Under the pieces are notes generated by a model that had not been told where the DNA came from, did not search any database, and saw only the letters and a list, made by a program, of their open reading frames with translations. A DNA stretch of 64,000 nucleotides from Myxococcota bacterium (GTDB lineage: Bacteria; Myxococcota_A; UBA9160; JAFDDA01): NCBI GenBank assembly GCA_965228475.1, contig OZ245817.1, positions 288,001-352,000 on the forward strand, in the 5' to 3' direction. The position numbers and the translations under genes are program-made. Of the stretch, positions 1-64,000 are shown one piece after another. How positions within the stretch are numbered: the stretch's first letter is position 1; every line of letters starts with the position of its first letter.

Positions 1-1
1 C

Positions 2-523
2 GCCGTGCTGGCCGCGCTCGCGCGCAAGCTGCTCGGGGAGACGGATGCCCGCGCGATCGAGGAGCTCGAGGCTCTGCACGATCGGCCCTGGCGCGAAGCG
101 GTCGATCGGGTGGTCGAGGTGCGGTTCGCGGAGCTCGCGAAGCGGCCGCGGGTCACGGCGGCGCTGCGGAGCCTCACGGCCAGCGCCGAGTACCTGGCGA
201 TCGACGCGGAGTCGAACGCGCGGCTCGTCGACGGGCTCGCCCGCCATCCCGCCATCGCGGCCCGCGGCACGGCCGCCGAACAGCTCCGCGTGGCGCGGAT
301 CGCCGTCGAAGCTGCGGCCGCCGTCGAGGCCTACGCCCTTCGCGCCGAGTCCGCCGAAGAGCGGGCCGCCTGCGCCGCCGAAATGAAGCGCCTGCTCGAA
401 GCGTACCTGGCGCTGCACATCGAGGGCCCGGCCGTCGCGCCGGTGCCGTCCGAACCCCTTGCTCCTGGGTCCGCGGGCCCGTCCCTTCACGAGGAGTCCC
501 GCGACTCCTTCGCTCCGAGGTGA
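2..523 (+). CDS. TetR-family regulator, C-terminal part (truncated by window start)
   Basis: Helical ligand-binding-like C-terminus (...ELEALHDRPWREAVDRVV...EMKRLLEAYL); the HTH would lie upstream; stop overlaps the next start (GTGA). Confidence 0.55.
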   Translation, partial: AVLAALARKLLGETDARAIEELEALHDRPWREAVDRVVEVRFAELAKRPRVTAALRSLTASAEYLAIDAESNARLVDGLARHPAIAARGTAAEQLRVARIAVEAAAAVEAYALRAESAEERAACAAEMKRLLEAYLALHIEGPAVAPVPSEPLAPGSAGPSLHEESRDSFAPR

Positions 524-2817
524 ATCCGATGTTCCGAACGTTCCCCGCTCTCGCGCTCGCCGTGGCGCTGTTCGTGTCCGGCTGCAACCTGCCGGTCTTC
601 CCCGGCAGCCCGGTCATCTTCCTCGCGCCCGCCGTCGGCGAGAGCGCCGAGGATTTCGAGACGCGCGTGCGCCAGGCCTTCAGCCTCGCCCAGCCGGGGA
701 GCGCCTTCGAGTTCGGCGCCGGCACCTTCACCTTCACGCGGGGCATCGTGATCACGGCGTCCCACATCACGGTCGTCGGCCAGGGCCACGCCGATACGAT
801 CCTCGACTTCTCGACCGCCAACGCCTCCGAGGCGATCCTGGCCTCGGGCGACGAGTTCCTGATCCGCGACATCGGCATCTTCGACCCGCCGGGCGACGGC
901 GTGAAGACGGTCGGCTCCGACGGCGTGACCATGCAGCGCGTCTCGATCATCTGGCCGAACGAGGTCGACCCGACGAACGGGCCCTACGGCCTCTACCCCG
1001 TTCTCAGCCGGAACATCCTGATCGAAGGCTGCTACGTGAAGGGCGCCGAGGACGCCGGCATCTACGTCGGCCAGTCCGAGAACATCATCGTCCGCAACAA
1101 CTGGGCGGAGATGAACGTCGCCGGCATCGAGATCGAGAACTCGATCAACGCCGACGTCCACTGGAACGTGGCCACGCAGAACACGGCCGGCATCCTGGTC
1201 TTCGACCTTCCGGGGCTCAGCCAGGCCGGCCACTCCGTCCGCGTCCACAACAACTGGTCCTTCGACAACAACACGGAGAACTTCGGCAGCGGCATCGTCG
1301 GCCTCGTCCCGCCGGGCACCGGCATGCTCATCCTCTCGACGGACGGCGTCGAGATCTTCGACAACGAGATCTACGGGAACCTCACCGCGGGCATCGCGAT
1401 CTTCAGCTACGAGATCTCGCTGCTGCCCTACCCGGAGGACTTCGACGCCTTCCCGGAGCGGATCGAGGTCTACGGAAACCATCTCGACGACAACGGCCTC
1501 GTGCCCCAGGGCTTGATCGGACAGGTCATCGCCTTCCAGTTCGGCGCGGGCCAGCCCATCCCGGACATCATCTACGACCGCAACATGAACCCGGATCTCG
1601 TCCAGCCGGACGGTGAGCTGCCGGACGATCTCAAGATCTGCATCGGCGACAACGGCGAGGCGACCTTCGGCACCCTCGCGGTGCCGCCGAGCGGGGACCG
1701 CTTCGACACCTCCCTCTACGACTGCGATCACCCCGCGCTCACGGACGTCGCGCTGCGCGACCGCCTGCCGCTTCCGGAGGGCGCGGTGGAGCTCTCGCCC
1801 GAAGAGACCGCGGCCCTGTGCGGTGCCTCGCCGGCCGGCGTGAACTGGCCGGCCTTCGAGGCGAACTGCCCGGTGCTCTCGGACTACAACCTCTTCGTCG
1901 GCAACGACCCGCGCGGCGTGCCGGTCGAGCGGGGCGTCGGGTACGACCTCACGACGCCGCTCTTCTCGGACTTCACCCTGAAGGATCGCTACGCCTTCGT
2001 CCCGCCGGGCGAGGCCGCGGCCTACGATGCGTCGGCGGTGATGGACTTCCCGGTCGGGACGATCATCACCAAGACCTTCACCTTCGATACGCCGGGTGGG
2101 GAGGACGTGATCGAGACGCGGCTCCTGATCCGTCGCGAGTTCGGCTGGAAGGCGCTCGTCTACCTCTGGGACGAGACCGGCACGGAGGCCACGCTGACGC
2201 CCGAGGGGGCGATCGTGAACGTCACCTTCAACCACCCGGCCGGCGGCACCCAGAACATCGACTACGAGGTGCCGGACGTGAACCAGTGCGCGGGTTGCCA
2301 CGCCGGCGTCGACGAGCCGATGGATCTCATCGGGCCCAAGGCGCGCTGGCTGAACAAGCCCGTGCCCTTCGATGCGAGCGGCACGAACCAGCTCGACTAT
2401 TGGAGCGTGAACGGCTTGCTGACCGGTGCTCCGGACCCGGCCCTCGCACCGCGGCTCCCGGTCTGGGACGATCCGCTCGACGGCACGGTGGCCGAGCGCG
2501 CCCGGGCGTATCTCGAGATGAACTGCGCCCACTGCCACCGCGACGGCGGCCGGGCCGGGTTCACGAGCCTGTGGCTGAACGCGGACGAGCCGGACGGCAT
2601 GATGACGGGCATCTGCAAGACGCCCATCGCCTCGGGCGTCGGGAGCCTCGAATACGACGTCGTGCCGGGTGACCCCGCCGCCTCGATCCTGGTCTTCCGC
2701 ATGGATTCGGTGGTGCCCTCGGTGAAGATGCCGGAGCTCGCCAAGGTGACCATCCACGACGAGGGCGTGAGCCTCGTGAGCGATTGGGTCACCGGCCTCA
2801 CGGGCACCTGTCCGTAG
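520..2817 (+). CDS. Lipoprotein: parallel beta-helix domain fused to SO2930-type diheme c cytochrome domain
   Basis: Lipobox LFVSGC; beta-helix motifs GAEDAGIYVGQSENIIVRNN and NVAGIEIENS; YDLTTPLFSD and FPVGTIITKTF; two CxxCH (CAGCH, CAHCH). Confidence 0.85.
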   Translation: MNPMFRTFPALALAVALFVSGCNLPVFPGSPVIFLAPAVGESAEDFETRVRQAFSLAQPGSAFEFGAGTFTFTRGIVITASHITVVGQGHADTILDFSTANASEAILASGDEFLIRDIGIFDPPGDGVKTVGSDGVTMQRVSIIWPNEVDPTNGPYGLYPVLSRNILIEGCYVKGAEDAGIYVGQSENIIVRNNWAEMNVAGIEIENSINADVHWNVATQNTAGILVFDLPGLSQAGHSVRVHNNWSFDNNTENFGSGIVGLVPPGTGMLILSTDGVEIFDNEIYGNLTAGIAIFSYEISLLPYPEDFDAFPERIEVYGNHLDDNGLVPQGLIGQVIAFQFGAGQPIPDIIYDRNMNPDLVQPDGELPDDLKICIGDNGEATFGTLAVPPSGDRFDTSLYDCDHPALTDVALRDRLPLPEGAVELSPEETAALCGASPAGVNWPAFEANCPVLSDYNLFVGNDPRGVPVERGVGYDLTTPLFSDFTLKDRYAFVPPGEAAAYDASAVMDFPVGTIITKTFTFDTPGGEDVIETRLLIRREFGWKALVYLWDETGTEATLTPEGAIVNVTFNHPAGGTQNIDYEVPDVNQCAGCHAGVDEPMDLIGPKARWLNKPVPFDASGTNQLDYWSVNGLLTGAPDPALAPRLPVWDDPLDGTVAERARAYLEMNCAHCHRDGGRAGFTSLWLNADEPDGMMTGICKTPIASGVGSLEYDVVPGDPAASILVFRMDSVVPSVKMPELAKVTIHDEGVSLVSDWVTGLTGTCP

Positions 2818-2842
2818 GCGCTCCGCGAGCTTGGGAGAGTCG

Positions 2843-2880
2843 CCGCCCCGGCTGTTTCGACAGCCGGGGCGGTTTCGTTT
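2843..2880 (+). terminator. Intrinsic terminator
   Basis: 13-bp stem ccgccccggctgt / acagccggggcgg, TTCG loop, followed by tttcgttt; lies between convergent genes. Confidence 0.8.
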
Positions 2881-2898
2881 CGGGGCTCGAAGCGATTC

Positions 2899-2930
2899 CG
2901 TCAGTCCGAGATCGCGTCAGTCCGAGATCG
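2899..2930. repeat. Perfect 16-bp tandem duplication covering a stop codon
   Basis: cgtcagtccgagatcg at 2899-2914 and 2915-2930. Confidence 0.9.
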
Positions 2931-3648
2931 GAAGCCCGAGCCGCTTCCGGTATTCCACCATCCCCGGGCCATCGAGCGGTCCGGCCTGGCGCAGCACCGT
3001 GAGGTAGCGGACGAGGCCCTCCACCTGGGCCGAGGTGAGAGATCGCCCGAAGCCGGGCATCTGGACGCGCTGCCGTTCGGTGAACCAGAGCGCGGGGCGA
3101 AGACGCCCGATCCCCTGGTGGAAGAAGCGCGGCACGCCCTCCCGGATCCATTCGCGAACGACCTCGGGGTCGTCGTTGCGCGTGAGCACGTCGTAGTCGC
3201 GTCCGAAGAAGCCCGGGACGTAGCCCTTGAGCGAGCCCGGGTTCGCGACGCCGCCCTGACCGAGATCGCCGTGGCAGGAGAAACACTGTCGGCGCGCGAG
3301 CCGTTCCGAGGCGACGAGTCCGCGCACGGGGCCCCGTGCGGCGGCCCGGTCGGCCTCGTACTGCACCAGCGCGATCCACGCCGTGAGGTCGGCGACGGCC
3401 CGCTCCGGAAGGCCTTCGGGGTGCTCGGGCACCTCGACGATTCGCGCCGCGATCCGCTCCGGGCTACGGCTTCCCTCGAAGAGTCCGCTCTCGTGGCAGG
3501 ACCAGCAGCCGTGCTCGCCCGCGAGCACGCTTCCGCGCTCGGCCGGGGAGTGCTCGGGGATCCAGTGCGCGCGCGTGGCAAAGGCCAACGCGGCGAACGC
3601 GACGAGGAGTCCGGCCAACGCCAGTCCGAGCGTCTTAGCGGAAGGCAC
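2917..3648 (-). CDS. Exported diheme c-type cytochrome
   Basis: N-terminal hydrophobic segment; CWSCH and CFSCH; distal Met in QMPGF. Confidence 0.75.
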   Translation of the reverse strand: MPSAKTLGLALAGLLVAFAALAFATRAHWIPEHSPAERGSVLAGEHGCWSCHESGLFEGSRSPERIAARIVEVPEHPEGLPERAVADLTAWIALVQYEADRAAARGPVRGLVASERLARRQCFSCHGDLGQGGVANPGSLKGYVPGFFGRDYDVLTRNDDPEVVREWIREGVPRFFHQGIGRLRPALWFTERQRVQMPGFGRSLTSAQVEGLVRYLTVLRQAGPLDGPGMVEYRKRLGLPISD

Positions 3649-4657
3649 CGGGCGGCCGTCCCGTCCAGCGCTTGAAGGCGCGGTAGAAGTTCGGGGTCTC
3701 CGAGTACCCGAGCAGGTTCGCGATCTCGTCCACGCTCAGGGTCGAACGCTGTAGATAGTCGAGGGCCAGGCCCTTGCGGACGTCGACCTCGACGGCGTGG
3801 AAGCTCGTCCCGGCATCCTTCAGCCGGCGCCGGAGCGTGCGGCCGCTCATGCCGAGGGCGCGCGCCGTCTCCTCGAGCGACGGAATCCTTCCCGGGGCTC
3901 CGACGAGTTCCCGTCGGACCCGCGCGACGAGGCTCGGCGTCTCCCCGAGCCTTTCGAGCAGCTCCGCGCAGCGTTGCTCGCAGACCTCCGCCGTCTCGGC
4001 ATCCGAGAACGCCAGCGGCAGGAGGAGGTCGCGAGCGCGGAAGCGAATCTCCGTGTGGGGTGCGTCGAAGCGGACCGGACAGCCGAGTTCGGCTTCGTAG
4101 AACGCATCGTCTCCACCCGGAAGGTCGAAGCGGGCTTCGAGCGGGCGCGTGGGAGGAGAGGTCAGCGCCAGGAGGTGTTCGACCAGGATCGTCGTGAGCT
4201 CCTCCCGCGCCATCCGGCCGGCCCTGCCGAGCGGAAAGATCTCCCGCGCGATCAGGCCTGCCTCGCCGCCGTCCTCGACGAGCTCGAGGGAGAGCAGGGG
4301 GCCCGCCGTCGCCATGTAGCGGAGGGCGATGCGGATCGCCTGGGCCAGGTTGGCGCTGCTCTGGATGGCGTAGCCGATCACGCCGTGGTCGCTGATGCGC
4401 TCCCGGTGTCCGAGCCGGAAGCCGAGGCCCGGCGTGCGGGTCCTCGCCACGGCATTTTCGTAGATCCGGAGCTGGGACGCGTGGCTGATGCGGTGCTCCT
4501 CGTCCGCGAGGTCCGCGAAGCGCAGCCCCGTCCCGGCGAGGGTGATCTCGGGTGCGATGCCCTCCTCCGCGAGGAGTTCCACGAGGTGGCGGCAGTAGCC
4601 GGCCCGGACGATGGGGCGCTCGAGGGCCGCGGGGTCGCGCAGATCGGCCAGCTCCAT
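3635..4657 (-). CDS. AraC-family transcriptional regulator
   Basis: C-terminal double HTH (SLEETARALGMSGRTLRRRL; IANLLGYSETPNFYRAFKRWTG); start taken at ATG 4657. Confidence 0.9.
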   Translation of the reverse strand: MELADLRDPAALERPIVRAGYCRHLVELLAEEGIAPEITLAGTGLRFADLADEEHRISHASQLRIYENAVARTRTPGLGFRLGHRERISDHGVIGYAIQSSANLAQAIRIALRYMATAGPLLSLELVEDGGEAGLIAREIFPLGRAGRMAREELTTILVEHLLALTSPPTRPLEARFDLPGGDDAFYEAELGCPVRFDAPHTEIRFRARDLLLPLAFSDAETAEVCEQRCAELLERLGETPSLVARVRRELVGAPGRIPSLEETARALGMSGRTLRRRLKDAGTSFHAVEVDVRKGLALDYLQRSTLSVDEIANLLGYSETPNFYRAFKRWTGRPPGAFR

Positions 4658-4829
4658 GCCCCGAGGATGCCCGATCGAAGCCGCCCTGTGGCCGGATCGG
4701 ATAGAAAATTGGCCCCAGCGGAGACGGCGGCCCGGCCGGCTCCGTGGCTTCTTTCCCTGGGTCGGGGCGGCGGGGGCCTCCCTGCCACCGAATGGAACCC
4801 GCGGCCCGGAGCCGCTCAGGAGGAAGCCC

Positions 4830-5690
4830 ATGGCCATCGTTCTCGTGACCGGCGCAAGCCGTGGCATCGGCGCCGAGACCTCGCGAACCCTCGCCCGGGC
4901 CGGGCACACGGTCTACGCCGGCATGCGGAAGCCCACGCCGTTCGAAGAGCCGGACGGTACGCGCAGCTCGGTACGGACCGTGCCCCTCGACGTGACGGCG
5001 CCCTCGGAGGTGCGCGAGGCCGTCACGCGAATCCTCGAGGAGGAAGGCCGCATCGACGCCCTGGTGAACAACGCCGGCGTCGCGTGGTTCGTCCCGGCGG
5101 AGGAGATGTCCGACGCGGTCCTGCGTTCGACCTTCGAGACGAACTTCTTCGGCGCCGTCCGCTGCACGCGCGCCGTCCTGCCCGTCATGCGCGAACAGGG
5201 GGCCGGTCGCATCGTCATGATGAGCACCCTCGCGGCGGCCACCGGCCTGCCGCTCGAGTCGGCCTACTGTGCATCGAAGAGTGCACTCGAAGCCTTCGCC
5301 GAGAGCGTTCGTCACGAGGTCGCGCCCTTCGGGATCGACCTCGCGGTGGTCGAGCCCGGCATCACCGAGGGCGGCCTTTCGACGAGCATCCCCGACCCGG
5401 GCGCTCCACGCGCGAGCGCCTACCGGCCGCTGCTCGATCACACCTTCGCCTACTACGAGGCGGCGCAGGCGGAGCTCGAGCCTGCGAGCCTCGTCGCGGA
5501 GACCGTGGAGGGGATCGTCAGCGGCCGCGTCGGCGGCTTCCGGCATCGGCTGGGGCGGCTCGGGCCGGTGATCGACGAAATCGCCCGGGCCGAGGAACCC
5601 CAGGCGACGGCGATGGTGCGCGAAGCGCTCGGGATCGAGGGTTGGTGCACCGGTGAGGGCGCGTTCGCGAAGGCGGGGGCGGGCGAATGA
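4830..5690 (+). CDS. Short-chain dehydrogenase/reductase
   Basis: TGASRGIG, NNAG and YCASK motifs; RBS aggagg. Confidence 0.92.
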   Translation: MAIVLVTGASRGIGAETSRTLARAGHTVYAGMRKPTPFEEPDGTRSSVRTVPLDVTAPSEVREAVTRILEEEGRIDALVNNAGVAWFVPAEEMSDAVLRSTFETNFFGAVRCTRAVLPVMREQGAGRIVMMSTLAAATGLPLESAYCASKSALEAFAESVRHEVAPFGIDLAVVEPGITEGGLSTSIPDPGAPRASAYRPLLDHTFAYYEAAQAELEPASLVAETVEGIVSGRVGGFRHRLGRLGPVIDEIARAEEPQATAMVREALGIEGWCTGEGAFAKAGAGE

Positions 5691-6838
5691 CGCGGCAAGA
5701 CTCCCTCTACGAGATCCTCTCCCCCGAGAGCCTCGAGTCCGCATCGCTGCCGCTCGAACGGGCGTCCACCCTGCCCGCGGCCGCCTTCACCTCCGAGCGC
5801 GTCTACGAGCTCGAGCAGGCGCGGATCTTCTCTCGAGAGTGGCTGTGCGCGGGGCGGGTCGATCAGGTTCCGGAGCCCGGCGATTTCTTCTGTCTCGACC
5901 TTCTCGACGACAAGCTCGTCGTGGTCCGCGGGCAGGATGGCCGGGTGCGGGTGCTCTCGCGGGCCTGCCGCCACCGCGCCGCCGAGGTCGTGACGGGTTC
6001 GGGGAACGCGCGCTCCTTCCAGTGCCCCTACCACGCCTGGACCTACCGGCTCGATGGAAGCCTCGCCGGTGCGCCGTTCATGGAGAACGTCGAGGGGTTC
6101 GACCGAAAGGCCTGCCGGCTGCCCGAGATCCGAAGCGAGGTCTGGGAGGGCTTCCTCTTCGTGAACTTCGACGCGTCGGCCGCGCCCCTCGCTCCCCGCC
6201 TCGAGCCGCTGCGCGAGCGGCTCGCCGGGTTCCGCATGGCGGACATGGTGGCCGTCGAGACCGCGACCTACGAGTCGCCCTTCAACTGGAAGGTGCTCGT
6301 CGACAACTTCATGGAAGCCTATCACCACATCGCGACGCATCGAGATACGCTCGAGCCGCTCTTCCCGGCCAAGCTGGCGGAGACCCCGGATGCCGAGGGG
6401 CCGTTCTCGGTGCTCGTGATGCCCGCGAAGGGTTCCGGTCCGGGCGAGGGCGGCGCGCCGACGGAGTCACTTCCCATCGACGCCGGGGAAGCGCTCGTGG
6501 CGGCCGTCGTCTTTCCCTTCCATCTCTTCGCGCCCGCGCACGGCTCGCTCGTCTGGTACCAGCTCCTGCCCGTCCGCAGCGACCACTTCGTGCTCCGCAT
6601 CTACGGCTGCTTTCCCAAGGGCACCTTCGACGACCCGGCGGCGGCGGATGCCGCGCGTGAGGCGCAGGCGCTCGTGCGCGTCGTCCACGGCCAGGACATC
6701 GAGGCCTGCGAAGCGACCTGGTCCGGTCTCCAGGCACGCTCCTTCGAGTCCGGCCGGCTGAACGGTCTCGAGAAGTCGATCTGGCAGTTCAACCAATGGT
6801 GGCGAGCCTGCATGGAGGGAGAGGAGGACGCCGCGTGA
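5687..6838 (+). CDS. Rieske oxygenase alpha subunit (choline monooxygenase-like)
   Basis: Rieske CRHR...CPYH; mononuclear iron site NWK..DNFMEAYHH...H. Confidence 0.9.
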   Translation: MTRQDSLYEILSPESLESASLPLERASTLPAAAFTSERVYELEQARIFSREWLCAGRVDQVPEPGDFFCLDLLDDKLVVVRGQDGRVRVLSRACRHRAAEVVTGSGNARSFQCPYHAWTYRLDGSLAGAPFMENVEGFDRKACRLPEIRSEVWEGFLFVNFDASAAPLAPRLEPLRERLAGFRMADMVAVETATYESPFNWKVLVDNFMEAYHHIATHRDTLEPLFPAKLAETPDAEGPFSVLVMPAKGSGPGEGGAPTESLPIDAGEALVAAVVFPFHLFAPAHGSLVWYQLLPVRSDHFVLRIYGCFPKGTFDDPAAADAAREAQALVRVVHGQDIEACEATWSGLQARSFESGRLNGLEKSIWQFNQWWRACMEGEEDAA

Positions 6839-8073
6839 GTCTGCTGCGCCGTCTCCTCGACTTCTCCGACGTCAAGGCCCACCCGCTCGACCGCATGCGG
6901 AAGCGAGTGCTCGCCTTCCTGGTCGTGCTCGGGATCCTCGGCGAAGCGGTGCTGTTCGTCATGGACCTCCGCTCCGGCCAGAACGCCACCAACAACCTCC
7001 TCGTTCTGGTCTGGCTCGTGGGGAGCCTGGTGCTGCTGCGGGGCGGAAGGGGAATCCTCGCGGCCCACGCCTACCTGCTCCCCTTCACGCTCGATTTCTT
7101 CCGAACCTTCGTGACGGGCGGGGGCGTCGCGACGCACGGCCTTCCGCTGCTCTTCCTGCTGATCGTCGTCTCGATCCTCCTGCTGCCGACGTCCCAGGCG
7201 GTCGGCTACGTCGCGATCCTGCTCCTCGGAGTGAACGGGATTCCCGTCGAGGAGCAGAGCCCGGTGACCGGCGAAGCTTCGGTCGAGAGCCTTCGGCGCA
7301 AACGGCTCATCATCGTGAACATCATCGCGGTCTCGATGACGACGGTCTTCACCGTCGTCTGGTACTGGCTCAAGCGGTATCTGGCGGAGCTGCTGAATCA
7401 CGTCGAGCGGCTCGACGATCTCGTGCGGGTGCGGACGCGGGAGCTCGAGGTCGAGAAGGAGCGGAGCGAATCGCTCCTCAAGAACATCCTGCCCGAGAGC
7501 GTGGCCGAGCAGCTCAAGCGGGAGGAGTCGCGTCCGGTCGAACGCTTCTCCGACGCCTCCGTGGCGTTCATCGACCTCGTCGGCTTCACGGCCTTTGCCC
7601 GGGGTCGCTCTCCCGCGGATCTGGTCCAGTTTCTCGACGCGACCTTCGAGGTGCTCGACCGGCTCGCCGAGGAGCACGGTGTCGAGAAGATCAAGACGAT
7701 CGGCGACGCCTACCTCGTGGCCTCCGGGATCCCCGAGGCGGATCCGCAGCACCTCCGGAAGATCGCCGACTTCGCTCTCGCCGCGCGCGAAGCGCTCGCC
7801 AGCGAGGCGCTGCGGGTGCGCATCGGGATCAGCGCCGGGCCGGTCGTTGCCGGGGTGATCGGCCGCAGAAAGTTCCACTACGACCTCTGGGGAGACACGG
7901 TCAACGTGGCGAGCCGGATGGAGTCGACGGGGGAAGTCGGGCGGATCCAGATTCCGTGCGAGGTCGCGAGGCAGCTCGAGGCCCACTACGCGATCGAGGC
8001 GCGCGGCGCCATCGACGTCACGGGAATCGGAAGCCTCGAGACCTGCTTCCTCGAAGGCGTGGCCCGGGCGTGA
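6835..8073 (+). CDS. Membrane-bound class III adenylate cyclase
   Basis: Several TM helices; FIDLVGFT, KIKTIGDAY and YDLWGDTVNVASRMES with ATP-specifying K/D. Confidence 0.9.
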   Translation: MSLLRRLLDFSDVKAHPLDRMRKRVLAFLVVLGILGEAVLFVMDLRSGQNATNNLLVLVWLVGSLVLLRGGRGILAAHAYLLPFTLDFFRTFVTGGGVATHGLPLLFLLIVVSILLLPTSQAVGYVAILLLGVNGIPVEEQSPVTGEASVESLRRKRLIIVNIIAVSMTTVFTVVWYWLKRYLAELLNHVERLDDLVRVRTRELEVEKERSESLLKNILPESVAEQLKREESRPVERFSDASVAFIDLVGFTAFARGRSPADLVQFLDATFEVLDRLAEEHGVEKIKTIGDAYLVASGIPEADPQHLRKIADFALAAREALASEALRVRIGISAGPVVAGVIGRRKFHYDLWGDTVNVASRMESTGEVGRIQIPCEVARQLEAHYAIEARGAIDVTGIGSLETCFLEGVARA

Positions 8074-8083
8074 AGACCCGGGC

Positions 8084-11000
8084 CTAGGCCGCTTCGTCCC
8101 GGGCGCGTACCGGCCGCGGGCGGTCCGCCACCGGCGGCTCGGACCGGCGGAAGAGGCGCAGGACGTCCTCGAGCATGAGGTAGGTCGAGGGGACGAGGAA
8201 GAGCGTCACGAGGCTCGCGAACAGCACGCCGAAGGCGATCGAGACGGCCATCGGGATCATGAACTTCGCCTGCATGCTGGTTTCGAGCATGAGCGGGGTG
8301 AGTCCGGCGAAGGTCGTGAGCGTGGTCAGCAGGATCGGGCGGAAGCGCGCGGCCGCGGCCTGTTGCACGGCTTCGAACAGGGGAACGCCCGAGGCGACGA
8401 ACTGGTTGATGCGGTCCGAGAGGACGAGGCTCGCGTTCACGACGACCCCCGAGAGCGCGACCAGTCCGAGCACGGAGTACATGGAGAAGGTGAAGCCGAG
8501 CAGGTAGTGCCCCCAGGCGGCGCCGACCAGCCCGAAGGGGATGGCCGCCATGATGATCAGCGGCTGGAAGTAGGAGCCGAGCGGAATCGCGAGCAGGCTG
8601 TAGATCACGAGCAGGGCGATCACGTAGCCGCGGCTCATGGCGGCGAGGAATTCGCGCTGTTCGGCCTGTTCGCCCTCGAAGCTGAACTGGACGCCCGGGT
8701 AGCGGGCGAGGATCTCGTCGAGGGCGCCCGAGCGCAGGACGCGCACGATCTCGTTGGCGTTGGCCGCCGCCTGGTCGACGTCGGCCGTGACGCTCACGAC
8801 GCGGCGGCCATCGACGTGCCGGATGGCGGAGAAGCCCGTGCGAAGATCGGCGCGCGCGACGCTCGTGAAGGGGATCGTCGTTCCGTCGGCGCCGCGGATG
8901 CGCATGCGTTCGACGTCGCCGAGGGAGCGGCGCTCGCTCTCCGGGTAGCGGACCATGACCTTCACTTCGTCGCGCCCGCGCTGGATCGTCTGCGCTTCTT
9001 CCCCGTAGAAGCCCTGGCGGAGCTGGCGCGCGACGTCCTCGAGGGTGAGGCCCAGGGTCTCGGCGCTCGGGAGGATCTGGTACTCGAGCTCCTGCTTGCC
9101 GCCGCGGAAGGAGTCCGCGACGTCGAACACGCCGGGGTAGGTCTCGAGGTGGTGCTTCACGGCGTCGGCCGCCTCGCGCAGGGCGTCGAGGTCCGGTCCG
9201 TTGAGCTCGATCTCGATGGGCGCACCGGTCGTCACGAGGGAGTACTCGAACTGCAGCTGCTCGACCCCCGGGAAGTCGCCCGCGGCCTCCCGCCAGCGGC
9301 GGGTGAGTTCCGCGACGCCGATGTCCCGGCGGCGGAAGTCCACGATCTCGACCTGGACCTCGCCGACGTTGCTCCGCGCCGGGGCGCTTCCGTCCATCAT
9401 CCGGTTCATCTGTTCGCGCCGCGCCTGCATGGGCTGCTCGCCGACGGACGACATCAGGTGGGTGAACACGGCCGGCCGGCCCGGGTTCTCGGCGCCGACC
9501 TCGTCGCGGACGAGCAGGGCCGCGGCCTCGAGCCGCTCGACAGCGCGCTGCGTGACGTGGAAGGGCGTTCCGGGGGAGAGGGTCAGGTCCGCCACGATGA
9601 AGTCCGCTTCGACGGGCTCCTGGAAGACGAACTTCAACCAGCCCCCGCCGAACAGGCCGACGGTGAAGAGCAGCAGCGAGAGAGCGACGGCCGAGGTCAG
9701 GTAGCGCCACTCGAGAGCGCGGCGGAGTGCCGGGAGGTAGAGCCCCTCGATCACGCGGTTCAGTCCGCGCGCGATCGCGGCCTGGAACCGCCGCCAGCCG
9801 CGCGAGACCGGGTTGCTCCCCTCGCCTTCGCTCTTCTTCCCGTGCCCGAGGTGGGCGGGGAGGATGAACATGGCTTCGAGGACGGAGAACACGAGGCAGG
9901 CGATCACCACCATCGGCAGCACGCGCGTCATCCGCCCCATCGGGCCCGGGAGGGTCGCGAGCGGGAAGAATGCCGCGATCGTCGTGAGCACGCCGAAGGC
10001 GACCGGCACGAGGATGGTCTGCGCGCCGAGGATCGCGCCGCGCAGGTGATTCCCCGTGCGGACCTGGTGGACGTGCGCGTTCTCGCCGACCACGATCGCG
10101 TCGTCCACGACGATGCCGAGCACGATGATGAAGCCGAGTAGCGAGATGAAGTTGATCGAGATGTCGAGCGCGGGGAGCAGGGCGACGGCGCCGAGGAACG
10201 AGATCGGAATGCCGAGGCTCACCCACAGCGCGAGCCGCAGGCGCAGGAAGAGCGAGAGGATGATCACGACCAGCAGGAAGCCGCCGCGGCCGTTGCGGAG
10301 CATCGTGTCGAGGCGGTCGGCCAGAACCCGGGAGTCGTCCTGCCAGACCGTGACGGCAATGCCTTCGGGGAGGCTCGTCTGGAGTCCGTCGACGTACTCC
10401 CGGACCTTCCGCGAGATGGCGAGGGCCTTCTGGTCGCCCTGCCGGAACACCTGGATCAGCAGGCTCGGCTCCCCGTCGAAGCGCGCGAGGCGATCGGCCT
10501 CGGCGAAGCCGTCCACGACCGTCGCGACGTCGCCGAGGGCGAGCCGCGTTCCGTCGCGCCGCGAGACGAGGGCGATCTGCTCGTACTCCTCGCCGTGGTA
10601 GGCCTGGCCCTTGGCGCGCAGCAGGATCTCGCCCGAATCGGTCTTCACGCCGCCGCCCGGCAGGTCGAGCGAGGACGTGCGCACGGCGCGCACGACGTCG
10701 TCGAAGCGGAGTCCGTGGCGCTCGAGGGACGATTCGGAGACCTCGACCGTGACCTCGTAGGGGCGCGCCATCATGAGGCGCGCATCGCTCACGTCGGGGA
10801 GCGCCGCGATGTCGTCGCGGATCTGCTGGGCGAGCCGCGTGAGGGTCCACTCGTCCACCTCGCCCGAGACGGCGAGGTTCAGCACGCGGCTCTCGACCTC
10901 GCTCTGCTGGACCGTCGGCTCCTCGGCGCCTTCCGGGAAGGTGTCGATGGCGTCGACCGAGGCGCGTACTTCGTCGAGGCGACGCCGGACGTCTTCGCCC

Positions 11001-11293
11001 CCGAGGAGCTCCACCGTCACGCTGGCTACGCCTTCCGAGGACGAGGAGCGGATCCGCTTGATGCCGGCTCCGCCCTGGAGCTTCTCCTCGATGCGGTTCG
11101 TGATCGAGGACTCGATCTCTCCCGGCGAGGCCCCCGGGTAGACGACGTTCACGGTGATCGCGTCGAGCGCGATCGACGGGATCAGCTCCTGGCGCAGGGT
11201 CGGCATGGTGCCGAGGCCGGCGACGAGGATCACCACCATCGTCAGGTTCGCGGCGACCGGGTTCTCGGCGCACCACGCGATGGCGCCCTTCAC
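8084..11293 (-). CDS. RND efflux permease (AcrB/AcrD/AcrF family)
   Basis: 1069 aa; NPVAANL start, GIVVDDAIVVGEN, RFRPILLTTLTT. Confidence 0.95.
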   Translation of the reverse strand: MKGAIAWCAENPVAANLTMVVILVAGLGTMPTLRQELIPSIALDAITVNVVYPGASPGEIESSITNRIEEKLQGGAGIKRIRSSSSEGVASVTVELLGGEDVRRRLDEVRASVDAIDTFPEGAEEPTVQQSEVESRVLNLAVSGEVDEWTLTRLAQQIRDDIAALPDVSDARLMMARPYEVTVEVSESSLERHGLRFDDVVRAVRTSSLDLPGGGVKTDSGEILLRAKGQAYHGEEYEQIALVSRRDGTRLALGDVATVVDGFAEADRLARFDGEPSLLIQVFRQGDQKALAISRKVREYVDGLQTSLPEGIAVTVWQDDSRVLADRLDTMLRNGRGGFLLVVIILSLFLRLRLALWVSLGIPISFLGAVALLPALDISINFISLLGFIIVLGIVVDDAIVVGENAHVHQVRTGNHLRGAILGAQTILVPVAFGVLTTIAAFFPLATLPGPMGRMTRVLPMVVIACLVFSVLEAMFILPAHLGHGKKSEGEGSNPVSRGWRRFQAAIARGLNRVIEGLYLPALRRALEWRYLTSAVALSLLLFTVGLFGGGWLKFVFQEPVEADFIVADLTLSPGTPFHVTQRAVERLEAAALLVRDEVGAENPGRPAVFTHLMSSVGEQPMQARREQMNRMMDGSAPARSNVGEVQVEIVDFRRRDIGVAELTRRWREAAGDFPGVEQLQFEYSLVTTGAPIEIELNGPDLDALREAADAVKHHLETYPGVFDVADSFRGGKQELEYQILPSAETLGLTLEDVARQLRQGFYGEEAQTIQRGRDEVKVMVRYPESERRSLGDVERMRIRGADGTTIPFTSVARADLRTGFSAIRHVDGRRVVSVTADVDQAAANANEIVRVLRSGALDEILARYPGVQFSFEGEQAEQREFLAAMSRGYVIALLVIYSLLAIPLGSYFQPLIIMAAIPFGLVGAAWGHYLLGFTFSMYSVLGLVALSGVVVNASLVLSDRINQFVASGVPLFEAVQQAAAARFRPILLTTLTTFAGLTPLMLETSMQAKFMIPMAVSIAFGVLFASLVTLFLVPSTYLMLEDVLRLFRRSEPPVADRPRPVRARDEAA

Positions 11294-12558
11294 GAGGAGT
11301 GCGCTCCGGCGGGCTCCGCCGTCCGGGCCGCCGGCTCTTCGGCGGCGAGCGATTCCTCGGCTTCGCTCGGGCCGGCCTCGCGCCCCGGCCGGCCCTCGGG
11401 CGAGGCGACCGCATCGAGGACCCGAACCGTCATGCCCTCCGTCGCGATCTCGAGGGGCGAAGTCACGAGGCGCTCCCCCGGAAGCAGCCGCGCCCGGATC
11501 CAGCTCACGCCGCGAACGGAGCGCAGCACCTCGGCCTGCCGGATGCGGAGGCGATCCTCCGGGTCGACGAGCAGGATCGTGTCCGCGCGGCGGAGCGCCG
11601 AGCGCGGAATCTCGAACACGCCCTCGGCCGCGCGGCCGCGGATCGTCGCATCGACGAACAGGCCCATCGGCAGCGCTTCACGGCTCGCGTCGGTGAGGGC
11701 GAAGGGGTCGTCCACCCGGGCCACCACGTGCAGCATGCGCGTGCGCTCGTCGCGCACGCCTTCGCTGCGAACGAGGCGACCGGTCCAGCGGGCCTCGCGC
11801 CCCGCGACGCGGGCGGTGAGCTCGACCTCCGGCCCCGTGGGCTCGGAACCACCGCTCGCCGCGGGAATCTCCAGGTGGGCGAGGTCCGCGTCGAGGATCG
11901 GCAGGCGGACCTCTGCGAAGTCGACGGAGTAGAGGCGCGCGAGCGGCTGGCCGCGGTTCACGAACTGTCCGAGGTCGACGTGCTTCTCGCGCACGCGGCT
12001 CGCGAAGGGCGCGCGGATGCGGGTGCGGCCGAGGTCGAGCCGGGCGCGTTCCACGGCGACCTTGGCTTCGCGCTCGCCCGCGGCCGCGTTCGCCTGGGCG
12101 TGGAGCGCTTCATCGAGCCGCGCCTGGCTCGAGATGCCGCGCTCGCGCATGGAGCGCTGCCGGGCGAGCGTGGCCTCGGCGTTCGAGAGCGCGCTCTCGG
12201 CGCGCAGCAGCGCGGCGCGGGCGCCCTCGAGGGCGATCTGGTAGTCGCGCGCGTCGATGCGCGCGATCACGTCGCCCTCGTCGAAGGCGCCGCCGGTGGC
12301 GAGCTCCGGCGAGACCCAGACGATGCGCCCCGCGACCTCGGCCACGAGTTCGCTCTCGGTGACCGGCTCGACCGTGCCCTGGGCGACGACGTCGAGGGTG
12401 ACGGTCTCAGGAACCAGAGCCACGGCCTCGACGACCAGGGCCGGGTCCGGCGGCCGCGCGGTCTCGACGGAAGTTCGCGACGAGACCATTGCGAACGTCA
12501 CGAGCAGGGCCGCGCCGAGCACGCCGAGCGGAAGCAGCAGTTTGGCGGAACGTTTCAC
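11290..12558 (-). CDS. RND periplasmic adaptor (membrane fusion protein)
   Basis: N-terminal anchor, lipoyl half-motifs, coiled coil, IRAPF; GTG start overlaps the TetR stop. Confidence 0.9.
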   Translation of the reverse strand: MKRSAKLLLPLGVLGAALLVTFAMVSSRTSVETARPPDPALVVEAVALVPETVTLDVVAQGTVEPVTESELVAEVAGRIVWVSPELATGGAFDEGDVIARIDARDYQIALEGARAALLRAESALSNAEATLARQRSMRERGISSQARLDEALHAQANAAAGEREAKVAVERARLDLGRTRIRAPFASRVREKHVDLGQFVNRGQPLARLYSVDFAEVRLPILDADLAHLEIPAASGGSEPTGPEVELTARVAGREARWTGRLVRSEGVRDERTRMLHVVARVDDPFALTDASREALPMGLFVDATIRGRAAEGVFEIPRSALRRADTILLVDPEDRLRIRQAEVLRSVRGVSWIRARLLPGERLVTSPLEIATEGMTVRVLDAVASPEGRPGREAGPSEAEESLAAEEPAARTAEPAGAHSS

Positions 12559-13169
12559 GGGTTCGTCTCCGAGTGGGCGCTCGGGGAGTCGTTCAAGAAG
12601 AGGCCGGTCAGGATGCCGAGACCTTCGGGCGTCGCAGCGCCCTCGGCATCGAGCAGACATCCGAAGAGGCTCGCGAGGTAGAGGCGCGGCGCGTACTGCG
12701 CGTCGAGCCCCGTGCGGAGCTCGCCGCGTTCGGCGGCTTCGAGGAAGCGCCGGTCGAGCACGTCCATGACGGGCTGGGGCTCGTCCTCGGGCTTCTCGGG
12801 GAGCGAGCGGGTCTGGGCGCGGAGCATCTCGGCGAAGACGTCGGGGCCGATCTCGTCGCGGAACTCGAGGATGCCCGCGACGAGCTCCGCGAGCGCGTCG
12901 CGCAGGGCGCCCTCACGGCCGGTGCTCTCCACGCGTTCCGCGAGCCGCCCCTGGATGCCGAGCAACACCTCCCGCAGCAGGTCCTGCTTCGTCGAGAAGT
13001 GGAAGTAGAAGCTCGGCCGCGAGACGCCGGCGTTCTTCGCGATGCGGGCGATGCTCGCGCGCTCGAAGCCGTTGGCGCGGAACTCCTCGAGCGCGGCCTC
13101 GACGAGGCGGGCGCGCGTGCGGTCCCCCCGGCGTTCCCGGGGGCGGAGGTTTTGGATGGCGGTGCTCAC
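12555..13169 (-). CDS. TetR/AcrR-family regulator
   Basis: HTH ASIARIAKNAGVSRPSFYFHFSTKQDLL; start uncertain (GTG 13169 or TTG 13205). Confidence 0.9.
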   Translation of the reverse strand: MSTAIQNLRPRERRGDRTRARLVEAALEEFRANGFERASIARIAKNAGVSRPSFYFHFSTKQDLLREVLLGIQGRLAERVESTGREGALRDALAELVAGILEFRDEIGPDVFAEMLRAQTRSLPEKPEDEPQPVMDVLDRRFLEAAERGELRTGLDAQYAPRLYLASLFGCLLDAEGAATPEGLGILTGLFLNDSPSAHSETNP

Positions 13170-13191
13170 GGCGATGGAGTGTGGTTCGGAT

Positions 13192-13224
13192 TTGACGCTT
13201 GTCAACTTTAGGAGACACCCGTCA
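13192..13224. promoter_or_regulatory. Putative TetR operators overlapping a -35 box
   Basis: Palindrome ttgac-gctt-gtcaa (13192-13205) and related agac-accc-gtca (13213-13224); TTGACA on the minus strand. Confidence 0.6.
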
Positions 13225-13329
13225 GAAATCCCGATATCCCCGCGGGGAAGCCCTTCAGCGCGACCTTTCCGCCACCTCGGCCCGGAATCGGCTCGCCCGA
13301 GCCCCCGAGCGCGGCGGATACTCCACGCG

Positions 13330-13808
13330 ATGGCCTCCTACCCGCCCTCGGCCGAAGCCGAGATCGCCGCGCCCATCGAGCGCGTGTTCGACGCCCTGCT
13401 CGACGGCTCGCGCTACCCCGAGTGGAACCCGCTGATCCTCTCCGAGGAGGGCGACTCCTTCGCGGTCGGAGCGCCGGTGACCATGCGGGTTCGGCTCGGC
13501 CCGGTGGTCGTGCGGCCCACCCGGGCCACGGTCCGCGTCACTCCGCCGGGCGAGACCGATGGCCGGCGCGCCGAGTGGGTTCACCGCTTCGCGTCCGGGC
13601 TCGCGAAGGTCGGGCTCGTGCAGTCCCAGCGTCATCACGAACTCGAGGCCCACGGCGGTGGCACCCGCTACGTCACTTACGAGCACTTCCGCGGACCGCT
13701 CTCGTGGCTGCTGCCCTACGGCGCGATCGACGCCGGCTTCAAGGCACAGGCCGCCGCCTTGAGGCGTACTGCGAGGGGGGTGCCCCTCGCTCCTGCGACC
13801 GCATCTGA
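13330..13808 (+). pseudogene. SRPBCC/START-domain protein with apparent 1-bp frameshift near the C-terminus
   Basis: IAAPIERVFDALLD..YPEWNP and TRYVTYEHFRG; the expected end (LKAYCE) is split between frames at about 13760. Confidence 0.6.
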
Positions 13809-13889
13809 CGGCCTTCTCTCTGCACTGACACAAAACGAATCATGCGCCCACGAGACTTCGATGTCCGACCCACGGACAACGGAGGAGTC

Positions 13890-14693
13890 ATGGATCTTCG
13901 TGTCGCTCGGTTTGCTTCGCTTGCCGTCGGTTGCATCGCGATCGGTGCCGCGGCCCCGGCCAGTGCGTTGTCATTGATCAGCAACACACGGATCGTTCTT
14001 GCGGACACCGTGTACGACGTCTTTCAGCTCGACGACGGAGGCGATCTCGACGCCGATTCGCGGATGGAGCCCGGTGCCTGGATCGGGGCCGCGGTCGCAT
14101 CGTCCGGTCTGGGCAACGTCGCGCAAGCGACCGCCGAGGCCACCCAGGACTCGGTCGTCACCACGGAAGATCCACTGCTCGATCTGCTCGCGAGCGGGGG
14201 TGGTGCCGCCGGTGCCGCCTTCGACGTGAACGATCCGGGCTTTCCCTCGCGCGCGTCCGGCTTCGGGACGACGTCGCTCGAGGTCGTCTTCGACGTGACG
14301 GAGCCGACGGAGATCGCCCTGGCCGTCAGCCTCTTCGCAGCGCTCGAGGAGCTCATCGTCAACACGGGCCAGGGGCCTGTCGATTCCGAGGTCTTCGCCT
14401 TCTTCGGCCTCGTCGGCGCGAACGTCGGGCTCGTCTCGTCGGGAGAGGTCTCGGACGATGCCGGCGACGGGGCACCCGTCGAGGACGACTTCGTCTTCAG
14501 CGGTGTGATCGCGCCGGATACCTACGCCCTGACGATCGGCGCCCAGGTCGACGTCGCGGGCTTCGAGGATTCCTTCGGGAGCGGGATCGCGAGCTTCGGT
14601 TTCGAGCTTCGCGCGGTGCCGGAGCCTCCGCTCGCGGGGCTCCTGCTTCTCGGGCTCTGGGTGATTCAGCGAGCGCCGAGGCGGAAGAGGTAG
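13890..14693 (+). CDS. PEP-CTERM sorting-domain protein
   Basis: Signal peptide; C-terminal VPEPPLAGLLLLGLWVIQRAPRRKR; RBS ggagga. Confidence 0.85.
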   Translation: MDLRVARFASLAVGCIAIGAAAPASALSLISNTRIVLADTVYDVFQLDDGGDLDADSRMEPGAWIGAAVASSGLGNVAQATAEATQDSVVTTEDPLLDLLASGGGAAGAAFDVNDPGFPSRASGFGTTSLEVVFDVTEPTEIALAVSLFAALEELIVNTGQGPVDSEVFAFFGLVGANVGLVSSGEVSDDAGDGAPVEDDFVFSGVIAPDTYALTIGAQVDVAGFEDSFGSGIASFGFELRAVPEPPLAGLLLLGLWVIQRAPRRKR

Positions 14694-15118
14694 GCCTCGT
14701 CGACGTTCTCGTTGCGCGGGCGGCGGCCGTACTTCACTTCGTAGGCGTCGGAGAAGCGGTCGAACTCCTCCTGGGTCTCGACGCGGGCGGCGGCGAGCTC
14801 GTAGATCGAGTCTTCGATCTTCATGCGCACCGCCGGGTCGGCTTCCATGTGTTCGACCCAGGTGGCGCGGCTCTCGCCGGCGTGCACGTAGAGATCCGGG
14901 CCGACGCCGGTCGCCCAGATGTTGACCGAGTAGGGATCGCTCGGCTGCGTCTCGAGCTGGACGGTGCCGGTGGCGTCGGAGAAGGCCCAGTCGCCCGGGA
15001 CCGCGACCACCGGGCCTTCGAGCGCGCCGCCGGGGAGCAGGAGGAACGGGCCTCCGCAGGCGAGAGTGGCCGAAGCGAGCAGAGCCAGGGTGAAGCGTGC
15101 GAGGTGCGTTTTCATCAT
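14666..15118 (-). CDS. Small lipoprotein, DUF2255/split-barrel-like
   Basis: Lipobox TLAC; PYSVNIW and W...DPAVRMKI; paralog of 31347-31757. Confidence 0.65.
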   Translation of the reverse strand: MMKTHLARFTLALLASATLACGGPFLLLPGGALEGPVVAVPGDWAFSDATGTVQLETQPSDPYSVNIWATGVGPDLYVHAGESRATWVEHMEADPAVRMKIEDSIYELAAARVETQEEFDRFSDAYEVKYGRRPRNENVDEAYLFRLGAR

Positions 15119-15166
15119 GGGGCGAGCATACCCTTCGGCGTGTCGTAGCCGCCAGCGCGCCGCGCC

Positions 15167-16396
15167 TCAGCCTTCGAGGGCGATGCCGTAGTAGTCGGTG
15201 TAGGGGCGCATCCGTTCCCGCAGCCGCGCCGGGTCGAAGCCCCACTCCTCTGCCGAGTAGCGGTGCTGGCCGAACTTCCCCTTCGGCTTGTCGGCCAGGT
15301 AGCGGCGGATCGCGTCCGCATGCTCGCCGAGGAAGGGCCGGCCCATCCGGCCGTAGAGGGCTTCCACGGCGCCGACGGCGTCGGCCATCAGGTCGGCGAA
15401 GTGCGAGTCGACGATCCGGTCCGGGAGTTCGCCGGCCTCGCGCCGCCGGGCGAGGAGCTTCATCAGCTCGCCGAGGCCGAGCCCCTCCGCCTCGGGCAGG
15501 GTGACCTCGTCGGTGCGTTCCCAGCGCACCGTCGCCAGGGTGCTGAGGCTCGAGGGCTCGGTCTTCAGCGGGTCGCGATGCGTGTGCACGACCCAGGCGT
15601 CCGGGTAGGTTTCGAAGACGAGATCGATGCACGTGAGGTAGAGCGGCGTCTTCACGACCCACGTCTTCGGCGGCCCGCCGTGCTGGAGCGTCTGCAGGAA
15701 CGCCCGGTGGTAGGCCATCGTCGCCGGGAAGTCGGGGATCCACTCCGGGATCTCAGCGATCATCGACCAGTGCCCGCCGGAGAAGCCGGGGAGCGTGATC
15801 GTCACGCACTCGACCGGAAGGTCCGCGCGCAGCTCGTGGATCGCGGCGAACTCGGGCTGGACGTCGGCCCAGAACTCCTGCTCGCACTCCGCCATCGCGC
15901 GCCGCGCCTCCGCATCCGTTCCGGCCTGCGGGACGGGGTGGAGCGCCTCCCAGGCGAGGGGAGCGCGCGCGTTCGGGTCGAGGGCGAGCAGCTCGAACAG
16001 GATGGTCGTGCCCGAGCGCGGCGGGCCGGTGATGACGATCGGCGCCTCGACGTTTTCTTCCGCGATGGCCGGCGAGGCGGCACGAGCCTGGCTCAGCAGG
16101 AGCCGCGTGCACAGGCCGCGCAGGAGTTCCTGGCGGGTCATCAGCCGGCCGAGCGTGTTGAGGTTGCCCGCGGTCTCGAGCTGGCCGACGAGGGCTTCGA
16201 AGCGGCCCCGCCAATCGCCGTCGAAGTCGCCGAAGTCCGTGAGGCCTCCGGTCGCGCGGGTGGCGCTCTCGACGAGGTCGTGCGCATCGAGGGGAATCAG
16301 GTTCGCGGCGCCGCCGACGGAATCGCCCATGGCGTTGATGCGGCGCACCCAGTCGGGCCGGGTGTAGTGCTCGGAGAGGTTCTTGAAGCTCGGCAC
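15167..16396 (-). CDS. Sulfotransferase family protein
   Basis: PAPS loop ITGPPRSGTT; WVVKTP and HTHRDP. Confidence 0.9.
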   Translation of the reverse strand: MPSFKNLSEHYTRPDWVRRINAMGDSVGGAANLIPLDAHDLVESATRATGGLTDFGDFDGDWRGRFEALVGQLETAGNLNTLGRLMTRQELLRGLCTRLLLSQARAASPAIAEENVEAPIVITGPPRSGTTILFELLALDPNARAPLAWEALHPVPQAGTDAEARRAMAECEQEFWADVQPEFAAIHELRADLPVECVTITLPGFSGGHWSMIAEIPEWIPDFPATMAYHRAFLQTLQHGGPPKTWVVKTPLYLTCIDLVFETYPDAWVVHTHRDPLKTEPSSLSTLATVRWERTDEVTLPEAEGLGLGELMKLLARRREAGELPDRIVDSHFADLMADAVGAVEALYGRMGRPFLGEHADAIRRYLADKPKGKFGQHRYSAEEWGFDPARLRERMRPYTDYYGIALEG

Positions 16397-16403
16397 GGCG
16401 GGT

Positions 16404-17582
16404 TCAGGCGAGGGCGTCCACGGCGACGAGCTCCGTTTCGATCGGCGGCACTTCTTCCTCGGGAAGCAGGAAGCGCCAGAAGATCATGCCCGAGAGGATG
16501 CCGGCGGGGCTGATCCAGTTCGGGTGCCCCGGGTCCCGGTGCGCCACCACGACCTCGAAGCTGCCGTCGGGCCGGCACTGCATCTGGCGCCGATTCAGGG
16601 AGACGCGCCGGTAGCGGTACGGCGGCGTCTGGAGGCGATGGTTCCAGAGCACCACGTTCGCGAAGCGGCAGCGCGGGAATCGCCCGCGCAGGACGAGCGC
16701 CTCGTCCGGCGCGATCTCGTAGAGGGTCTGGCGGTAGTCGATGTCCTTGGCGGAGTAGCCGATCTCGGTGTTCGGACGTTCGGGGTCGCCTCCCGAGAAG
16801 CGGTTCACCTCGCGGGACACCCAGGCGGGCATGACCTCCGGCGGGAGGTCCGGGAAATCGATCGTCGCGCCGCGCACGAAGTTCACGACGCGGCGGATGC
16901 CCGCGGCGATCGCCGCGTCGTCCATGGGCGCTGCGGGGCCGGGCGCGTCGACGGGTTCGATCCAGATCGGGACGTGGAAGGTCGGGTCCGCCGCGGCACT
17001 GCGCTCCCACTCGAAGTAGTGCCGGGTGGTGATGCTGCCGGCCCCGGGCTCGAGCCGCAGCCAGTTGCGCGGCGCGCCCTCGGGCGGTTCCGCGCTCACG
17101 AGGATCTCGTAGCTGCCGTCGGGGGCGACGTCGAACTCCTTGTCGTTCAACGTCGAGACCACGCCCTTCGAAAGATGGCCTTCCTGGGCGCCCGTCTCGA
17201 CGGTGAAGGAGGTGTACGCCGCGTTCGCGACGTTGCCGCGGATCCGGTAGCGGCCGCCCGGGTCGGTCACGGCGCCGTAGTACACGGCGTCCGGGTTGTC
17301 GCCGAGGAGCTTCTTCGTCGGCGAGAGCCAGCGGTGGAAGACCGGCCTCGCCGGGTCGCAGTCGAACCAGACCGAGAAGCCGTGCTGCAGTGCGTTGGCG
17401 ACGAGGGAGCGTGCCGCGTCCTTCTGGGCCGGGGTGCCCATGTGGGTGCGGTCGCCGTTCACCCAATCCGCTTCGATCTCGCCGAGCGTCGCGGCGAGTT
17501 CGGCGAACGCCCGCGCCGCTTCTGAGCCCGAGGCGGCGGCCTTGGCGAGCGCCTCGAGACCCGCGGAGATCGATTCGCTCAT
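16404..17582 (-). CDS. DUF1214-domain protein
   Basis: GDNPDAVYY, YRIRG, DGSFEVVVAHRDPGHPNW; commonly paired with a sulfotransferase. Confidence 0.8.
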   Translation of the reverse strand: MSESISAGLEALAKAAASGSEAARAFAELAATLGEIEADWVNGDRTHMGTPAQKDAARSLVANALQHGFSVWFDCDPARPVFHRWLSPTKKLLGDNPDAVYYGAVTDPGGRYRIRGNVANAAYTSFTVETGAQEGHLSKGVVSTLNDKEFDVAPDGSYEILVSAEPPEGAPRNWLRLEPGAGSITTRHYFEWERSAAADPTFHVPIWIEPVDAPGPAAPMDDAAIAAGIRRVVNFVRGATIDFPDLPPEVMPAWVSREVNRFSGGDPERPNTEIGYSAKDIDYRQTLYEIAPDEALVLRGRFPRCRFANVVLWNHRLQTPPYRYRRVSLNRRQMQCRPDGSFEVVVAHRDPGHPNWISPAGILSGMIFWRFLLPEEEVPPIETELVAVDALA

Positions 17583-17631
17583 CGTCGTTCCTCTCTGCGC
17601 GTGGACGGCCGATTCTACATCGCGTCCCGGG

Positions 17632-17738
17632 CCGGGTGGGGGCTGCTGACACGTCGCGCCTTCGGCCCCGGGTGGGGCTGCTGACACATCGCGCCGTCGG
17701 CCCCGGGTGGGGGCCGCTGACACATCGCGCCGTCGGCC
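17632..17738. repeat. Three tandem copies of a 35-36 bp unit
   Basis: ccgggtggg(g)gcYgctgacacRtcgcgccKtcggcc at 17632, 17668 and 17703, with no spacers. Confidence 0.92.
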
Positions 17739-17752
17739 GTTACCCACCTTCG

Positions 17753-18343
17753 ATGAGGACTCGCGGACATCGGGGCTCGGCGCCCGGTAGGGCCCTTCTG
17801 CTGGCCCTGGCGGCCGGCCTGCTCGCGCCGCGGCTCGCGGCGGCCGCGCCCGTTCTCGAGTTCGTCTTTCTCGATTCCGGCCGGACGGTGTCGCCGACCG
17901 AATCCCTCGAGATGCGCGGGCGCGTCACCAACGTCGGCGACATGGCCCTGACCGGCGCGGTCGGTGGCGGCAGCGCAACGGTCCCGCCCTCGGTCCTCGA
18001 TCAGTACTTCGACCCGGCGGTCCCCTCGCCCATCCCGTTCCCCGCCGGCGTCATCGACCTCGTTCCGGGGGAGAGCATCGAGTGGCTCATCGCGAGCCTC
18101 GTTCCCTTCCCGATCTCGGGGAACCTGGGAGATCCGGTCACACCCGGGGAGTACGTCTTCCCCCTCGCGAACCTGACGACCACGTTCTTCGTTCCAGCGG
18201 GACCCGCCTCGATGACCTTCACGGCGCAGACGACGAACGCCAGCGACTTCGTCTGGACGGTCGCCGTCCCCGAGCCTGCTGCGGGCCTGCTGCTTGCCGC
18301 GGCGGGTTGTGGTCTGTTCGCCCGAGGCCGCCGGCGCCGCTAG
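17753..18343 (+). CDS. PEP-CTERM sorting-domain protein
   Basis: Signal peptide ending AAA-A; C-terminal VPEPAAGLLLAAAGCGLFARGRRRR. Confidence 0.85.
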   Translation: MRTRGHRGSAPGRALLLALAAGLLAPRLAAAAPVLEFVFLDSGRTVSPTESLEMRGRVTNVGDMALTGAVGGGSATVPPSVLDQYFDPAVPSPIPFPAGVIDLVPGESIEWLIASLVPFPISGNLGDPVTPGEYVFPLANLTTTFFVPAGPASMTFTAQTTNASDFVWTVAVPEPAAGLLLAAAGCGLFARGRRRR

Positions 18344-18396
18344 CGCCCGCTGCGCTTTCGTTCCCGATCCCGTGCGCGATGTGGTTTTCTATCGCG

Positions 18397-19425
18397 ATGC
18401 GAATCCTCTTTGCCGCAGCGTGGCTCGTCTCGTTCCTGGCCGGCGCTCCCGCCGCGGAGGCGGCCGACCCGCTCGTGGTCGGCGTGAGCTGGGCGTACTT
18501 CCAGGAGGAGCGCTGGAAGACCGACGAAGCGGCGATCCGCACGGCGCTCGAGGCGGCCGGCGCACGCTACCTCGCCACCGACGCCCAGGGTTCGAGCGAG
18601 AAGCAGCTCGCGGACATCGAGAGCCTCGTCGCGCGCGGCGCGCAGGTGCTGATCGTCGTCGCCCACGACGCCGACGCGATGGCCCCCGCGCTGGCGCTCG
18701 CCCGCCAGGAAGGCATCCCGGTGCTCGCCTACGACCGGCTGATCGAAGCGCCCGGCGTGTTCTACCTCTCCTTCGACAACCGGGAGGTCGGCCGGCTCCA
18801 GGCCCGCGCCGTGGCCGCGCTCCGGCCCGCCGGCCGCTACGTCTTCATCAAGGGCGCGCCCACCGATCCCAACGCGGCCTTCGTCCACTCCGGCCAGGTC
18901 GACGTCCTGCAGGAAGCGATCGAGCGCGGGGAGATCGAGGTCGTCGGCGATCAGGCGATCGACGGCTGGCTCCCGGAGCTCGCCCAGCGCGTGATGGAGC
19001 AGATCCTCACCGCCACCGGCGATGGCGTCGATGCCGTGGTCTGCTCGAACGACGGCATGGCGGGGGGCGTCATCGCGGCGCTGCGCGCTCAAGGTCTGGT
19101 GGGCATCCCCGTCTCGGGCCAGGACGGCGACCACGCCGCCTTGAACCGCGTCGCGCGGGGCGAGCAGACCGTGAGCGTGTGGAAGGATGCGCGCGCGCTC
19201 GGCCGGCGGGCTGCGGCCGTGGCGCTGGCGCTCGGCAAGGGGGAGCCGGTGCCCGGTGCGAGCCGCTACGCCGAAGGGCCGCGCCGCATCGGGGTCGACG
19301 CGATCCTGCTCGAGCCGCTCCCGATCACCCGCGCCAACCTCGGCGTCGTGATCGACGCGGGCTGGGTGCCTCGGGCCACCGTCTGTCGCGGCGTTGGCGA
19401 AGACGCGCCACCGGCCTGCCGCTAG
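18397..19425 (+). CDS. xylF: D-xylose-type ABC substrate-binding protein
   Basis: SWAYFQEERWKTDE, VLAYDRLI, SFDNREVG, PVSGQDGDHAALNRV, QTVSVWKD. Confidence 0.8.
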   Translation: MRILFAAAWLVSFLAGAPAAEAADPLVVGVSWAYFQEERWKTDEAAIRTALEAAGARYLATDAQGSSEKQLADIESLVARGAQVLIVVAHDADAMAPALALARQEGIPVLAYDRLIEAPGVFYLSFDNREVGRLQARAVAALRPAGRYVFIKGAPTDPNAAFVHSGQVDVLQEAIERGEIEVVGDQAIDGWLPELAQRVMEQILTATGDGVDAVVCSNDGMAGGVIAALRAQGLVGIPVSGQDGDHAALNRVARGEQTVSVWKDARALGRRAAAVALALGKGEPVPGASRYAEGPRRIGVDAILLEPLPITRANLGVVIDAGWVPRATVCRGVGEDAPPACR

Positions 19426-19434
19426 GACCCGCGC

Positions 19435-20661
19435 TTGGCCTCTCTTCGAGAGCGGATGCAGGACGTCCTTCGGCGAAGCGAGCTCGATCCCCGGCTGCTC
19501 GGGACGACGCTCGCGCTCGCATCGACCTGGATCGCACTCGACGTCGCGACCGGCGGCCTCTTCCTGACCGCGCGGAACCTCTACAACCTGGCCGTGCAGA
19601 GCAGCGTCGTCGGCGTGATGGCCTGCGGCATGGTGCTCGTGATCGTCGCGCGCCACATCGATCTGTCCGTCGGGTCGCTGCTCGGGCTGACCGGCATGTT
19701 CGTCGCCGTCCTCCAGGTGGAGGTGTTCCCCGCGGCGGCCTGGGCCTGGCCTCTCTCGGCCGTACTCGGGATCGCACTCGGTGCCGGGCTCGGTGCGGTG
19801 CAGGGGGCGTGGGTCGCCCGGGCGGGCCTGCCGGCCTTCGTCGTGACGCTGGCCGGATTGATGATCTTCCGCGGCGCCGCCTACCTGCTGACGGACGGCC
19901 GCACCGTGACCCCCCTCGCGCCCGGCTTCGAGCGCCTCGGGGGTGGCGTCGAAGGCGCCATCGGCGCTCCGGCGAGCTGGGCGCTCGGCGCGCTGGCCGC
20001 CGCGCTGCTGCTCGCCCGCGGGCTCCGCGCGCGCCGGGAGCGTCGACGCCACGGCATCCCGGCGCGGCCCGCCTGGAGCGAAGCGCTCCACCTGACCCTC
20101 GCGGTCTGCGCCCCGCTCGCGTTCGTCTGGGTGATGAACCTGCACACCCTGCCCCGCAGCGACGTGGCGCGCGGGCTTCCGGTGCCGGTGCTCGTCCTCG
20201 TCGCGACGGCGGCCGGCGTGCACGTTCTCGCCCGGTCGACACGCTTCGGACGCCACGTCTTCGCGATCGGCGGGAACCGCCGTGCGGCCGCCCGGGCGGG
20301 GGTCGACGTCGCGAGGGTGACCCTCGGGCTGTTCGCGGCGATGGGCGCGCTGGCCGGCGTGGCGGGCGTGCTCGCGACCGCGCGGCTCGGCGCCGGGACG
20401 TCCTCGCTCGGCACCCTCGCCGAGCTCGCGGTCATCGCGGCGGCGGTGATCGGGGGGACCCGGCTCTCGGGCGGTGCGGGAAGCGTGCCGGGCGCGATCC
20501 TCGGCGCCGTGCTCATGCAGAGTCTCGAGAACGGCATGGTGCTCCTCGGGGTTTCGAGCGCGGTGCGGCAGGTCGGGATCGGGGCGGTGCTGCTGCTCGC
20601 GGTCCACGCGGACGCGGTCTGGCAGCGCCGCTCGGGCGGGCCCGAGGAGGAGGCGGCATGA
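19435..20661 (+). CDS. xylH: Sugar ABC permease
   Basis: RHIDLSVGS, TRFGRHVFAIGGN, ELAVIAAAVIGGT. Confidence 0.8.
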   Translation: MASLRERMQDVLRRSELDPRLLGTTLALASTWIALDVATGGLFLTARNLYNLAVQSSVVGVMACGMVLVIVARHIDLSVGSLLGLTGMFVAVLQVEVFPAAAWAWPLSAVLGIALGAGLGAVQGAWVARAGLPAFVVTLAGLMIFRGAAYLLTDGRTVTPLAPGFERLGGGVEGAIGAPASWALGALAAALLLARGLRARRERRRHGIPARPAWSEALHLTLAVCAPLAFVWVMNLHTLPRSDVARGLPVPVLVLVATAAGVHVLARSTRFGRHVFAIGGNRRAAARAGVDVARVTLGLFAAMGALAGVAGVLATARLGAGTSSLGTLAELAVIAAAVIGGTRLSGGAGSVPGAILGAVLMQSLENGMVLLGVSSAVRQVGIGAVLLLAVHADAVWQRRSGGPEEEAA

Positions 20662-21389
20662 GCGAACCCCTGCTCGAGCTGCGCGGGGTCGCCAAGGCCT
20701 TCGGCGGCGTTCACGCCGTCGAACCGATCGACCTGCGCATCGAGGCGGGCGAGGTGCACGGCCTGCTCGGCCACAACGGTGCGGGCAAGTCGACCCTCGC
20801 GAAGCTCGTCTCCGGCGCGCACCGCATCGACGCGGGCGAAGTGCGCATCGGCGGGGAGCGCGTCGAGCTGCGCAACCCCCGCGATGCCCAGCGCCACGGC
20901 ATCGAGATGATCTACCAGGACCTCTCCCTCGCGGACAACCTGGACGCCATCGCGAACCTCTTCCTCGGGCGCGAGCTCCGTGGGCGTTTCGGGCTGCTCG
21001 ACGAACGCGCCATGGAGGCGCGGGCGCGCGAGATCTTCGCCGGTCTGAATCCGGCCTTCGCTCGCCTGCGGGAGCCCGTTGCGCGCCTGTCGGGCGGCGA
21101 GCGGCAGATGGTGGCCATCGCCCGGGCGCTCCTGTTCTCGGCCCGCATCCTCGTCATGGACGAGCCGACCGCGGCCCTCGGGCCCGCGGAGTCCCGCAAC
21201 GTCGCGGCGCTCGTCCGCCGCCTCGCCGGCCAGGGCCTGGCGATCGTGCTCGTGAGCCACGATCTCTCGGACGTCTTCGCCCTCTCGGACCGCCTGACCA
21301 TCCTGAAGGGTGGGCGCCACGTCGCGACGGCCCGGCGCGAGGCGCTGACGCCCGACCGGGCCCTCGAGATGATCATCGCCGGCGAGTGA
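20658..21389 (+). CDS. Sugar ABC ATP-binding protein (single domain)
   Basis: Walker A GHNGAGKST, LSGGE signature, MDEPT. Confidence 0.92.
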   Translation: MSEPLLELRGVAKAFGGVHAVEPIDLRIEAGEVHGLLGHNGAGKSTLAKLVSGAHRIDAGEVRIGGERVELRNPRDAQRHGIEMIYQDLSLADNLDAIANLFLGRELRGRFGLLDERAMEARAREIFAGLNPAFARLREPVARLSGGERQMVAIARALLFSARILVMDEPTAALGPAESRNVAALVRRLAGQGLAIVLVSHDLSDVFALSDRLTILKGGRHVATARREALTPDRALEMIIAGE

Positions 21390-21433
21390 GCCCGTGGCCA
21401 TCCGGCGCCGGCCGTCTGGTAGGCTGCGGAATC

Positions 21434-21946
21434 ATGACGAGCCCCGACGAGTTGGAAGAGGCCTTTCGCAGCTACTGGCAACGCGGCGCGGTGGGCGAGC
21501 GCTGGGAGGAGTGGGTCGACCGGTCCTTCACGCCCGACGCCGTCTACCACGAGCGGGTTCTCGGGAGCATGAACGGACGCGATGCCATCCGCGAGTGGAT
21601 CGTTCCGATCATGGCCCGGTACGGCGAGATCTACACGGCGTACGAGTGGCACACGGTCGACGCCGAACTCGGGAAGGTCGTCGTCTACATGCAGAATCGG
21701 CGCGACCACCCGAGCGGAGAGGGCGTGATCGACTTCCCCGGCGTCACGATCCTCGACTACGCCGGCGACGGGCGGTTCCGGCAGGAAGAGGACTACTGGG
21801 CGCTGCCCCTGGCGCGCGAAGCGGCCGAGGCCTACCAGGCCGCCTGCGAGAAGCACGACCCCGAGCACGCCGCGAAGCGCACGCGGCGCGACTGGGGGAA
21901 CGGCCCGTCCTGGACGCAGGGCGCGGCTTCCTACGACGAGCGCTAG
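21434..21946 (+). CDS. NTF2/SnoaL-like protein
   Basis: FTPDAVY, GRDAIREW, EEDYW. Confidence 0.8.
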   Translation: MTSPDELEEAFRSYWQRGAVGERWEEWVDRSFTPDAVYHERVLGSMNGRDAIREWIVPIMARYGEIYTAYEWHTVDAELGKVVVYMQNRRDHPSGEGVIDFPGVTILDYAGDGRFRQEEDYWALPLAREAAEAYQAACEKHDPEHAAKRTRRDWGNGPSWTQGAASYDER

Positions 21947-21959
21947 CCGGACCCGCACG

Positions 21960-22823
21960 ATGTATCACGCCTACCAGATCCCGACCGACGGCACCTTCGA
22001 CCTGGGAGCTTCTCCGACGGCCCCTCCCGCCGATGCTCCGTCGAAGAAACAGCTCGAGAAGAAGCTCCGGAAGACGGTCAAGAAGATCGCCGAGCTGCAG
22101 CGCGCGCTCTACGCGGACGACCGCCACGCGCTCCTGCTGGTCTTCCAGGCCATGGACGCCGCGGGCAAGGACGGCACGATCCGCGCAGTCCTGAAGGGCG
22201 TGAACCCCGCGGGCTGCCAGGTGCATTCCTTCAAGCAGCCCTCGAAGGAGGAACTCGACCACGACTTCCTCTGGCGGACCTCCTGCCGTCTTCCCGAGCG
22301 CGGCCGGATCGGTGTCTTCAATCGCAGCTACTACGAAGAGCTGCTCGTGGTCCGGGTGCACCCGGAGTATCTCGATGCGCAGCGGCTTCCGAATCGCCCG
22401 CCCCTCGAGGAGCTCTGGCAGCGGCGGTTCGCCTCGATCCGTGAGCACGAGGCCCACCTCACCCGCACCGGGACGACGATCCTCAAATTCTGGCTGAACG
22501 TCTCGCGTGAGGAGCAGCGGCGCCGGTTCCTCGCGCGGCTCGACGAGCCCGAGAAGAACTGGAAGTTCTCGACGTCGGACGTGAAGGAGCGCGGCCACTG
22601 GGACGCCTACATGAAGGCCTACGAAGAGGCCCTGCGCGAGACGTCCCGGCCCGAAGCGCCGTGGTACGCGATCCCGGCCGACGACAAGCCCTTCATGCGC
22701 CTGGCGGTGGCGACGGCCGTCCTCGAGACCCTCGAGGGGCTCGGACTGCGCTACCCGGAGGCGGGCGAGAAGGAGCGCGCGCGGTTCGCCGAGATGCGTG
22801 CGCAGCTCGAGGCGGAAGCCTGA
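21960..22823 (+). CDS. ppk2: Polyphosphate kinase 2 family (class III-like)
   Basis: QAMDAAGKDGTI, HDFLWR, FNRSYYE, APWYAIPADDK. Confidence 0.92.
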   Translation: MYHAYQIPTDGTFDLGASPTAPPADAPSKKQLEKKLRKTVKKIAELQRALYADDRHALLLVFQAMDAAGKDGTIRAVLKGVNPAGCQVHSFKQPSKEELDHDFLWRTSCRLPERGRIGVFNRSYYEELLVVRVHPEYLDAQRLPNRPPLEELWQRRFASIREHEAHLTRTGTTILKFWLNVSREEQRRRFLARLDEPEKNWKFSTSDVKERGHWDAYMKAYEEALRETSRPEAPWYAIPADDKPFMRLAVATAVLETLEGLGLRYPEAGEKERARFAEMRAQLEAEA

Positions 22824-22847
22824 CCTGGCCGGCCGCGCCCGCCGCTC

Positions 22848-25073
<2,226 letters not shown>

Positions 25074-25239
25074 GGTCCCTCTCGGCGGTTGGGGGAGTCG
25101 AGGGTCTACCAGAATCGGGGTTCCCCCGCATCGTAGCTGGGGCCCGGGGAGGCGCCCGCGGAGCCCGCTGCGGCCGGCCGCCGACTGCGGTACAAGAGCG
25201 GCGTCGGCCGAGATCTCGGCGGGCCTTCCGGAGAGCAGC

Positions 25240-26247
25240 GTGGATCCCCAGACCGAGCAGGGGCTCGGGACGGACGGCACGGGCCGGACCGACCCGGCCG
25301 GTGACATCCGAGCGGAACGCGTCGGCCTGGCCTTCGCGGGCCTGTGCGTCGTGAACGGTGCGGTGTTCCCCGCCGTGGCGAAGCTCACGACCGATGGCGC
25401 GGATGCGCTCTTCGTCGCCACGGTGACGACCGGCTTCGGAGCGCTCGTGGCCTTCGCGTACCTCGCCGTGCGGGGGGGACTCGGCGCGTTCTTCGACCGC
25501 CGAGTGGGCCCGCGCCTCGCGTGGGTCGGGCTGCTCGGCAGCGCGGTCGCCTACGGATTCCTGTTCGAGGGCGCCCGCCGGAGCAGCGCCATCGACACGG
25601 TGCTGTGTCTGCAGGTCGAGCCGCTGTACGCCCTGATCATCGCGCGGATGTTCCTCGGCCACGGTCTGACCCTGCGGCGCATCGCCGCTGCGGGGGTGCT
25701 TGGCACGGGCATCGGGTTGGCCATCGTGGGCGGCGGAGATTCGGATCCGATCGGCATTGCCTTCCTGCTGGCGACGCCGCTCGCCTGGCAGGTTTCGCAC
25801 CTGGTCGCGCTGCGAGGGCTCAGCGGCGTCTCTCCGATGGTGCTGACCGGTGCGCGCTACGTCCACGGCGGCCTGTGGCTCGGCCTGGCGTGGCTCGTCG
25901 CCGGAGCGCCGACGGGGATCGCGCCGGACGACAGCCTCACGGCGCGGCTGCCGCTGCTCGCCTTCCAGGGGATCGCCCTGAGCTTCATCGGAACCGCCTT
26001 CTGGTATCAGGCGATCGCGCGGCTCGACCTCGCGCGGGCGACGGCGATCGTCGTGCCGTCGATTCCGATGGTGTCGGTCCTCGCGACCTTCCTCCTGCTC
26101 GGGGACGTCCCGACGCTCCGCCAGTGGCTGGGCCTCGGCCTGACGGCCCTCGGCGTCCTCGCCTTCGTGACCGCACCGGCGGCCCGGGAGAAGCGCGAAC
26201 GCATCCCCACCGCCACGGCCCCGATCGCCGCGCCGCGCGGAGACTAG
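25240..26247 (+). CDS. EamA/DMT family transporter
   Basis: About 10 hydrophobic helices in two repeats; start uncertain. Confidence 0.8.
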
Positions 26248-27104
26248 CCAGGCGCAAGAGCGTTGCGCGCGATGAACTCGCGCAGGAGCGGGATCGCCTC
26301 GTCGGGGCAGTCCCGGTACGCACCGTGGCCGCAGGATGGGAAGCGGTGGAACTCGACCCACTCGGGAGGCAGCGCCTCCGCGATGTCCACCTGGTCCTCG
26401 ATGGGCGTCGTTGGATCGTCTTCCCCGCCGAGCACCAGGACCGGACAGCGCACCCGGGAGAGTCCGGGGAGGAGGTCGCAGGAGAGGTACTCGTTCGCGA
26501 AGAAGTGGATCAGGACGTCGGCGTTGACGATCGTGCGGGTGAGGCCGTGCGGGTCCGAGAATCGCGTGTTGTAGTGCGGCATGCACTTGGTGATGAAGGG
26601 CCCGAGCGTCTCGAGGCTCGGGTCCTGGTAGAACGCCTCGGCTGCGTCGCGAACCTCCGGGCCGGCCAGGCGTTCGAAGACCGCGAGGTTGCGCTCCTTG
26701 CGGAAACGCCCGGCCGTGCTCGAGAAGACGAGCGCCGCGGGGTGGTCCGGGTGTCGCGCGGCGTAGACCTGCGCCACGAAGCCGCCAAAGGATTGCCCCA
26801 TCACGATCGGCCGTTCGATGCCGAGTGCGTCGCAGAGGCCGCGAACGTCGTCGGCCCACTGGGCGAGATTCCAGGTCTCCGGGCTGGCGCGGTCGCTGCG
26901 GCCGTTGCCTCGATGATCGACGTAGACGAGCTGGGCCTGGTCGCTCAGGGCGCCGAGCTCGCGCTTGAAGGACGAGTGGTCGAGCCCGGGGCCGCCGTGC
27001 AGCAGCAGCACCGTAGGCCGCCGGACCATGGCCGGCCCCTGGGGCTGCCACTCGACGCCGTCTACGTCGACGAACAGCCGTACGCCGTTTACTTCGATCC
27101 GCAT
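26244..27104 (-). CDS. Alpha/beta hydrolase (proline iminopeptidase-like)
   Basis: HGGPG oxyanion motif, GQSFGG nucleophile, GEDD and GH. Confidence 0.88.
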   Translation of the reverse strand: MRIEVNGVRLFVDVDGVEWQPQGPAMVRRPTVLLLHGGPGLDHSSFKRELGALSDQAQLVYVDHRGNGRSDRASPETWNLAQWADDVRGLCDALGIERPIVMGQSFGGFVAQVYAARHPDHPAALVFSSTAGRFRKERNLAVFERLAGPEVRDAAEAFYQDPSLETLGPFITKCMPHYNTRFSDPHGLTRTIVNADVLIHFFANEYLSCDLLPGLSRVRCPVLVLGGEDDPTTPIEDQVDIAEALPPEWVEFHRFPSCGHGAYRDCPDEAIPLLREFIARNALAPG

Positions 27105-27168
27105 CGGGCTCCCTCCAAGCCGAGCAGCCTACCAGCGGTGTCGGGCGCCGGGGGGATTTCGGCGTCGC

Positions 27169-27864
27169 TCAACGAAGATCGGAGAGGCGCACGCGCTGGC
27201 GCCCCTCCGCGTCGAAGTTCTCCGGAGCGAGCCAGGCCTCGAAGCCGTGCCGGAGGGCCGGCCACTCGGCATCGGTGATCGAGAACCACGCCGTGTCGCG
27301 GTTGCGGCCCTTCATGATGACGTGGTTGCGGAAGGTTCCCTCGTAGCGGAAGCCGAGGCGCTCGGCGGCGGCTCGCGACGGCGCGTTGAGCGCATCGCAC
27401 TTCCACTCGTAGCGGCGGTAGCCGAGGTCGTCGAAGGCGTGGCGCATCATCAGGAACATGGCCTCGGTCGCCGCCGGTGTTCGCTGGAGGGCCGGTGCGT
27501 AGGAGAGATGCCCGACCTCGAGGACGCCCATCTCGGGCTCGATGCGGAGGTAGCTCGCCACGCCGACGGGCCGGGCGTCCGTTCCGGTGCAGACGGCGAA
27601 GAAGAGCGGGTCGTCCTTGCCGAGCGTCTGCTCGACGAAGGCTTCGTACTCCGACGCGCTCGGGAAGGGGCCGTAGGGCAGGTAGGTCCAGTTTCTCCCG
27701 TCGTCCTCGGCGTAGGCGGCGTGGAGCGCTTCGGCGTGGGCCGTCGCGAGGGGCTCGAGCCGGCAGAAGCGCCCGGCGTGCACCTGGTGCCGGGGCCGCG
27801 GCCGTGCGGTGAATCCTTCGAGGCTCCTGCCGATGGGCTGACCCCACCGGTTGGTTCGTTCCAT
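27169..27864 (-). CDS. GNAT N-acetyltransferase (RimJ/RimL type)
   Basis: WTYLPYGP, LGYRRYEWKCDALNAPS, GRNRDTAWFSI. Confidence 0.9.
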   Translation of the reverse strand: MERTNRWGQPIGRSLEGFTARPRPRHQVHAGRFCRLEPLATAHAEALHAAYAEDDGRNWTYLPYGPFPSASEYEAFVEQTLGKDDPLFFAVCTGTDARPVGVASYLRIEPEMGVLEVGHLSYAPALQRTPAATEAMFLMMRHAFDDLGYRRYEWKCDALNAPSRAAAERLGFRYEGTFRNHVIMKGRNRDTAWFSITDAEWPALRHGFEAWLAPENFDAEGRQRVRLSDLR

Positions 27865-27989
27865 CCTTCCGTCTCCCCGATCGCGCCCCGGAGCTTACGG
27901 AAGGGTTCGGGCGACGGTGTGGCCTTTCGGTGGAATCCGGCACCTCGGGCCCGCTACTCGCCGGGCGGGAACCTGTGCCATGGTGGGGC

Positions 27990-30491
27990 ATGGCCGCCGG
28001 CGAACGCACAGCGACCCCCGAGACCTACCCCTTCGCCGAGATCGAACCCCTCTGGGAGGAGCGGTGGGAGGCCGCGGATCTCTTCCGCGCCGGCGCGCAC
28101 CCGGATCGGCCGAGCTGGTACGGCTACGAGTACCCGCCCTACCCGAACGGCAGCCTGCACATCGGGCACGCTCGCAACTACACCCTCGGCGACGTCTGCG
28201 CGCGGTTCCACCGCATGCGCGGCTTCGACGTGCTCTACACCCAGGGCTTCGACTCCTTCGGGCTGCCGAACGAGATCGCCGCGCGCGAGGAAGGATGCCA
28301 CCCGCGCGAGGTCACCGAGCGCTCGATCGCCACGATCTCGGACCAGTTCCGCCGGCTCGGCCTCTCCTACGACCGCAGCCACTTCATCGCCTACCACGAC
28401 CCGCACTACTACGTGCAGACCCAGCGGATCTTCCTGGCCCTCCTGGATGCCGATCTCGCCTACCGCGCGCGGGCGGCGGCCAACTGGTGCCCGACGTGCA
28501 GTACGACCCTCGCCGACGACCAGGCCCTCGAGGGGAACTGCTGGCGCTGCGGCCGGCCCGTCGAGACGCGGGTGCTCGACCAATGGTTCCTGCGGACGAC
28601 GCGCTACGCCCAGGCACTGCTCGACGGCCTCGACACCGTCCGCGACTGGCCCGACCACGCCCTCGCCCGCCAGCGTGCGTGGATCGGCCGCACGCCCGGC
28701 GTCGACGTGCGCCTCGAGATCGCCGAGCGCCCCGGCCGGGAGCTCGTCGCCTTCACGACCCAGCCCGAGCTGATCTACGCGATGAACTTTCTCACGCTCG
28801 CGCTCGAGCACCCCTTCCTGCTCGAGCTCGAGGCGGATGGGGCCCTCGCGCAGGGCGTTCTCGACGAGGTCGAGGACATGCGGCGGCAGCTCCGCTTCCG
28901 GGCCCGGAGCGCCCTGCGCGGTGCGCCGCGTCCGCCGACGCGCACGGTGGCCCTCGGTCTCCACGTCGTGCATCCGCTGACGGGCGAGCGCCTGCCGCTC
29001 CTCGCCGGAAACTACGTCGAGATCTCCTTCGCCACGGGCGCGGTGCTCGGCGCGCCCGCCCACGATCACAAGGACGGCGAGGTCGCGCGCCAGGCCGGGA
29101 TCGGCGAACGGGTGACCTTGCGTCCGCCGGACGGCGAAACGACCGGGGATCTCATCGCCTACGAAGAAGACTGGCGGCTCGTCGACGCCGGGGAGCTCAC
29201 GGGCGCGACCGTCGCCGAATCGAGGAGCCGCGTCGCCGAGGCCCTCGCCCGCGTCGACGGAGGCGGCGCGGCGGTGCGCTTCCGTCTGCGCGACTGGCTG
29301 GTTTCGCGCCAGCGCTTCTGGGGCGTTCCGATTCCCATCGTGCACTGCGTGGATTGCGGTGCGGTGCCCGTGCCCGACGGGGAACTTCCCATCGAGCTGC
29401 CCGACGAAGTCGACCTCGAGGTGGCGGGGAACCCGCTCGAAGCCTGTACGGCCTTCGTCGAGGCGCCCTGCCCTCGCTGCGCGGAGCCCGCCCGGCGCGA
29501 GACCGACACCATGGACACCTTCGTCAACACGACCTGGTTCCCCTGGCGCCACTGCATCCCCGCCGACCGCCCCTTCGATCTGCACTGTGCCGAGGTCGAG
29601 GAGCGCATGCCCGCGGACGTGACGATCGGCGGCGTCGACGTGCTCGAAGGTGCCTTCTTCCACGAACGCTTCCTCGCTCAAGCGATGCACGAGCTCGGCT
29701 GGATCGACTACACCGAGCCCGTCCGGCGCGCGCTCACCCACGAGATGGTGATCCGCAACGGTCGGAAGATGAGCAAATCCCTCGGGAATACCGTCGACCT
29801 CGACGACGTGATCGAGCGCTTCGGCGCCGACAGCCTGCGCACCGCGATCGTGTTCATGGCCCCCTGGCAGCGTCGGGTGGACTGGCAGGAGTCGAAGCTC
29901 GTCGATTGCCACCGCTTCCTCGCCGCGGTCTTCGATCTGGCGGAGCGTTTCGCTTCGTCCCTCGAGACGCACCGCGAGCCGCGCGAACGCACGGACGTGC
30001 TGGGCGCGATCCATCGCGAGACCGCGGCGATCACCGAATCCTTCGAGGGCTACCGCATGCACGTCGCCGTCCACGGGCTCATGCGCCTGCGGCGCACCGT
30101 CGAGCGCGCGGCGGAGGAGGGAGCGCGGCCGGATGCCGTGGAAGGCCTGTCCCGGCTGGTGCGCATGCTCTCGCCGCTCGCCCCGCACCTTGCCGAGGAA
30201 CTCTGGCGGCGGCTCGGCGGCGAGGGCTTCGTGAGCGTCGCCGCGTGGCCGGAGGTCGATGCGGCGCTCGCAGCGGAAGAGCGGCGGACCCTCCTCGTCC
30301 AGGTCGACGGCAAGAAGGTGGGTGCGATCGAAGTCTCACCCGATGCGGACGAGGCAGAGCTCGAAGCGCTCGCGCGGCCGATCGCAGAGCCGACACTCCA
30401 GGGTGTCGAGGTGCTGCGCACGATCTACGCCCAGCGCCGGAAGACCGACTGGATCAACTTCGTGACGAAGGCCCGCCGGGGCGGCGATTAG
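27990..30491 (+). CDS. leuS: Leucyl-tRNA synthetase paralog with divergent active site
   Basis: HIGH, KMSKS, DSFGLPNE, RDWLVSRQRFWGVPIP, RETDTMDTF, CP1 editing domain, C-terminal VQVDGK; several Leu-pocket residues substituted. Confidence 0.9.
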   Translation: MAAGERTATPETYPFAEIEPLWEERWEAADLFRAGAHPDRPSWYGYEYPPYPNGSLHIGHARNYTLGDVCARFHRMRGFDVLYTQGFDSFGLPNEIAAREEGCHPREVTERSIATISDQFRRLGLSYDRSHFIAYHDPHYYVQTQRIFLALLDADLAYRARAAANWCPTCSTTLADDQALEGNCWRCGRPVETRVLDQWFLRTTRYAQALLDGLDTVRDWPDHALARQRAWIGRTPGVDVRLEIAERPGRELVAFTTQPELIYAMNFLTLALEHPFLLELEADGALAQGVLDEVEDMRRQLRFRARSALRGAPRPPTRTVALGLHVVHPLTGERLPLLAGNYVEISFATGAVLGAPAHDHKDGEVARQAGIGERVTLRPPDGETTGDLIAYEEDWRLVDAGELTGATVAESRSRVAEALARVDGGGAAVRFRLRDWLVSRQRFWGVPIPIVHCVDCGAVPVPDGELPIELPDEVDLEVAGNPLEACTAFVEAPCPRCAEPARRETDTMDTFVNTTWFPWRHCIPADRPFDLHCAEVEERMPADVTIGGVDVLEGAFFHERFLAQAMHELGWIDYTEPVRRALTHEMVIRNGRKMSKSLGNTVDLDDVIERFGADSLRTAIVFMAPWQRRVDWQESKLVDCHRFLAAVFDLAERFASSLETHREPRERTDVLGAIHRETAAITESFEGYRMHVAVHGLMRLRRTVERAAEEGARPDAVEGLSRLVRMLSPLAPHLAEELWRRLGGEGFVSVAAWPEVDAALAAEERRTLLVQVDGKKVGAIEVSPDADEAELEALARPIAEPTLQGVEVLRTIYAQRRKTDWINFVTKARRGGD

Positions 30492-30502
30492 AGGCCAGGG
30501 GT

Positions 30503-30736
30503 TGGTGCCGAAGACGGGATTCGAACCCGCAGCAACGATCCATTCCGGAGCTTGATCCGAGCGCCGGATTGCAGGCTCTCCCGAGACGCCCTGCACCAGC
30601 GGGATCGACGACGGCCCGGGCTTTCCCGGGAATCTCCCCACGGGGGTAACCAATCCCCGCCTCAAGATTTCGCTCCGTTCAGTACGCCGCACGTGGCCCT
30701 CGACCACGCGTGAAGTTCCTGTTTCACTACTTCGGC
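30503..30736 (-). tRNA. tRNA-Leu(GAG)-like gene, 234 nt, with a 161-nt structured variable region
   Basis: Acceptor GCCGAAG/CUUCGGC + A73 CCA; U8, D arm GUGAA-ACAGGAAC-UUCAC; anticodon stem CGUGG/CCACG with loop UCGAGGG; T arm GCGGG-UUCGAAU-CCCGU; variable-arm base stem GCGGCG/CGUUGC. Confidence 0.85.
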
Positions 30737-30744
30737 CCGTCTCG

Positions 30745-30774
30745 ATCGTACGGCCGGGCTCCCGCGCAGGTCAA
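30745..30774 (-). promoter_or_regulatory. sigma70 promoter of the tRNA-like gene
   Basis: TTGACC (30774-30769), 18-nt spacer, TACGAT (30750-30745); ends 8 nt before the acceptor 5' G. Confidence 0.8.
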
Positions 30775-30819
30775 CCGGAGGGGCTTCCCGGCCTCGGTGC
30801 GGTCCGGTTCGGGCCGGGC

Positions 30820-30862
30820 TTGATTTAGTCGCTTGATCAAGGATATTGTTCGCCCGACTAAA
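30820..30862 (+). promoter_or_regulatory. AT-rich promoter/operator upstream of 30889
   Basis: TTGATT-18-TATTGT overlapped by inverted repeat tttagtcg...cgactaaa and internal palindrome ttgatcaa. Confidence 0.5.
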
Positions 30863-30888
30863 CCCCTCGCGCCCGAGGAGGGCCGCCG

Positions 30889-31350
30889 ATGGCGCCCGAA
30901 TCCCTTCCCTACGCACTCGAAATCTGGGACAACGCCGCCCGCCTGGCGCTCCCCATCTGGCTGAAGGCCTGGCTCGGCTTCCTGGCTCTGAGCTTCCTGG
31001 CCTCGCTGGCCTTTGTCCGCACGGAGCGAACCGCCCGCATCGTCCTCGCGAGCTTCGTGGCGAGCCACCTCGGGCTCGTCGTGCTCGGACTCGCCGGCGT
31101 GACGATCCGCACGGGGCTCGTCTCCCTGGCCCACATCGTCGCCTGGACGCCGGGGCTGATCGCCCTCCTGCGAACGATCCCGAAGACCGAGAGCGGCTCG
31201 CGCTTCGGCCTCTGGTGCCGGACGGTGGCCGCGGTCATCGTCGTCGCCTTCGTCTTCGATCTGCGCGACGCCGGCTCCTATCTCTATCACCACGCGGTCG
31301 GCCATCCGGTGCTCGAGGCCGGCGCGGCGGGCGAAGGGAGCGACGCATGA
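30889..31350 (+). CDS. Hypothetical membrane protein (about 4 TM)
   Basis: RBS gaggag; hydrophobic helices; ATGA-coupled to the next gene. Confidence 0.7.
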   Translation: MAPESLPYALEIWDNAARLALPIWLKAWLGFLALSFLASLAFVRTERTARIVLASFVASHLGLVVLGLAGVTIRTGLVSLAHIVAWTPGLIALLRTIPKTESGSRFGLWCRTVAAVIVVAFVFDLRDAGSYLYHHAVGHPVLEAGAAGEGSDA

Positions 31351-31757
31351 ACCGCCGCCGAACCTCGCCTGCGCTGATCCTCACTGCCCTCCTGGCCGCG
31401 GGCTGCGGCGGGCCGATCCTCGTCTTCCCGGGCGGAGAACTCTCGGGGGAGGTCGTCGACGAGCCCGTCGAGGATTGGTCCTTCGTGACGTCGACCTTCA
31501 TCGATCTCGAGACCCGGCCGGGCGACCCCTACTCCGTCGAGCTCAACTACGTGGTGAAGGACGGCAAGCTCTACATCGACCCGGCAGAGGGGAAGCGCTG
31601 GCTCGAACACATCCGCGCGGATCCGCGCGTGCGCGCCCGCTTCGACGGGAAGATCTATCCGCTCGAAGCCATCCTCGTCGGCAAGCCCGGGGAGCTTCCG
31701 GGCTTCGACGCGGACCGCTTCATCTACCGGCTGGATCCGCGCTCGCCAGCCGGCTGA
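31347..31757 (+). CDS. Small lipoprotein, split-barrel-like
   Basis: Lipobox LAAGC; paralog of 14666-15118. Confidence 0.7.
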   Translation: MNRRRTSPALILTALLAAGCGGPILVFPGGELSGEVVDEPVEDWSFVTSTFIDLETRPGDPYSVELNYVVKDGKLYIDPAEGKRWLEHIRADPRVRARFDGKIYPLEAILVGKPGELPGFDADRFIYRLDPRSPAG

Positions 31758-31855
31758 GGGACGCGCCCCCTGGCTCGGTTGCATCTCGCCGCGAAGCCTG
31801 GGAAATTGTCCGCGATGGAGTTGTTCGGAAACGGCCGTCCAAGCGAGGTGCCGCG

Positions 31856-32692
31856 ATGAAGGTCGAGCCGACCGGCCAGGCGTGCGGCGCGGTCGTCGAG
31901 GGCGTCGACCTGACGGCGCCGCTCTCGCCCGAGTGCGTGGCGGACCTCCGGGCCGCCTGGCTCGAACATCACGTGCTCGTCTTCCCGGACCAGCCGATGA
32001 GCGACGACGACCTCGAGCGCTTCACCCGCTACTTCGGCCCCTTCGGCGACGACCCGTTCTTCGGCCCGATCCCCGGCCGCGAGCACATCGCCGCGATCCG
32101 CCGGGACGCCGACGAGACCCTGCCCGTCTTCGCCGAGGTCTGGCACACGGACTGGAGCTTCCAGGAGCGCCCGCCCCAGGGTACGTGCCTGTTCGGGATC
32201 ACCATCCCGCCGAAGGGCGGCGACACCCTCTTCGCGAACCAGCACCGCGCGCTCGAGGACATGCCGCGCGCGCTGCGCGAACGGCTCGAAGGGAAGCAGG
32301 CGATCCACAGCGCGAAGCTCGGCTACGGCCCGGATGGCGCGTACGGAGAAAAGGACCGGGCCGCCGGGCGCAGCATGGACATCCGCCCGTCGGAGGAAGC
32401 GCTCGCCGAGCAGCGTCACCCGATCCTGCGGGCGCACCCCGAGACCGGGCGGCTCGGTGTCTTCGGTGCGCTCGGCTACATCGTCGGCATCGACGGCATG
32501 CCGCAGGACGAGGCGTTCCCGCTCCTCCAGGAACTGTTGGCCTGGCAGACGCGCCCCGAGTTCCAGTACCGCCATGCCTGGCAGCCGAACATGCTCCTGC
32601 TCTGGGACAACCGGAGCGTTCTCCACTCCGCCTCGGGCGGGTACGACGGCCACGATCGTCTGCTCCATCGCACGACGATCGGCGCCGGCTGA
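31856..32692 (+). CDS. TauD/TfdA-family 2-oxoglutarate dioxygenase
   Basis: WHTD, GGDTLFAN, WDNRSVLH...RLLHRTT. Confidence 0.92.
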   Translation: MKVEPTGQACGAVVEGVDLTAPLSPECVADLRAAWLEHHVLVFPDQPMSDDDLERFTRYFGPFGDDPFFGPIPGREHIAAIRRDADETLPVFAEVWHTDWSFQERPPQGTCLFGITIPPKGGDTLFANQHRALEDMPRALRERLEGKQAIHSAKLGYGPDGAYGEKDRAAGRSMDIRPSEEALAEQRHPILRAHPETGRLGVFGALGYIVGIDGMPQDEAFPLLQELLAWQTRPEFQYRHAWQPNMLLLWDNRSVLHSASGGYDGHDRLLHRTTIGAG

Positions 32693-32725
32693 GCCCTTGG
32701 ACGAAGTCCGGCCGCGGAGATCCCC

Positions 32726-33202
32726 GTGAGCGAGAAAGCCGTCCCGGAGGGGCTCCGACGGGTGCTTCGCCCCGAGAGCGAGCGCCGCGTGATCCGGCGC
32801 GGGCACCCCGTCGGCGACATCCTCGAGGCCTACGAGTGGGAGGTGATGGAACGCGGCCTGGGCCACCTGCGCGTCGCGGCGCACCTGCCCGCGGCCGTGT
32901 GCAATCCGCGGGGACAGCTCTTCGGGGGCTTCACCGGGACCTACGTGGACTTCATGTCGCTCTTCACCTTCTGGGCGGGGCGCGAGCCGAGCGACGACGA
33001 GCCGCGCGCCTGGCTTGCCACCCTGAACATGCGCATCGATTACTTCCGCCCGGTCACGGGGCCGCGCTTCGAGATGGAAGGGCGCATCGTCCACCTGCGC
33101 GGCTCGACGGGCATGGTCGAGACGCGCTTCTTCGAGCCGGAGGCCGGGCCCGAGGCTTCGCCGCTCGTCTACGGCTACACGACGCTGAAGGCCACCGGGT
33201 GA
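32726..33202 (+). CDS. PaaI-family thioesterase
   Basis: NPRGQLFGG, TLNMRIDYFRPV. Confidence 0.85.
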   Translation: MSEKAVPEGLRRVLRPESERRVIRRGHPVGDILEAYEWEVMERGLGHLRVAAHLPAAVCNPRGQLFGGFTGTYVDFMSLFTFWAGREPSDDEPRAWLATLNMRIDYFRPVTGPRFEMEGRIVHLRGSTGMVETRFFEPEAGPEASPLVYGYTTLKATG

Positions 33203-33999
33203 GCGAGGAGTCGCCGTCTTCCTTCCACGCGCCCCGTGCGACGGCCGACCCGAAGCGTTTCGAACTCGCCGTCGAGCGGCACCTCTGCGTCGGCCCGCCC
33301 GAGCGCCAGTTCATGATGGGCGGCGTGGGGCTCGCTTCCGCCGTCTCGGCGATGGAGCGGGTGACCGGCCGCCCGCTCGTCTGGGCGACCGCGCAGTTCC
33401 TCGCGCCGGCGCTGCCCGGAGACGAGCTCGAGATCGAGGTGAGTGTCCCGGCCGCGGGCATCCAGGTGAGCCAGGCCCGCGCGACGGCGCGCAAGGGAGA
33501 GCGAGAGGTGATCGCGGTCGCCGCCGCGCTCGGCGCGCGCCAGGACGAGCGCGAGCGGCAGTTCGCCGAGATGCCCTCGGTTCCCGGGCCGGAAGCGTGC
33601 GACGAGGAGCTTCGCGAGGAGACGGACCTGCCCGACCTCTTCACGCGGCTCGAGCGGCGGCGCGTCGACGACCCGGAGGGGGAGGGCGCGGGCCGCGCGC
33701 GCATGTGGATGCGCACCCGTGAGGAAGAGCCGGTCACCGCCGGCCTGCTCGCGGTCTTCGCGGACTTCCTGCCCGGGGCGATCCCCGAGACGCGCGGCTC
33801 GAGCAGCCTCGACAACACGCTCCGGATCCACGGCCTGCGCCCGGCGCGCTGGTGCCTGCTCGACACCCGGATCCACGGCTTCGGCGCCGGGCTCTTCCAC
33901 GGCGAGACCCGGATCTTCGCCGCGGACGGGGCCCTGCTCGCGACGGCCAGTCAGAGCGGAGCGGTCGCCCGCAGCCGCCCCGCCGCGCCCGGCCGCTAG
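33199..33999 (+). CDS. Double-hotdog acyl-CoA thioesterase (TesB-like)
   Basis: FMMGG, LVWATAQF, SSLDNTLR, DGALLATASQS. Confidence 0.82.
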   Translation: MSEESPSSFHAPRATADPKRFELAVERHLCVGPPERQFMMGGVGLASAVSAMERVTGRPLVWATAQFLAPALPGDELEIEVSVPAAGIQVSQARATARKGEREVIAVAAALGARQDERERQFAEMPSVPGPEACDEELREETDLPDLFTRLERRRVDDPEGEGAGRARMWMRTREEEPVTAGLLAVFADFLPGAIPETRGSSSLDNTLRIHGLRPARWCLLDTRIHGFGAGLFHGETRIFAADGALLATASQSGAVARSRPAAPGR

Positions 34000-34198
34000 C
34001 CGCCTGCTCCCCTCCTGCGCGCAGCCGTTGCGCAGGACGTCCTGCAAGGGCCCGCAGCACGGAGGCTGTTCGTTTCGAGGTGAAAAAACCTCAAGGGCTC
34101 CTGCGCGCTTCGACGAAAAGCAATGGTGATTCGACACAGTCCAGGGAAGGACTTGCCGTGATCCGCTTCACAACCGAGCCCGCCCCACGGACGTCCCG

Positions 34199-34882
34199 AT
34201 GCCCTTCCTCCAGAAAAGCTCCCTGCGCCTCGCCGTTCTCCTCGCGCTGGCTGCCACCGTCTCGACGGCGGCCGAGGCGCTGACCCTGAACGTCTCCTTC
34301 ACCCGCTCCACCTACGCGGTGCAGGCCGGCGATACCTACGCCGACCTCCTGGCCGAGCACAACGCCGGGCTCGTGCTCGGCGGCGGCGGGGTGACGAGCC
34401 TCGACGGCGTCTCGACCGCCGTCCACGCCCCGGGCAACACCAACGATTACAGCGTGCTGATGTCCGTGGATCTCGTGGCCGCCCAGTCCGGGAGCTACGA
34501 GTTCCAGGCCGGCGTCGACTGGGGCCGCGGGGGCATCGCGGCGGTCGTCAACAACACGACCTCGACCGTGATCTCGGAATACGTGCGCACCGACGACCTC
34601 TGGTGGGCCTACAACTGGAACCACGGCGACGTCTTCACGACCCAGGTGAACCTCGTCGCCGGCGAGTCCTACTCGATGGTCTGGATCGGTTTCGAGGGCT
34701 GCTGCGCCGGCTCGAGCACGATTCGCTTCGCCTTCGAAGGCGCGCCCTTCGCACCGATCACCGCAGCAGCCCTGGCGCCCCACGCGGCGGTGTCCGAGCC
34801 GGCCTTCGCCTGGTTCGTCGGGACGCTCGCCGTCCTCGCCGGGCCCGCCCGGCGGAAGATCCTGGCCCTCCGCCAGGGCTGA
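34199..34882 (+). CDS. CCXG-type PEP-CTERM protein
   Basis: Signal peptide; GVDWGRGG, DDLWW, GFEGCCAG; variant tail VSEP + TM + RRK. Confidence 0.75.
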   Translation: MPFLQKSSLRLAVLLALAATVSTAAEALTLNVSFTRSTYAVQAGDTYADLLAEHNAGLVLGGGGVTSLDGVSTAVHAPGNTNDYSVLMSVDLVAAQSGSYEFQAGVDWGRGGIAAVVNNTTSTVISEYVRTDDLWWAYNWNHGDVFTTQVNLVAGESYSMVWIGFEGCCAGSSTIRFAFEGAPFAPITAAALAPHAAVSEPAFAWFVGTLAVLAGPARRKILALRQG

Positions 34883-34984
34883 GCCGATCGCGCAAGAAAC
34901 GCTTCAAACGTCTGACATTTCGAGCGCTCTGCCACCACATCCTCCTACCCAGCCCCGAGAGCGGGCCGGGAGGAGGAAACAGGA

Positions 34985-35773
34985 ATGCGGATCCGGTCCC
35001 TGCTCGTCGCGCTAGCGCTTCTTTCGTCGATGACGGCGACGAGTGCGAAGGCCATGGTGATGTACGAGATCACCGGCGAGATGTTCGGCCAGTTCATTCC
35101 CGTCTCTTCGGACGCGGCGGCGGATCTGTTCGGCGTGCCGCGCGGCTCCGCCCTCGGCACCGTGGATGCGATCCTCCAGGTCGTCGTCGACCCGGCTTCG
35201 ATCCCCTTCATCGAGACGAACACGAGCATCGGACAGGAGGTCACGTACTTCGACGCGATCCTGGCCGCGCGGGTCGACATCAACGGCGTGGTCTTCGAGA
35301 CCACGCGCATGCCGACGGCCGGGACCCAGCAGAACGAGATCGAGGTGAACAACACGGTCGCGCCCAGTGGTCTCGACGCCGTCAACATCTTCTCGCAGAA
35401 CGGATTGAGCGACCTCTGGACGACGGAGACGGTTCCGTTCAATCAGACCGTCGGCGGTGTCTTCCTCGAGGACGCGATCGTCACCATCGCGAACTTCCAG
35501 GCCCTCTTCACCGGCATCGGGACGGGTTGGCTCGACGGATTCGGCCTGCCGGAGACGACCGCCGACTTCGCCGACATCACGGGGCTCGTGGCGAATCTCC
35601 AGTTCGGAATCGACCTCGGCCCCGGCCTGAGCCAGGGGTTCCTGCAGCTGACGATGACCCAGGGCGAGGTCACCGCGAGCCCCGCGACGGTGCCGGAGCC
35701 GGCCTTCGCCGGGTTCCTGCTCTCGGGCTTGGGCGCGCTGGCCTTCGTGCGGCGGCGAGGCGTCCGGGCCTAG
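34985..35773 (+). CDS. PEP-CTERM sorting-domain protein
   Basis: Signal peptide AKA; VPEPAFAGFLLSGLGALAFVRRR. Confidence 0.88.
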   Translation: MRIRSLLVALALLSSMTATSAKAMVMYEITGEMFGQFIPVSSDAAADLFGVPRGSALGTVDAILQVVVDPASIPFIETNTSIGQEVTYFDAILAARVDINGVVFETTRMPTAGTQQNEIEVNNTVAPSGLDAVNIFSQNGLSDLWTTETVPFNQTVGGVFLEDAIVTIANFQALFTGIGTGWLDGFGLPETTADFADITGLVANLQFGIDLGPGLSQGFLQLTMTQGEVTASPATVPEPAFAGFLLSGLGALAFVRRRGVRA

Positions 35774-35779
35774 GCCGGA

Positions 35780-36244
35780 TCAGCTCGGCTGGAAGATCTC
35801 GCCGCAGCGGCCGCAGTGGAAGGATTCCTCCCAGCGCCGCAGGGCCGGCTCGAAGACCTCCCGGTTGTATCGGCCGTGGCTCGCTGCGCGCCGGATCGCC
35901 AGGAAACCGAAGGCAGCCCAGGCGGCGACGGTCACCTGGCCGACGCTCGACGGCGACATCTCGGTCATCCCGCTCACGACCATCCCGAGGACGAAGCCCG
36001 CGAAGGCGGCGAGAAGCAGTCCGACGACGCCCGCCATGAAGGGGTCTTTCGGCTCGGGGGGCGCGAGCTTCTGCGCCAGCGTGGAGCTTCCCGTCGTCGC
36101 GGTGCGGCTCGTCCCGGTGACCCGGTCCGTCGAGTACGGGCGCTTCATCTCGATCTGCGAGGAGGAATCCTCCCGGTAGGTGCCTTCGTCGACCAGCAGG
36201 CTCACTCGCTTCGTGTTCTCGGAATCGCACTTCGGGCAGCGCAC
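35780..36244 (-). CDS. Membrane protein with split zinc ribbon
   Basis: N-terminal CPKC, two TM helices, C-terminal CGRC; RBS ggagga before GTG. Confidence 0.7.
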   Translation of the reverse strand: MRCPKCDSENTKRVSLLVDEGTYREDSSSQIEMKRPYSTDRVTGTSRTATTGSSTLAQKLAPPEPKDPFMAGVVGLLLAAFAGFVLGMVVSGMTEMSPSSVGQVTVAAWAAFGFLAIRRAASHGRYNREVFEPALRRWEESFHCGRCGEIFQPS

Positions 36245-36365
36245 GGTGGGCTCCTCCCGGCGCACAGATTCCCCCAATCGAACGGGCCGAGCAAGCGCGA
36301 GAGCCCGTCGGGGCCCTTCCCATCGGTGGTATTCTCGGGCCGGTTCCTGAGAGCGAGGAGATCCG

Positions 36366-36926
36366 ATGCCCGCGTTTCCGCGAGACGAGATGGAAGAGAT
36401 GGTTCGCCGCTGGGTCGCCGCGAACGACGAATCGGGTCGCACCGGTGACTGGTCCAGGATGTCGCAGTTCTACACCGAGGACGCCGTCTACAGCTGGACG
36501 ACCGGGCCGAACACGGAGTTCGTCGCGAAGGGCCGCAAGCAGATCCACGAGTGGGCCTTCGGGACGGAGATGGCCGGGCTCGAGCACTGGACCTACCCCT
36601 ACGTCCGCACGCTGATCGACGATCAGAAGGGCGAGTTCCTCGGCTTCTGGCGCCAGGTCGCGCCGGTGAAGAACCCCGAGGGAGTCCCCTACGAGATCCG
36701 CGGCACGGGGGGCTCGTGGTTCCGCTACGCCGGCGATTTCAAGTGGAGCTGGCAGCGCGACTTCTTCGACCACGGCTGCGCGGGCGCCGTCTTCCTCGAG
36801 ATGGCGAAGAACGGCCAGCTCACCGAAAAGATGACCGAGCGCATGAAGAAGGGCTCGAAGATGCCGGGCTGGGTCCGCGCGCACGAGTTCGACTGGTTCT
36901 CGACGATCGAAGACATCGAAGGCTGA
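36366..36926 (+). CDS. NTF2/SnoaL-like protein
   Basis: FYTEDAVY, GTEMAGL, WQRDFFD; strong RBS. Confidence 0.82.
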   Translation: MPAFPRDEMEEMVRRWVAANDESGRTGDWSRMSQFYTEDAVYSWTTGPNTEFVAKGRKQIHEWAFGTEMAGLEHWTYPYVRTLIDDQKGEFLGFWRQVAPVKNPEGVPYEIRGTGGSWFRYAGDFKWSWQRDFFDHGCAGAVFLEMAKNGQLTEKMTERMKKGSKMPGWVRAHEFDWFSTIEDIEG

Positions 36927-36939
36927 GCCCCCGCGCGCG

Positions 36940-38250
36940 ATGACCCTCCGCAGCGACTACGCGGGCCCCTTCGACCCGGATGTGAAGCTCGCGGACTTCT
37001 CGCGCGAGTTCCTCGTCGGGCTCGGCCACGAGTACCTGCTGATCGGCCATCTCTTCGACCGCGTCGCGCAGCCACTCGTGGCGATGGAGCACGGCGCGGA
37101 GGGCTACGTCCGCTCGGCGATCGAGGAGTGGATGGGCGCCAGCCCGGTCTACTCGAAGCGCATGCAGCGGCTGATGCACTTCGAAGGCGACGACGTCGAG
37201 ACGGTCTTCAAGAATCTCCAGCTCGAGATCGGCTCGCCCCAGCAGTTCATGGACTTCCAGTTCCGGCTCGACTCGCCCCGCTACGGAGAGTTCTGGCTCA
37301 GCCACTGTGGGGCCCTCCTCGACGTGGAGCCCCACGGTGAGAAGGGCGTGCGCCTCATGTGTCACGACATCGAGGACCCGACCTTCGATGCGACGGCCGC
37401 GGCGACGCACCCGCAGATGGTCATGCGGCCGATCCATCGCCCGCCGCGTATCGAGGGCGCCGAGGGGAACGGGGCAGGCCGCTGGCCCCACTGCCGTTGG
37501 CAGGTCTTCATCGGCGAAGAGAACGCCGACTACGAGCAGCACCCGAACCTCGAACGCGTTCGCGCCTCCCGCCTCGCGGCGATCCCACTGGAGCTGCCCG
37601 AGGGCGATGCCGAGCCCGGCGGCTGGCCGGACTACGCCGGGCCCTTCGACCCGGGTTGCCAGCTCGCGGACTTCTCGCACCGTGCCCTCGTCGGGCTGCT
37701 GCAGGAGTTCGGCGTTCAGGCCCACCTGCTCGCGCGCTCCTACGCGATGAGCCAGCACGATCACTACGGTGCGGAGGCGGCGCGGGAGTTCGTCCGGCGG
37801 GCGTGGATCGGACATGCCGCACTCGCGGCCGAGCGCTTGCGGAAGTATCTCGGCGATCCCGGCGACGGGATCGAGGCGGTTGCCAAGCTGCTGCAGCTCC
37901 ACCCGAACTTCCAGCCGCGAAGCTACGTGGATCTTCGCGTCGAGCTGCGCGGCGAGGAACGCGCCCGGGTCTCCATCGGCGAGTGCCCCGCCCTCGAGGA
38001 AGGGGACGATCTCGCCTGCTTCGCGCAGCTCGGAGCGGAACCCCACGCGGCGTTCGACGCGCTCGTCCAGCGGGTGAACCCGCGCGCCCGGTTCGAGCCC
38101 GCCGAAGACCGGGAGGGCCGCCGCCTCGCCTGGGACGTCGTGATCGCCCCGGACGCCGCGCCCGCCGCCGAGCCTCCGGAGCTCGCCCTCGCTGGCATGA
38201 GCCGCGGAATGACGTTCCGTTTCGAGAAGCGCCGGCTCCTTCGGGCCTGA
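36940..38250 (+). CDS. Conserved hypothetical protein with internal duplication
   Basis: DYAGPFDP...LADFS occurs twice; conserved-looking Cys/His residues. Confidence 0.75.
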   Translation: MTLRSDYAGPFDPDVKLADFSREFLVGLGHEYLLIGHLFDRVAQPLVAMEHGAEGYVRSAIEEWMGASPVYSKRMQRLMHFEGDDVETVFKNLQLEIGSPQQFMDFQFRLDSPRYGEFWLSHCGALLDVEPHGEKGVRLMCHDIEDPTFDATAAATHPQMVMRPIHRPPRIEGAEGNGAGRWPHCRWQVFIGEENADYEQHPNLERVRASRLAAIPLELPEGDAEPGGWPDYAGPFDPGCQLADFSHRALVGLLQEFGVQAHLLARSYAMSQHDHYGAEAAREFVRRAWIGHAALAAERLRKYLGDPGDGIEAVAKLLQLHPNFQPRSYVDLRVELRGEERARVSIGECPALEEGDDLACFAQLGAEPHAAFDALVQRVNPRARFEPAEDREGRRLAWDVVIAPDAAPAAEPPELALAGMSRGMTFRFEKRRLLRA

Positions 38251-38312
38251 GGCCCCGCTCGAACGGCGTTCATGGTAAGAAGGCAGCGCGCCCCGCAAGC
38301 CAAGGAGCCACG

Positions 38313-39515
38313 ATGAGCGATCTCGGATACGAGGTCTTCGACTCGGACCACCACTACTACGAGGCGGAGGACGCTTTCACCCGCCACGTCGATCGGCGGA
38401 TGCAGAGCCGTGCGATGCAGTGGGCCGAGGTCAACGGACGCAAACGCCTGCTCGTGGCGGGCAAGGTGAACCGCTTCATCCCGAACCCGACCTTCGATCC
38501 GGTGGCGCGGCCCGGCTGTCTCGACGAGTTCTTCCGGGGGCGAAACCCGGAGGGGAAGAGCGTCGCCGAGCTCTTCGGCTCCCTCGAGCCCCTGCCCCGG
38601 GAGTATCACGACCGCGACGCCCGCATCGCCCAGCTCGACGCCCAGAAGGTCGGTGGCGCGATGCTGTTCCCGACCCTCGGCGTCGGCATGCAGGAGAGTC
38701 TGCGCCACGACCCGGAGGCCGCCTGCGCGGCGTTCGGAGGCTTCAACCGCTGGCTCGAGGACGACTGGGGCTACGCCTACGAAGGAAGGCTCTTCGCCGC
38801 GCCGTATTTCTCGCTGATGGACCCCGCGTGGGCGGAGCGCGAACTCGAGCGGGTCCTCGCGGCCGGCGCCCGCGTGCTCTCGATGGTGCCGGGCCCCGTG
38901 CCCGAAGGGAGCGGAAGCCGTTCGCTCGGCGACCCGCGCTACGACGGTTTCTGGGCGCGCGTGGGCGAGGCGGGCGTTCCCGTGGCCTTCCATTCGGGCG
39001 ACGCGGGCTATCGCATGTTCCTCGAGGCCTGGGGCGGCGAGCGGGAGTTCCGGGCCTTCGCCTTCGACAGTCTGCAGGGGTGCCTCTCCGCCGAACCCAT
39101 CCACGATACGCTCGCGGCGCTCATCTGCCACGGGGTCTTCGAACGGCATCCGGGGGTGCGCGTGGCGACGATCGAGTGCGGGAGCGCCTGGGCCGAGGGC
39201 CTCGCGCGCAAGCTCCGCAAGGCCTACGGCCAGATGCCGATGGCCTTCGCAAAGGACCCCCTCGAGCAGCTCCGCGACCACGTCTCGATCGCGCCCTACT
39301 ACGAGGACGACATCGCGGGCCTGCGGGACCTGATCGGCGCCGAACGCGTTCTGTTCGGTTCGGACTTTCCCCACGCCGAAGGTCTGCGGGCGCCCCTCGA
39401 CTTCGTCGAGGACCTCGAAGGCTTCGCCGCTCCCGACGTGCGGCGCATCATGCACGACAACGGGTGGAGCCTCGTCGGTGAAGCTCCGGCCAGTGAAGGG
39501 GAGGGGGCGCGATGA
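38313..39515 (+). CDS. Amidohydrolase family protein (Amidohydro_2)
   Basis: DSDHH, LFPTLG, FHSGD, FGSDFPHAEG. Confidence 0.9.
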   Translation: MSDLGYEVFDSDHHYYEAEDAFTRHVDRRMQSRAMQWAEVNGRKRLLVAGKVNRFIPNPTFDPVARPGCLDEFFRGRNPEGKSVAELFGSLEPLPREYHDRDARIAQLDAQKVGGAMLFPTLGVGMQESLRHDPEAACAAFGGFNRWLEDDWGYAYEGRLFAAPYFSLMDPAWAERELERVLAAGARVLSMVPGPVPEGSGSRSLGDPRYDGFWARVGEAGVPVAFHSGDAGYRMFLEAWGGEREFRAFAFDSLQGCLSAEPIHDTLAALICHGVFERHPGVRVATIECGSAWAEGLARKLRKAYGQMPMAFAKDPLEQLRDHVSIAPYYEDDIAGLRDLIGAERVLFGSDFPHAEGLRAPLDFVEDLEGFAAPDVRRIMHDNGWSLVGEAPASEGEGAR

Positions 39516-40276
39516 AGCCGGTCTGTCTGGTACTCGGAGCCGGGGCGGGAATCGGTGGCACCGTGGGCCGGCGTTTCGCGAAGGAAGGCTATCACGCCGT
39601 TCTGTGCCGCCGGAGCGACCAGGAGGGTCTCGACGCCCTCGTCGGACAGATCGAGGCCGACGGCGGCTCGGCCACGGGCTTCCTGCTCGACGCCGCCCAG
39701 CCCGACACCATCGAAGACCGCATCGCCGACGTCGAAGCGGCGATCGGGCCGATCGAGGTGCTCGTCTTCAACCTGGGCGCGCAGATCGGTGACCGCAATC
39801 TCGCCTCGACTTCCTACAAGGCCTTCGAGCTGGGCTGGCGCCTCGCGACCTTCGCGCTCTTCCGGGCCGCATCGGCGCTCTGCCCCCGCATGGAGGAGCG
39901 CGGGAAGGGCACGATCCTCGTGACCTCCGCCACCGCCGCGGTGCGCGGCAACGCCGGTCAGCACTCCCACGCGGCGGCGATGGGGGGCCGTCGCATGCTC
40001 TGCCAGACGCTGAACGCGGAGTTCTCGCCGAAGGGCATCCACGTCGCGCACATCCTCGTCGACGGCGCCGTCGATGCGCCGGACACGCTCGGGAAGATGC
40101 TCGGCGCCGAGAACTTCCAGAAGCTTCGCGAAGCGCGCGGCCTCGAGAACGACGGCCTGCTGCTCCCCGAGAAGATGGCCGAGACCTACCTGCACCTCGC
40201 GCAGCAGCACCGCTCGGTCTGGACGCACGAACTCGATCTGCGTTCCTTCACCGACCGCCCGTGGTGGAACCACTGA
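39512..40276 (+). CDS. Atypical short-chain dehydrogenase/reductase
   Basis: GAGAGIG, TSATAAVRG, IHVAHILVDG, WTHELDLR. Confidence 0.88.
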   Translation: MKPVCLVLGAGAGIGGTVGRRFAKEGYHAVLCRRSDQEGLDALVGQIEADGGSATGFLLDAAQPDTIEDRIADVEAAIGPIEVLVFNLGAQIGDRNLASTSYKAFELGWRLATFALFRAASALCPRMEERGKGTILVTSATAAVRGNAGQHSHAAAMGGRRMLCQTLNAEFSPKGIHVAHILVDGAVDAPDTLGKMLGAENFQKLREARGLENDGLLLPEKMAETYLHLAQQHRSVWTHELDLRSFTDRPWWNH

Positions 40277-40289
40277 GCCGGCGGCCGCG

Positions 40290-41003
40290 CTAGACGTACC
40301 GCCCGTACACCCCGACGCGTTCCTGGACGCGCTCGGCGTAGGCCTTCAGCCGGGGGTACTCCTCGGCGAGGGTCGTGATCCAGGTGGCCGGCTGGTTGTC
40401 GTAGAGCCCGGCCAGAAGCCCGGCAACGGCGAAGTCGTGGACGTTCGGTTCGCTGCCGAGCAGGAAACCGTCGCCCTCGGCCGCGGCCTGAAGCGCCGCG
40501 AGATCCCTCCGCGCGAAGCCGCGCTGCTCCTCGAGGGTGTGGCGCCCGAGGCCGTGGAGCTGGTAGGTCTGCCGGACCTGCCGCCGGGCCAGGCGCGTCA
40601 CGAGGGGCCGGATTGGCGCCGGGAAGCCACCGAAGAATCCGTCGACGACGTTCGGCCACCATGCGTCGTCGAGCCAGCGGCTCGCGACCATCAGCCAATA
40701 GAGATGGTCTTCGGCGAGGCGCGTGTAGGCGAGCCCGCGCGCCTTCTGCTCTTCGCTCAGATCCTTGTACACCTGCCCCTGCGTGATGCCGTCGAGGTAC
40801 TCGACGATGAGCTCCGAGTCCGGCATCCGCTCGCCGTCGACGATCAGGTACGGGAGTTTGCCCTTGGGCGCCTTGCGCGGGTCGCCCTCCTCGGCCATGT
40901 CGAACTCGAGGCCGAGGGAAGTCAGCAGCATCTCGATCTTCAGGCAGAACGGGCTGATGTTGCGCATGCCGAAGGCCGGCGGGAGCGTGACGAGACGAAT
41001 CAT
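40290..41003 (-). CDS. Glutathione S-transferase family (FAX/metaxin-like)
   Basis: SPFCLK, PKGKLPY, DSELI. Confidence 0.88.
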   Translation of the reverse strand: MIRLVTLPPAFGMRNISPFCLKIEMLLTSLGLEFDMAEEGDPRKAPKGKLPYLIVDGERMPDSELIVEYLDGITQGQVYKDLSEEQKARGLAYTRLAEDHLYWLMVASRWLDDAWWPNVVDGFFGGFPAPIRPLVTRLARRQVRQTYQLHGLGRHTLEEQRGFARRDLAALQAAAEGDGFLLGSEPNVHDFAVAGLLAGLYDNQPATWITTLAEEYPRLKAYAERVQERVGVYGRYV

Positions 41004-41069
41004 GTCTTTCTCCTCGGTCGAAGGTTTCGGGCTGCGGGAGCATGCCACGCTCCTGCTGACAGCCTCGTG

Positions 41070-41732
41070 TCAGGAGCCATCCCGCCGGCGGCCGAGCATG
41101 ACGGCGTGCCGCCGGCCGCCGCGCCCCGGCCGGAAGCGCGAGACCTCGAAGTGGGCCTTGCGCAGGCGGTTCTCGAAGGCGGCGTCCGGATCCTCGGCCC
41201 ACACGGCGAAGACGCCGCCGGGCGCCAGGGCCGCCCGCGTGCGATGGATCGCTTCGCTTCCGTAGAAGGGGTCCTTGCGCGGTGTCTTCGCGTGGGGGCC
41301 TTCGTAGAGGTCGAGCAGGATCGCATCGAGGCCGCGGCTGGTTCCGATGGTGCGGGCGACGTCCTCCTGGCGGACCGTCGCGCGCGGGTCCTCGAGACAG
41401 GCGCCGTTCACCGCGGCGAGCGGCCCGCGGCACCACTCGACGACGACCGGGTTCAGCTCCGCGACCTCGACGCTCGCCGAGTCCGGGAGCGAGGCCAGGG
41501 CCGCCTGCAAGGTGATGCCCATGCCGAGGCCGCCGATCAGGACGCGCGGGGCCGGACGTTCGGCGACGGCCGCACAGCCGCGCTCGGCGAGCGCGCGCTC
41601 GGAGAGGCTGTTGTGGCTGTTCATGAGGATGCGGCCGCCGATGCAGATCAGATACTCGTCGCCGCGTTGGCGCAGTTCGAGCTCGCCGTCCGGGGTGGCA
41701 CGGCGCTCGAGCACCTTCCAGGGGAGGGCCAC
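41070..41732 (-). CDS. Spermidine-synthase-like SAM-dependent transferase
   Basis: LMNS, LIGGLGMGIT, AELNPVVVEW, ILLD. Confidence 0.85.
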   Translation of the reverse strand: MALPWKVLERRATPDGELELRQRGDEYLICIGGRILMNSHNSLSERALAERGCAAVAERPAPRVLIGGLGMGITLQAALASLPDSASVEVAELNPVVVEWCRGPLAAVNGACLEDPRATVRQEDVARTIGTSRGLDAILLDLYEGPHAKTPRKDPFYGSEAIHRTRAALAPGGVFAVWAEDPDAAFENRLRKAHFEVSRFRPGRGGRRHAVMLGRRRDGS

Positions 41733-41777
41733 GCTAGCGCGTCGCCTCGGCGGGCGTGCGGCCGGTCTCGACGGAAA

Positions 41778-42521
41778 TCACCAGGGCCGCAGCGTGAAGC
41801 GCTTGTTGTCCTTCACCTTCTCGCCGGGCTCGGCGTTCACGACCTTCACCCACTGCTCGGACCATTCCCGGATCGATTTCTGCACCTCGCCGAAGGCCGT
41901 CGCCCGGGCCACGTTGATGGGTGCGAACTTGCCGCCCTCGCGGTCGGCGAACAGGGCGATCACCTCTCCGGTCTGGGCGTCCTTCATCCGCCCCTCGATG
42001 GCCACGCCGCCCTTGGCGCCCTCCTTGGCGAGAATCGCGACGCCGAAGGGCGCGGAGAGGATCGTCGCCGCGAGGCCGATCGCCCCGAGCGATTTCTTGT
42101 TCGGTTCGACGTCGACGATCGCGAGCTCGAAGATCACCGAGCCCGCCTGGGGTGAATCGAGCACGGCGAAGCGCCGTTCGTCGTCTTCCCGGAAGGCGTC
42201 CTGGAACTCCTCGCGCGTGAAGTCCGCGAGCTCCTGGAGATCCTCCGCGAGCTCGGCCGTCTTGCCCTTCTCGTGAGCCTTGCGCCACCAGCTCGTCTGC
42301 TTCACGAGCCGCGTGTCCACCGGCGCGATCACGATCGAAGTCCGCTCGGGCCCGTTCCAGCCGGGCGCGAACCAGGCCTTCTTGAAGGGGACCTTCTTCT
42401 GCTTCGTCATCTGCGAGGACTCGGAGAAGGCGCTCGGCGGATCCTCGGCGTGAACCCCACCCGGGAGCGCGACGAGGGAGACGACGAGGGCTCCGAGGAC
42501 CGGCCAGTGGAAGCGGCGCAT
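41778..42521 (-). CDS. Exported DUF3313-like protein
   Basis: Signal peptide VHA; IEGRMKDAQTGEVIALFADR. Confidence 0.7.
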   Translation of the reverse strand: MRRFHWPVLGALVVSLVALPGGVHAEDPPSAFSESSQMTKQKKVPFKKAWFAPGWNGPERTSIVIAPVDTRLVKQTSWWRKAHEKGKTAELAEDLQELADFTREEFQDAFREDDERRFAVLDSPQAGSVIFELAIVDVEPNKKSLGAIGLAATILSAPFGVAILAKEGAKGGVAIEGRMKDAQTGEVIALFADREGGKFAPINVARATAFGEVQKSIREWSEQWVKVVNAEPGEKVKDNKRFTLRPW

Positions 42522-42657
42522 GGGGTTCCTCCTCGGGAAGGGGACCCGGCAAGAGTAGAGCCGATCGCCCGTTCGTGCAGGAGAAGTCCGCCGCGGACCC
42601 GGACGGGTGGCACGAGGCGTTTGGCTTCCCGCCCCCGCCTCTGAGAGAATCCCCGTG

Positions 42658-44316
42658 ATGCTGTGGTGGATGGTTCTGCTCCTGTTCCTCTCGAGCGGAG
42701 ATTGCAGTGGACCCTCGGGGTCGGGTGCTCCCGACCGGGTCGTCTGCGAAGTGCTCGAACCCCTCGCGGAAGACGCCTGCACCGTCGTGCCGGGCGGGGA
42801 CGGCCTGCTGGTGCGGGGCGACGTCTTCGGCGTCGATGCGCTCTACGTCGGGGGCCAGCTCTGGGTCGACGGGTCCGGCGTGATCGGCTGTGTCGGCTGT
42901 GACTGTGCGGAGCAGGCCTCCGGGGCAACGGAGCTCGTCTGCCCCGAGGCGGCCGTTTCGCCCGGCTTGATCAATCTCCACGAGCATCTGAGCTTCCAGA
43001 CGCCGCCCGTCCCCGATTCCGGCGAGCGCTACGAACACCGCCACGACTGGCGCATCGGGGCGAACGGGCATACGGCGATCTCCGTTTCGGGGCAGGCGAG
43101 CCTCGCCGAGCAGCAGTGGGGCGAGCTGCGACATCTCCTGGCGGGAACCACGTCGATCGTCGGGGCGTCGACGGTCCCAGGGTTGCTGCGCAATCTCGAT
43201 GGCAGCGGTCAGGAAGGGCTCGATCAACCGGTGATCTTCCGGGAGACCTTCCCGCTCGGGGACGCCGCGGGGCAGCAGCTCGCCTCGGGTTGCGACTACC
43301 CGTCGATCCAGACCGCGTTCCTCGTTTCCTTCTTCGAGGCCTACGTTCCGCACCTCGGCGAAGGCATCGACGCGAACGCCCGGAACGAGTTTCTCTGCAC
43401 CCGGGAGACCGTCGGCGGCGGGCAGGACCTGCTCGAGTCGCAAAGCGCCTACGTCCACGCCACGGGGCTCGAGGCTGCGGACTACGCCGAGATGGCGGCC
43501 GAGGGGACATCGCTGGTCTGGTCGCCGCGCTCGAACGTTCGTCTCTACGGAGACACCGCGTCCGTGGCGCTTGCAGATCGGCTCGGCGTGAACGTCGCGC
43601 TCGGAACCGATTGGCTCGCGACCGGCTCGATGAACCTCCAGCGCGAGCTGCGCTGTGCTTCGGAGTGGAACCGGCAGCGGCTGGATCGGCACTTCGGCGA
43701 GTACGAACTATGGAAGATGGTGACGGCGAACGCTGCCGAGGCGGTGGCCGTGGACGACGCGATCGGTTCCCTGGCCCCCGGGCTCGTGGCGGACGTCGCG
43801 ATCTTCGACGGCGCGGGCCGGCGCGGATACCGTGCCGCCGTTTCGGCCGGGCCCGAACGCGTCTTGCTCGTGCTGCGCGGCGGGGAACCACTCTACGGTG
43901 AGGCCTCACTGCTCGCGGCCCTCTCGCCGGAGTCGTGCGACAGCCTTGCGGTCTGCGGCGCGGAGAAGGCGTTGTGCATCGCCGACGAGCTCGGCATGAG
44001 CCTGGCGGAGCTGGATGCCGCCGTCGGCGACGCGTACCCGCTCTTCTACTGCGGGACACCGGATGACGAGCCGACCTGCCACCCCGAGCGCGCCCATTCG
44101 GTCTCCGGCTCGACGCCATACACCGGAGAGCTTCGTTGGTTCGACTCCGACGGCGATGGCCTCGAGAACGACGAAGACCTGTGCCCCCGCGCTTTCGACC
44201 CGGTACGCCCCCTCGACGCAGGGGAACAGGCCGATGCGGATGGGGACGGTCTCGGCGACGTCTGTGACCCCGAGCCGCTGGGCGGAGCGGCGGAGGCCGA
44301 CACCGGGGTCTCCTAG
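42658..44316 (+). CDS. Secreted amidohydrolase with thrombospondin type-3-like Ca-binding repeats
   Basis: PGLINLHEH, PHLGEG, WSPRSN, ALGTDW; C-terminal DSDGDG...DADGDGLGDVCD. Confidence 0.82.
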   Translation: MLWWMVLLLFLSSGDCSGPSGSGAPDRVVCEVLEPLAEDACTVVPGGDGLLVRGDVFGVDALYVGGQLWVDGSGVIGCVGCDCAEQASGATELVCPEAAVSPGLINLHEHLSFQTPPVPDSGERYEHRHDWRIGANGHTAISVSGQASLAEQQWGELRHLLAGTTSIVGASTVPGLLRNLDGSGQEGLDQPVIFRETFPLGDAAGQQLASGCDYPSIQTAFLVSFFEAYVPHLGEGIDANARNEFLCTRETVGGGQDLLESQSAYVHATGLEAADYAEMAAEGTSLVWSPRSNVRLYGDTASVALADRLGVNVALGTDWLATGSMNLQRELRCASEWNRQRLDRHFGEYELWKMVTANAAEAVAVDDAIGSLAPGLVADVAIFDGAGRRGYRAAVSAGPERVLLVLRGGEPLYGEASLLAALSPESCDSLAVCGAEKALCIADELGMSLAELDAAVGDAYPLFYCGTPDDEPTCHPERAHSVSGSTPYTGELRWFDSDGDGLENDEDLCPRAFDPVRPLDAGEQADADGDGLGDVCDPEPLGGAAEADTGVS

Positions 44317-45284
44317 AGATCGTCCGCGAAGACGACCCCGTCGAAGGCCTCCGCCGGGAAGGGGAGGTCGAGGCGGCCGCGGCGCGGGTGGTGTTCGGCG
44401 TAGGGGTTCGGGCGCTTCGGAAAGCGCGTCGGGTAGTAGTTCGACTCGATGATGGCGCGACCGGCGCGCACCCCGAGGGGCTCGATGCGCGCGAGCTCCT
44501 CGCGGACCGAGGCCGTGCGGCAGCCCTCCACGAGCTCGCGGACGGCGGCCTCCGAGTAGACCGAAGGCTCGAAGGTCTCGTCCGGTTCGTTGCCACGCGC
44601 CGGTTCCGGCAGAGCCCCCGCCCGCCACAGGCTCGCTTCGCCGCCGTGGGGGAACGGGTCGACGGGCTCGCCGTTCAGCCAGGTGTTGAAGTGGACGTGG
44701 GGCACGCCGAACGGGAAGGTCACGAGCGAGTCGAGCCCGCTGTAGCCGGAGATGGCGATGGGCTCGCCGCGGGCCACGCGCTGCCCCACCCGGACGAGCG
44801 GGCGGGCCAGGTGGGCGCAGTTCGTCATCAGGCCCTCGCCGTGGTCGAGGAAGATCTTCAGCCCTCCCCGGTTGAACTCGCTCACCACGCGGACGACCTC
44901 GCCGGGTGCCGCCGCCAGGACCGTCGTGCCGACCGGGATCGAGAAGTCGGTTCCGTTGTGGCTGTCGTAGGTCAGCTCGCGCCCGCGGAAGTCTTCGATC
45001 TGGGTCTTCTCGACGGACCAGCCGAGTTCGATCGGCGTCTGCCGATGGTTGAAGAGGTTGGTCACGATCGCCCGGCGCGGGACGACGAACCGTCCGCGCC
45101 AGAGCGGCACGGCCATCCGGGGCCGGAGCTGTCGCAGGCTCGAGAGTCCGAACTTCGTCGGCGGGACGTCTTCCTGGCCGCGCAGGGCGATCAGGGTCTG
45201 GGCCAGGCGCTCGCGGAAGGGGTGGAGGCCCATGGCCTCGCGGAAGAGGCGGAGCTTCGGGGCGGTCTCGGGGGATGCGGTCAT
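44313..45284 (-). CDS. M23 family metallopeptidase
   Basis: HNGTD and PHVH zinc motifs. Confidence 0.88.
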   Translation of the reverse strand: MTASPETAPKLRLFREAMGLHPFRERLAQTLIALRGQEDVPPTKFGLSSLRQLRPRMAVPLWRGRFVVPRRAIVTNLFNHRQTPIELGWSVEKTQIEDFRGRELTYDSHNGTDFSIPVGTTVLAAAPGEVVRVVSEFNRGGLKIFLDHGEGLMTNCAHLARPLVRVGQRVARGEPIAISGYSGLDSLVTFPFGVPHVHFNTWLNGEPVDPFPHGGEASLWRAGALPEPARGNEPDETFEPSVYSEAAVRELVEGCRTASVREELARIEPLGVRAGRAIIESNYYPTRFPKRPNPYAEHHPRRGRLDLPFPAEAFDGVVFADDL

Positions 45285-45468
45285 GGGGCGATCCTAGCGC
45301 CGGGTCCTCGCAGGACGGAGCCGGGCGTTCCAGGCTCCCCGCGGGGGCCTCTCGGGCCTCGGTTCCGGTTTCTGCTTCCGGACCGCCGGGCTGACGTGGT
45401 AGTCTCCCCGCGCTGCCTTGGGAAGGGCTCGCCGAGGTCTTCCCGTGTCAAGCTCCCGCTCCCATCGC

Positions 45469-46254
45469 ATGCCGATCCTGGCGGCCTTCGCCGTCTCGCT
45501 GCTCGTTTTCGGTGCCGCCCCCGCGCAGGCCCTGACGTCCGCCGCGCAGACCTTCGACCTGACCTTCACCCTCGAGGACATCCGCTACGCGGACACCGGC
45601 CAGAGCGTCGATCCCTTCATCCTGGAAGACATCTTCATCGACGGCTTCTTCTTCGACGGCCCCTCGTCGTCCATGGAGACCGGCACCGGCAGCGTCGCTT
45701 CCACGACCACGCCGTCCTACAGCGGCGGCCCCTTCGACATGTTCGACAGCTTCGAGGGCATGGCCATCGGCGATTCGGTGAACACGGTGCAGATGCAGAC
45801 CGCGACGGTGACGAGCCTCGGCGAGGCCCAGCTGTTCGAAGACTTCATGTGGTCCTTCGGGATCAGCAGCGACGCCGGCGAGGACCTCTTCTTCGATTGG
45901 AGCTGGAGCTACACGCGCGACATCACGCTGGTCGAGGAAGGCGACTTCGACGACGCCACGGCCTTCCTCGGAGACGACCTCGTCTTCTTCCTGGACGACA
46001 ACGGCGACGAGGTCCTGGCGGAAGGATTCCTCGGAACGGACATCCTGAACTTCGGCACGCTTCCGCCGGGCGACGATCTCATGTTCACGGACTCCGGCTC
46101 CTTCACGGCCTTCCTCGACAGCAACGTCGGGAACTACCTCAGTGGCGACTTCTCCTGGAACCTCGGCGTCCGCGCCGTCGCGGAGGTCCCGGAGCCCCAC
46201 GCCGCGCTCCTGCTGCTCGGAGGGATCGCCGCCGCGCTCCGCCGGAGGCGCTAG
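45469..46254 (+). CDS. PEP-CTERM sorting-domain protein
   Basis: Signal peptide AQA; acidic body; VPEPHAALLLLGGIAAALRRRR. Confidence 0.88.
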   Translation: MPILAAFAVSLLVFGAAPAQALTSAAQTFDLTFTLEDIRYADTGQSVDPFILEDIFIDGFFFDGPSSSMETGTGSVASTTTPSYSGGPFDMFDSFEGMAIGDSVNTVQMQTATVTSLGEAQLFEDFMWSFGISSDAGEDLFFDWSWSYTRDITLVEEGDFDDATAFLGDDLVFFLDDNGDEVLAEGFLGTDILNFGTLPPGDDLMFTDSGSFTAFLDSNVGNYLSGDFSWNLGVRAVAEVPEPHAALLLLGGIAAALRRRR

Positions 46255-46286
46255 GCGCCGCGCGCTTTCCGTGCGAGGATCACGCC

Positions 46287-47045
46287 ATGCGTAGGAGCGT
46301 CCGTCTCGTCCTGGTGTGGCTCTTCGCCGCGGCCCCTGCGTCGGCGGCACCGATCGTCAACGGAGATTTCGAGACCGGTGACTTCTCGCCCTGGGTCCTG
46401 ACCGATTCGGGCGCCGTCGCCACCGCGAGCCTGTTCACGCCGTCCATCGCGCCCGCGGGAGGCGCGTACATGGGATACATCACGACCGGCCGGAACGAGC
46501 TGCCCTCGAACCTCTCGTTCCAGGATCTCGACGGGGACGGCTCTCCCGAGCGCGAGTACTCCTCGCTGGCGATCGACGTGACCACCGCGGGGCCCGCCGT
46601 GGTCGGCTTCGACCTGAACTTCCTGACCGCCGAGATCCAGCCGGGTGGCTCGCCGGACCTGCTCGGCGTCGCGCTCGGCGCCGTCGACGACCCGAGCCTC
46701 TACGCGCTGCTCTTCGCCGTCACCCAGGGCCCCTACACCGGCACGGCGACGCCTCTCACCGCGGCGGACTTCACCGCCGAGTTCATCCAGGACGCCGCCT
46801 TCGGCGTTCCGACCCTCGCAGACCAGAGCGTCTTCAACGGCCAGACCGGCTTCGCCCACTACGAGATCGCTCTCGCCGCGGGGAGCCACACCCTGACCTT
46901 CTTCGTCGCCGACAGCCATACGGACGGGGAAGCCACCGCCATGCTGATCGACAACGTCACGCTGAGCGAGGTGCCCGAGCCGACGGGCCTCCTCGGGTGG
47001 GTCTGCGCCCTGTTCGCCTCGGCACGTCTCCGCCGCCCCAGCTAG
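46287..47045 (+). CDS. PEP-CTERM sorting-domain protein
   Basis: Signal peptide; IVNGDFETGDFSPW...IDNV; VPEPTGLL...RLRR. Confidence 0.88.
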   Translation: MRRSVRLVLVWLFAAAPASAAPIVNGDFETGDFSPWVLTDSGAVATASLFTPSIAPAGGAYMGYITTGRNELPSNLSFQDLDGDGSPEREYSSLAIDVTTAGPAVVGFDLNFLTAEIQPGGSPDLLGVALGAVDDPSLYALLFAVTQGPYTGTATPLTAADFTAEFIQDAAFGVPTLADQSVFNGQTGFAHYEIALAAGSHTLTFFVADSHTDGEATAMLIDNVTLSEVPEPTGLLGWVCALFASARLRRPS

Positions 47046-47130
47046 CGGCCTGCGCCCGCGCGAGATCCGGGGCCCGGACTTTTGCTATACGAGCCCGGGT
47101 TCCACCGATCTCCCATGAGAGGGGACAGCG

Positions 47131-47772
47131 ATGCGCTCCCTACCGAAACTCTTCGAGAACAACCGCGCCTGGGCCGAGTCCGTCGAGCGCGAAGACCCGC
47201 ACTTCTTCGAGGAGCTGGCGAGGGAACAGCACCCCGAGTGCCTGTGGATCGGTTGCTCGGACAGCCGGGTGCCGCCGAACCAGGTCGTGGGGCTGAAGCC
47301 CGGAGAGGCCTTCGTCCACCGCAACGTGGCGAACATCGTCGCCCATGCGGATCTGAACGGTCTCTCCGTGATGCAGTTCGCCGTCGAGGTGCTGAAGGTC
47401 AAGCACGTGATCGTGTGCGGGCACTACGGGTGCGGCGGCGTCGGCGCGGTGCTCAAGGGAGAGCGCCACGGCCTCGTCGACGAATGGCTCGGCCACGTGC
47501 ACTCGGTCCTGGCGAAGCACGAGGCCCAGCTCGCGAGCGCGGGAGACACCGCGAAGCGCCACCAGCGGCTGTGCGAGCTCAACGTGGTCGAGCAGGTCGT
47601 GAACGCGAGCAAGACCACCGTCGTGCGCGACGCGTGGAGCCGCGGGCAGCCGCTGACCCTCCACGGCTGGATCTACGGCCTGAGTGACGGGCGGCTCCGG
47701 GACCTCTCGGTCACGTCGGACGACGCGGAGCAGCTGGCCGAGCTCTACGCGGAGGCGGTCCAGCCGCGCTGA
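47131..47772 (+). CDS. can: Beta-class carbonic anhydrase
   Basis: WIGCSDSRV, HRNVAN, CGHYGCGG, LCELNV. Confidence 0.95.
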   Translation: MRSLPKLFENNRAWAESVEREDPHFFEELAREQHPECLWIGCSDSRVPPNQVVGLKPGEAFVHRNVANIVAHADLNGLSVMQFAVEVLKVKHVIVCGHYGCGGVGAVLKGERHGLVDEWLGHVHSVLAKHEAQLASAGDTAKRHQRLCELNVVEQVVNASKTTVVRDAWSRGQPLTLHGWIYGLSDGRLRDLSVTSDDAEQLAELYAEAVQPR

Positions 47773-47847
47773 CCCGCGGGGATCGGATTCTCCAGGCGAA
47801 AAAACGACGCACGCGGGTGTAGAATGCTCCGATCTGCGGAGGTTCTC

Positions 47848-49416
47848 ATGGGTGCTCGCAAGCCGATTCTCTTCGTCTCGATCGTCGTCTTCTCTGCCGG
47901 GCTGCTCGGCTCGTCCTGCCAGCACGTGATCCCGCCTCGCCACGACGAGGCCCCGCTGCGTGCGGCCGCGTGCGCGGTCGACATCACCCCCGTCGTCGGC
48001 GAGAACCACACCGATCCGATCTACATGGCGGGCTTCGGGAACGACCGGCACGCCACCTCCGTGAACGATCCGATCTGGGCGCGCGGCGTCGTGCTCGAAT
48101 CCGGTGACACGAAGATCGCGATGGTCACGCTCGACCTGGTCGGGTACTTCAACAACGAGGTCCAGACGATCCGCAGCCTCGTCGACCCGGCGCGCGGCTT
48201 CGACTACGTCATGGTCTCGAGCACCCACAACCACGAGGGCCCGGACACGATGGGCCTGTGGGGCCCCGACGAAACCACCACCGGCGTCGACGAGGGCTAC
48301 CTCGACTTCGTGAACGACGCCGTCGTCCAGTGCGTCGAGGAGGCGGACGATGCGCTCGTGCCGGCGGCGGTGAAGTTCGCCACCGGCGATACGAACGGGA
48401 CGTCCCTCGGTGAGTGGCCCGACCTGGTCGCCGACGGCAAGATCCTCGAAGCGCAGACCATCGACCTCTCCTTCTTCGGGCTGGGCGTGTTCGACATCGA
48501 AGGGGACGACGGCCCGATCCTGAACACCTCGCTGCCCGTGATGCAGCTCCGCCGCTGGGTCTCTCCGCAGGACCGCTTCCGCGCGCTCCTGCGCTGGCTC
48601 TTCTGGCGGGGCCCCTTCCCGGATCTGCGGCCGCTGCGCGAGACGATCGCCACCGTGGTCAACTACGCGAGCCACCCGGAGGCGCTCGGCAGCGGGAATA
48701 CGGCCATCACCTCGGACTTCCCGCACTACATGCGGGAGAAGCTCGAGGCCAAGTACGGCGGAGTGGCGATCTACGTGAGCGCGGACCTCGGCGTTCTGCA
48801 GGGCCCGCTCGACGTCGACGTGCCGGATGCCGAGACCGGCGACCCGGTGCCGCGCCGCACCTTCGAGTTCGCCGAGCGCATGGGAGAGATCCTGGCCGGG
48901 CGCGTGGCCGACGCCCTCGAGACCCACTTCTTCTGGCGCGCCGCGGCGCCCATCGACGTGGCGACCGACGCGTTCTTCCTCGAGGTCGAGAACCCCTACT
49001 TCGCGGTGCTCGGCGGCGAACTCGGCATCTTCGGCCGGCGGGAGCTGATCGAGGTGGACGGCATCCCGGTGGTCGAGACCGAGGTCGGCGTCGTCCGCGT
49101 CGGAGAGGCGAGCTTCGTGGTGACGCCGAACGAGGTCGACCCCCAGATCGCGAACCTCTACCGGGAGCAGCTCGGCGACGGGCCGCGCTTCACCGTGGGG
49201 CTCGGCAACGACGAGATCGGCTACCAGATGCCCGAGGCGAAGTACAACCCGACCTGCTTCGCCTGCGTCGTCTTCGTCCTGACCGGAAACGCGAACCTCT
49301 GCCCGGCCGCGGCGACCCTCGATTGCGGAACGACCATGCAGAACAATCTCGGACCGGCGGCGGACCCCGAGCTGCAGAGTCGGATCGGTGCGCTGATCGA
49401 CGCCACCGCGCCGTAG
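47848..49416 (+). CDS. Neutral/alkaline ceramidase-like lipoprotein
   Basis: Lipobox-like GSSC; YMAGFG, STHNHEGPD, NYASHPE, GLGNDEIGY. Confidence 0.75.
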   Translation: MGARKPILFVSIVVFSAGLLGSSCQHVIPPRHDEAPLRAAACAVDITPVVGENHTDPIYMAGFGNDRHATSVNDPIWARGVVLESGDTKIAMVTLDLVGYFNNEVQTIRSLVDPARGFDYVMVSSTHNHEGPDTMGLWGPDETTTGVDEGYLDFVNDAVVQCVEEADDALVPAAVKFATGDTNGTSLGEWPDLVADGKILEAQTIDLSFFGLGVFDIEGDDGPILNTSLPVMQLRRWVSPQDRFRALLRWLFWRGPFPDLRPLRETIATVVNYASHPEALGSGNTAITSDFPHYMREKLEAKYGGVAIYVSADLGVLQGPLDVDVPDAETGDPVPRRTFEFAERMGEILAGRVADALETHFFWRAAAPIDVATDAFFLEVENPYFAVLGGELGIFGRRELIEVDGIPVVETEVGVVRVGEASFVVTPNEVDPQIANLYREQLGDGPRFTVGLGNDEIGYQMPEAKYNPTCFACVVFVLTGNANLCPAAATLDCGTTMQNNLGPAADPELQSRIGALIDATAP

Positions 49417-49429
49417 GTCACGCCGGGCG

Positions 49430-50512
49430 TTGCTTCGCTTCCTCGTCTTCGGGCTGTGGCTCGCCTCGGCGCCGGCCGCGCTCGGGCACGTCGTGCTGTC
49501 CCGTGCCTCGCTGCGGCAGTACGTCCAGCACTCGGACGCTTGCATCCATGCCGCCTTCGAAACGGGGCCCGAGGTCTTCGAGGGCGGCGGCGACCGTCAG
49601 GAGTTCTTCCGCGTCGAGGTGCTGGCTCCCCTGTTCGGGCCCTTCGAAGCGGGACAGCGCGTCGAGTTCTTTCCCCATGCCGAGGGCATGCCGGACTTCG
49701 CACGGGGCGACCGCGCCGTCGTATGCCTCGAGCGGACTTCGGAGCGGACGGGGTTCGAGCGGCACACGGAGCGCTTCGCCTGGTTCACGGAGCAGGGGCC
49801 CGGAGACGAGTGGCACGTCGAGGGGGGCACGACGCTCTCGCTCGCGCGCGGCTGGCGGGCATGGGTCGAGGGCGGCGGGCAGGACGCGGAGGGCCTCGTC
49901 GATCTGATCGCCACCGGGCTCGCTTCCGGCAACGCTCGCCTGCAAGGGGACGCCCTCGGCGAGCTGGCCGGCGCGCGCACGATCCGCGGCGTGCTCGACG
50001 ATCCCGGCCACGTCGCGCGTCTCGCCGCTTTCATCGCGGATCCCGGGCTCTCGATCGGGCGCCGAGCCCGCGTGCGACAGATCCTCGAAGGCGCGCCGGG
50101 CTTCGACGATGCGAAGCACACCGAAACCCTGCTCCGGGCCGCGACGGCGCCGGCCGATCGCATCGTGCTCGCCCGCGCCCTGGCCAGCTCGGCGCTTCCC
50201 GGGTTGGCCGAGTGGTACGACGCGCTCTCGAGGGATGTCGACCCGGGCGTCCGCCGCGCGGCGGTCCGCGCCCAGGCGAGCCGTGGCGCCCGCTCCGACC
50301 GGGCTCTTCTCGTGCGTGCCTCTGCGGATCCGGACGATGGCGTCGCGCGGGCCGCCATCGTCGCCCTGGGCGCGCTCGGCGACGCCGCGGCGGCGGTCCG
50401 CCTCTCGGAGTTGGCGAACGGGGACGACCCGCAGCGCGCGCGCTGGGCGGCGGCCGAACTCCGTCGGCTTCGGGCCCGCGAGAGGGCGTCCCTACCTGAC
50501 GAGGGGCCGTGA
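49430..50512 (+). CDS. Exported HEAT-repeat protein
   Basis: Signal peptide; C-terminal D.DPGVRRAAV and DPDDGVARAAIVALG repeats. Confidence 0.7.
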   Translation: MLRFLVFGLWLASAPAALGHVVLSRASLRQYVQHSDACIHAAFETGPEVFEGGGDRQEFFRVEVLAPLFGPFEAGQRVEFFPHAEGMPDFARGDRAVVCLERTSERTGFERHTERFAWFTEQGPGDEWHVEGGTTLSLARGWRAWVEGGGQDAEGLVDLIATGLASGNARLQGDALGELAGARTIRGVLDDPGHVARLAAFIADPGLSIGRRARVRQILEGAPGFDDAKHTETLLRAATAPADRIVLARALASSALPGLAEWYDALSRDVDPGVRRAAVRAQASRGARSDRALLVRASADPDDGVARAAIVALGALGDAAAAVRLSELANGDDPQRARWAAAELRRLRARERASLPDEGP

Positions 50513-50675
50513 AGGATCCACCCGACGGCCCATCCTGGGGGATTCCCTGCCGCATTTGCAGGGTTCACCCGACTCATTCCGAGTCAAGCCGAAAATCGGT
50601 CCTTCCGATAGCGACTTCGATCACACAGTGTCCGGATCGCGGAGATCCGTTGCGCTTGGGTGGAGGATCAGCCGG

Positions 50676-51170
50676 ATGGAACGCAAGAGTCGGAATCAGG
50701 GTTTCACGATCGTCGAGATGGTGGTCGTCATGGTCATCGTCGGCATTCTCGCTTCGGTCGCGTTGCCGCGCTTCGTGAATCTGCAGAACGATGCCTACTC
50801 GGCCAGCACGGAGTCGACGGGCGGTGCCTTCGCCTCGGCGGTGAACCTCACGCACTCGGCCTGGCTGGTCGCGGGCGGAACCGCCACGGTGAACCAGGTC
50901 ACGCTCGAGGGGGGCCAGACCGTCGGTGTGACCGACGCCGGCTATCCGGAGAACAACACCACCGGTGACAACACGGTGAGCGCCGCGGAGTGCGCGCAGC
51001 TCTGGAACGCGATCCTCACGCCGGGCTCGCCCCAGGCGGCGACCGGTGCCACCGAGGACTACCAGGCGACCTACGCGGATCCGACCTGCACCTTCACGCT
51101 CCGTGCCGCGGCCGGGCGCACCGTCGCCTACGACCACGATACGGGCGCGGTCACGATCACCGTTCCGTAG
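50676..51170 (+). CDS. mshA: MSHA-type pilin (MshA/MshB-like)
   Basis: Prepilin G|FTIVE; ILASVALPRFVNL; C-terminal Cys pair; RBS ggagga. Confidence 0.75.
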   Translation: MERKSRNQGFTIVEMVVVMVIVGILASVALPRFVNLQNDAYSASTESTGGAFASAVNLTHSAWLVAGGTATVNQVTLEGGQTVGVTDAGYPENNTTGDNTVSAAECAQLWNAILTPGSPQAATGATEDYQATYADPTCTFTLRAAAGRTVAYDHDTGAVTITVP

Positions 51171-51217
51171 CGGTCCGCCGGCACGGGAGGGGCTGCGTGG
51201 CACTTCGCCCGCGGGAC

Positions 51218-51718
51218 ATGCGGCATCGCTCCGAGTTCGCACGGACCACGCCACGGGTTCGATCGGGTTTCACCGTGGTCGAGCTGGTCGCGACGCTCGT
51301 CGTGGCGGGCGTCCTCGCTGCGACGGCCCTTCCGCGCTTCGTCCGCGTCCAGGACTTCAGCGAGCGCTTCTTCTACGACGACGTCACTTCGGGCCTCCGC
51401 TACGCCCAGAAGCTCGCCATCGCCACGGGCTGTCCGGTCCAGTTCGACTTCACCGGCGGGGGCTACGCCGTGACCCAGCGGACGGGATGCACCGCCGGCG
51501 CATGGACCCAGCCCGTCCACCATCCTTCGACCGGTACCGTGGGTTTCTCCGAAACGACGCCGACGGGCGTGGCCGTCGCGAGCACCGTCGACCCCTTGAT
51601 CTTCGACGCCCTCGGGCGGGCCGTCGACGGCGTCGGCACGCCCGTCGATGCGAACGTCACCGTCGGGGCGCGGAGCATCGCCGTCGTCGGCAACACCGGC
51701 TACGTGGACGGCGGATGA
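51218..51718 (+). CDS. mshC: MSHA minor pilin MshC-like
   Basis: G|FTVVE; LRYAQKLA and FDALGR; alternative start GTG 51197. Confidence 0.75.
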   Translation: MRHRSEFARTTPRVRSGFTVVELVATLVVAGVLAATALPRFVRVQDFSERFFYDDVTSGLRYAQKLAIATGCPVQFDFTGGGYAVTQRTGCTAGAWTQPVHHPSTGTVGFSETTPTGVAVASTVDPLIFDALGRAVDGVGTPVDANVTVGARSIAVVGNTGYVDGG

Positions 51719-52200
51719 GCGCCCGCCGCGACCCGCAGCGCAGAAGCCGTGGCGTCACCCTGCCGGAGCTCGTGATCTCGATGGTGGTCGTGAGCGTGGC
51801 GCTCTCCGGGACGCTCTCGGTCATGAACTTCACGACGGTCCACAGTGCGGATCCGATGCTCGAGGCCCAGGGCCTCTCCGTGGCCGAGGCCTACCTCGAA
51901 GAGATCCTGCTCCGCTCCTTCGCGGACCCGGACACGGCGGCGGTCTGCGGCGCGGCCGAAGCCAGCCGCAGCCTCTACGACGACGTGTGCGACTACGCCG
52001 GTCTGGTCGACGTCGGGGCCGTCGACCAGGACGGGAACGCCGTCGCCGGGCTCGAGGCCTACACCGTGGCGGTCACCGTCGACACCACGGCAAATCTGAA
52101 CGGCGTCACCGGCTCCGCCAACGTGCTGCGTGTCGACGTCAACGTCACCCATCCGACGGGCCTCGATCTGCGGATCTCGGGCTACCGGACGGCCTACTAG
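51715..52200 (+). CDS. mshD: MSHA minor pilin MshD-like
   Basis: G|VTLPE; SADP, AEAYLEEI, YDDVCDY, SGYRTAY. Confidence 0.8.
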   Translation: MSARRDPQRRSRGVTLPELVISMVVVSVALSGTLSVMNFTTVHSADPMLEAQGLSVAEAYLEEILLRSFADPDTAAVCGAAEASRSLYDDVCDYAGLVDVGAVDQDGNAVAGLEAYTVAVTVDTTANLNGVTGSANVLRVDVNVTHPTGLDLRISGYRTAY

Positions 52201-53108
52201 TGCGCGCGGAATTCGGGCAGCGCTCGGGATCCGGACGGCGCTCGGGCTTCACGCTGGTCGAGCTGGTCGCGGTGATGATCGTGGGCGGCATCGTTTCGGC
52301 GAGCGTGGGCGTCTTCATGACGCGCCCCATGGAGGGCTACAACGATCTCGCGCGCCGGACGATGCTCGTCGACTCCGCCGACCTCGCGGCCCGCCGCCTG
52401 GCCCGGGACGTCCAGCGTGCGCTGCCGAACTCGTTGCGCGTGGCCGGGGGTGGGACGGTCCTCGAGCTGCTCCACACCGTCGACGGGGTCCGCTACCGGG
52501 CCATCCCCGCCACGAACCCGAGCACCGAGGACCACACCGCGGCGAGCGACGTGATCTCCTTCTTCGGTGACACGAGCTGGAACGTCCTCGGCCGGTTCGC
52601 TTCGCTCTCCTTCGGCTACGGGACGCCGCTTGCCGCCGGCCACCGCCTGGCGATCTACACGACGAACCCGGCGCTCGTCTGGTCGGACGCGGCGACCGGC
52701 GCGAACCCGGGCCTCGTGACGCCCGCGACGACCACGATCACGGTCGCCAACGATGGTGACGAGGATCAGATCAACCTCTCCGCCGCACACCAGTTCCGCT
52801 TCTCGTCTCCGGGGCGCCGTCTCTACGTCGTCGACGAGCCCGTGAGCTACGTGTGCGACGCCGCCGCCGGCACCCTCACCCGCTACTCCGGCTACGCCCC
52901 GGCATCGGCACAGCCCACGAACCCGGCGGTGGCGCCCCTTTCGACGGCCACCTCCGGGCTCGTGACGCGCCGGGTCAGCGCCTGCAGCTTCACCTACCAG
53001 CCCGGCACGACCCAGCGCGCGGCGACCGTCTCGCTCGACCTGACCCTCACCGCCGACGGCGAGAACATCCGGCTGATGCGTCAGGTGCACGCGGGGAACG
53101 TGCCGTGA
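52200..53108 (+). CDS. mshO: MSHA minor pilin MshO-like
   Basis: G|FTLVE; RDVQRALPNSLRV; C-terminal QVHAGNVP. Confidence 0.82.
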   Translation: MRAEFGQRSGSGRRSGFTLVELVAVMIVGGIVSASVGVFMTRPMEGYNDLARRTMLVDSADLAARRLARDVQRALPNSLRVAGGGTVLELLHTVDGVRYRAIPATNPSTEDHTAASDVISFFGDTSWNVLGRFASLSFGYGTPLAAGHRLAIYTTNPALVWSDAATGANPGLVTPATTTITVANDGDEDQINLSAAHQFRFSSPGRRLYVVDEPVSYVCDAAAGTLTRYSGYAPASAQPTNPAVAPLSTATSGLVTRRVSACSFTYQPGTTQRAATVSLDLTLTADGENIRLMRQVHAGNVP

Positions 53109-53506
53109 GCGCGCGGGGCAACCGGGGTTTCTCCCTCCTGAGCGCGATCTTCCTGCTGGTCGTGCTCGGAACCGCCGGCGTGTTCATGGCCAAGATGTCC
53201 GGTGTTCAGCAGCGCACGGGAAACCTGGCCCTCGGCGGCGTGCGCGCGTACTGGGCCGCCCAGTCGGGTCTCGAGTGGGGCATCCATCGGACGCTCACGG
53301 TGGGAAGCTGCCAATCCGGAGCGTTCACTCTCAGCGAAGGCGGGACCGGAGGCTTCTCCGTGAACGTCGGCTGCACGTCGACCCAGCACACGGAGGAGGC
53401 GGTCCGGACCGTCTATCGCCTCACCTCCGTCGCGACCCGCGGAAGCTTCGGCGACCGGGACTATGCTTCGCGCCGGATCGAAACCTCCGTGACGGACACA
53501 CCGTGA
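53105..53506 (+). CDS. mshP: MSHA minor pilin MshP-like
   Basis: G|FSLLSAIFLLVVL (no E5); RAYWAAQSGLEWG; YASRRIE. Confidence 0.8.
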   Translation: MSARGNRGFSLLSAIFLLVVLGTAGVFMAKMSGVQQRTGNLALGGVRAYWAAQSGLEWGIHRTLTVGSCQSGAFTLSEGGTGGFSVNVGCTSTQHTEEAVRTVYRLTSVATRGSFGDRDYASRRIETSVTDTP

Positions 53507-56500
53507 GCCGCACGATCGCGAGAGTTTCCGTCGTCCTTCTGACGCTCTTCGCCGCAGCGACTTCCGCGAGCGCCGAAACGATGTGCCGCGATACGTCGTC
53601 GAGCGCGAGCTCGGGCACGTTGACGGACTCGGGCGGCGCTTCCGGGAACTACCGAAACCGGGAGAGCTGTCGATTCGACATCCGATCGTCCGGCGGCGAC
53701 ATCGAGCTGACGTTCTCTTCGTTCTCCTACGAGTCGTTCTACGACTACCTCTACGTCTACGACGGCGGAACGCAGATCGCCCGACTCACCGGAAGCAGCC
53801 TGCCTTCGAGCCTGCGCGCGACCTCCGGAACGATGACGCTCTACCACCGAACGGACCGTTCCGTGACCCGTGCCGGATTCGTTGCGAGCTGGAGCGAGGT
53901 GAAGGCGGGCTGCGCCACGGAAACGGTCGCGGACAACTTCCCCGGCGTCTCCTACTCCCAAAGCAGCGGAAGTCAGGGCTGGTCGACGAACTGGCTCGAG
54001 ATCGGCGAGAGCGACGGGCCGTCCGCGGGAATCGCTCGGGTCCGTCGGGACCTCTGCACCAGCGGTAACTGTCTCCGCTTCGGGCGGCCTTCGGGGACCG
54101 GATCGGCAAGCTTCTCCGGCCGCGGCGTCCAGCGCGAGTTCGATCTGAGCGACGCGACGGACCCGGAGCTCTCCTTCGTCCACCGCCAGGGCGTGAACCG
54201 GGGCTCGTCGACGATCGTGCTCTCGGTCTCCGACGACGGCGGCAGCAGCTGGACGGAACTCGACCGCTGGACGATCTCCAGCACCAACACCTCTGCCGTC
54301 TCCGAGTCCTACGCTCTCTCGAGCTATGCGTCGGCGAACACCCGGATCCGCTTCATCGCCTCGGGCACCAACGCCGAGTCGGGCTTCTACGTCGACGACG
54401 TCCAGGTGAAGTACGTGAGCCGGAGCTGCGGGGCGGACGTCGACCACTTCGAGATCACCCACGATGGATCCGGGATCCACTGCGTGGGAGAGCGCGTCCG
54501 CGTGATCGCGGCGGACGCCACCGGGGACCCCGTGACGGACTACCAGGGGACGATCGAGCTCGACACCGGCTCCGGCAACGGCACCTGGACCTCCGCCGGC
54601 GCGAACGCCGGAACCTTCACGGACGCGACGGCGGACGACGGCCTCGCCCGCTACGAGTTCGCCGATGCCGACGATGGCGAGGCGAACTTCATCCTGAGCT
54701 ACACGCAGGGAACGACGCCGATCGACATCGAGGTCGTGGACGTCGACGATTCGAGCGCCCGTGACGACGACTCCGAGGGGGCGCTCTCCTGGGGTGCGAG
54801 CGGCTTCACCGTCACCGCAAACCCGCTCTCGAATCCGCCGCCGGGCACGATCAACGACCCGGTCCCCAACCAGACGGCCGGGACGTCCTTCCCGCTCTAT
54901 CTCACCGCCTACGGGACGACGCCCACCGACCCCGCCTGTGGCGTGATCGAGAGCTACACGGGGACCCAGCCGATCTCCTTCTGGCACGTCTGGTCCGACC
55001 CGAACTCCGGCACCGTGCGGCCGACGGTCGGGGGCAGCACCATCGCCGGGAGCGAGGGGGCCGCGGCCCCGCAGAACGTGACCTTCGTGAATGGCCAGGC
55101 GAGGGTGGCCGCCAAGTACAAGGACGTCGGGCGCATCCAGATCGGACTGAAGGATGCCAGCGTCGCCGATCCGGTGGGCGGAATCCGCGGTGCGACCAAC
55201 CTCTTCGTGGTGTCACCGGCGGATTTCGTGATCACGAACGTCTCCCGGCCGGATCTCACCGCGAACCCCGGCGTCTCGACGCCGACGGGCGACGTGTTCG
55301 TCGCGGCGGGGGCGCCCTTCCGCGTCACCGTGGACGCGCGGGATTCCGAGGGCAGCGTGACGCCGAACTACGGCAACGAGGCGTCCGCGGAAGGGATCGT
55401 GCTCCGCGCCGACACCCTCGTCGCGCCGGCCGGCGGCCGCAACGGCTCGGCCAACGACGGCGCGATCGGGAACGGGACCGCCTTCAGCGTCACGGGGACC
55501 GCCGGGACCTTCCTGAACACCCAGGCCTCCTGGGACGAAGCCGGCGCCGTCACGCTCCAGGCGAGCGTGGCCGATGGCAGCTACCTCGGGGCAGGCGACG
55601 TCGTCGGCACCTCGAGCGGCACGGTCGGGCGCTTCCGACCCGACCACTTCGGTGTCGCCCTGAACGCGCCGACCTTCGACACGGCCTGCGGCGCCGGCGG
55701 CTTCGGCTACGTGGGGGAGCCGTTTGGCTTCATGACCGGCGGCCGCCCCGTCTTGACGGCGACGGCCCAGGCGGTGGGCAACACCACGACGCGGAACTAC
55801 ACCGGGGGCTGGATGCGCCTCACGAACGCCTCCCTCGCCAACCGAGCCTACGCCGCGGCGGCGGGCACGCTCGACACGACCGGTCTCCCGGCGACCACGG
55901 CCGACCCCACGATCGTCGACAACGGAGACGGAACCGCGACGCTGACCTTCTCCGCCGGAAGCGGCCTCTCCTTCGTGCGCGGTGTCGCGCCGACCGCACC
56001 CTTCGACGCCGACGTGGCGCTCTCCATCGACGTGGTCGATCTCGACGGCGCAGCCTACGCGGCGAACCCCGCGCGGTTCGGACAGGCGGCCGCGGGCCTC
56101 GGCATCTCCTTCGACGCCGGGAAGGAGATGCGCTGGGGACGGGTCGCCTTCGAGAACGCCCACGGCTCGGAGCTCCTGCCGCTGGCCGTTCCCCTGCGAG
56201 CCGAGTCCTTCCTGGCAGCGGGCTACTTCGCGGCCAATCTCCAGGACGCCTGCACGGTGCTCGGCGTCGCGAACCTGGTTCGGACGCCGACGCCGGGAAG
56301 CCTCGCGAGCACGCCGACCTTCGCCAACACTCCCCTCGCCGCCGGCGATGCCGGGCTCGCGCTCTCGGCCCCCGGCGCGGGAAACCAGGGAACGATCGAC
56401 CTCCGTCAGGATCTCTCGGCGGCCGGCGACGACCTCGCGTGGCTGCGCTTCGACTGGGATCAGGACGGCGCCCACGACGACGACCCGACCGGCCGCGCCA

Positions 56501-56556
56501 CCTTCGGCGTCTTCTCCGGCGACGGCGCCGTCATCTTCCAGCGCGAGGTCTACTAG
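53503..56556 (+). CDS. mshQ: MshQ-like adhesin (DUF6701) with N-terminal CUB domain
   Basis: CUB-like SGTLTDSGG..NY..C...FSYESFYDYLYVYDG...GFVASW; GRFRPDHF, AHGSELL, WLRFDW, RATFG...IFQRE. Confidence 0.82.
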   Translation: MSRTIARVSVVLLTLFAAATSASAETMCRDTSSSASSGTLTDSGGASGNYRNRESCRFDIRSSGGDIELTFSSFSYESFYDYLYVYDGGTQIARLTGSSLPSSLRATSGTMTLYHRTDRSVTRAGFVASWSEVKAGCATETVADNFPGVSYSQSSGSQGWSTNWLEIGESDGPSAGIARVRRDLCTSGNCLRFGRPSGTGSASFSGRGVQREFDLSDATDPELSFVHRQGVNRGSSTIVLSVSDDGGSSWTELDRWTISSTNTSAVSESYALSSYASANTRIRFIASGTNAESGFYVDDVQVKYVSRSCGADVDHFEITHDGSGIHCVGERVRVIAADATGDPVTDYQGTIELDTGSGNGTWTSAGANAGTFTDATADDGLARYEFADADDGEANFILSYTQGTTPIDIEVVDVDDSSARDDDSEGALSWGASGFTVTANPLSNPPPGTINDPVPNQTAGTSFPLYLTAYGTTPTDPACGVIESYTGTQPISFWHVWSDPNSGTVRPTVGGSTIAGSEGAAAPQNVTFVNGQARVAAKYKDVGRIQIGLKDASVADPVGGIRGATNLFVVSPADFVITNVSRPDLTANPGVSTPTGDVFVAAGAPFRVTVDARDSEGSVTPNYGNEASAEGIVLRADTLVAPAGGRNGSANDGAIGNGTAFSVTGTAGTFLNTQASWDEAGAVTLQASVADGSYLGAGDVVGTSSGTVGRFRPDHFGVALNAPTFDTACGAGGFGYVGEPFGFMTGGRPVLTATAQAVGNTTTRNYTGGWMRLTNASLANRAYAAAAGTLDTTGLPATTADPTIVDNGDGTATLTFSAGSGLSFVRGVAPTAPFDADVALSIDVVDLDGAAYAANPARFGQAAAGLGISFDAGKEMRWGRVAFENAHGSELLPLAVPLRAESFLAAGYFAANLQDACTVLGVANLVRTPTPGSLASTPTFANTPLAAGDAGLALSAPGAGNQGTIDLRQDLSAAGDDLAWLRFDWDQDGAHDDDPTGRATFGVFSGDGAVIFQREVY

Positions 56557-56574
56557 GCCCAGCGCGAGGTCTAC
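56538..56574. repeat. 16-bp direct repeat flanking the mshQ stop codon
   Basis: ccagcgcgaggtctac at 56538-56553 and 56559-56574. Confidence 0.9.
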
Positions 56575-56666
56575 CGAGCCCTTCGGGCCTTTCCGACACT
56601 TTCGCCCCCGTCCCACCACTTTCCTCCGAACGTCCCGGCCGTCCGGCCGCGCCCGGAGGGAATTCC

Positions 56667-57809
56667 ATGAGAGCCCTGCGTTTCCTCGCGGGAATCGCCT
56701 TCGCCCTCGCGGCGGCTCCGTCGGCTTCCGCCGTCACCTGGACCTTCACCCGCATCGTCGACGACGCGGGCGCCCTCGCGAACCTTCCCAACCAGGCCGC
56801 CATCAACGAGTCCGGCGTGGTGGCGTTCCGGGCGGACTTCGATGCCGGAGGGCGCGGCATCTTCACGGGCGACGGCACCGGAGCCGTGACGCCGGTGGCC
56901 GACACCTCCGGCGGCTACGACGATTTCAGCACGCCGACGATCAACGCCTCGGGCGACGTGGCCTTCGTCGGCATCCTCGATTCGGGCGGAAGCGGCGTCT
57001 ACCGCATCGACGGCGGCGGCACGCAGACGATCGCGGAGAGCGGCGTGGTCTACACGGACTTCTCCGGCAGTCTCACCGCGACGCCCTCGATCAACGCCTC
57101 GGGCGACGTCGCCTTCACCGCGAACCTCGTCGCCGGCGGCCGCGGCATCTACGTGGGTGACGGCGCTGCACCCGTGCCGATCGTGGTCGAGCCCGGCCCC
57201 TTCCCGAACCTCAGCGCACCGTCCCTGAACGACCTCGGGCAGGTGGCATTCTGGGGTTCGAACGATCTCCAGCGCGGCAGCGGCGGCCCGCTCACCGACA
57301 TGGCCGCTATCGGCGACCCCGCCGGAGGCTCGACGATCAGCACGCTCGTGAACCCGTTCGGGACCCTGAACGACCTCGGCCAGATCGCGTTCCAGGCCGG
57401 GCTCGCGAGTGGCCCGGGGGACGTCGGCATTTTCGTCTCCGACGGCACGACGATCACTTCGGTGCTCACGTCGGGCGCGGGCGGCATCTTCGGCCCCGCC
57501 GCCATCAACGACGCGGGCTGGGTGGCCTTCGAGACGATCTTCGACCTCTCGGTGAAGGCCTTCACCGGGGCGGGCGTGGATACGGTGCTCGCTCCGGGCG
57601 TAGCGCTCGATGGGAGCAGCGTCGTCTCCGCCCGTTTCTTCTCGCCCGAGGGCTTGAACGACGCGGGGCAGCTCGTCGTCTGGGCCGAGCTCGCCGACGG
57701 CCGCCGCGGCCTCTACCGCGCCGACCCGGTCCCCGAGCCCGCCGCGGTGCTCCTCGTGGTCAGCGCGCTGCTCCTCGGGCTCCGCCGAGGCCGGCGACCG
57801 GGAAGCTAG
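56667..57809 (+). CDS. PEP-CTERM protein with NxxGxxAF tandem repeats
   Basis: INESGVVAF, INASGDVAF x2, LNDLGQVAF and others; VPEP + TM + RRGRR. Confidence 0.9.
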   Translation: MRALRFLAGIAFALAAAPSASAVTWTFTRIVDDAGALANLPNQAAINESGVVAFRADFDAGGRGIFTGDGTGAVTPVADTSGGYDDFSTPTINASGDVAFVGILDSGGSGVYRIDGGGTQTIAESGVVYTDFSGSLTATPSINASGDVAFTANLVAGGRGIYVGDGAAPVPIVVEPGPFPNLSAPSLNDLGQVAFWGSNDLQRGSGGPLTDMAAIGDPAGGSTISTLVNPFGTLNDLGQIAFQAGLASGPGDVGIFVSDGTTITSVLTSGAGGIFGPAAINDAGWVAFETIFDLSVKAFTGAGVDTVLAPGVALDGSSVVSARFFSPEGLNDAGQLVVWAELADGRRGLYRADPVPEPAAVLLVVSALLLGLRRGRRPGS

Positions 57810-58655
57810 CTAGGGCAGGTCGAGGTCCTTCGCGGAGTGCCGCTCCGGCACGCGTTCCTCCTCCGGGCCCCACACGCGGTTCACGCGCCGGCCGCGCGCG
57901 ACGGCGGGCCGCGCCTGGAACGCCTCGGCCCAGCGCACCACGTTCTCGTACGACGCCACCTCGAGGAACTCGCCCGCCTCGTAGAGGTGCCCCTGCACGA
58001 GCGCCCCGTACCAAGGTGCCGTCGCCATGTCGGCGATCGTGTAGGTGTCGCCGGCGAGCCACTCGCGTTCGGCGAGGTTCCTGTCGAGCACGTCGAGCTG
58101 GCGCTTCACCTCCATGGCGAAGCGGTTGATCGGATACTCGAACTTCTCGGGCGCGTAGGCATAGAAGTGGCCGAAGCCGCCGCCGAGGTACGGAGCACTG
58201 CCCATCTGCCAGAAGAGCCAGGAGAAGCACTCGGCCCGCTGGGCGGGGTCCTCGGGCAGGAAGGCGCCGAACTTCTCGGCGAGGTACGTGAGGATCGCGC
58301 CGGACTCGAAGACGCGCGTCGGCGGGGCCGAGCCGTGGTCGACGAGGGCGGGGATCTTCGAGTTCGGGTTCGCCGCGACGAAGCCGCTGCCGAACTGGTC
58401 GCCGTCCTGGATGTTGATCAGCCAGGCGTCGTACTCGGCGTCCTTGCCGAGGGCGAGGAGCTCCTCGAGCATCACCGTGACCTTGACGCCGTTCGGGGTC
58501 GCGAGCGAGTAGACCTGGAGCGGGTGCTCGCCCACCGGGAGGTCCTTCTCGTGCGTGGGTCCCGCGATGGGGCGGTTGATGTTCGCGAAGCGGCCGCCGC
58601 TCTCGGCATCCCACTTCCAGACCTTCGGCGGCGTGTATCCCTCGGATTCGCTCAT
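57810..58655 (-). CDS. yghU: Glutathione-dependent disulfide-bond oxidoreductase
   Basis: YTPPKVW, INRPIAG, SLATPNGVKV, NPNSKIP, PERHSA. Confidence 0.95.
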   Translation of the reverse strand: MSESEGYTPPKVWKWDAESGGRFANINRPIAGPTHEKDLPVGEHPLQVYSLATPNGVKVTVMLEELLALGKDAEYDAWLINIQDGDQFGSGFVAANPNSKIPALVDHGSAPPTRVFESGAILTYLAEKFGAFLPEDPAQRAECFSWLFWQMGSAPYLGGGFGHFYAYAPEKFEYPINRFAMEVKRQLDVLDRNLAEREWLAGDTYTIADMATAPWYGALVQGHLYEAGEFLEVASYENVVRWAEAFQARPAVARGRRVNRVWGPEEERVPERHSAKDLDLP

Positions 58656-58744
58656 GGCACCCTTCCTCGTCCCGCCCCGCGGTGTTGCGGGACGGGACGA
58701 GGGTAGCGGCTGGGCGCGATGGCGATCGGGGTCGCTCGGGAGTG

Positions 58745-59623
58745 CTAGCCCAGCTGCCGGAGTGCCTCGATCCGCTCGTCGAGCGGAGGATGGGTCGAGA
58801 AGAGCCGCGCGATCCCGCGGCCGCCGGAGATGCCCATGGAGGCCATGCCCTCGGGAAGGGGCTCGGGGTCGTCGCCTCGCTTCAGGCGCTCGAGGGCGGC
58901 GATCATCGGCTGGCGCCCGGTCAGGCGAGCGGCGCCGGCGTCGGCGCGGAACTCCCGCTGGCGGGAGAACCAGAAGACGATCGGGCTCGCGAGGATCCCG
59001 AACGCCACCTGGGCGACGAGCGACGTGATCAGGTAGGCGGGGCCGTGGCCCTCCTCCGTGCGGAAGACGATCCGGTCGACCGCGAAGCCGACGACGCGAG
59101 CCAGCGCGATCACGAACGTGTTCACGACGCCCTGGACCAGGGTCAGGGTGACCATGTCGCCGTTCGCCACGTGGCTGACCTCGTGGGCCAGCACGGCTTC
59201 GACCTCTTCGCGGGGCATCGAGTGGAGCAGGCCTTCGCTGACGGCGACGAGGGACTTGTCGCGGCGTGCTCCGGTGGCGAAGGCGTTCGGTTCGGCGGCG
59301 GGGAAGATCGCGACCTCGGGCATCCCGATCCCGGCGGCCGATGCCTGGTTCCGGACGGTCTCGACCAGCCACGCCTCGGTCGCGTTCGAGGGGTTCTCGA
59401 GGACGCGCGCGCCGGTGAGCCGCTTCGCGCTCCACTTGGAGATGGCCAGGGAGATGAAGCTGCCGCCCATGCCGATGACGGCGGACAGCACGAGCAGCGC
59501 GCCGACGTCGATGCCCACGCCCTGCTCGTCGAGGATCGAGTTGACGCCCAGGAGATGGAGGACGACCCCCAGGACCAGCAGGATGGCGATGTTGGTGACG
59601 ATGAACAGTGCGATCCGTTTCAT
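58745..59623 (-). CDS. htpX: Zinc metalloprotease HtpX
   Basis: MKRIALF, PNAFATG, AHEVSHVANGDMVT, FSRQREFRAD, THPPL. Confidence 0.96.
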   Translation of the reverse strand: MKRIALFIVTNIAILLVLGVVLHLLGVNSILDEQGVGIDVGALLVLSAVIGMGGSFISLAISKWSAKRLTGARVLENPSNATEAWLVETVRNQASAAGIGMPEVAIFPAAEPNAFATGARRDKSLVAVSEGLLHSMPREEVEAVLAHEVSHVANGDMVTLTLVQGVVNTFVIALARVVGFAVDRIVFRTEEGHGPAYLITSLVAQVAFGILASPIVFWFSRQREFRADAGAARLTGRQPMIAALERLKRGDDPEPLPEGMASMGISGGRGIARLFSTHPPLDERIEALRQLG

Positions 59624-59633
59624 GGTGGAACTC

Positions 59634-59963
59634 CTACCGGAAGCCTCTTCCCCGCTTCGGGGCACGCATCGAGCGCGTGAAGCGTTCCCGATCGAGGCGG
59701 TGCTCCAGGCGCCAGATGGCTGCCGCGGCGGCAGACGGAGTGTCCTCCGCATGGTCCTCGATCGCCAGTCGGTCTCCCTGGCGGAGGCGCACGCGAATGC
59801 TGCACCTCCGAGTGGAGCCCCTGGCTTCGCTCGGCGAGACGGTCACGTCGGCGCGGTCGATGTCGGCCGAGTGCCGCCCGAGGGCCAGCCGGACCTTTCG
59901 CTCGATGGCCTCGCGCGCCTCCTCCGTCATCTCGATGTGGCGCCCACGAATTCGAAGCTGCAC
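59634..59963 (-). CDS. HPF/RaiA-like ribosome-associated protein
   Basis: QLRIRGRHIEMTE...RLALGR...C.I; typical nhaR-adjacent type; RBS aagggag. Confidence 0.75.
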   Translation of the reverse strand: MQLRIRGRHIEMTEEAREAIERKVRLALGRHSADIDRADVTVSPSEARGSTRRCSIRVRLRQGDRLAIEDHAEDTPSAAAAAIWRLEHRLDRERFTRSMRAPKRGRGFR

Positions 59964-60038
59964 GAGCGCTCCCTTTCTACGCACTGCAAATTATGACCAC
60001 GGCAATCCATCCACAAATAGGAAATGTATGCTTTCATC

Positions 60039-60053
60039 TTCGTGATTTTCGAA
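60039..60053. promoter_or_regulatory. Putative NhaR (LysR) binding site
   Basis: ttcg-tgatttt-cgaa, a T-N11-A dyad in the AT-rich divergent region. Confidence 0.65.
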
Positions 60054-60060
60054 GAGGGAG

Positions 60061-60966
60061 ATGGCCGTGGAATGGCTCAACTACCACCACCTGCTCTACT
60101 TCTACACGGTGGCCCGGGAGGGCAGCGTGACGAAGGCCTCCGAGGTGCTGCTGCTCGCGCAGCCGACGCTCTCGGGGCAGATCCGGAAACTCGAGGAGGC
60201 CCTCGACGAGAAGCTCTTCGTCCGGGAGGGGCGGAACCTCGCGCTGACCGACGTCGGGAAGATGGTCTACCGCTATGCCGAGGAGATCTTCACGCTCGGG
60301 CGGGAAATGCAGGACGCCCTGCGCGGCCGCCCCACGAACCGCCCGGCCAAGTTCCTCGTCGGGATCTCCGATGCCGTTCCCAAACTGATCTGTCATCGGC
60401 TGCTGAAGCGGGTCCTCGAGCTCGAGGACCCGGTCGAGCTCGTGCTGCACGAAGGCAAGACGAACGACCTGCTCGCCGCCCTCGCCGTCCAGGACTACGA
60501 CATGGTCCTGACCGACGCGCCCCTCGGCCCGCCGGTCCGGGTGAAGGCGTTCAATCACTCGCTCGGGGGCTGCGGCGTCGGCTTCTTCGGAGAGCCGAGC
60601 CTCGCCCGCCGCTTCCGCAAGGGATTTCCGAAGAGCCTCGACGGCGCACCGATGATCCTGCCGACCTCGAACACCGCCATGCGGCACTCCCTCGATCTGT
60701 GGTTCGATTCGGTCGGCGTGCGTCCGATCCCGATCGCCGAGATCGAAGACTCGGCGCTTCTCAAGGTGTTCGGTCAGCACGGGACCGGCATCTTCGCGGC
60801 ACCGATCGTCGTCGGCGACGAGATCCGGAAGCTGCACGGCGTCCACCTCGTCGGACAGACCGAAGAGGTTCGCGAAGAGTTCTTCGCCATCACCGTCGAG
60901 CGGCGCATCACCCACCCCGCCGTCGCCGCGATCGCGAAGGCCGCCCGCGACGGGATGCTCTCCTGA
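60061..60966 (+). CDS. nhaR: LysR-type transcriptional activator NhaR
   Basis: LNYHHLLYF, AQPTLSGQ, GISDAVPK, EDSALLKVFG, ERRITHPAV. Confidence 0.93.
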   Translation: MAVEWLNYHHLLYFYTVAREGSVTKASEVLLLAQPTLSGQIRKLEEALDEKLFVREGRNLALTDVGKMVYRYAEEIFTLGREMQDALRGRPTNRPAKFLVGISDAVPKLICHRLLKRVLELEDPVELVLHEGKTNDLLAALAVQDYDMVLTDAPLGPPVRVKAFNHSLGGCGVGFFGEPSLARRFRKGFPKSLDGAPMILPTSNTAMRHSLDLWFDSVGVRPIPIAEIEDSALLKVFGQHGTGIFAAPIVVGDEIRKLHGVHLVGQTEEVREEFFAITVERRITHPAVAAIAKAARDGMLS

Positions 60967-60999
60967 ACCGAACTGCCGCGCGGCGACGGGTCGGCCGTC

Positions 61000-61944
61000 T
61001 CATCCGGCCGAGCCGCGCGGCTCGACGGGGCAGACGAACCCCGGCGGCTTCACGACGAGCACGGAACAGCGCACGGAGCGGATGATCGTTTCCGCGGTCT
61101 CGCCGATCAGCAGTCCGGCAATGCCGACGCGCCCGAGACTGCCCATCACGAGGAGGTCGAAGGCCTCTCGTTCGACGAGAGCCGGGAGGACATCGCGGGC
61201 CTCCCCGTTCACGACGTGGACGTTCTCGGCCGCGACCGGGTCGCCGACGCTCGAGAGCAGCCGTTCGAGTGCGCCCCGAGTCTCGTCGCGGACCGAGCCG
61301 ACGTAGGCGTCGAGCTCTTCGAGGGGCATGCGGCTGCGCAGGAGGAGCTCGCCGTCCGCCCGCCAGGCGGTCGCGGTATGGAGCTCGCCCCTTTCGCCCG
61401 CCATGGAAGAAGCCAGGTTCACGACCCGCTTCGCGACCGCCGTGCGGACCTCGTCCTCGGAAGGATCGATCGCGGCGAGCACGCGCGGGGACCGGGTTGC
61501 GTCGACGCTCCCGACGATCCACACGGGGCACGGGCACTTGCGGATGAGATGCAGCGCGGTCGAGCCGAAGAAGAGTCCGCTCCCGCGCGCAGCCCCCTCC
61601 GCGGTCTTCACGACCAGGTCGTGGCCATCCTCGAGAACGGCGCTCACGAGTTCGTGCCATGGGCGCCCCCATCGGACGTCGACCCGGATCTCGAGCCCGG
61701 CTTCGCGCAGCGGCTCGGCCTGGCGTTCCAGGATGTTGCGATGATTCGTTTCGAGGAGCTCTCGCATCTCCGCCACTTCGCTTCCGGGCATCGCGCGACG
61801 CGTGAACCAGCCCTCGCCTTCGAGGATGCGGACCAGCGTGATCCGGGCCCCGTTCTCGCGCGCCAGGGACGCCGCCTGCTCGAGAGCGAGAAAGGCTTCG
61901 TCCTCGAGGGAGGCGTAGACGAGGATGTTCTCGAAGGGGTGCAT
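61000..61944 (-). CDS. Tandem universal stress protein (UspE-like)
   Basis: Two USP domains: DLVVK..FGST..LIRKCPCPV and MGSLGRVGIAGLLIGETAE. Confidence 0.92.
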   Translation of the reverse strand: MHPFENILVYASLEDEAFLALEQAASLARENGARITLVRILEGEGWFTRRAMPGSEVAEMRELLETNHRNILERQAEPLREAGLEIRVDVRWGRPWHELVSAVLEDGHDLVVKTAEGAARGSGLFFGSTALHLIRKCPCPVWIVGSVDATRSPRVLAAIDPSEDEVRTAVAKRVVNLASSMAGERGELHTATAWRADGELLLRSRMPLEELDAYVGSVRDETRGALERLLSSVGDPVAAENVHVVNGEARDVLPALVEREAFDLLVMGSLGRVGIAGLLIGETAETIIRSVRCSVLVVKPPGFVCPVEPRGSAG

Positions 61945-61974
61945 GGCGGATCTCCTCGCTCGGGCGGATCGTCC

Positions 61975-62550
61975 CTAGTTCGGGCCCGTGGGGTCGAGGC
62001 CGAGGGCTTCGTGGATGCGGGCGATCGCGGTCCGCTCCGGCCCGGAGACCGAACCGAAGCCGAGCAGGCCCCCTGCAGCCATGGCGACTTCGTGGCTGCC
62101 CTCGACGACGCGCCGGACGCTCGAAGGGGGCGTCGAGCGAGTCAGGCCCGCCTGGGCGAACCGATACCAGGCGTCGAGAAGCTCGCGGGGCGGCGGCCGC
62201 GACAGCCACAGTTCGAGCTGCGCGTGGGCCGGCCGCCCGAGTTCGAGCCCGAAGGCCGTGGCGACCCGGAGCACGCGCCAGCGCTCCTCGGTGTGGACCT
62301 CTCCGTCGGCCCACGCCACCTCGACGAGCGGCAGCGCTTCGAAGGCGGGGGCGGTGTCCGGGGTGATGCCGAGGTCGATCAGCTCGTCGAGGATCGGGTC
62401 CTCGGACCGCATCTCGAGCTCGGCGGCGAGCTCGGTCCGGAGCTTCTGGCGCCCGCTCGGACCGGCTCGGCGCGAGGCGGCGCGGCCCGCCTGGCGAAGG
62501 TAGGCCTCCTCGCGGGCGGCGGTGCGATCCCGAAGCGAGTCCGAGCTCAT
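61975..62550 (-). CDS. Hypothetical protein, TerB-like
   Basis: LPLVEVAWADG...EER, VAMAAGGLLGFG.VS..E. Confidence 0.7.
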   Translation of the reverse strand: MSSDSLRDRTAAREEAYLRQAGRAASRRAGPSGRQKLRTELAAELEMRSEDPILDELIDLGITPDTAPAFEALPLVEVAWADGEVHTEERWRVLRVATAFGLELGRPAHAQLELWLSRPPPRELLDAWYRFAQAGLTRSTPPSSVRRVVEGSHEVAMAAGGLLGFGSVSGPERTAIARIHEALGLDPTGPN

Positions 62551-62596
62551 GGCGTCTTCCTCCGTTCTTGGAGGAAGGCTAGAACGCGAGTCTCGA

Positions 62597-62644
62597 TTCG
62601 AAAAATAGAAAATTGAGACCCATCGCATCGATTTTAACGATGCG
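62597..62644. promoter_or_regulatory. Putative NhaR binding sites
   Basis: Perfect dyad cgcatcg-attttaa-cgatgcg (62624-62644) plus weaker ttcgaaaaatagaa (62597-62610). Confidence 0.65.
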
Positions 62645-62655
62645 TGAAAGGACGC

Positions 62656-63321
62656 TCAGGTCCAAAGGTTCAGGGGAGGCGTCCGCGTCATCGCCCGAAG
62701 GAGGTCGCCTCGAGAGACGATGCCCACGAGCTTGTCCTCGGCGGTGACGATCGGCATGGCCGTCATCTCGCGATCCACCATGACCCGGGCGATGCGCCGG
62801 ACGTCGGTCACCGGCTCGGCCGTGACGACTTCGCGGTGCATCACCTGGGAGACGAGCCTGGCCTGCCCGTACTGGATCCGGTCCCGTTCGATGATGAGCT
62901 GCTCCAGCAGCTCCCGTTCCGAGAGCATGCCGAGGAGTTCGACCTCCGGGGTCTGCACGGGAACCTGCCGGATGCCGTGCTCGCGCAGCAGCAGCCAGGC
63001 GTCCCGAACGTCCGCATTCGCCGAGACGCTGACGACGGGATGACGCATCACCTGGTGCGCGTGGACGATGCGCTCCCGGGATCCGAGCTTCGTCGCGTTG
63101 CGGTAGGCGGCGATCGCAGCCTGGGAGAGCGTCTGGCTCGCGCCGCCTTCACCCGGCTCGGCGGTGGCACCGGAGGCGTCCCGTCCGCTCGCGCCCTCGT
63201 CTCCGTCCGCGTCCGGTGCGTCGCGCCCGGGCGCCGTCAGGGCCTCGACCCGCCGGGTCTCGTAGAGCCGCTCGAGCGTCCCCGAGAAGCTTCGCACGCC
63301 TTCTTCGTAGATGGTGAACAC
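62656..63321 (-). CDS. CBS-domain protein
   Basis: Two CBS repeats (VMRHPVV...GMLSERE; VMHREVV...GIVSRGD). Confidence 0.88.
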   Translation of the reverse strand: MFTIYEEGVRSFSGTLERLYETRRVEALTAPGRDAPDADGDEGASGRDASGATAEPGEGGASQTLSQAAIAAYRNATKLGSRERIVHAHQVMRHPVVSVSANADVRDAWLLLREHGIRQVPVQTPEVELLGMLSERELLEQLIIERDRIQYGQARLVSQVMHREVVTAEPVTDVRRIARVMVDREMTAMPIVTAEDKLVGIVSRGDLLRAMTRTPPLNLWT

Positions 63322-63333
63322 GGTTGCCTCCGC

Positions 63334-63672
63334 CTAGGGCTCCTCGGTCGTCGAAACACCCTGAAGATCGTCCCGCACCGTGCCCGACCAGCGCGGCACC
63401 CCGGCCTTGTACGCAGCGTGGCCGAGCCGGTGGGCCGCGACGGGTGCGGTAAGCAGGAAGAAGAGGACGATCAGCAGGGCCCGCATCGAGATGCCGAGCT
63501 CTCCGGAGTGGATGGCCAGCGCCGCCACCGTCAGGCTCACCCCGAGCGTCGCCGGCTTCGTGCTCGCGTGCATCCGGGTGTAGAGGTCCGGGAGGCGAAC
63601 CAGTCCGATCGCCGCGACGAGCACGAGCACGGCGCCGAGCAGCACGAGGGCGGAGACGATCAGTTCGTTCAT
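63334..63672 (-). CDS. mnhG: Mrp/Mnh Na+/H+ antiporter subunit G
   Basis: GLVRLPDLYTRMHASTK..TLG; FFLLTAPVAAH. Confidence 0.93.
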   Translation of the reverse strand: MNELIVSALVLLGAVLVLVAAIGLVRLPDLYTRMHASTKPATLGVSLTVAALAIHSGELGISMRALLIVLFFLLTAPVAAHRLGHAAYKAGVPRWSGTVRDDLQGVSTTEEP

Positions 63673-63971
63673 TCCGGGTCCCCCGGGCCTTCGGACCCTT
63701 CCGATCCTCCGGATTCGATCAGGTGCGCCAGGGCCACGGTGCCGAGGAACGTGACCAGCGCGATCGCCAGCGCCACGTCGACGAAGACCGCGAGCCCGGT
63801 CCGCAGCGCGTAGAGCACGGCCGCGACCACGATCGTCGCGGCGATCACGTCGAGGGCGAGGACGCGGTCCGCGAGGCTCGGCCCGCGCGCGAGCCGCGCG
63901 AAGGCCGTGCAGATCGCCAGGGTCAACAGGACCAGCGCGATTCCGACCGCGACGTCGAGGGTGCCGGTCAT
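63669..63971 (-). CDS. mnhF: Mrp/Mnh Na+/H+ antiporter subunit F
   Basis: RLARGPSLADRVLALD; FLGTVALA. Confidence 0.93.
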   Translation of the reverse strand: MTGTLDVAVGIALVLLTLAICTAFARLARGPSLADRVLALDVIAATIVVAAVLYALRTGLAVFVDVALAIALVTFLGTVALAHLIESGGSEGSEGPGDPE

Positions 63972-64000
63972 CGGAGAAGCTCCAGGACCCTGCGTTCGAA
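63968..64000 (-). CDS. mnhE: Mrp/Mnh subunit E, C-terminal end (truncated by window end)
   Basis: Reads FERRVLELLR-stop, ATGA-overlapping the mnhF start. Confidence 0.65.
   Translation of the reverse strand, partial: FERRVLELLR

Follow-up and report, generated by a model that had tools for sequence, protein, structure and literature searches.

A LeuRS-like gene and the gene of a giant tRNA-Leu-like RNA, which lie end to end in the window (the whole 64,000-nucleotide stretch of DNA analysed here), are well supported as a dedicated, co-inherited pair, which bears out part of the proposal made in a preliminary description of this DNA. This conclusion follows from the separate canonical copies of both partners in the same genome, the linkage of homologous enzymes to giant tRNAs on other contigs, the presence of the RNA in contigs of sequencing runs, and a real remodelling of the leucine pocket of the enzyme. 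The whole paralog family seems to have evolved together with giant tRNAs, which come in two designs, with an insert either in the variable region (type 1) or in the D-loop (type 2). No account of a partnership between a LeuRS-like enzyme and a giant tRNA was found in the literature searched.

The coding sequence of the paralog occupies 27990..30491 on the forward strand, from an ATG at 27990 to a TAG stop codon at 30489-30491, and specifies 833 amino acids, as does the database copy (P0002). The frame is open over 27930-30491 of the same strand, and reading from a GTG at 27930 yields an 853-residue version (P0001). The protein scored 635.3 bits against the bacterial LeuRS model TIGR00396 (cut-off 548.4), and Pfam recognised catalytic, CP1 editing, and anticodon-binding domains, i.e. 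the full bacterial LeuRS architecture; the C-terminal domain (VQVDGK) is also present. The HIGH (P0001 residues 77-80) and KMSKS (613-617) motifs are kept, as is the Asp binding the alpha-amino group (P0001 D108, corresponding to D80 of Thermus thermophilus), and all three are invariant in the alignments. The ORF and the reading of the RNA both bore out the earlier positions, with a complete LeuRS gene stopping at 30491 and a gap of 11 bases between it and the CCA end (30505-30503) of the convergent tRNA-like gene.

Alignment with 117 other LeuRS sequences showed that 40 columns that are at least 93% conserved in these sequences deviate in the paralog. The changes, in T. thermophilus numbering, include M40Y, F41P, H541V, H545A, and T252L. 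We take M40, F41, H541, and H545 of the T. thermophilus enzyme to be residues of the leucine side-chain pocket; the paralog has Y68, P69, V571, and A575 in the pocket, and the conserved leucine side-chain pocket is not matched. The M40, H541, and H545 columns are at least 96% conserved among the 117 sequences, with F41 lying outside the listed columns, and the comparison upholds the earlier statement that conserved leucine-pocket residues have been lost. The editing motif TTRPDT, which contains T252, reads TTQPEL in the paralog (the replaced R, D, and T each show 97% conservation among the compared sequences), and the editing Asp of HDxxD is retained. Judged from its sequence, the paralog is an enzyme that keeps the motifs of ATP/adenylate chemistry, whereas its side-chain pocket has been rebuilt and its editing site altered. 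A GFD/GWD motif was considered as a marker of the paralogs and was rejected, as on its own it fails to separate them from canonical LeuRS.

The convergent gene (30503..30736, reverse strand) encodes a tRNA-Leu(GAG)-like RNA of 234 nt including the CCA, which was delimited by its sequence and by the minimum free energy (MFE) cloverleaf. It has a 7-bp acceptor stem (GCCGAAG/CUUCGGC), U8, a D arm (GUG-AAACAGGAACUU-CAC) with A14, A15, and G18G19, an anticodon arm at 30692..30708 (CGUGG-UCGAGGG-CCACG; C33 at 30702, anticodon GAG at 30701-30699), and a T arm at 30530-30514 (GCGGG-UUCGAAU-CCCGU) preceded by U48, and then A73 and CCA. The tRNA-Leu core, i.e. U8, A14, the A15:U48 pair, G18G19, the T loop UUCGAAU, A73, and CCA, is thus all present, whereas the variable region measures 161 nt instead of the usual 10-20 nt or so, and residue 33 is C instead of U. 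These features, including the size of the RNA, its C33, and the retention of A73 and A15:U48, can be read directly from the sequence, as the first description had it. The enlarged variable region (RNA positions 46-206; 30531..30691, reverse strand), between the anticodon stem and the T arm, is a structured domain whose MFE fold has a closing stem GCGGCG/CGUUGC and branched hairpins. The unconstrained MFE fold of the entire RNA was likewise the cloverleaf plus the branched variable domain (z = -2.55). ARAGORN called 0 genes in the window, the giant RNA included, and Rfam left the RNA uncalled, its best match there being tRNA-Sec with an E value of 4.4 over the 3' part.

The RNA gene was also said to have its own promoter, and a sigma-70-like site is indeed found at 30745..30774 on the reverse strand, where TTGACC and TACGAT are separated by an 18-nt spacer. 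This assignment is a consensus match only, with 9 of 12 positions matching against 0.0 such sites expected from 50 shuffles; the -10 hexamer ends 9 nt upstream of the RNA 5' end (30736). Evidence for transcription came from sequencing runs, in which shares below 0.2 were relied on only once the run contigs had been placed. Four RNA or likely-RNA runs (two of them only guessed to be RNA) yielded contigs of 168-215 nt that fall wholly inside 30505-30722, although assembled contigs show no strand, ends or level. Each run contributed one contig inside the RNA gene that spans the insert unspliced and without a joint, and the contigs differ from the window at one common position, 30664. Their cover within 29800-31000 is limited to 30505-30722 and says nothing about the flanks. 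RNA containing the insert is thus found in these libraries, in line with the idea that the gene is transcribed.

Two other identities for the RNA were rejected. A tmRNA would not have the D and anticodon arms seen here, and ARAGORN located the true tmRNA of the genome at 2.98 Mb. As to a tRNA-Leu interrupted by a group I intron, the insert lies in the variable region, is unspliced in the run contigs, and has no Rfam match at E values up to 10. A broader explanation is that the RNA serves as a tRNA-shaped regulator, sensor, decoy or intron-bearing tRNA and the paralog as its chaperone or splicing cofactor. LeuRS is known to moonlight in intron splicing, as mitochondrial LeuRS does with group I introns, and the structured RNA and the altered editing motif would suit such a role. 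However, there is no match to a group I intron or other Rfam family, the inserts lie outside the anticodon loop and stay unspliced in the run contigs, and the encoded CCA (in the window RNA and 11/11 type-2 RNAs) together with the retained HIGH, KMSKS, and Asp points to chemistry at the 3' end. We therefore regard a regulatory or processing role as very unlikely.

Elsewhere in the same genome we found the second, canonical leuS that a dedicated pair would lead one to expect (907 amino acids, 36% identical to the paralog, at approximately 775-778 kb of G000:C1), as well as a normal tRNA-Leu(GAG) and tRNA-Leu genes with four further anticodons. A covariance model trained on the five class II tRNA-Leu genes of the genome could not span the inserts and scored only the halves of the giant RNAs (19.4 and 12.5 bits for the window RNA; 15.4 and 13.6 for that of the related locus L036). 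For this reason the giant RNAs were sought with a purpose-written acceptor/T-arm scan, the relaxed version of which gave mostly noise. MAFFT misaligned the giant RNAs with normal tRNA-Leu genes. When the same structural filter was applied to the whole genome, 21 long matches were obtained in 5 Mb; only the window RNA among them has a tRNA-type T arm followed by ACCA, and one other match merely spans two adjacent tRNA-Ser genes.

Clustering at 50% identity divides the paralog family into at least 19 groups, which come from Myxococcota, Actinomycetota, Alphaproteobacteria, Vulcanimicrobiota, and metagenomes. A quick tree search set the paralogs apart from the canonical LeuRS of the same genomes: all 10 paralog rows and P0015, which is a family member, fell on one side of a branch with an SH-aLRT of 93, below the 95% star of the tool (the row CAN_G044 is a wrong ORF and is to be disregarded). 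The derived residues are common to the family. A canonical LeuRS also accompanies the paralog in G041, G042, G044, G357, G453, G522, and G399.

The expectation that homologs would be flanked by tRNA halves separated by a long insert was confirmed on all seven contigs with enough flanking sequence, where the paralog and a giant tRNA-like gene are no more than 6.5 kb apart. The distance is 11 nt in the window, 1.7 kb in L038, 2.5 kb in L062, 5.3 kb in G042, and 5.4-6.2 kb in G357 and G453; in L036 the RNA lies 1.6 kb upstream of the paralog. In G522 and G399 both partners are present on separate contigs. The exact 5' motif of the type-2 RNAs occurs in 5 of 401 genomes of one phylum, and all five have the paralog. 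The contigs L063, L064, and L065 end before the expected position of the RNA, and the lack of a type-2 motif in G044 (the L039 MAG) carries little weight, since its paralog is cut by the contig end. Three Dermacoccaceae loci picked up by a peptide pattern (L040-L042) proved to hold ordinary LeuRS, which was the sole LeuRS found in the one genome checked (G045, for L040). A degenerate-pattern search of metagenome contigs gave five contigs, one with full context, and a related-locus search of metagenome contigs gave no relative.

No ortholog of the window paralog was found in 40 same-order relatives of G000 (best identity 41%), nor one of the G041 paralog in 80 relatives of G041 (best identity 47%), and the window RNA had no match past its T arm in the 40 same-order relatives. 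The occurrence of the pair in only one genome of the genus would suit the view that the two genes are unlinked, the paralog serving for drug resistance or as a spare LeuRS and the RNA being a degenerating copy of tRNA-Leu that is nearby by chance. Self-resistance copies of synthetases, of the MupA and AgnB2 types, are known, and NCBIfam lists extra-synthetase-copy exceptions of this kind. Against this stand the linkage on 7/7 adequate contigs from several phyla, the compensatory changes that keep the RNA helices, and the detection of the RNA in RNA libraries; moreover, a resistance copy must keep the leucine pocket, which the paralog does not. The unlinked explanation is strongly disfavoured and, in our estimate, extremely unlikely.

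The type-1 design is known from two RNAs only, that of the window and that of an Actinomycetota MAG (L036), and their inserts are without evident similarity to each other. The L036 RNA has a variable region of approximately 217 nt, U33, and the anticodon arm CGUGA-UUGAGCA-UCACG. Its pairs 5:68 (acceptor stem), 10:25 and 11:24 (D stem), and 31:39 (anticodon stem) have undergone compensatory changes relative to the window RNA. The type-2 design, with a D-loop insert of approximately 110 nt and a UGG anticodon, is represented by 11 copies and is supported by covariation: 95.9% of the cells are paired, and the number of pairs that change on both sides is 11, whereas shuffles give 3.5 +/- 1.4 (0/500 reach 11) and slid controls at most 5. 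CCA is encoded in all 11, the discriminator is variable (U, A or G), and the anticodon arm is tRNA-Pro-like. Neither Rfam nor ARAGORN recognised any of the giant RNAs. The designs go with the enzymes, as paralogs with the LeuRS C-terminal domain (window and L036) have the variable-region RNA and those devoid of it (L037, L038, and L062) have the D-loop RNA. As a minor observation, CAGGGCGUC of the window insert weakly resembles the invariant CCAGGGCAUC loop of the type-2 RNAs, which is probably due to chance.

The conservation of the anticodon loops raises the possibility of an orthogonal decoding pair, in which a giant tRNA charged by the paralog would read CUC/CUU (type 1) or CCA/CCG (type 2) and insert an alternative amino acid for deliberate mistranslation or into particular peptides. 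The full cloverleaf, whose anticodon arm has a 5-bp stem and 7-nt loop, is consistent with this, and the anticodon is constant within each type, with GAG in both type-1 RNAs and UUGGG invariant in 11/11 type-2 RNAs; G37 follows G36. U33 is found in the L036 RNA and in all 11 type-2 RNAs, but not in the window RNA, where this position is C. The inserts of both designs occupy sites that vary naturally among tRNAs; on the other hand, an extra domain of 110-217 nt on the elbow side far exceeds anything in known decoding tRNAs. With a rebuilt pocket, a foreign residue would also be inserted at common Leu or Pro codons proteome-wide. The excerpts available of PMC11415595 and PMC9437257 provide a precedent for a devoted synthetase-tRNA pair.

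The gene neighbourhoods bear on the same question. In most relatives, the operon that holds the paralog also encodes radical SAM enzymes, methyltransferases, oxygenases or adenylation enzymes, and P0015 combines a paralog and a methyltransferase domain in one fusion protein. The gene orders are: (i) repeat peptide, radical SAM/SPASM maturase, and paralog in L036; (ii) BTAD regulator, paralog, B12-radical SAM enzyme, DUF3865/haem-oxygenase-like protein, and RNA in L062; (iii) FMN-monooxygenase-GNAT fusion, PPTase, paralog, amino-acid adenylation domain, and RNA in L038; and (iv) paralog, methyltransferase, AurF-like protein, further genes, class-V PLP enzyme, and RNA in L037/L079 and G357. The neighbours in the window encode GNAT, alpha/beta-hydrolase, TauD-like, and thioesterase proteins and are not syntenic with the pair. 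Their homologs are scattered over other contigs of a same-genus genome in which the pair was not found, and therefore the window module may, on this genomic evidence, consist of just the two genes without a biosynthetic operon. An Atlas search with the 153-residue window neighbour gave no lead. A module standing alone in this way would favour decoding. Most relatives, however, lie at the ends of tailoring-enzyme operons, and the L036 repeat peptide has a single Leu codon, CTA, that lies outside the reading range of a GAG anticodon. Altogether, we consider a decoding pair unlikely.

The relatives L036, L037, L038, L062, and G357 have the synthetase homolog inside operons of biosynthetic enzymes, as in the SbzA type, whereas this is not apparent in the window. 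In the available part of PMC6331615, SbzA is described as an IleRS-like class Ia enzyme of the SB-203208 cluster, with slightly modified HIGH/KMSKS motifs, that moves Ile from Ile-tRNA to a small molecule. The present paralog resembles it as a class Ia homolog with HIGH/KMSKS, and SbzA is encoded in a specialised-metabolism cluster and acts through an aminoacyl-tRNA; according to the same part of that source, SbzA differs in using ordinary Ile-tRNA from the housekeeping IleRS, in having no private RNA, and in belonging to another synthetase family. By analogy, the housekeeping LeuRS or another enzyme might load the giant RNA and the paralog move the aminoacyl group to a metabolite or peptide. 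The remodelling of both pocket and editing site would agree with a transferase, as would the tRNA-Leu identity features A73 and A15:U48 of the type-1 RNAs. Yet charging of the type-2 RNAs by the housekeeping LeuRS is doubtful, because their discriminator is variable and their anticodon arm tRNA-Pro-like. The paralog still has the alpha-amino-binding Asp and all of the ATP motifs, and an ordinary aminoacyl-tRNA as substrate would make a private RNA needless. A transferase thus appears quite improbable.

The explanation that we prefer, with about even confidence, is a dedicated ligase and carrier-RNA pair that would work outside ordinary translation, and, among the three uses suggested in the first description, the biosynthetic context of the relatives favours such a non-ribosomal use, as far as gene content can tell. 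A precedent is SbzA, which is IleRS-like, is encoded in a gene cluster, and works on Ile-tRNA. The paralog would activate leucine or a leucine-like non-standard amino acid and link it by an ester bond to the CCA end of its dedicated RNA. The giant RNA keeps the core relevant for LeuRS (A73 in type 1, A15:U48, G18G19, and the T loop), and the extra domain of 110-217 nt sits where tRNAs tolerate insertions, in the variable region or the D-loop. This domain may mark the RNA as private: the paralog and partner enzymes would hold the RNA by it, and it would keep the housekeeping LeuRS, EF-Tu or the ribosome away. Once charged, the RNA could be an activated donor or carrier, with operon-encoded enzymes acting on it or from it. 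The conserved anticodon loop, for which a pure carrier has no obvious need, is a point against this explanation and would rather fit decoding or reading of the anticodon. A more specific version, which we put forward tentatively as possible rather than probable, is that giant tRNAs of approximately 185-290 nt are private carriers across phyla, loaded by the LeuRS-like ligase with a non-standard amino acid that radical SAM, methyltransferase, oxygenase, and PLP enzymes tailor or transfer while RNA-bound. Private carriers of this kind would parallel, at the level of RNA, the chemistry on carrier proteins and scaffold peptides, and an RNA carrying substrates for tailoring enzymes would mean a new logic for natural-product biosynthesis.

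Known systems share some of these traits. The available excerpts of PMC9437257 and PMC11415595 describe ProRSx/tRNA-ProX of Streptomyces as a duplicate synthetase beside an anomalous tRNA gene, and the present paralog likewise coexists with the canonical enzyme, adjoins an anomalous tRNA gene to which it is linked across genomes, and has apparently co-evolved with it. In those excerpts tRNA-ProX is of normal size with a changed anticodon, and ProRSx keeps its proline specificity, whereas here there is an extra domain of 110-217 nt, the pocket is rebuilt, and the relatives lie mostly in tailoring-enzyme operons. LeuRS-I of Sulfolobaceae and LeuRS2 of Halobacteria are the only LeuRS duplicates given in the accessible part of the 2022 review PMC9437257; they too are second, divergent LeuRS with an impaired or altered canonical function and a suspected non-translational role, but they are archaeal and no partner RNA is described for them in that part, whereas the present family is bacterial-type and linked to giant tRNAs. 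If a non-standard amino acid is charged, the pair would be a ready-made natural orthogonal pair and a marker for a hidden class of gene clusters. To our knowledge, very few dedicated synthetase/tRNA pairs exist beyond the standard set, the known ones being PylRS, SepRS, and ProRSx; each changed views of the code or of tRNA-dependent metabolism and gave tools for code expansion.

The tmRNA, which is charged by AlaRS, and viral tRNA-like structures are other large RNAs with a chargeable tRNA-like acceptor/T module, but they use a housekeeping synthetase and have no such cloverleaf with D and anticodon arms. In the SepRS/SepCysS, SerRS/SelA, and GatCAB systems, an amino acid is altered on a special tRNA (tRNA-Sec in the case of SelA) whose unusual shape guides the enzymes, although the products feed translation and the tRNAs are below 100 nt. 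As in these tRNA-dependent transformations, a PLP enzyme is at hand in the present family: a gene for a fold-type-I PLP enzyme immediately precedes the RNA gene in the G042 and G357 operons.

The preliminary description placed a LeuRS-architecture gene 11 bases from a convergent tRNA-Leu-like gene with its own promoter, and all of these elements were present in the sequence, as established by the ORF and domain hits, the reading of the RNA, its minimum free energy (MFE) fold and the promoter match. The LeuRS-like gene occupies window positions 27990–30491 on the plus strand (ATG at 27990; ORF open from 27930; stop codon 30489–30491; database copy P0002, 833 aa) in a genome, G000, that consists of a single 5.0-Mb contig with 70.5% G+C; the window corresponds to G000:C1:288001–352000. 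Its product has the complete bacterial LeuRS architecture (TIGR00396, 635.3 bits; cut-off 548.4), with Pfam catalytic, CP1 editing and anticodon-binding domains.

A second leuS and a normal tRNA-Leu(GAG) were sought in the rest of the genome, and both were found. The second leuS is canonical, encoding 907 aa with 36% identity to the window protein and the motifs MFPYPSG, TTRPDT and KMSKS; ARAGORN called tRNA-Leu genes with the anticodons UAA, UAG, CAA (two calls), GAG and CAG, the ordinary tRNA-Leu(GAG) being 87 nt long. Thus, since the genome has a canonical leuS and a normal tRNA-Leu(GAG), the window pair consists of a LeuRS paralog and a supernumerary RNA. The canonical LeuRS (G000:C1, ~775285–778008; 583–3306 of locus L002, minus strand) has an insertion of ~70 aa just before KMSKS that is absent from the other nine LeuRS of alignment A1. 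Odd ARAGORN calls in G000 were three ‘tRNA-???’ with four-base anticodons and over-long tRNA-Gly, tRNA-Arg and tRNA-Ala of 88–97 nt; a tRNA-SeC was called as well. A part of these calls may be spurious, and others may be unusual tRNAs.

The paralog was aligned with 117 other LeuRS, including P0015, itself a family member, and deviated from them at 40 columns with at least 93% conservation; many of its derived states were also present in its relatives. Among them are four substitutions of leucine-pocket residues, M40→Y, F41→P, H541→V and H545→A (T. thermophilus numbering), in line with the loss of such residues noted in the preliminary description. The editing motif carries R249→Q, D251→E and T252→L, and the protein keeps HIGH, KMSKS, the α-amino-binding Asp (D80) and the editing Asp. 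Judged from these residues, the paralog is remodelled rather than degraded, and the pocket and editing changes alongside the retained motifs suggest a functional enzyme that forms adenylates and charges RNA, with its side-chain specificity altered. That the paralog is instead a transferase variant, for which SbzA is a precedent in the available text of PMC6331615, seems unlikely, more so than a decoding role of the RNA.

The 234-nt RNA gene runs from 30736 to 30503 on the minus strand, and its CCA (30505–30503) lies 11 bases from the paralog stop. Direct reading gave an acceptor stem GCCGAAG/CUUCGGC followed by U8, a D arm of tRNA-Leu style (A14, A15, G18G19), an anticodon arm CGUGG-UCGAGGG-CCACG with C33 and the anticodon GAG, a variable region of 161 nt followed by U48, a T arm GCGGG-UUCGAAU-CCCGU, A73 and CCA. 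The unconstrained MFE fold was the same cloverleaf with a branched variable domain; neither ARAGORN nor Rfam called the gene. On the same strand, 9 nt separate the RNA 5′ end from a sigma-70-like promoter upstream of it, TTGACC-18-TACGAT (consensus match; 0.0 expected in shuffles). Transcription was checked in four runs, two metatranscriptomic and two merely guessed to be RNA. Each run yielded one contig (215, 212, 208 and 168 nt) lying entirely inside 30505–30722, and because all four contigs crossed the whole insert without a joint, they show that the unspliced giant form is present in RNA libraries, the contigs giving no strand, ends or level. All four read G at window position 30664 in place of the A of the window, a U→C change at RNA position 73 that probably reflects strain variation and not editing.

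Among 5.8 billion proteins, the closest relatives beyond P0002 (the window's own protein, 99%) were only ~40% identical; P0003–P0006 scored 715–674 bits, against at most 625 for ordinary LeuRS. Pattern scans recovered DNA of relatives from an Actinomycetota MAG (locus L036, encoding P0003), a Vulcanimicrobiota MAG (L037), an Alphaproteobacteria MAG (L038), a Caulobacteraceae MAG (L039, with the gene truncated at the end of the contig) and metagenome contigs (L062–L065). A canonical LeuRS accompanied the paralog in genomes G041, G042 and G044; in G043 the paralog alone was found. A quick maximum-likelihood tree placed the 10 paralog rows and P0015 all on one side of a branch with SH-aLRT 93 (below the tool's star of 95), and the canonical LeuRS of the same genomes outside it. 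P0015, known as a protein only (Logan source), is a paralog fused to a C-terminal Methyltransf_24 domain; this methyltransferase is a separate gene directly 3′ of the paralog in L037, L064 and genome G357. A motif script applied to the best 150 profile matches among 1.84 billion representatives identified 19 with the rebuilt N-terminal pocket motif and lost TTRxDT, 18 of which lack the C-terminal-domain motif. No ortholog was found among 40 relatives of G000 or 80 relatives of G041; the family is rare and patchy.

The flanks of the homologs were also inspected for such RNAs. In L036 a giant tRNA-Leu(GAG)-like gene of ~290 nt (1025–1315), oriented like the paralog, precedes it by 1.6 kb and has a ~217-nt variable region, U33 and A73; compensatory changes distinguish this RNA from that of the window in the acceptor stem (5:68), the D-stem (10:25 and 11:24) and the anticodon stem (31:39). 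A second design, with the insert in the D-loop (type 2), was found at L038:7992–8185, L062:10481–10672 and L079:1498–1688, the last on the contig of L037, where it follows the paralog at a distance of 5.3 kb. These three RNAs have the acceptor GCACCUG/CAGGUGC in common, and in each of them CCA is encoded. Among 401 genomes of the phylum of G042, the Vulcanimicrobiota MAG, the exact type-2 5′ motif was confined to G042 and four others (G522, G453, G357 and G399), each with two tandem copies 670–800 nt apart (L093–L100), a paralog 61–75% identical to that of L037, and a canonical LeuRS. In G357 and G453 the RNAs share the strand of the paralog and follow it at 5.4–6.2 kb. The tandem copies diverge mainly inside the insert, in compensatory fashion. 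The G453 paralog (G453:C1:873295–875465, minus strand; L104/L107) matches in pieces with two in-frame TGA codons, which could point to a pseudogene, a frameshift or faulty assembly.

An alignment of 11 type-2 copies gave a cloverleaf with a D-stem GCUU/AAGC around a D-loop insert of ~110 nt, an anticodon arm in which UUGGG, containing the anticodon UGG, is invariant, then a variable loop of 5 nt and an ordinary T arm. Paired cells amounted to 95.9%, and 11 pairs had changed on both sides, compared with 3.5 ± 1.4 in shuffles (none of 500 reaching 11) and at most 5 in slid controls. The structural filter had a background of 21 hits per 5 Mb, and Rfam matched none of these giant RNAs. Because the anticodon loop is strictly conserved, a decoding role for the giant RNA stays alive, albeit as an unlikely one.

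All seven contigs with sufficient reach carry a giant tRNA-like gene less than 6.5 kb from the paralog, and two fragmented genomes carry both parts on separate contigs; the type-2 motif was not found in G044, the MAG in which the paralog is cut by the contig end. The variable-region design occurs with paralogs that retain the C-terminal domain (window, L036) and the D-loop design with those without it (L037, L038, L062); RNA design thus tracks enzyme type. The pairing and co-evolution of enzyme and giant RNA are well supported, and we consider pure coincidence, like a regulatory or processing role, less probable than either decoding or a transferase variant. We infer, with about even confidence, that the two form a private ligase/carrier-RNA pair that would supply a non-ribosomal process.

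In literature searches that largely lay outside the subscription journals, no publication described a LeuRS paralog paired with a giant tRNA, though one may exist in print. In the available text of a 2022 review of synthetase duplication, the only LeuRS entries are archaeal LeuRS-I and LeuRS2 (PMC9437257), and ProRSx/tRNA-ProX is counted among the first devoted pairs in that of a 2024 review (PMC11415595). The bacterial tRNA mimics in the accessible portion of a 2026 preprint are other RNAs, and PMC13149037, from its accessible portion, concerns free-standing deacylases.

The operons of the relatives are typical of specialised metabolism. L036 runs from a LuxR regulator through the RNA and a 48-aa repeat peptide to a PapB-like radical SAM/SPASM maturase and the paralog; the peptide ORF (1349–1495, plus strand), between RNA and maturase, contains PAIGT four times, is preceded by a strong Shine-Dalgarno sequence and looks like a RiPP precursor. 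The order in L062 is BTAD regulator, paralog, B12-radical SAM enzyme, DUF3865/haem-oxygenase-like protein and RNA, and that in L038 HMGL-like enzyme, FMN-monooxygenase–GNAT fusion, PPTase, paralog, amino-acid adenylation domain and RNA. In L037/L079 and G357 a methyltransferase and an AurF-like protein come after the paralog, then further genes, a class-V PLP enzyme and the RNA. The window differs from these operons. Its neighbouring genes encode GNAT, α/β-hydrolase, 153-aa, TauD-like and thioesterase proteins; their homologs are dispersed across other contigs of a same-genus genome, in which neither paralog nor RNA was found, and the window module may be the two genes alone. The PEP-CTERM sorting motif of a protein encoded at window positions 34985–35773 (plus strand) implies that the organism has an exosortase system.

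Follow-up and report, generated by a model that had tools for sequence, protein, structure and literature searches.

The stretch of DNA analysed here (64 kb in all, referred to as the window) carries a gene for a paralog of leucyl-tRNA synthetase (LeuRS). Its open frame begins with a GTG codon and a downstream ATG is the likely start; the 833-aa form that results is identical to the database protein P0273. The gene and the features around it are as follows.

27169..27864, minus strand: divergent neighbour, RimJ/RimL-type GNAT acetyltransferase (PDB 3tcv, 242 bits)
27930..30491, plus strand: open frame of the LeuRS-like gene, from GTG 27930
27990..30491, plus strand: LeuRS-like paralog gene, 833 aa, ATG 27990 as likely start
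28488..28550, plus strand: zinc knuckle of the ZN domain, CxxC...CWRC, retaining its four Cys, Trp177 and Arg178; Glu169 and Asn168 both changed to Asp
28674..29246, plus strand: CP1 editing domain (PF13603); TTRPDT changed to TTQPEL (R249Q, D251E, T252L), also G255A, G331A, R344K and F348V; Asp342 and Asp345 kept
30000..30488, plus strand: complete anticodon-binding domain (PF08264) and complete C-terminal tRNA-binding domain, the latter with 66/65 columns filled
30800..30826, plus strand: downstream terminator-like hairpin with T-run (consensus scan only)

The other neighbours are an alpha/beta-hydrolase, an EamA exporter and a TauD (31853-32689); no conserved linkage of these or of the GNAT gene was seen. 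The GNAT protein was considered as a partner and set aside, its 57% homologue in a genome of the same genus (G001) having no LeuRS-like gene within 15 kb. In G001, the homologue of the downstream membrane protein is located on a different contig from the GNAT homologue. In the absence of synteny, no insertion scenario and no linkage can be demonstrated from this comparison. The window TauD is just 32-33% identical to the TauDs found in the clusters of relatives, a family-level resemblance that is therefore not evidence for common cluster ancestry. The hairpin suggests that the gene may be transcribed singly. No biosynthetic genes or inhibitor gene cluster were recognised in the flanking 20 kb, no dedicated tRNA was found within the 64-kb window, no family reached the gathering score in an Rfam scan of the window, and PADLOC gave no match for the paralog nor for 4/5 of its neighbours.

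The window protein matches TIGR00396 (leuS_bact) over model positions 3-836 of 843, with about 626-635 bits for a cutoff of 548.4. Profiles, alignment and AF2 model agree on a bacterial-type domain order (ZN, CP1, anticodon-binding, C-terminal). The leucine-specific (LS) domain has 6/49 columns filled; it is likewise missing from many canonical LeuRSs of ~820 aa. The AF2 model has a mean pLDDT of 91.6 and a pTM of 0.87, and the rewritten segments described below are modelled confidently (pLDDT 91-96). Its top fold match is the LeuRS AgnB2 (PDB 5ah5; TM 0.85/0.90, 31% identity), which is also the third-best PDB sequence match (481 bits); identity to solved LeuRSs is ~31-35%. The gene has no stops or frameshifts, and its GC3 of 0.90 is in line with that of host genes.

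The segments of the synthetic site are the following.

28128-28151, plus strand: EYPPYPNG
28128..28169, plus strand: EYPPYPNGSLHIGH, with M40Y and L41P, Tyr43 kept and HIGH intact (alignment; pLDDT 92-96)
28158-28169, plus strand: HIGH, exact
28245..28274, plus strand: GFDSFGLPNE, alpha-amino-binding Asp80 kept, W79F and A87N being clade signatures
29514..29546, plus strand: DTFVNTTWFPW, with S496T, Y499F and Y500P; Phe493 and Trp498 kept
29622..29663, plus strand: TIGGVDVLEGAFFH, with Y527T, a priming-loop swap, H537A, L538F, L539F and Y540H (alignment; pLDDT 91-93)
29736..29780, plus strand: THEMV (Q566H, G567E), a six-residue miniloop replacing the leucine-specific domain, then KMSKS intact
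29766-29780, plus strand: KMSKS, exact

An earlier note on this DNA had claimed that the ATP motifs of a LeuRS are kept here while its amino-acid pocket is rewritten. The motifs on which it relied (EYPPYPNG, HIGH, GFDSFGLPNE, DTFVNTTWF, TIGGVDVLEGAFFH and KMSKS) are all present where it had placed them, and by their coordinates its span of 28120-29780 covers the first of them to KMSKS. The E. coli sequences that it had given for comparison are also right, the K-12 leuS translation having SMLPYPSG, GWDAFGLPAE, DTFMESSWY and YIGGIEHAIMHLLY. The claim itself is borne out by a conservation alignment of 246 rows (220 of canonical LeuRSs, 25 of the paralog clade described below), in which the ATP motifs and adenylation core are intact and the amino-acid site is rewritten. 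Asp80 is found in 220/220 canonical and 25/25 clade rows. H49, H52, D80, W498, K619 and K622 are retained by all 25 clade rows as well as by the window protein, which retains in addition Y43, M620, D342, D345, W177, R178, W223 and the four zinc cysteines. At the leucine-pocket and adenylate positions M40, Y499, Y527, H533 and H537, the window protein has Y, F, T, V and A. The canonical residue is kept, among the 220 canonical rows, in 201 at M40, 220 at Y499, 215 at Y527, 217 at H533, 217 at H537, 218 at S496 and 209 at T252; the residue of the window occurs once at position 40, four times at 252 and never at 499, 527, 533, 537 or 496, and its Pro41 is present in 3/220. Canonical LeuRS has 101 positions with a conservation of 95% or more; the window protein agrees with it at 82 of them and six canonical controls at 98-101, and the 19 changes of the window protein are clustered in the synthetic pocket, the priming loop, the ZN partner E169 and the editing site. 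Judged by this alignment, the differences from canonical LeuRS far exceed ordinary LeuRS variation.

The earlier note had taken M40, S496, Y499, H533 and H537 to line the leucine site. This agrees with the available text of PMC11869211 for M40, Y499 and H537, and H533 is described as an adenylate ligand in that of PMC13454842; no text supporting S496 was found in the sources as available. According to the former, M40, L41, Y499, Y527 and H537 lie near the leucine pocket and have been randomised to shift the specificity of E. coli LeuRS (PMC11869211). All five are altered in the window: M40Y, L41P, Y499F, Y527T and H537A. The adenylate ligands given in the available part of PMC13454842, also the source of the roles of ZN-domain residues, are L41, H52, D80, E532 and H533; in the same account, A76 and the adenylate are contacted by the priming loop and His533, and H533, E169, M536 and Y540 are involved in the activation cycle. 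The changes go beyond those first listed: they include the editing site (T252L, R249Q, R344K and others, besides D251E, with D342 and D345 retained), Glu169 in the ZN domain and the entire priming loop 531-536, IEHAIM becoming VDVLEG (E532D, H533V, A534L, I535E, M536G) with an acidic residue kept at 532. The loss of His533, E169D and the altered priming loop could, as far as residues can tell, result in low or altered catalytic activity.

These losses raise the possibility of a weak or inactive LeuRS relic with a tRNA-binding or regulatory role, or of a decaying gene. His533 is gone, E169, M536 and Y540 are changed, and the window subclade is found only in the window's species among 401 sampled genomes of the phylum; moreover, the second LeuRS copies LeuRS-I and NmLeuRS2 are described as having very low or no aminoacylation (PMC4005665 and PMC9437257, available text). 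The state of the gene makes such a relic very improbable. A 364-aa metagenomic fragment (P0130), 70% identical to the window protein, retains TIGGVDVLEGAFFHERF exactly, plus DTFVNASWFPW, and in P0002, a 99% relative, the 7/833 residues that differ all lie outside the motifs. Because P0130 conserves the rewritten motifs at that identity and the differences of P0002 avoid them, the motifs are not a product of decay; on the evidence of these two sequences, their new state is under purifying selection. In addition, there is no stop or frameshift, GC3 is host-like, the core is invariant in 25/25 clade rows, the AF2 model is confident, and HIGH and KMSKS are exact, in contrast to the damaged KMSKS of NmLeuRS2 (PMC4005665).

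The window gene is a second copy, the canonical leuS of the same genome being located at C1:775291-777906. As recognised in the earlier note, its claim would fall if the housekeeping LeuRS of this lineage bore the same substitutions. In the window genome it survives, because the host leuS (1083 bits with TIGR00396) has the canonical motifs LDMFPYPSG, GWDAFGLPAE and GGAEHAVLHLLY. The window gene did not arise from that gene by recent duplication: an AU test (22 rows, LG+G4) rejects a clade of the window protein and the host's own LeuRS (delta lnL 196, p 1.9e-56). In the tree, the window protein lies outside canonical LeuRS, inside a clade of 15 (SH-aLRT 96; in another tree, a clade of 14 at 93) nested in a wider paralog clade that itself lies outside canonical LeuRS. 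It is monophyletic with P0003-P0006, P0128, P0131 and a PPFANG group, and carries the clade signature: E[YL]PP[YF], GFD[SAT]FGLPN[ED], PEL for PDT, and His at 540. P0270, which has some odd motifs, was left out because the tree places it with canonical LeuRS. The basal position of the clade could partly reflect long-branch attraction, as tree-run warnings indicate; bacterial-type LeuRSs of haloarchaea likewise diverge from the base of the bacterial LeuRS tree, according to the available text of PMC3436685. We found no published description of this clade. By sequence comparison, these LeuRS-like paralogs form a deep clade of patchy distribution; the window protein belongs to this old clade and did not originate as a local rewrite. 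Canonical LeuRS (978-1057 bits) is also present in 10/10 further clade genomes tested, of 24; in these and in the window genome, the paralog clade is accessory to canonical LeuRS.

The resemblance to IleRS patterns that the earlier note had pointed out is strong in distant clade members, which have ELPPFANG and IDQTR, the latter identical to that of the IleRS of the window genome. In the window protein it is only partial: Pro41 and Asp532 match both the IleRS and the ValRS of the same genome, and His566 matches the ValRS.

A second LeuRS might also be a spare, still specific for leucine but insensitive to a natural inhibitor (a leucyl-adenylate mimic or similar) or fitted to a special condition, as a backup of the kind of AgnB2 or the mupirocin-resistant IleRS2. 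We consider this rather unlikely. The second copy stands beside a canonical enzyme, its full tRNA-charging architecture and motifs are retained, its nearest solved structure is that of the self-immunity enzyme AgnB2, with a common miniloop, and the gene stands alone adjoining an exporter and an acetyltransferase. Besides, the distribution of the paralogs is patchy and HGT-like, which is typical of resistance paralogs (PMC5388404, available text). The pocket also remains hydrophobic; since the replacements are mostly of that type (Y, P, F, T, V, A), leucine could still be bound. Against such a spare, no inhibitor gene cluster is found in the flanking 20 kb, and Y499, Y527, H533 and H537, kept in 215-220 of the 220 canonical rows, are all replaced, as is the editing gate, whereas resistance in AgnB2 arises with an almost unaltered catalytic site (PMC5059758, available text). 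That this characterised resistant LeuRS keeps its catalytic site and the window protein does not counts for a non-leucine substrate. Finally, the subclades differ in their pockets (position 40: L13, Y6, F4; position 533: Q14, H6, I3; position 537: C12, V6, I3, A1), and subclades with unlike pockets occupy unlike biosynthetic operons, which fits substrate diversification better.

These operons belong to distant clade members. Their genes lie in biosynthesis-like operons, adjoining Methyltransf_24, AurF-like, PLP and radical-SAM enzymes, and they have neither the C-terminal tRNA-binding domain nor the editing residues; the window gene, for its part, stands alone. A PPFANG-type operon combines the LeuRS-like gene with genes for Methyltransf_24, a ~540-aa protein, an AurF-like protein and a class-V aminotransferase. 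The cluster partner of ~540 aa gave no Pfam, NCBIfam or credible PDB match. Two metagenome scans found no locus of a close relative. P0130 is encoded on a 2,824-bp contig. tRNA linkage was also considered: ARAGORN called a tRNA-Ile(GAU) near two relatives, of which Rfam supports L020 alone, the call at L030 falling inside an ORF. With 1/17 loci only, there is no signal. The host genome has six tRNA-Leu genes, two CAA copies among them.

From this context, it may be imagined that the scaffold is used as a ligase or transferase, either moving the aminoacyl group of canonical Leu-tRNA to a small molecule bound in the pocket, as in SbzA, or passing an adenylate to a non-tRNA acceptor. SbzA offers a precedent, as an extra IleRS copy whose aminoacylation site binds a small molecule (PMC12945691, available text). 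The distant members, beside biosynthetic enzymes and devoid of C-terminal domain and editing residues, would fit this use, and so would the alteration, in the window protein, of two elements that touch A76 and the adenylate, His533 and the priming loop (PMC13454842, available text). Such a use is nevertheless distinctly unlikely for the window protein, which keeps the C-terminal domain, Asp342/Asp345 and an exact KMSKS, where SbzA has AMSKA. Moreover, partner enzymes are absent from the vicinity, and a search of the window genome for homologues of the relatives' partners (methyltransferase, AurF-like, ~540-aa and radical-SAM proteins) found none.

We tentatively favour an active synthetase with a substrate other than leucine, a reading that the residues make quite possible. 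It draws on a second copy with a conserved core, in which all the retargeting positions and T252 are changed, and on the pocket differences between subclades together with the biosynthesis-like operons of relatives. Purifying selection, a confident model, the AU rejection and the accessory nature of the clade also count for it. The location outside a biosynthetic cluster, neighbours of no conserved linkage, the absence of partner homologues from the genome and of a dedicated tRNA from the window count against it, as do the mostly hydrophobic replacements, the changes that could lower or alter catalysis and the possible long-branch attraction behind the basal position of the clade.

From the sequence, its conservation and phylogeny, the copy number and the fold, all directly established, we infer catalytic activity, a change of substrate and a tRNA acceptor as follows. 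The gene encodes a complete class Ia aminoacyl-tRNA synthetase, which is probably active and stems from a deep accessory lineage of bacterial LeuRS, not from the host's own leuS. HIGH, KMSKS, Asp80, Tyr43, Trp177/Arg178, the acidic residue 532 and the anticodon-binding and C-terminal domains, as required for ATP binding, adenylate formation and tRNA holding, are kept. Changes affect the side-chain pocket, the activation-gating priming loop and, in the editing site, the pocket for the amino acid. Since both pocket and proofreading site are changed and the ATP chemistry is kept, the enzyme probably handles a substrate other than leucine; this would be an amino acid, probably hydrophobic, of another size or shape. 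It would be transferred to a tRNA, most likely one of the tRNA-Leu type, and would escape removal by proofreading. The purpose would presumably lie outside housekeeping translation.

It is tempting to extend this view to the whole clade, although we regard the extension as speculative and on the doubtful side. The clade would be a natural, ancient extra class Ia family built on the LeuRS scaffold, its subclade pockets would be suited to different non-leucine, possibly non-proteinogenic, amino acids, and the unusual aminoacyl-tRNAs or adenylates produced would serve specialised metabolism. In that case, Pro41, Asp532-Gln533 and His566 would represent ancestral states of class Ia, older than the canonical pocket of Met40, Glu532-His533 and His537.

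LeuRS is said to be among the most evolutionarily stable synthetases (PMC5388404, available text), and the table of a 2022 review, as far as available, gives no non-canonical function for any LeuRS-like protein (PMC9437257). A LeuRS-derived bacterial clade with its chemistry kept and its amino-acid handling changed would extend the catalogue of synthetase paralogs. It would also offer genetic-code engineers natural scaffolds already retargeted at M40, L41, Y499, Y527, H537 and T252. The operons of relatives point to undescribed pathways, possibly dependent on tRNA or aminoacyl-adenylates. Should the enzyme instead be leucine-specific and inhibitor-insensitive, the route to resistance would be quite unlike that of AgnB2.

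Several known systems may be compared. In the available texts, LeuRS-I of Sulfolobaceae and NmLeuRS2 of Halobacteria are second LeuRS copies of unclear role (PMC9437257, PMC4005665). By description, the window protein differs from both: LeuRS-I has a disrupted CP1 or a divergent CTD (PMC9437257), and NmLeuRS2 has, besides its KMSKS lesion, an insertion of 38 aa and a CTD of archaeal type (PMC4005665).

AgnB2, the agrocin-84 self-immunity LeuRS of Agrobacterium radiobacter K84 (5ah5), likewise accompanies a housekeeping LeuRS as a second copy of bacterial type, and has a miniloop instead of the LS domain, as in the window protein. As described in the available text of PMC5059758, its catalytic site is 'very similar' to that of E. 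coli LeuRS, with an E. coli-like leucine/adenylate site and normal leucine charging, whereas the window pocket is rewritten. Its resistance residues are T42, A102 and Q573 of KQSKS (PMC5059758), this Gln acting together with residues of the second shell, and it is encoded with inhibitor biosynthesis genes. The near-identical catalytic site, the Gln of KQSKS and the adjoining inhibitor genes are all lacking in the window, where KMSKS is intact and no toxin gene cluster is found in the flanking 20 kb.

SbzA, an IleRS-like aminoacyl transferase of SB-203208 biosynthesis, is also an extra class Ia copy with full architecture, a modified aminoacylation site and a use outside translation (PMC12945691, available text). 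Its origin is IleRS, its motifs are HYGH and a degenerate AMSKA, and it is encoded within its own gene cluster (PMC12945691). The window protein, in contrast, is LeuRS-derived with exact HIGH and KMSKS, and has a stand-alone gene; of the two SbzA-like traits that it lacks, cluster location and degenerate KMSKS, the former is found in distant clade members.

A parallel in altered positions is provided by engineered E. coli LeuRS variants such as ONBCRS, DMNBSRS and AnapRS (PMC11869211 and bioRxiv 10.1101/2024.10.19.619218, available texts), which are changed at the same positions as the window protein: M40, L41, Y499, Y527, H537 and T252. Variants for bulky amino acids have small residues at 527 and 537, as in the window, and AnapRS bears L41P, corresponding to Pro41 of the window (same sources). 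These enzymes were made in the laboratory and differ from E. coli LeuRS by 3-10 mutations, whereas the window protein is natural; it also goes beyond them, with the priming loop, His533 and Glu169 altered in addition and T252 changed to Leu, not Ala. If the preferred reading is true, the clade would comprise natural counterparts of these laboratory-evolved variants for genetic-code expansion.

The LeuRS-like gene occupies one frame in the window:

27930..30491, + strand: LeuRS-like open frame, single frame

Its start codon is likely ATG 27990, which gives an 833-aa product with the same sequence as database protein P0273. The GC3 of the gene is 0.90, and the adjoining genes are alike. Pfam matches comprise tRNA-synt_1, the LeuRS editing domain and the anticodon-binding domain. 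The NCBIfam model leuS_bact gives 635 bits (cutoff 548), the ValRS, IleRS and MetRS models scoring much below. In the PDB, the proteins closest in sequence are T. thermophilus LeuRS (527 bits), AgnB2, the agrocin-84 self-immunity LeuRS (481 bits), and E. coli LeuRS (474 bits). An AlphaFold2 model, for which a 46-sequence alignment served as input, is confident (mean pLDDT 91.6, pTM 0.87), and the best matches of the predicted fold are all LeuRS structures, AgnB2 (PDB 5ah5) being first (TM 0.85/0.90).

For comparison, the protein was aligned with the leuS product of E. coli K-12 (taken from the annotated collection), with the canonical LeuRS of the same genome and with numerous LeuRSs from databases; its changes are numbered as in the E. 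coli enzyme. L38Y, M40Y and L41P come first, followed by W79F and A87N near Asp80, S496T, Y499F and Y500P around Trp498, and Y527T. The priming loop (531-536) differs throughout, VDVLEG versus IEHAIM in E. coli; H537A, L538F, L539F and Y540H come just after it, and Q566H and G567E are also observed. The ZN domain carries N168D and E169D, and the editing site R249Q, D251E and T252L; in earlier E. coli work, a bulky side chain at this last position is reported to close off the LeuRS editing pocket. Among 220 canonical rows, Y499 is found in all 220, S496 in 218, H533 and H537 in 217 each, Y527 in 215, T252 in 209 and M40 in 201, and the window protein's own residues at these positions occur 0-4 times. 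It keeps 82 of the 101 near-invariant sites (>=95% in canonical LeuRS), against 98-101 in six canonical controls; the 19 lost ones mostly concern the synthetic pocket and priming loop, the ZN-domain partner E169 and the editing site. Y43, D80, the four zinc cysteines, W177, R178, W223, D342, D345, F493 and W498 are retained. The rewriting of the LeuRS pocket with respect to E. coli, proposed in the earlier note, is thus borne out by the K-12 and canonical rows, as is the integrity of the ATP-side motifs, which are exact, with H49, H52, K619, M620 and K622 kept.

In a 2025 review, M40, L41, Y499, Y527 and H537 of E. coli LeuRS are said to lie 'near the leucine binding pocket'. Synthetases accepting non-canonical amino acids, caged cysteine and serine among them, were evolved by randomizing these five sites; evolved variants have small residues at 527 and 537, and T252A was added in the editing site (PMC11869211). 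According to a 2026 structural paper, residues 531-536 form the 'priming loop', and the adenylate is hydrogen-bonded by L41, H52, D80, E532 and H533. Activation is gated by a peptide flip of Met536, which contacts Glu169, then Trp223 and Tyr540; the pocket is closed off by Trp177 and Arg178, which also bind the gamma-phosphate of ATP (PMC13454842). From these roles and the alignment, it follows that the ATP-side and lid residues are kept in the window protein and that every engineered specificity position is changed, as are one adenylate ligand (H533) and the two residues, Glu169 and Tyr540, at either end of their contact. Judged from sequence, the pattern combines a conserved apparatus for adenylation and tRNA handling with a side-chain pocket, a priming loop and an editing pocket that have been rebuilt.

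The host genome, a single contig of 5.0 Mb, also carries a canonical leuS (C1:775291-777906, 1083 bits). Its motifs are canonical; the earlier note had named the same substitutions in the housekeeping enzyme as a counter-argument, and they are absent there. A recent duplication of the host leuS is ruled out by an AU test (22 rows, LG+G4) that rejected the two proteins as sisters (delta lnL 196, p 1.9e-56), the grouping having been chosen after earlier trees were already known. Forty relatives, one of the same genus and one of the same family among them, have no close copy of the paralog (their matches are 29-41% identical), nor does it occur in 400 more genomes sampled from the phylum. Its nearest relatives among 5.8 billion clustered proteins are P0002 (99%), then P0003-P0006 (39-40%); an exhaustive search adds a closer relative, P0130, a 364-aa fragment, 70% identical, with the rewritten motifs kept. 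Two trees took the IleRS and ValRS of the host as their outgroup. In the FastTree one (117 rows), 14 proteins bearing the signature motifs, the window protein among them, form a clade (support 93) that branches outside some 100 canonical LeuRSs. An IQ-TREE mixture model (47 rows) places the window protein in a clade of 15 (SH-aLRT 96), part of a larger group of 20 (92) whose sister consists of 25 canonical rows (88). The clade would be basal, outside canonical LeuRS, a position that is provisional because both runs flag long branches.

Of the four zinc-knuckle ligands, the host LeuRS (locus L001) itself retains one, the other three being lost, and Glu and Val stand at its sites for E. coli Trp177 and Arg178, the latter kept in 217/220 canonical rows, whereas the knuckle of the paralog is complete, with Trp and Arg. 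This loss may be an artefact of aligning a degenerate ZN domain. The genome has six tRNA-Leu genes, two of them tRNA-Leu(CAA) (C1:1967053-1967140 and 4920484-4920573), and ARAGORN makes three calls with four-base anticodons (2026194, 2953628, 4378041); neither these two genes nor these three calls are close to the paralog.

Species-representative genomes were searched with the back-translated pattern GFD[SAT]FGLPN[ED], which is unable to match canonical GWDAFGLPAE. The motif was found at 24 loci, two hits in ORFs of <90 aa being dropped afterwards, across many phyla, including Eremiobacterota/Vulcanimicrobiota, Acidobacteriota, Planctomycetota, Myxococcota, Alpha- and Betaproteobacteria, Chlorobiota and Actinomycetota, all in MAGs except Bradyrhizobium sp. 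Leo170. A canonical LeuRS (978-1057 bits) is also present in 10/10 clade genomes tested, as two pieces in one frame in three of them. H49, H52, D80, W498, K619 and K622 are kept in 25/25 full-length clade rows; the pocket positions are unlike canonical LeuRS and vary from subclade to subclade. For the window gene, a relic or a regulatory role is the least likely reading, and a very improbable one, because the motifs are exact and conserved. None of the clade rows has the LS domain, and all retain W177, R178 and the knuckle of four cysteines. The C-terminal tRNA-binding domain is present in the window protein, the P0003 group and P0138; a large subgroup of distant members has lost it, together with most editing residues. 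The likeness to IleRS suggested in the earlier note is strong in this 'PPFANG' subgroup, which shows ELPPFANG and GG(I/E/A)DQ(A/T)R(S/T)CFFH, its IDQTR pentapeptide being the same as in the host's IleRS.

The loci of 14 relatives were scanned (79 neighbour proteins). Methyltransf_24 lies immediately downstream of the LeuRS-like gene at 6 loci, and in P0015 it forms one polypeptide with the synthetase-like protein. An AurF-like diiron oxygenase is present at 4 loci, as is a class-V aminotransferase, and alanine racemase, TauD and SARP/BTAD regulators at 2 each. A ~540-aa protein, homologous over 8 loci (33-64% identity), is without any family match. These methyltransferase, ~540-aa, AurF-like and aminotransferase partners make up a recurring operon (L013, L016, L019, L022, L025, L027, L028, L029, L030, L033, L034) in MAGs of Acidobacteriota, Eremiobacterota, Planctomycetota, Myxococcota and Alphaproteobacteria, with alanine racemase, TauD or a SARP regulator at some loci; it looks like an undescribed biosynthetic pathway. 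Its LeuRS-like protein has the IleRS-like motifs (ELPPFANG, GGxDQxRxCFFH), a decayed editing site and no C-terminal domain. Radical-SAM enzymes occur at 2 loci. At L020:6459-11704, the gene of the P0003 group, the window protein's nearest well-sampled relatives, overlaps one whose product resembles a SPASM peptide maturase (135 bits with the PapB model, under its cutoff). At L026:5995-13495, proteins of the P0136 group carry a fused C-terminal extension of ~300 aa, and next to the gene lie a radical-SAM enzyme, a methyltransferase-CdhD-ferredoxin fusion and a NosD-like beta-helix protein. For a synthetase homologue, both surroundings are RiPP-like or cofactor-like. A transferase or ligase function of the scaffold, by analogy with SbzA, the IleRS-like aminoacyl transferase of SB-203208 biosynthesis (PMC12945691), would fit the domain-reduced relatives, those without the C-terminal domain, better than the window protein, for which it seems rather improbable.

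The window gene stands alone, between a divergent GNAT gene and a terminator-like hairpin, and the host genome is without homologues of the methyltransferase, AurF-like, ~540-aa and radical-SAM partners. Two neighbouring genes are:

27169-27864, - strand: RimJ/RimL-type GNAT, divergent neighbour of the LeuRS-like gene
22848-25421, - strand: monomeric isocitrate dehydrogenase ORF (Pfam IDH, 1292 bits)

NCBIfam NF040702 (ileS_w_GNAT), an IleRS fused to a GNAT domain, weakly matches the window protein and may serve as a precedent for a synthetase and GNAT pairing, the tie to the window GNAT being adjacency. The isocitrate dehydrogenase ORF starts ~120 codons upstream of its domain match and overlaps the predicted start of the EamA gene on the opposite strand; the true starts of both are probably further in.

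In the freely readable literature on LeuRS paralogs and self-resistance, second or duplicated LeuRS, aaRS-like and LeuRS-like cluster enzymes and clusters combining a synthetase with AurF, no account of the bacterial clade was found; AgnB2, archaeal LeuRS-I, NmLeuRS2 and SbzA were recovered, and a table in a 2022 review has '-' under LeuRS-like functions (PMC9437257). An active synthetase moved to another amino acid is the best-fitting reading, tentatively held at somewhat below even chances, because the apparatus is conserved, the pocket changes are kept in relatives and a canonical LeuRS stands alongside; the paralog would then activate an amino acid other than leucine. The main rival, an inhibitor-insensitive spare LeuRS still charging leucine, agrees with a pocket that is still hydrophobic, but it is unlikely, in that AgnB2, the sole characterised example, retains the canonical site (PMC5059758), whereas the pocket of the window protein is rewritten. 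As for a move to another amino acid, engineered E. coli LeuRS variants were retargeted at M40, L41, Y499, Y527 and H537, and the window protein differs at all five; it shares L41P with AnapRS, as given in a preprint (bioRxiv 10.1101/2024.10.19.619218).
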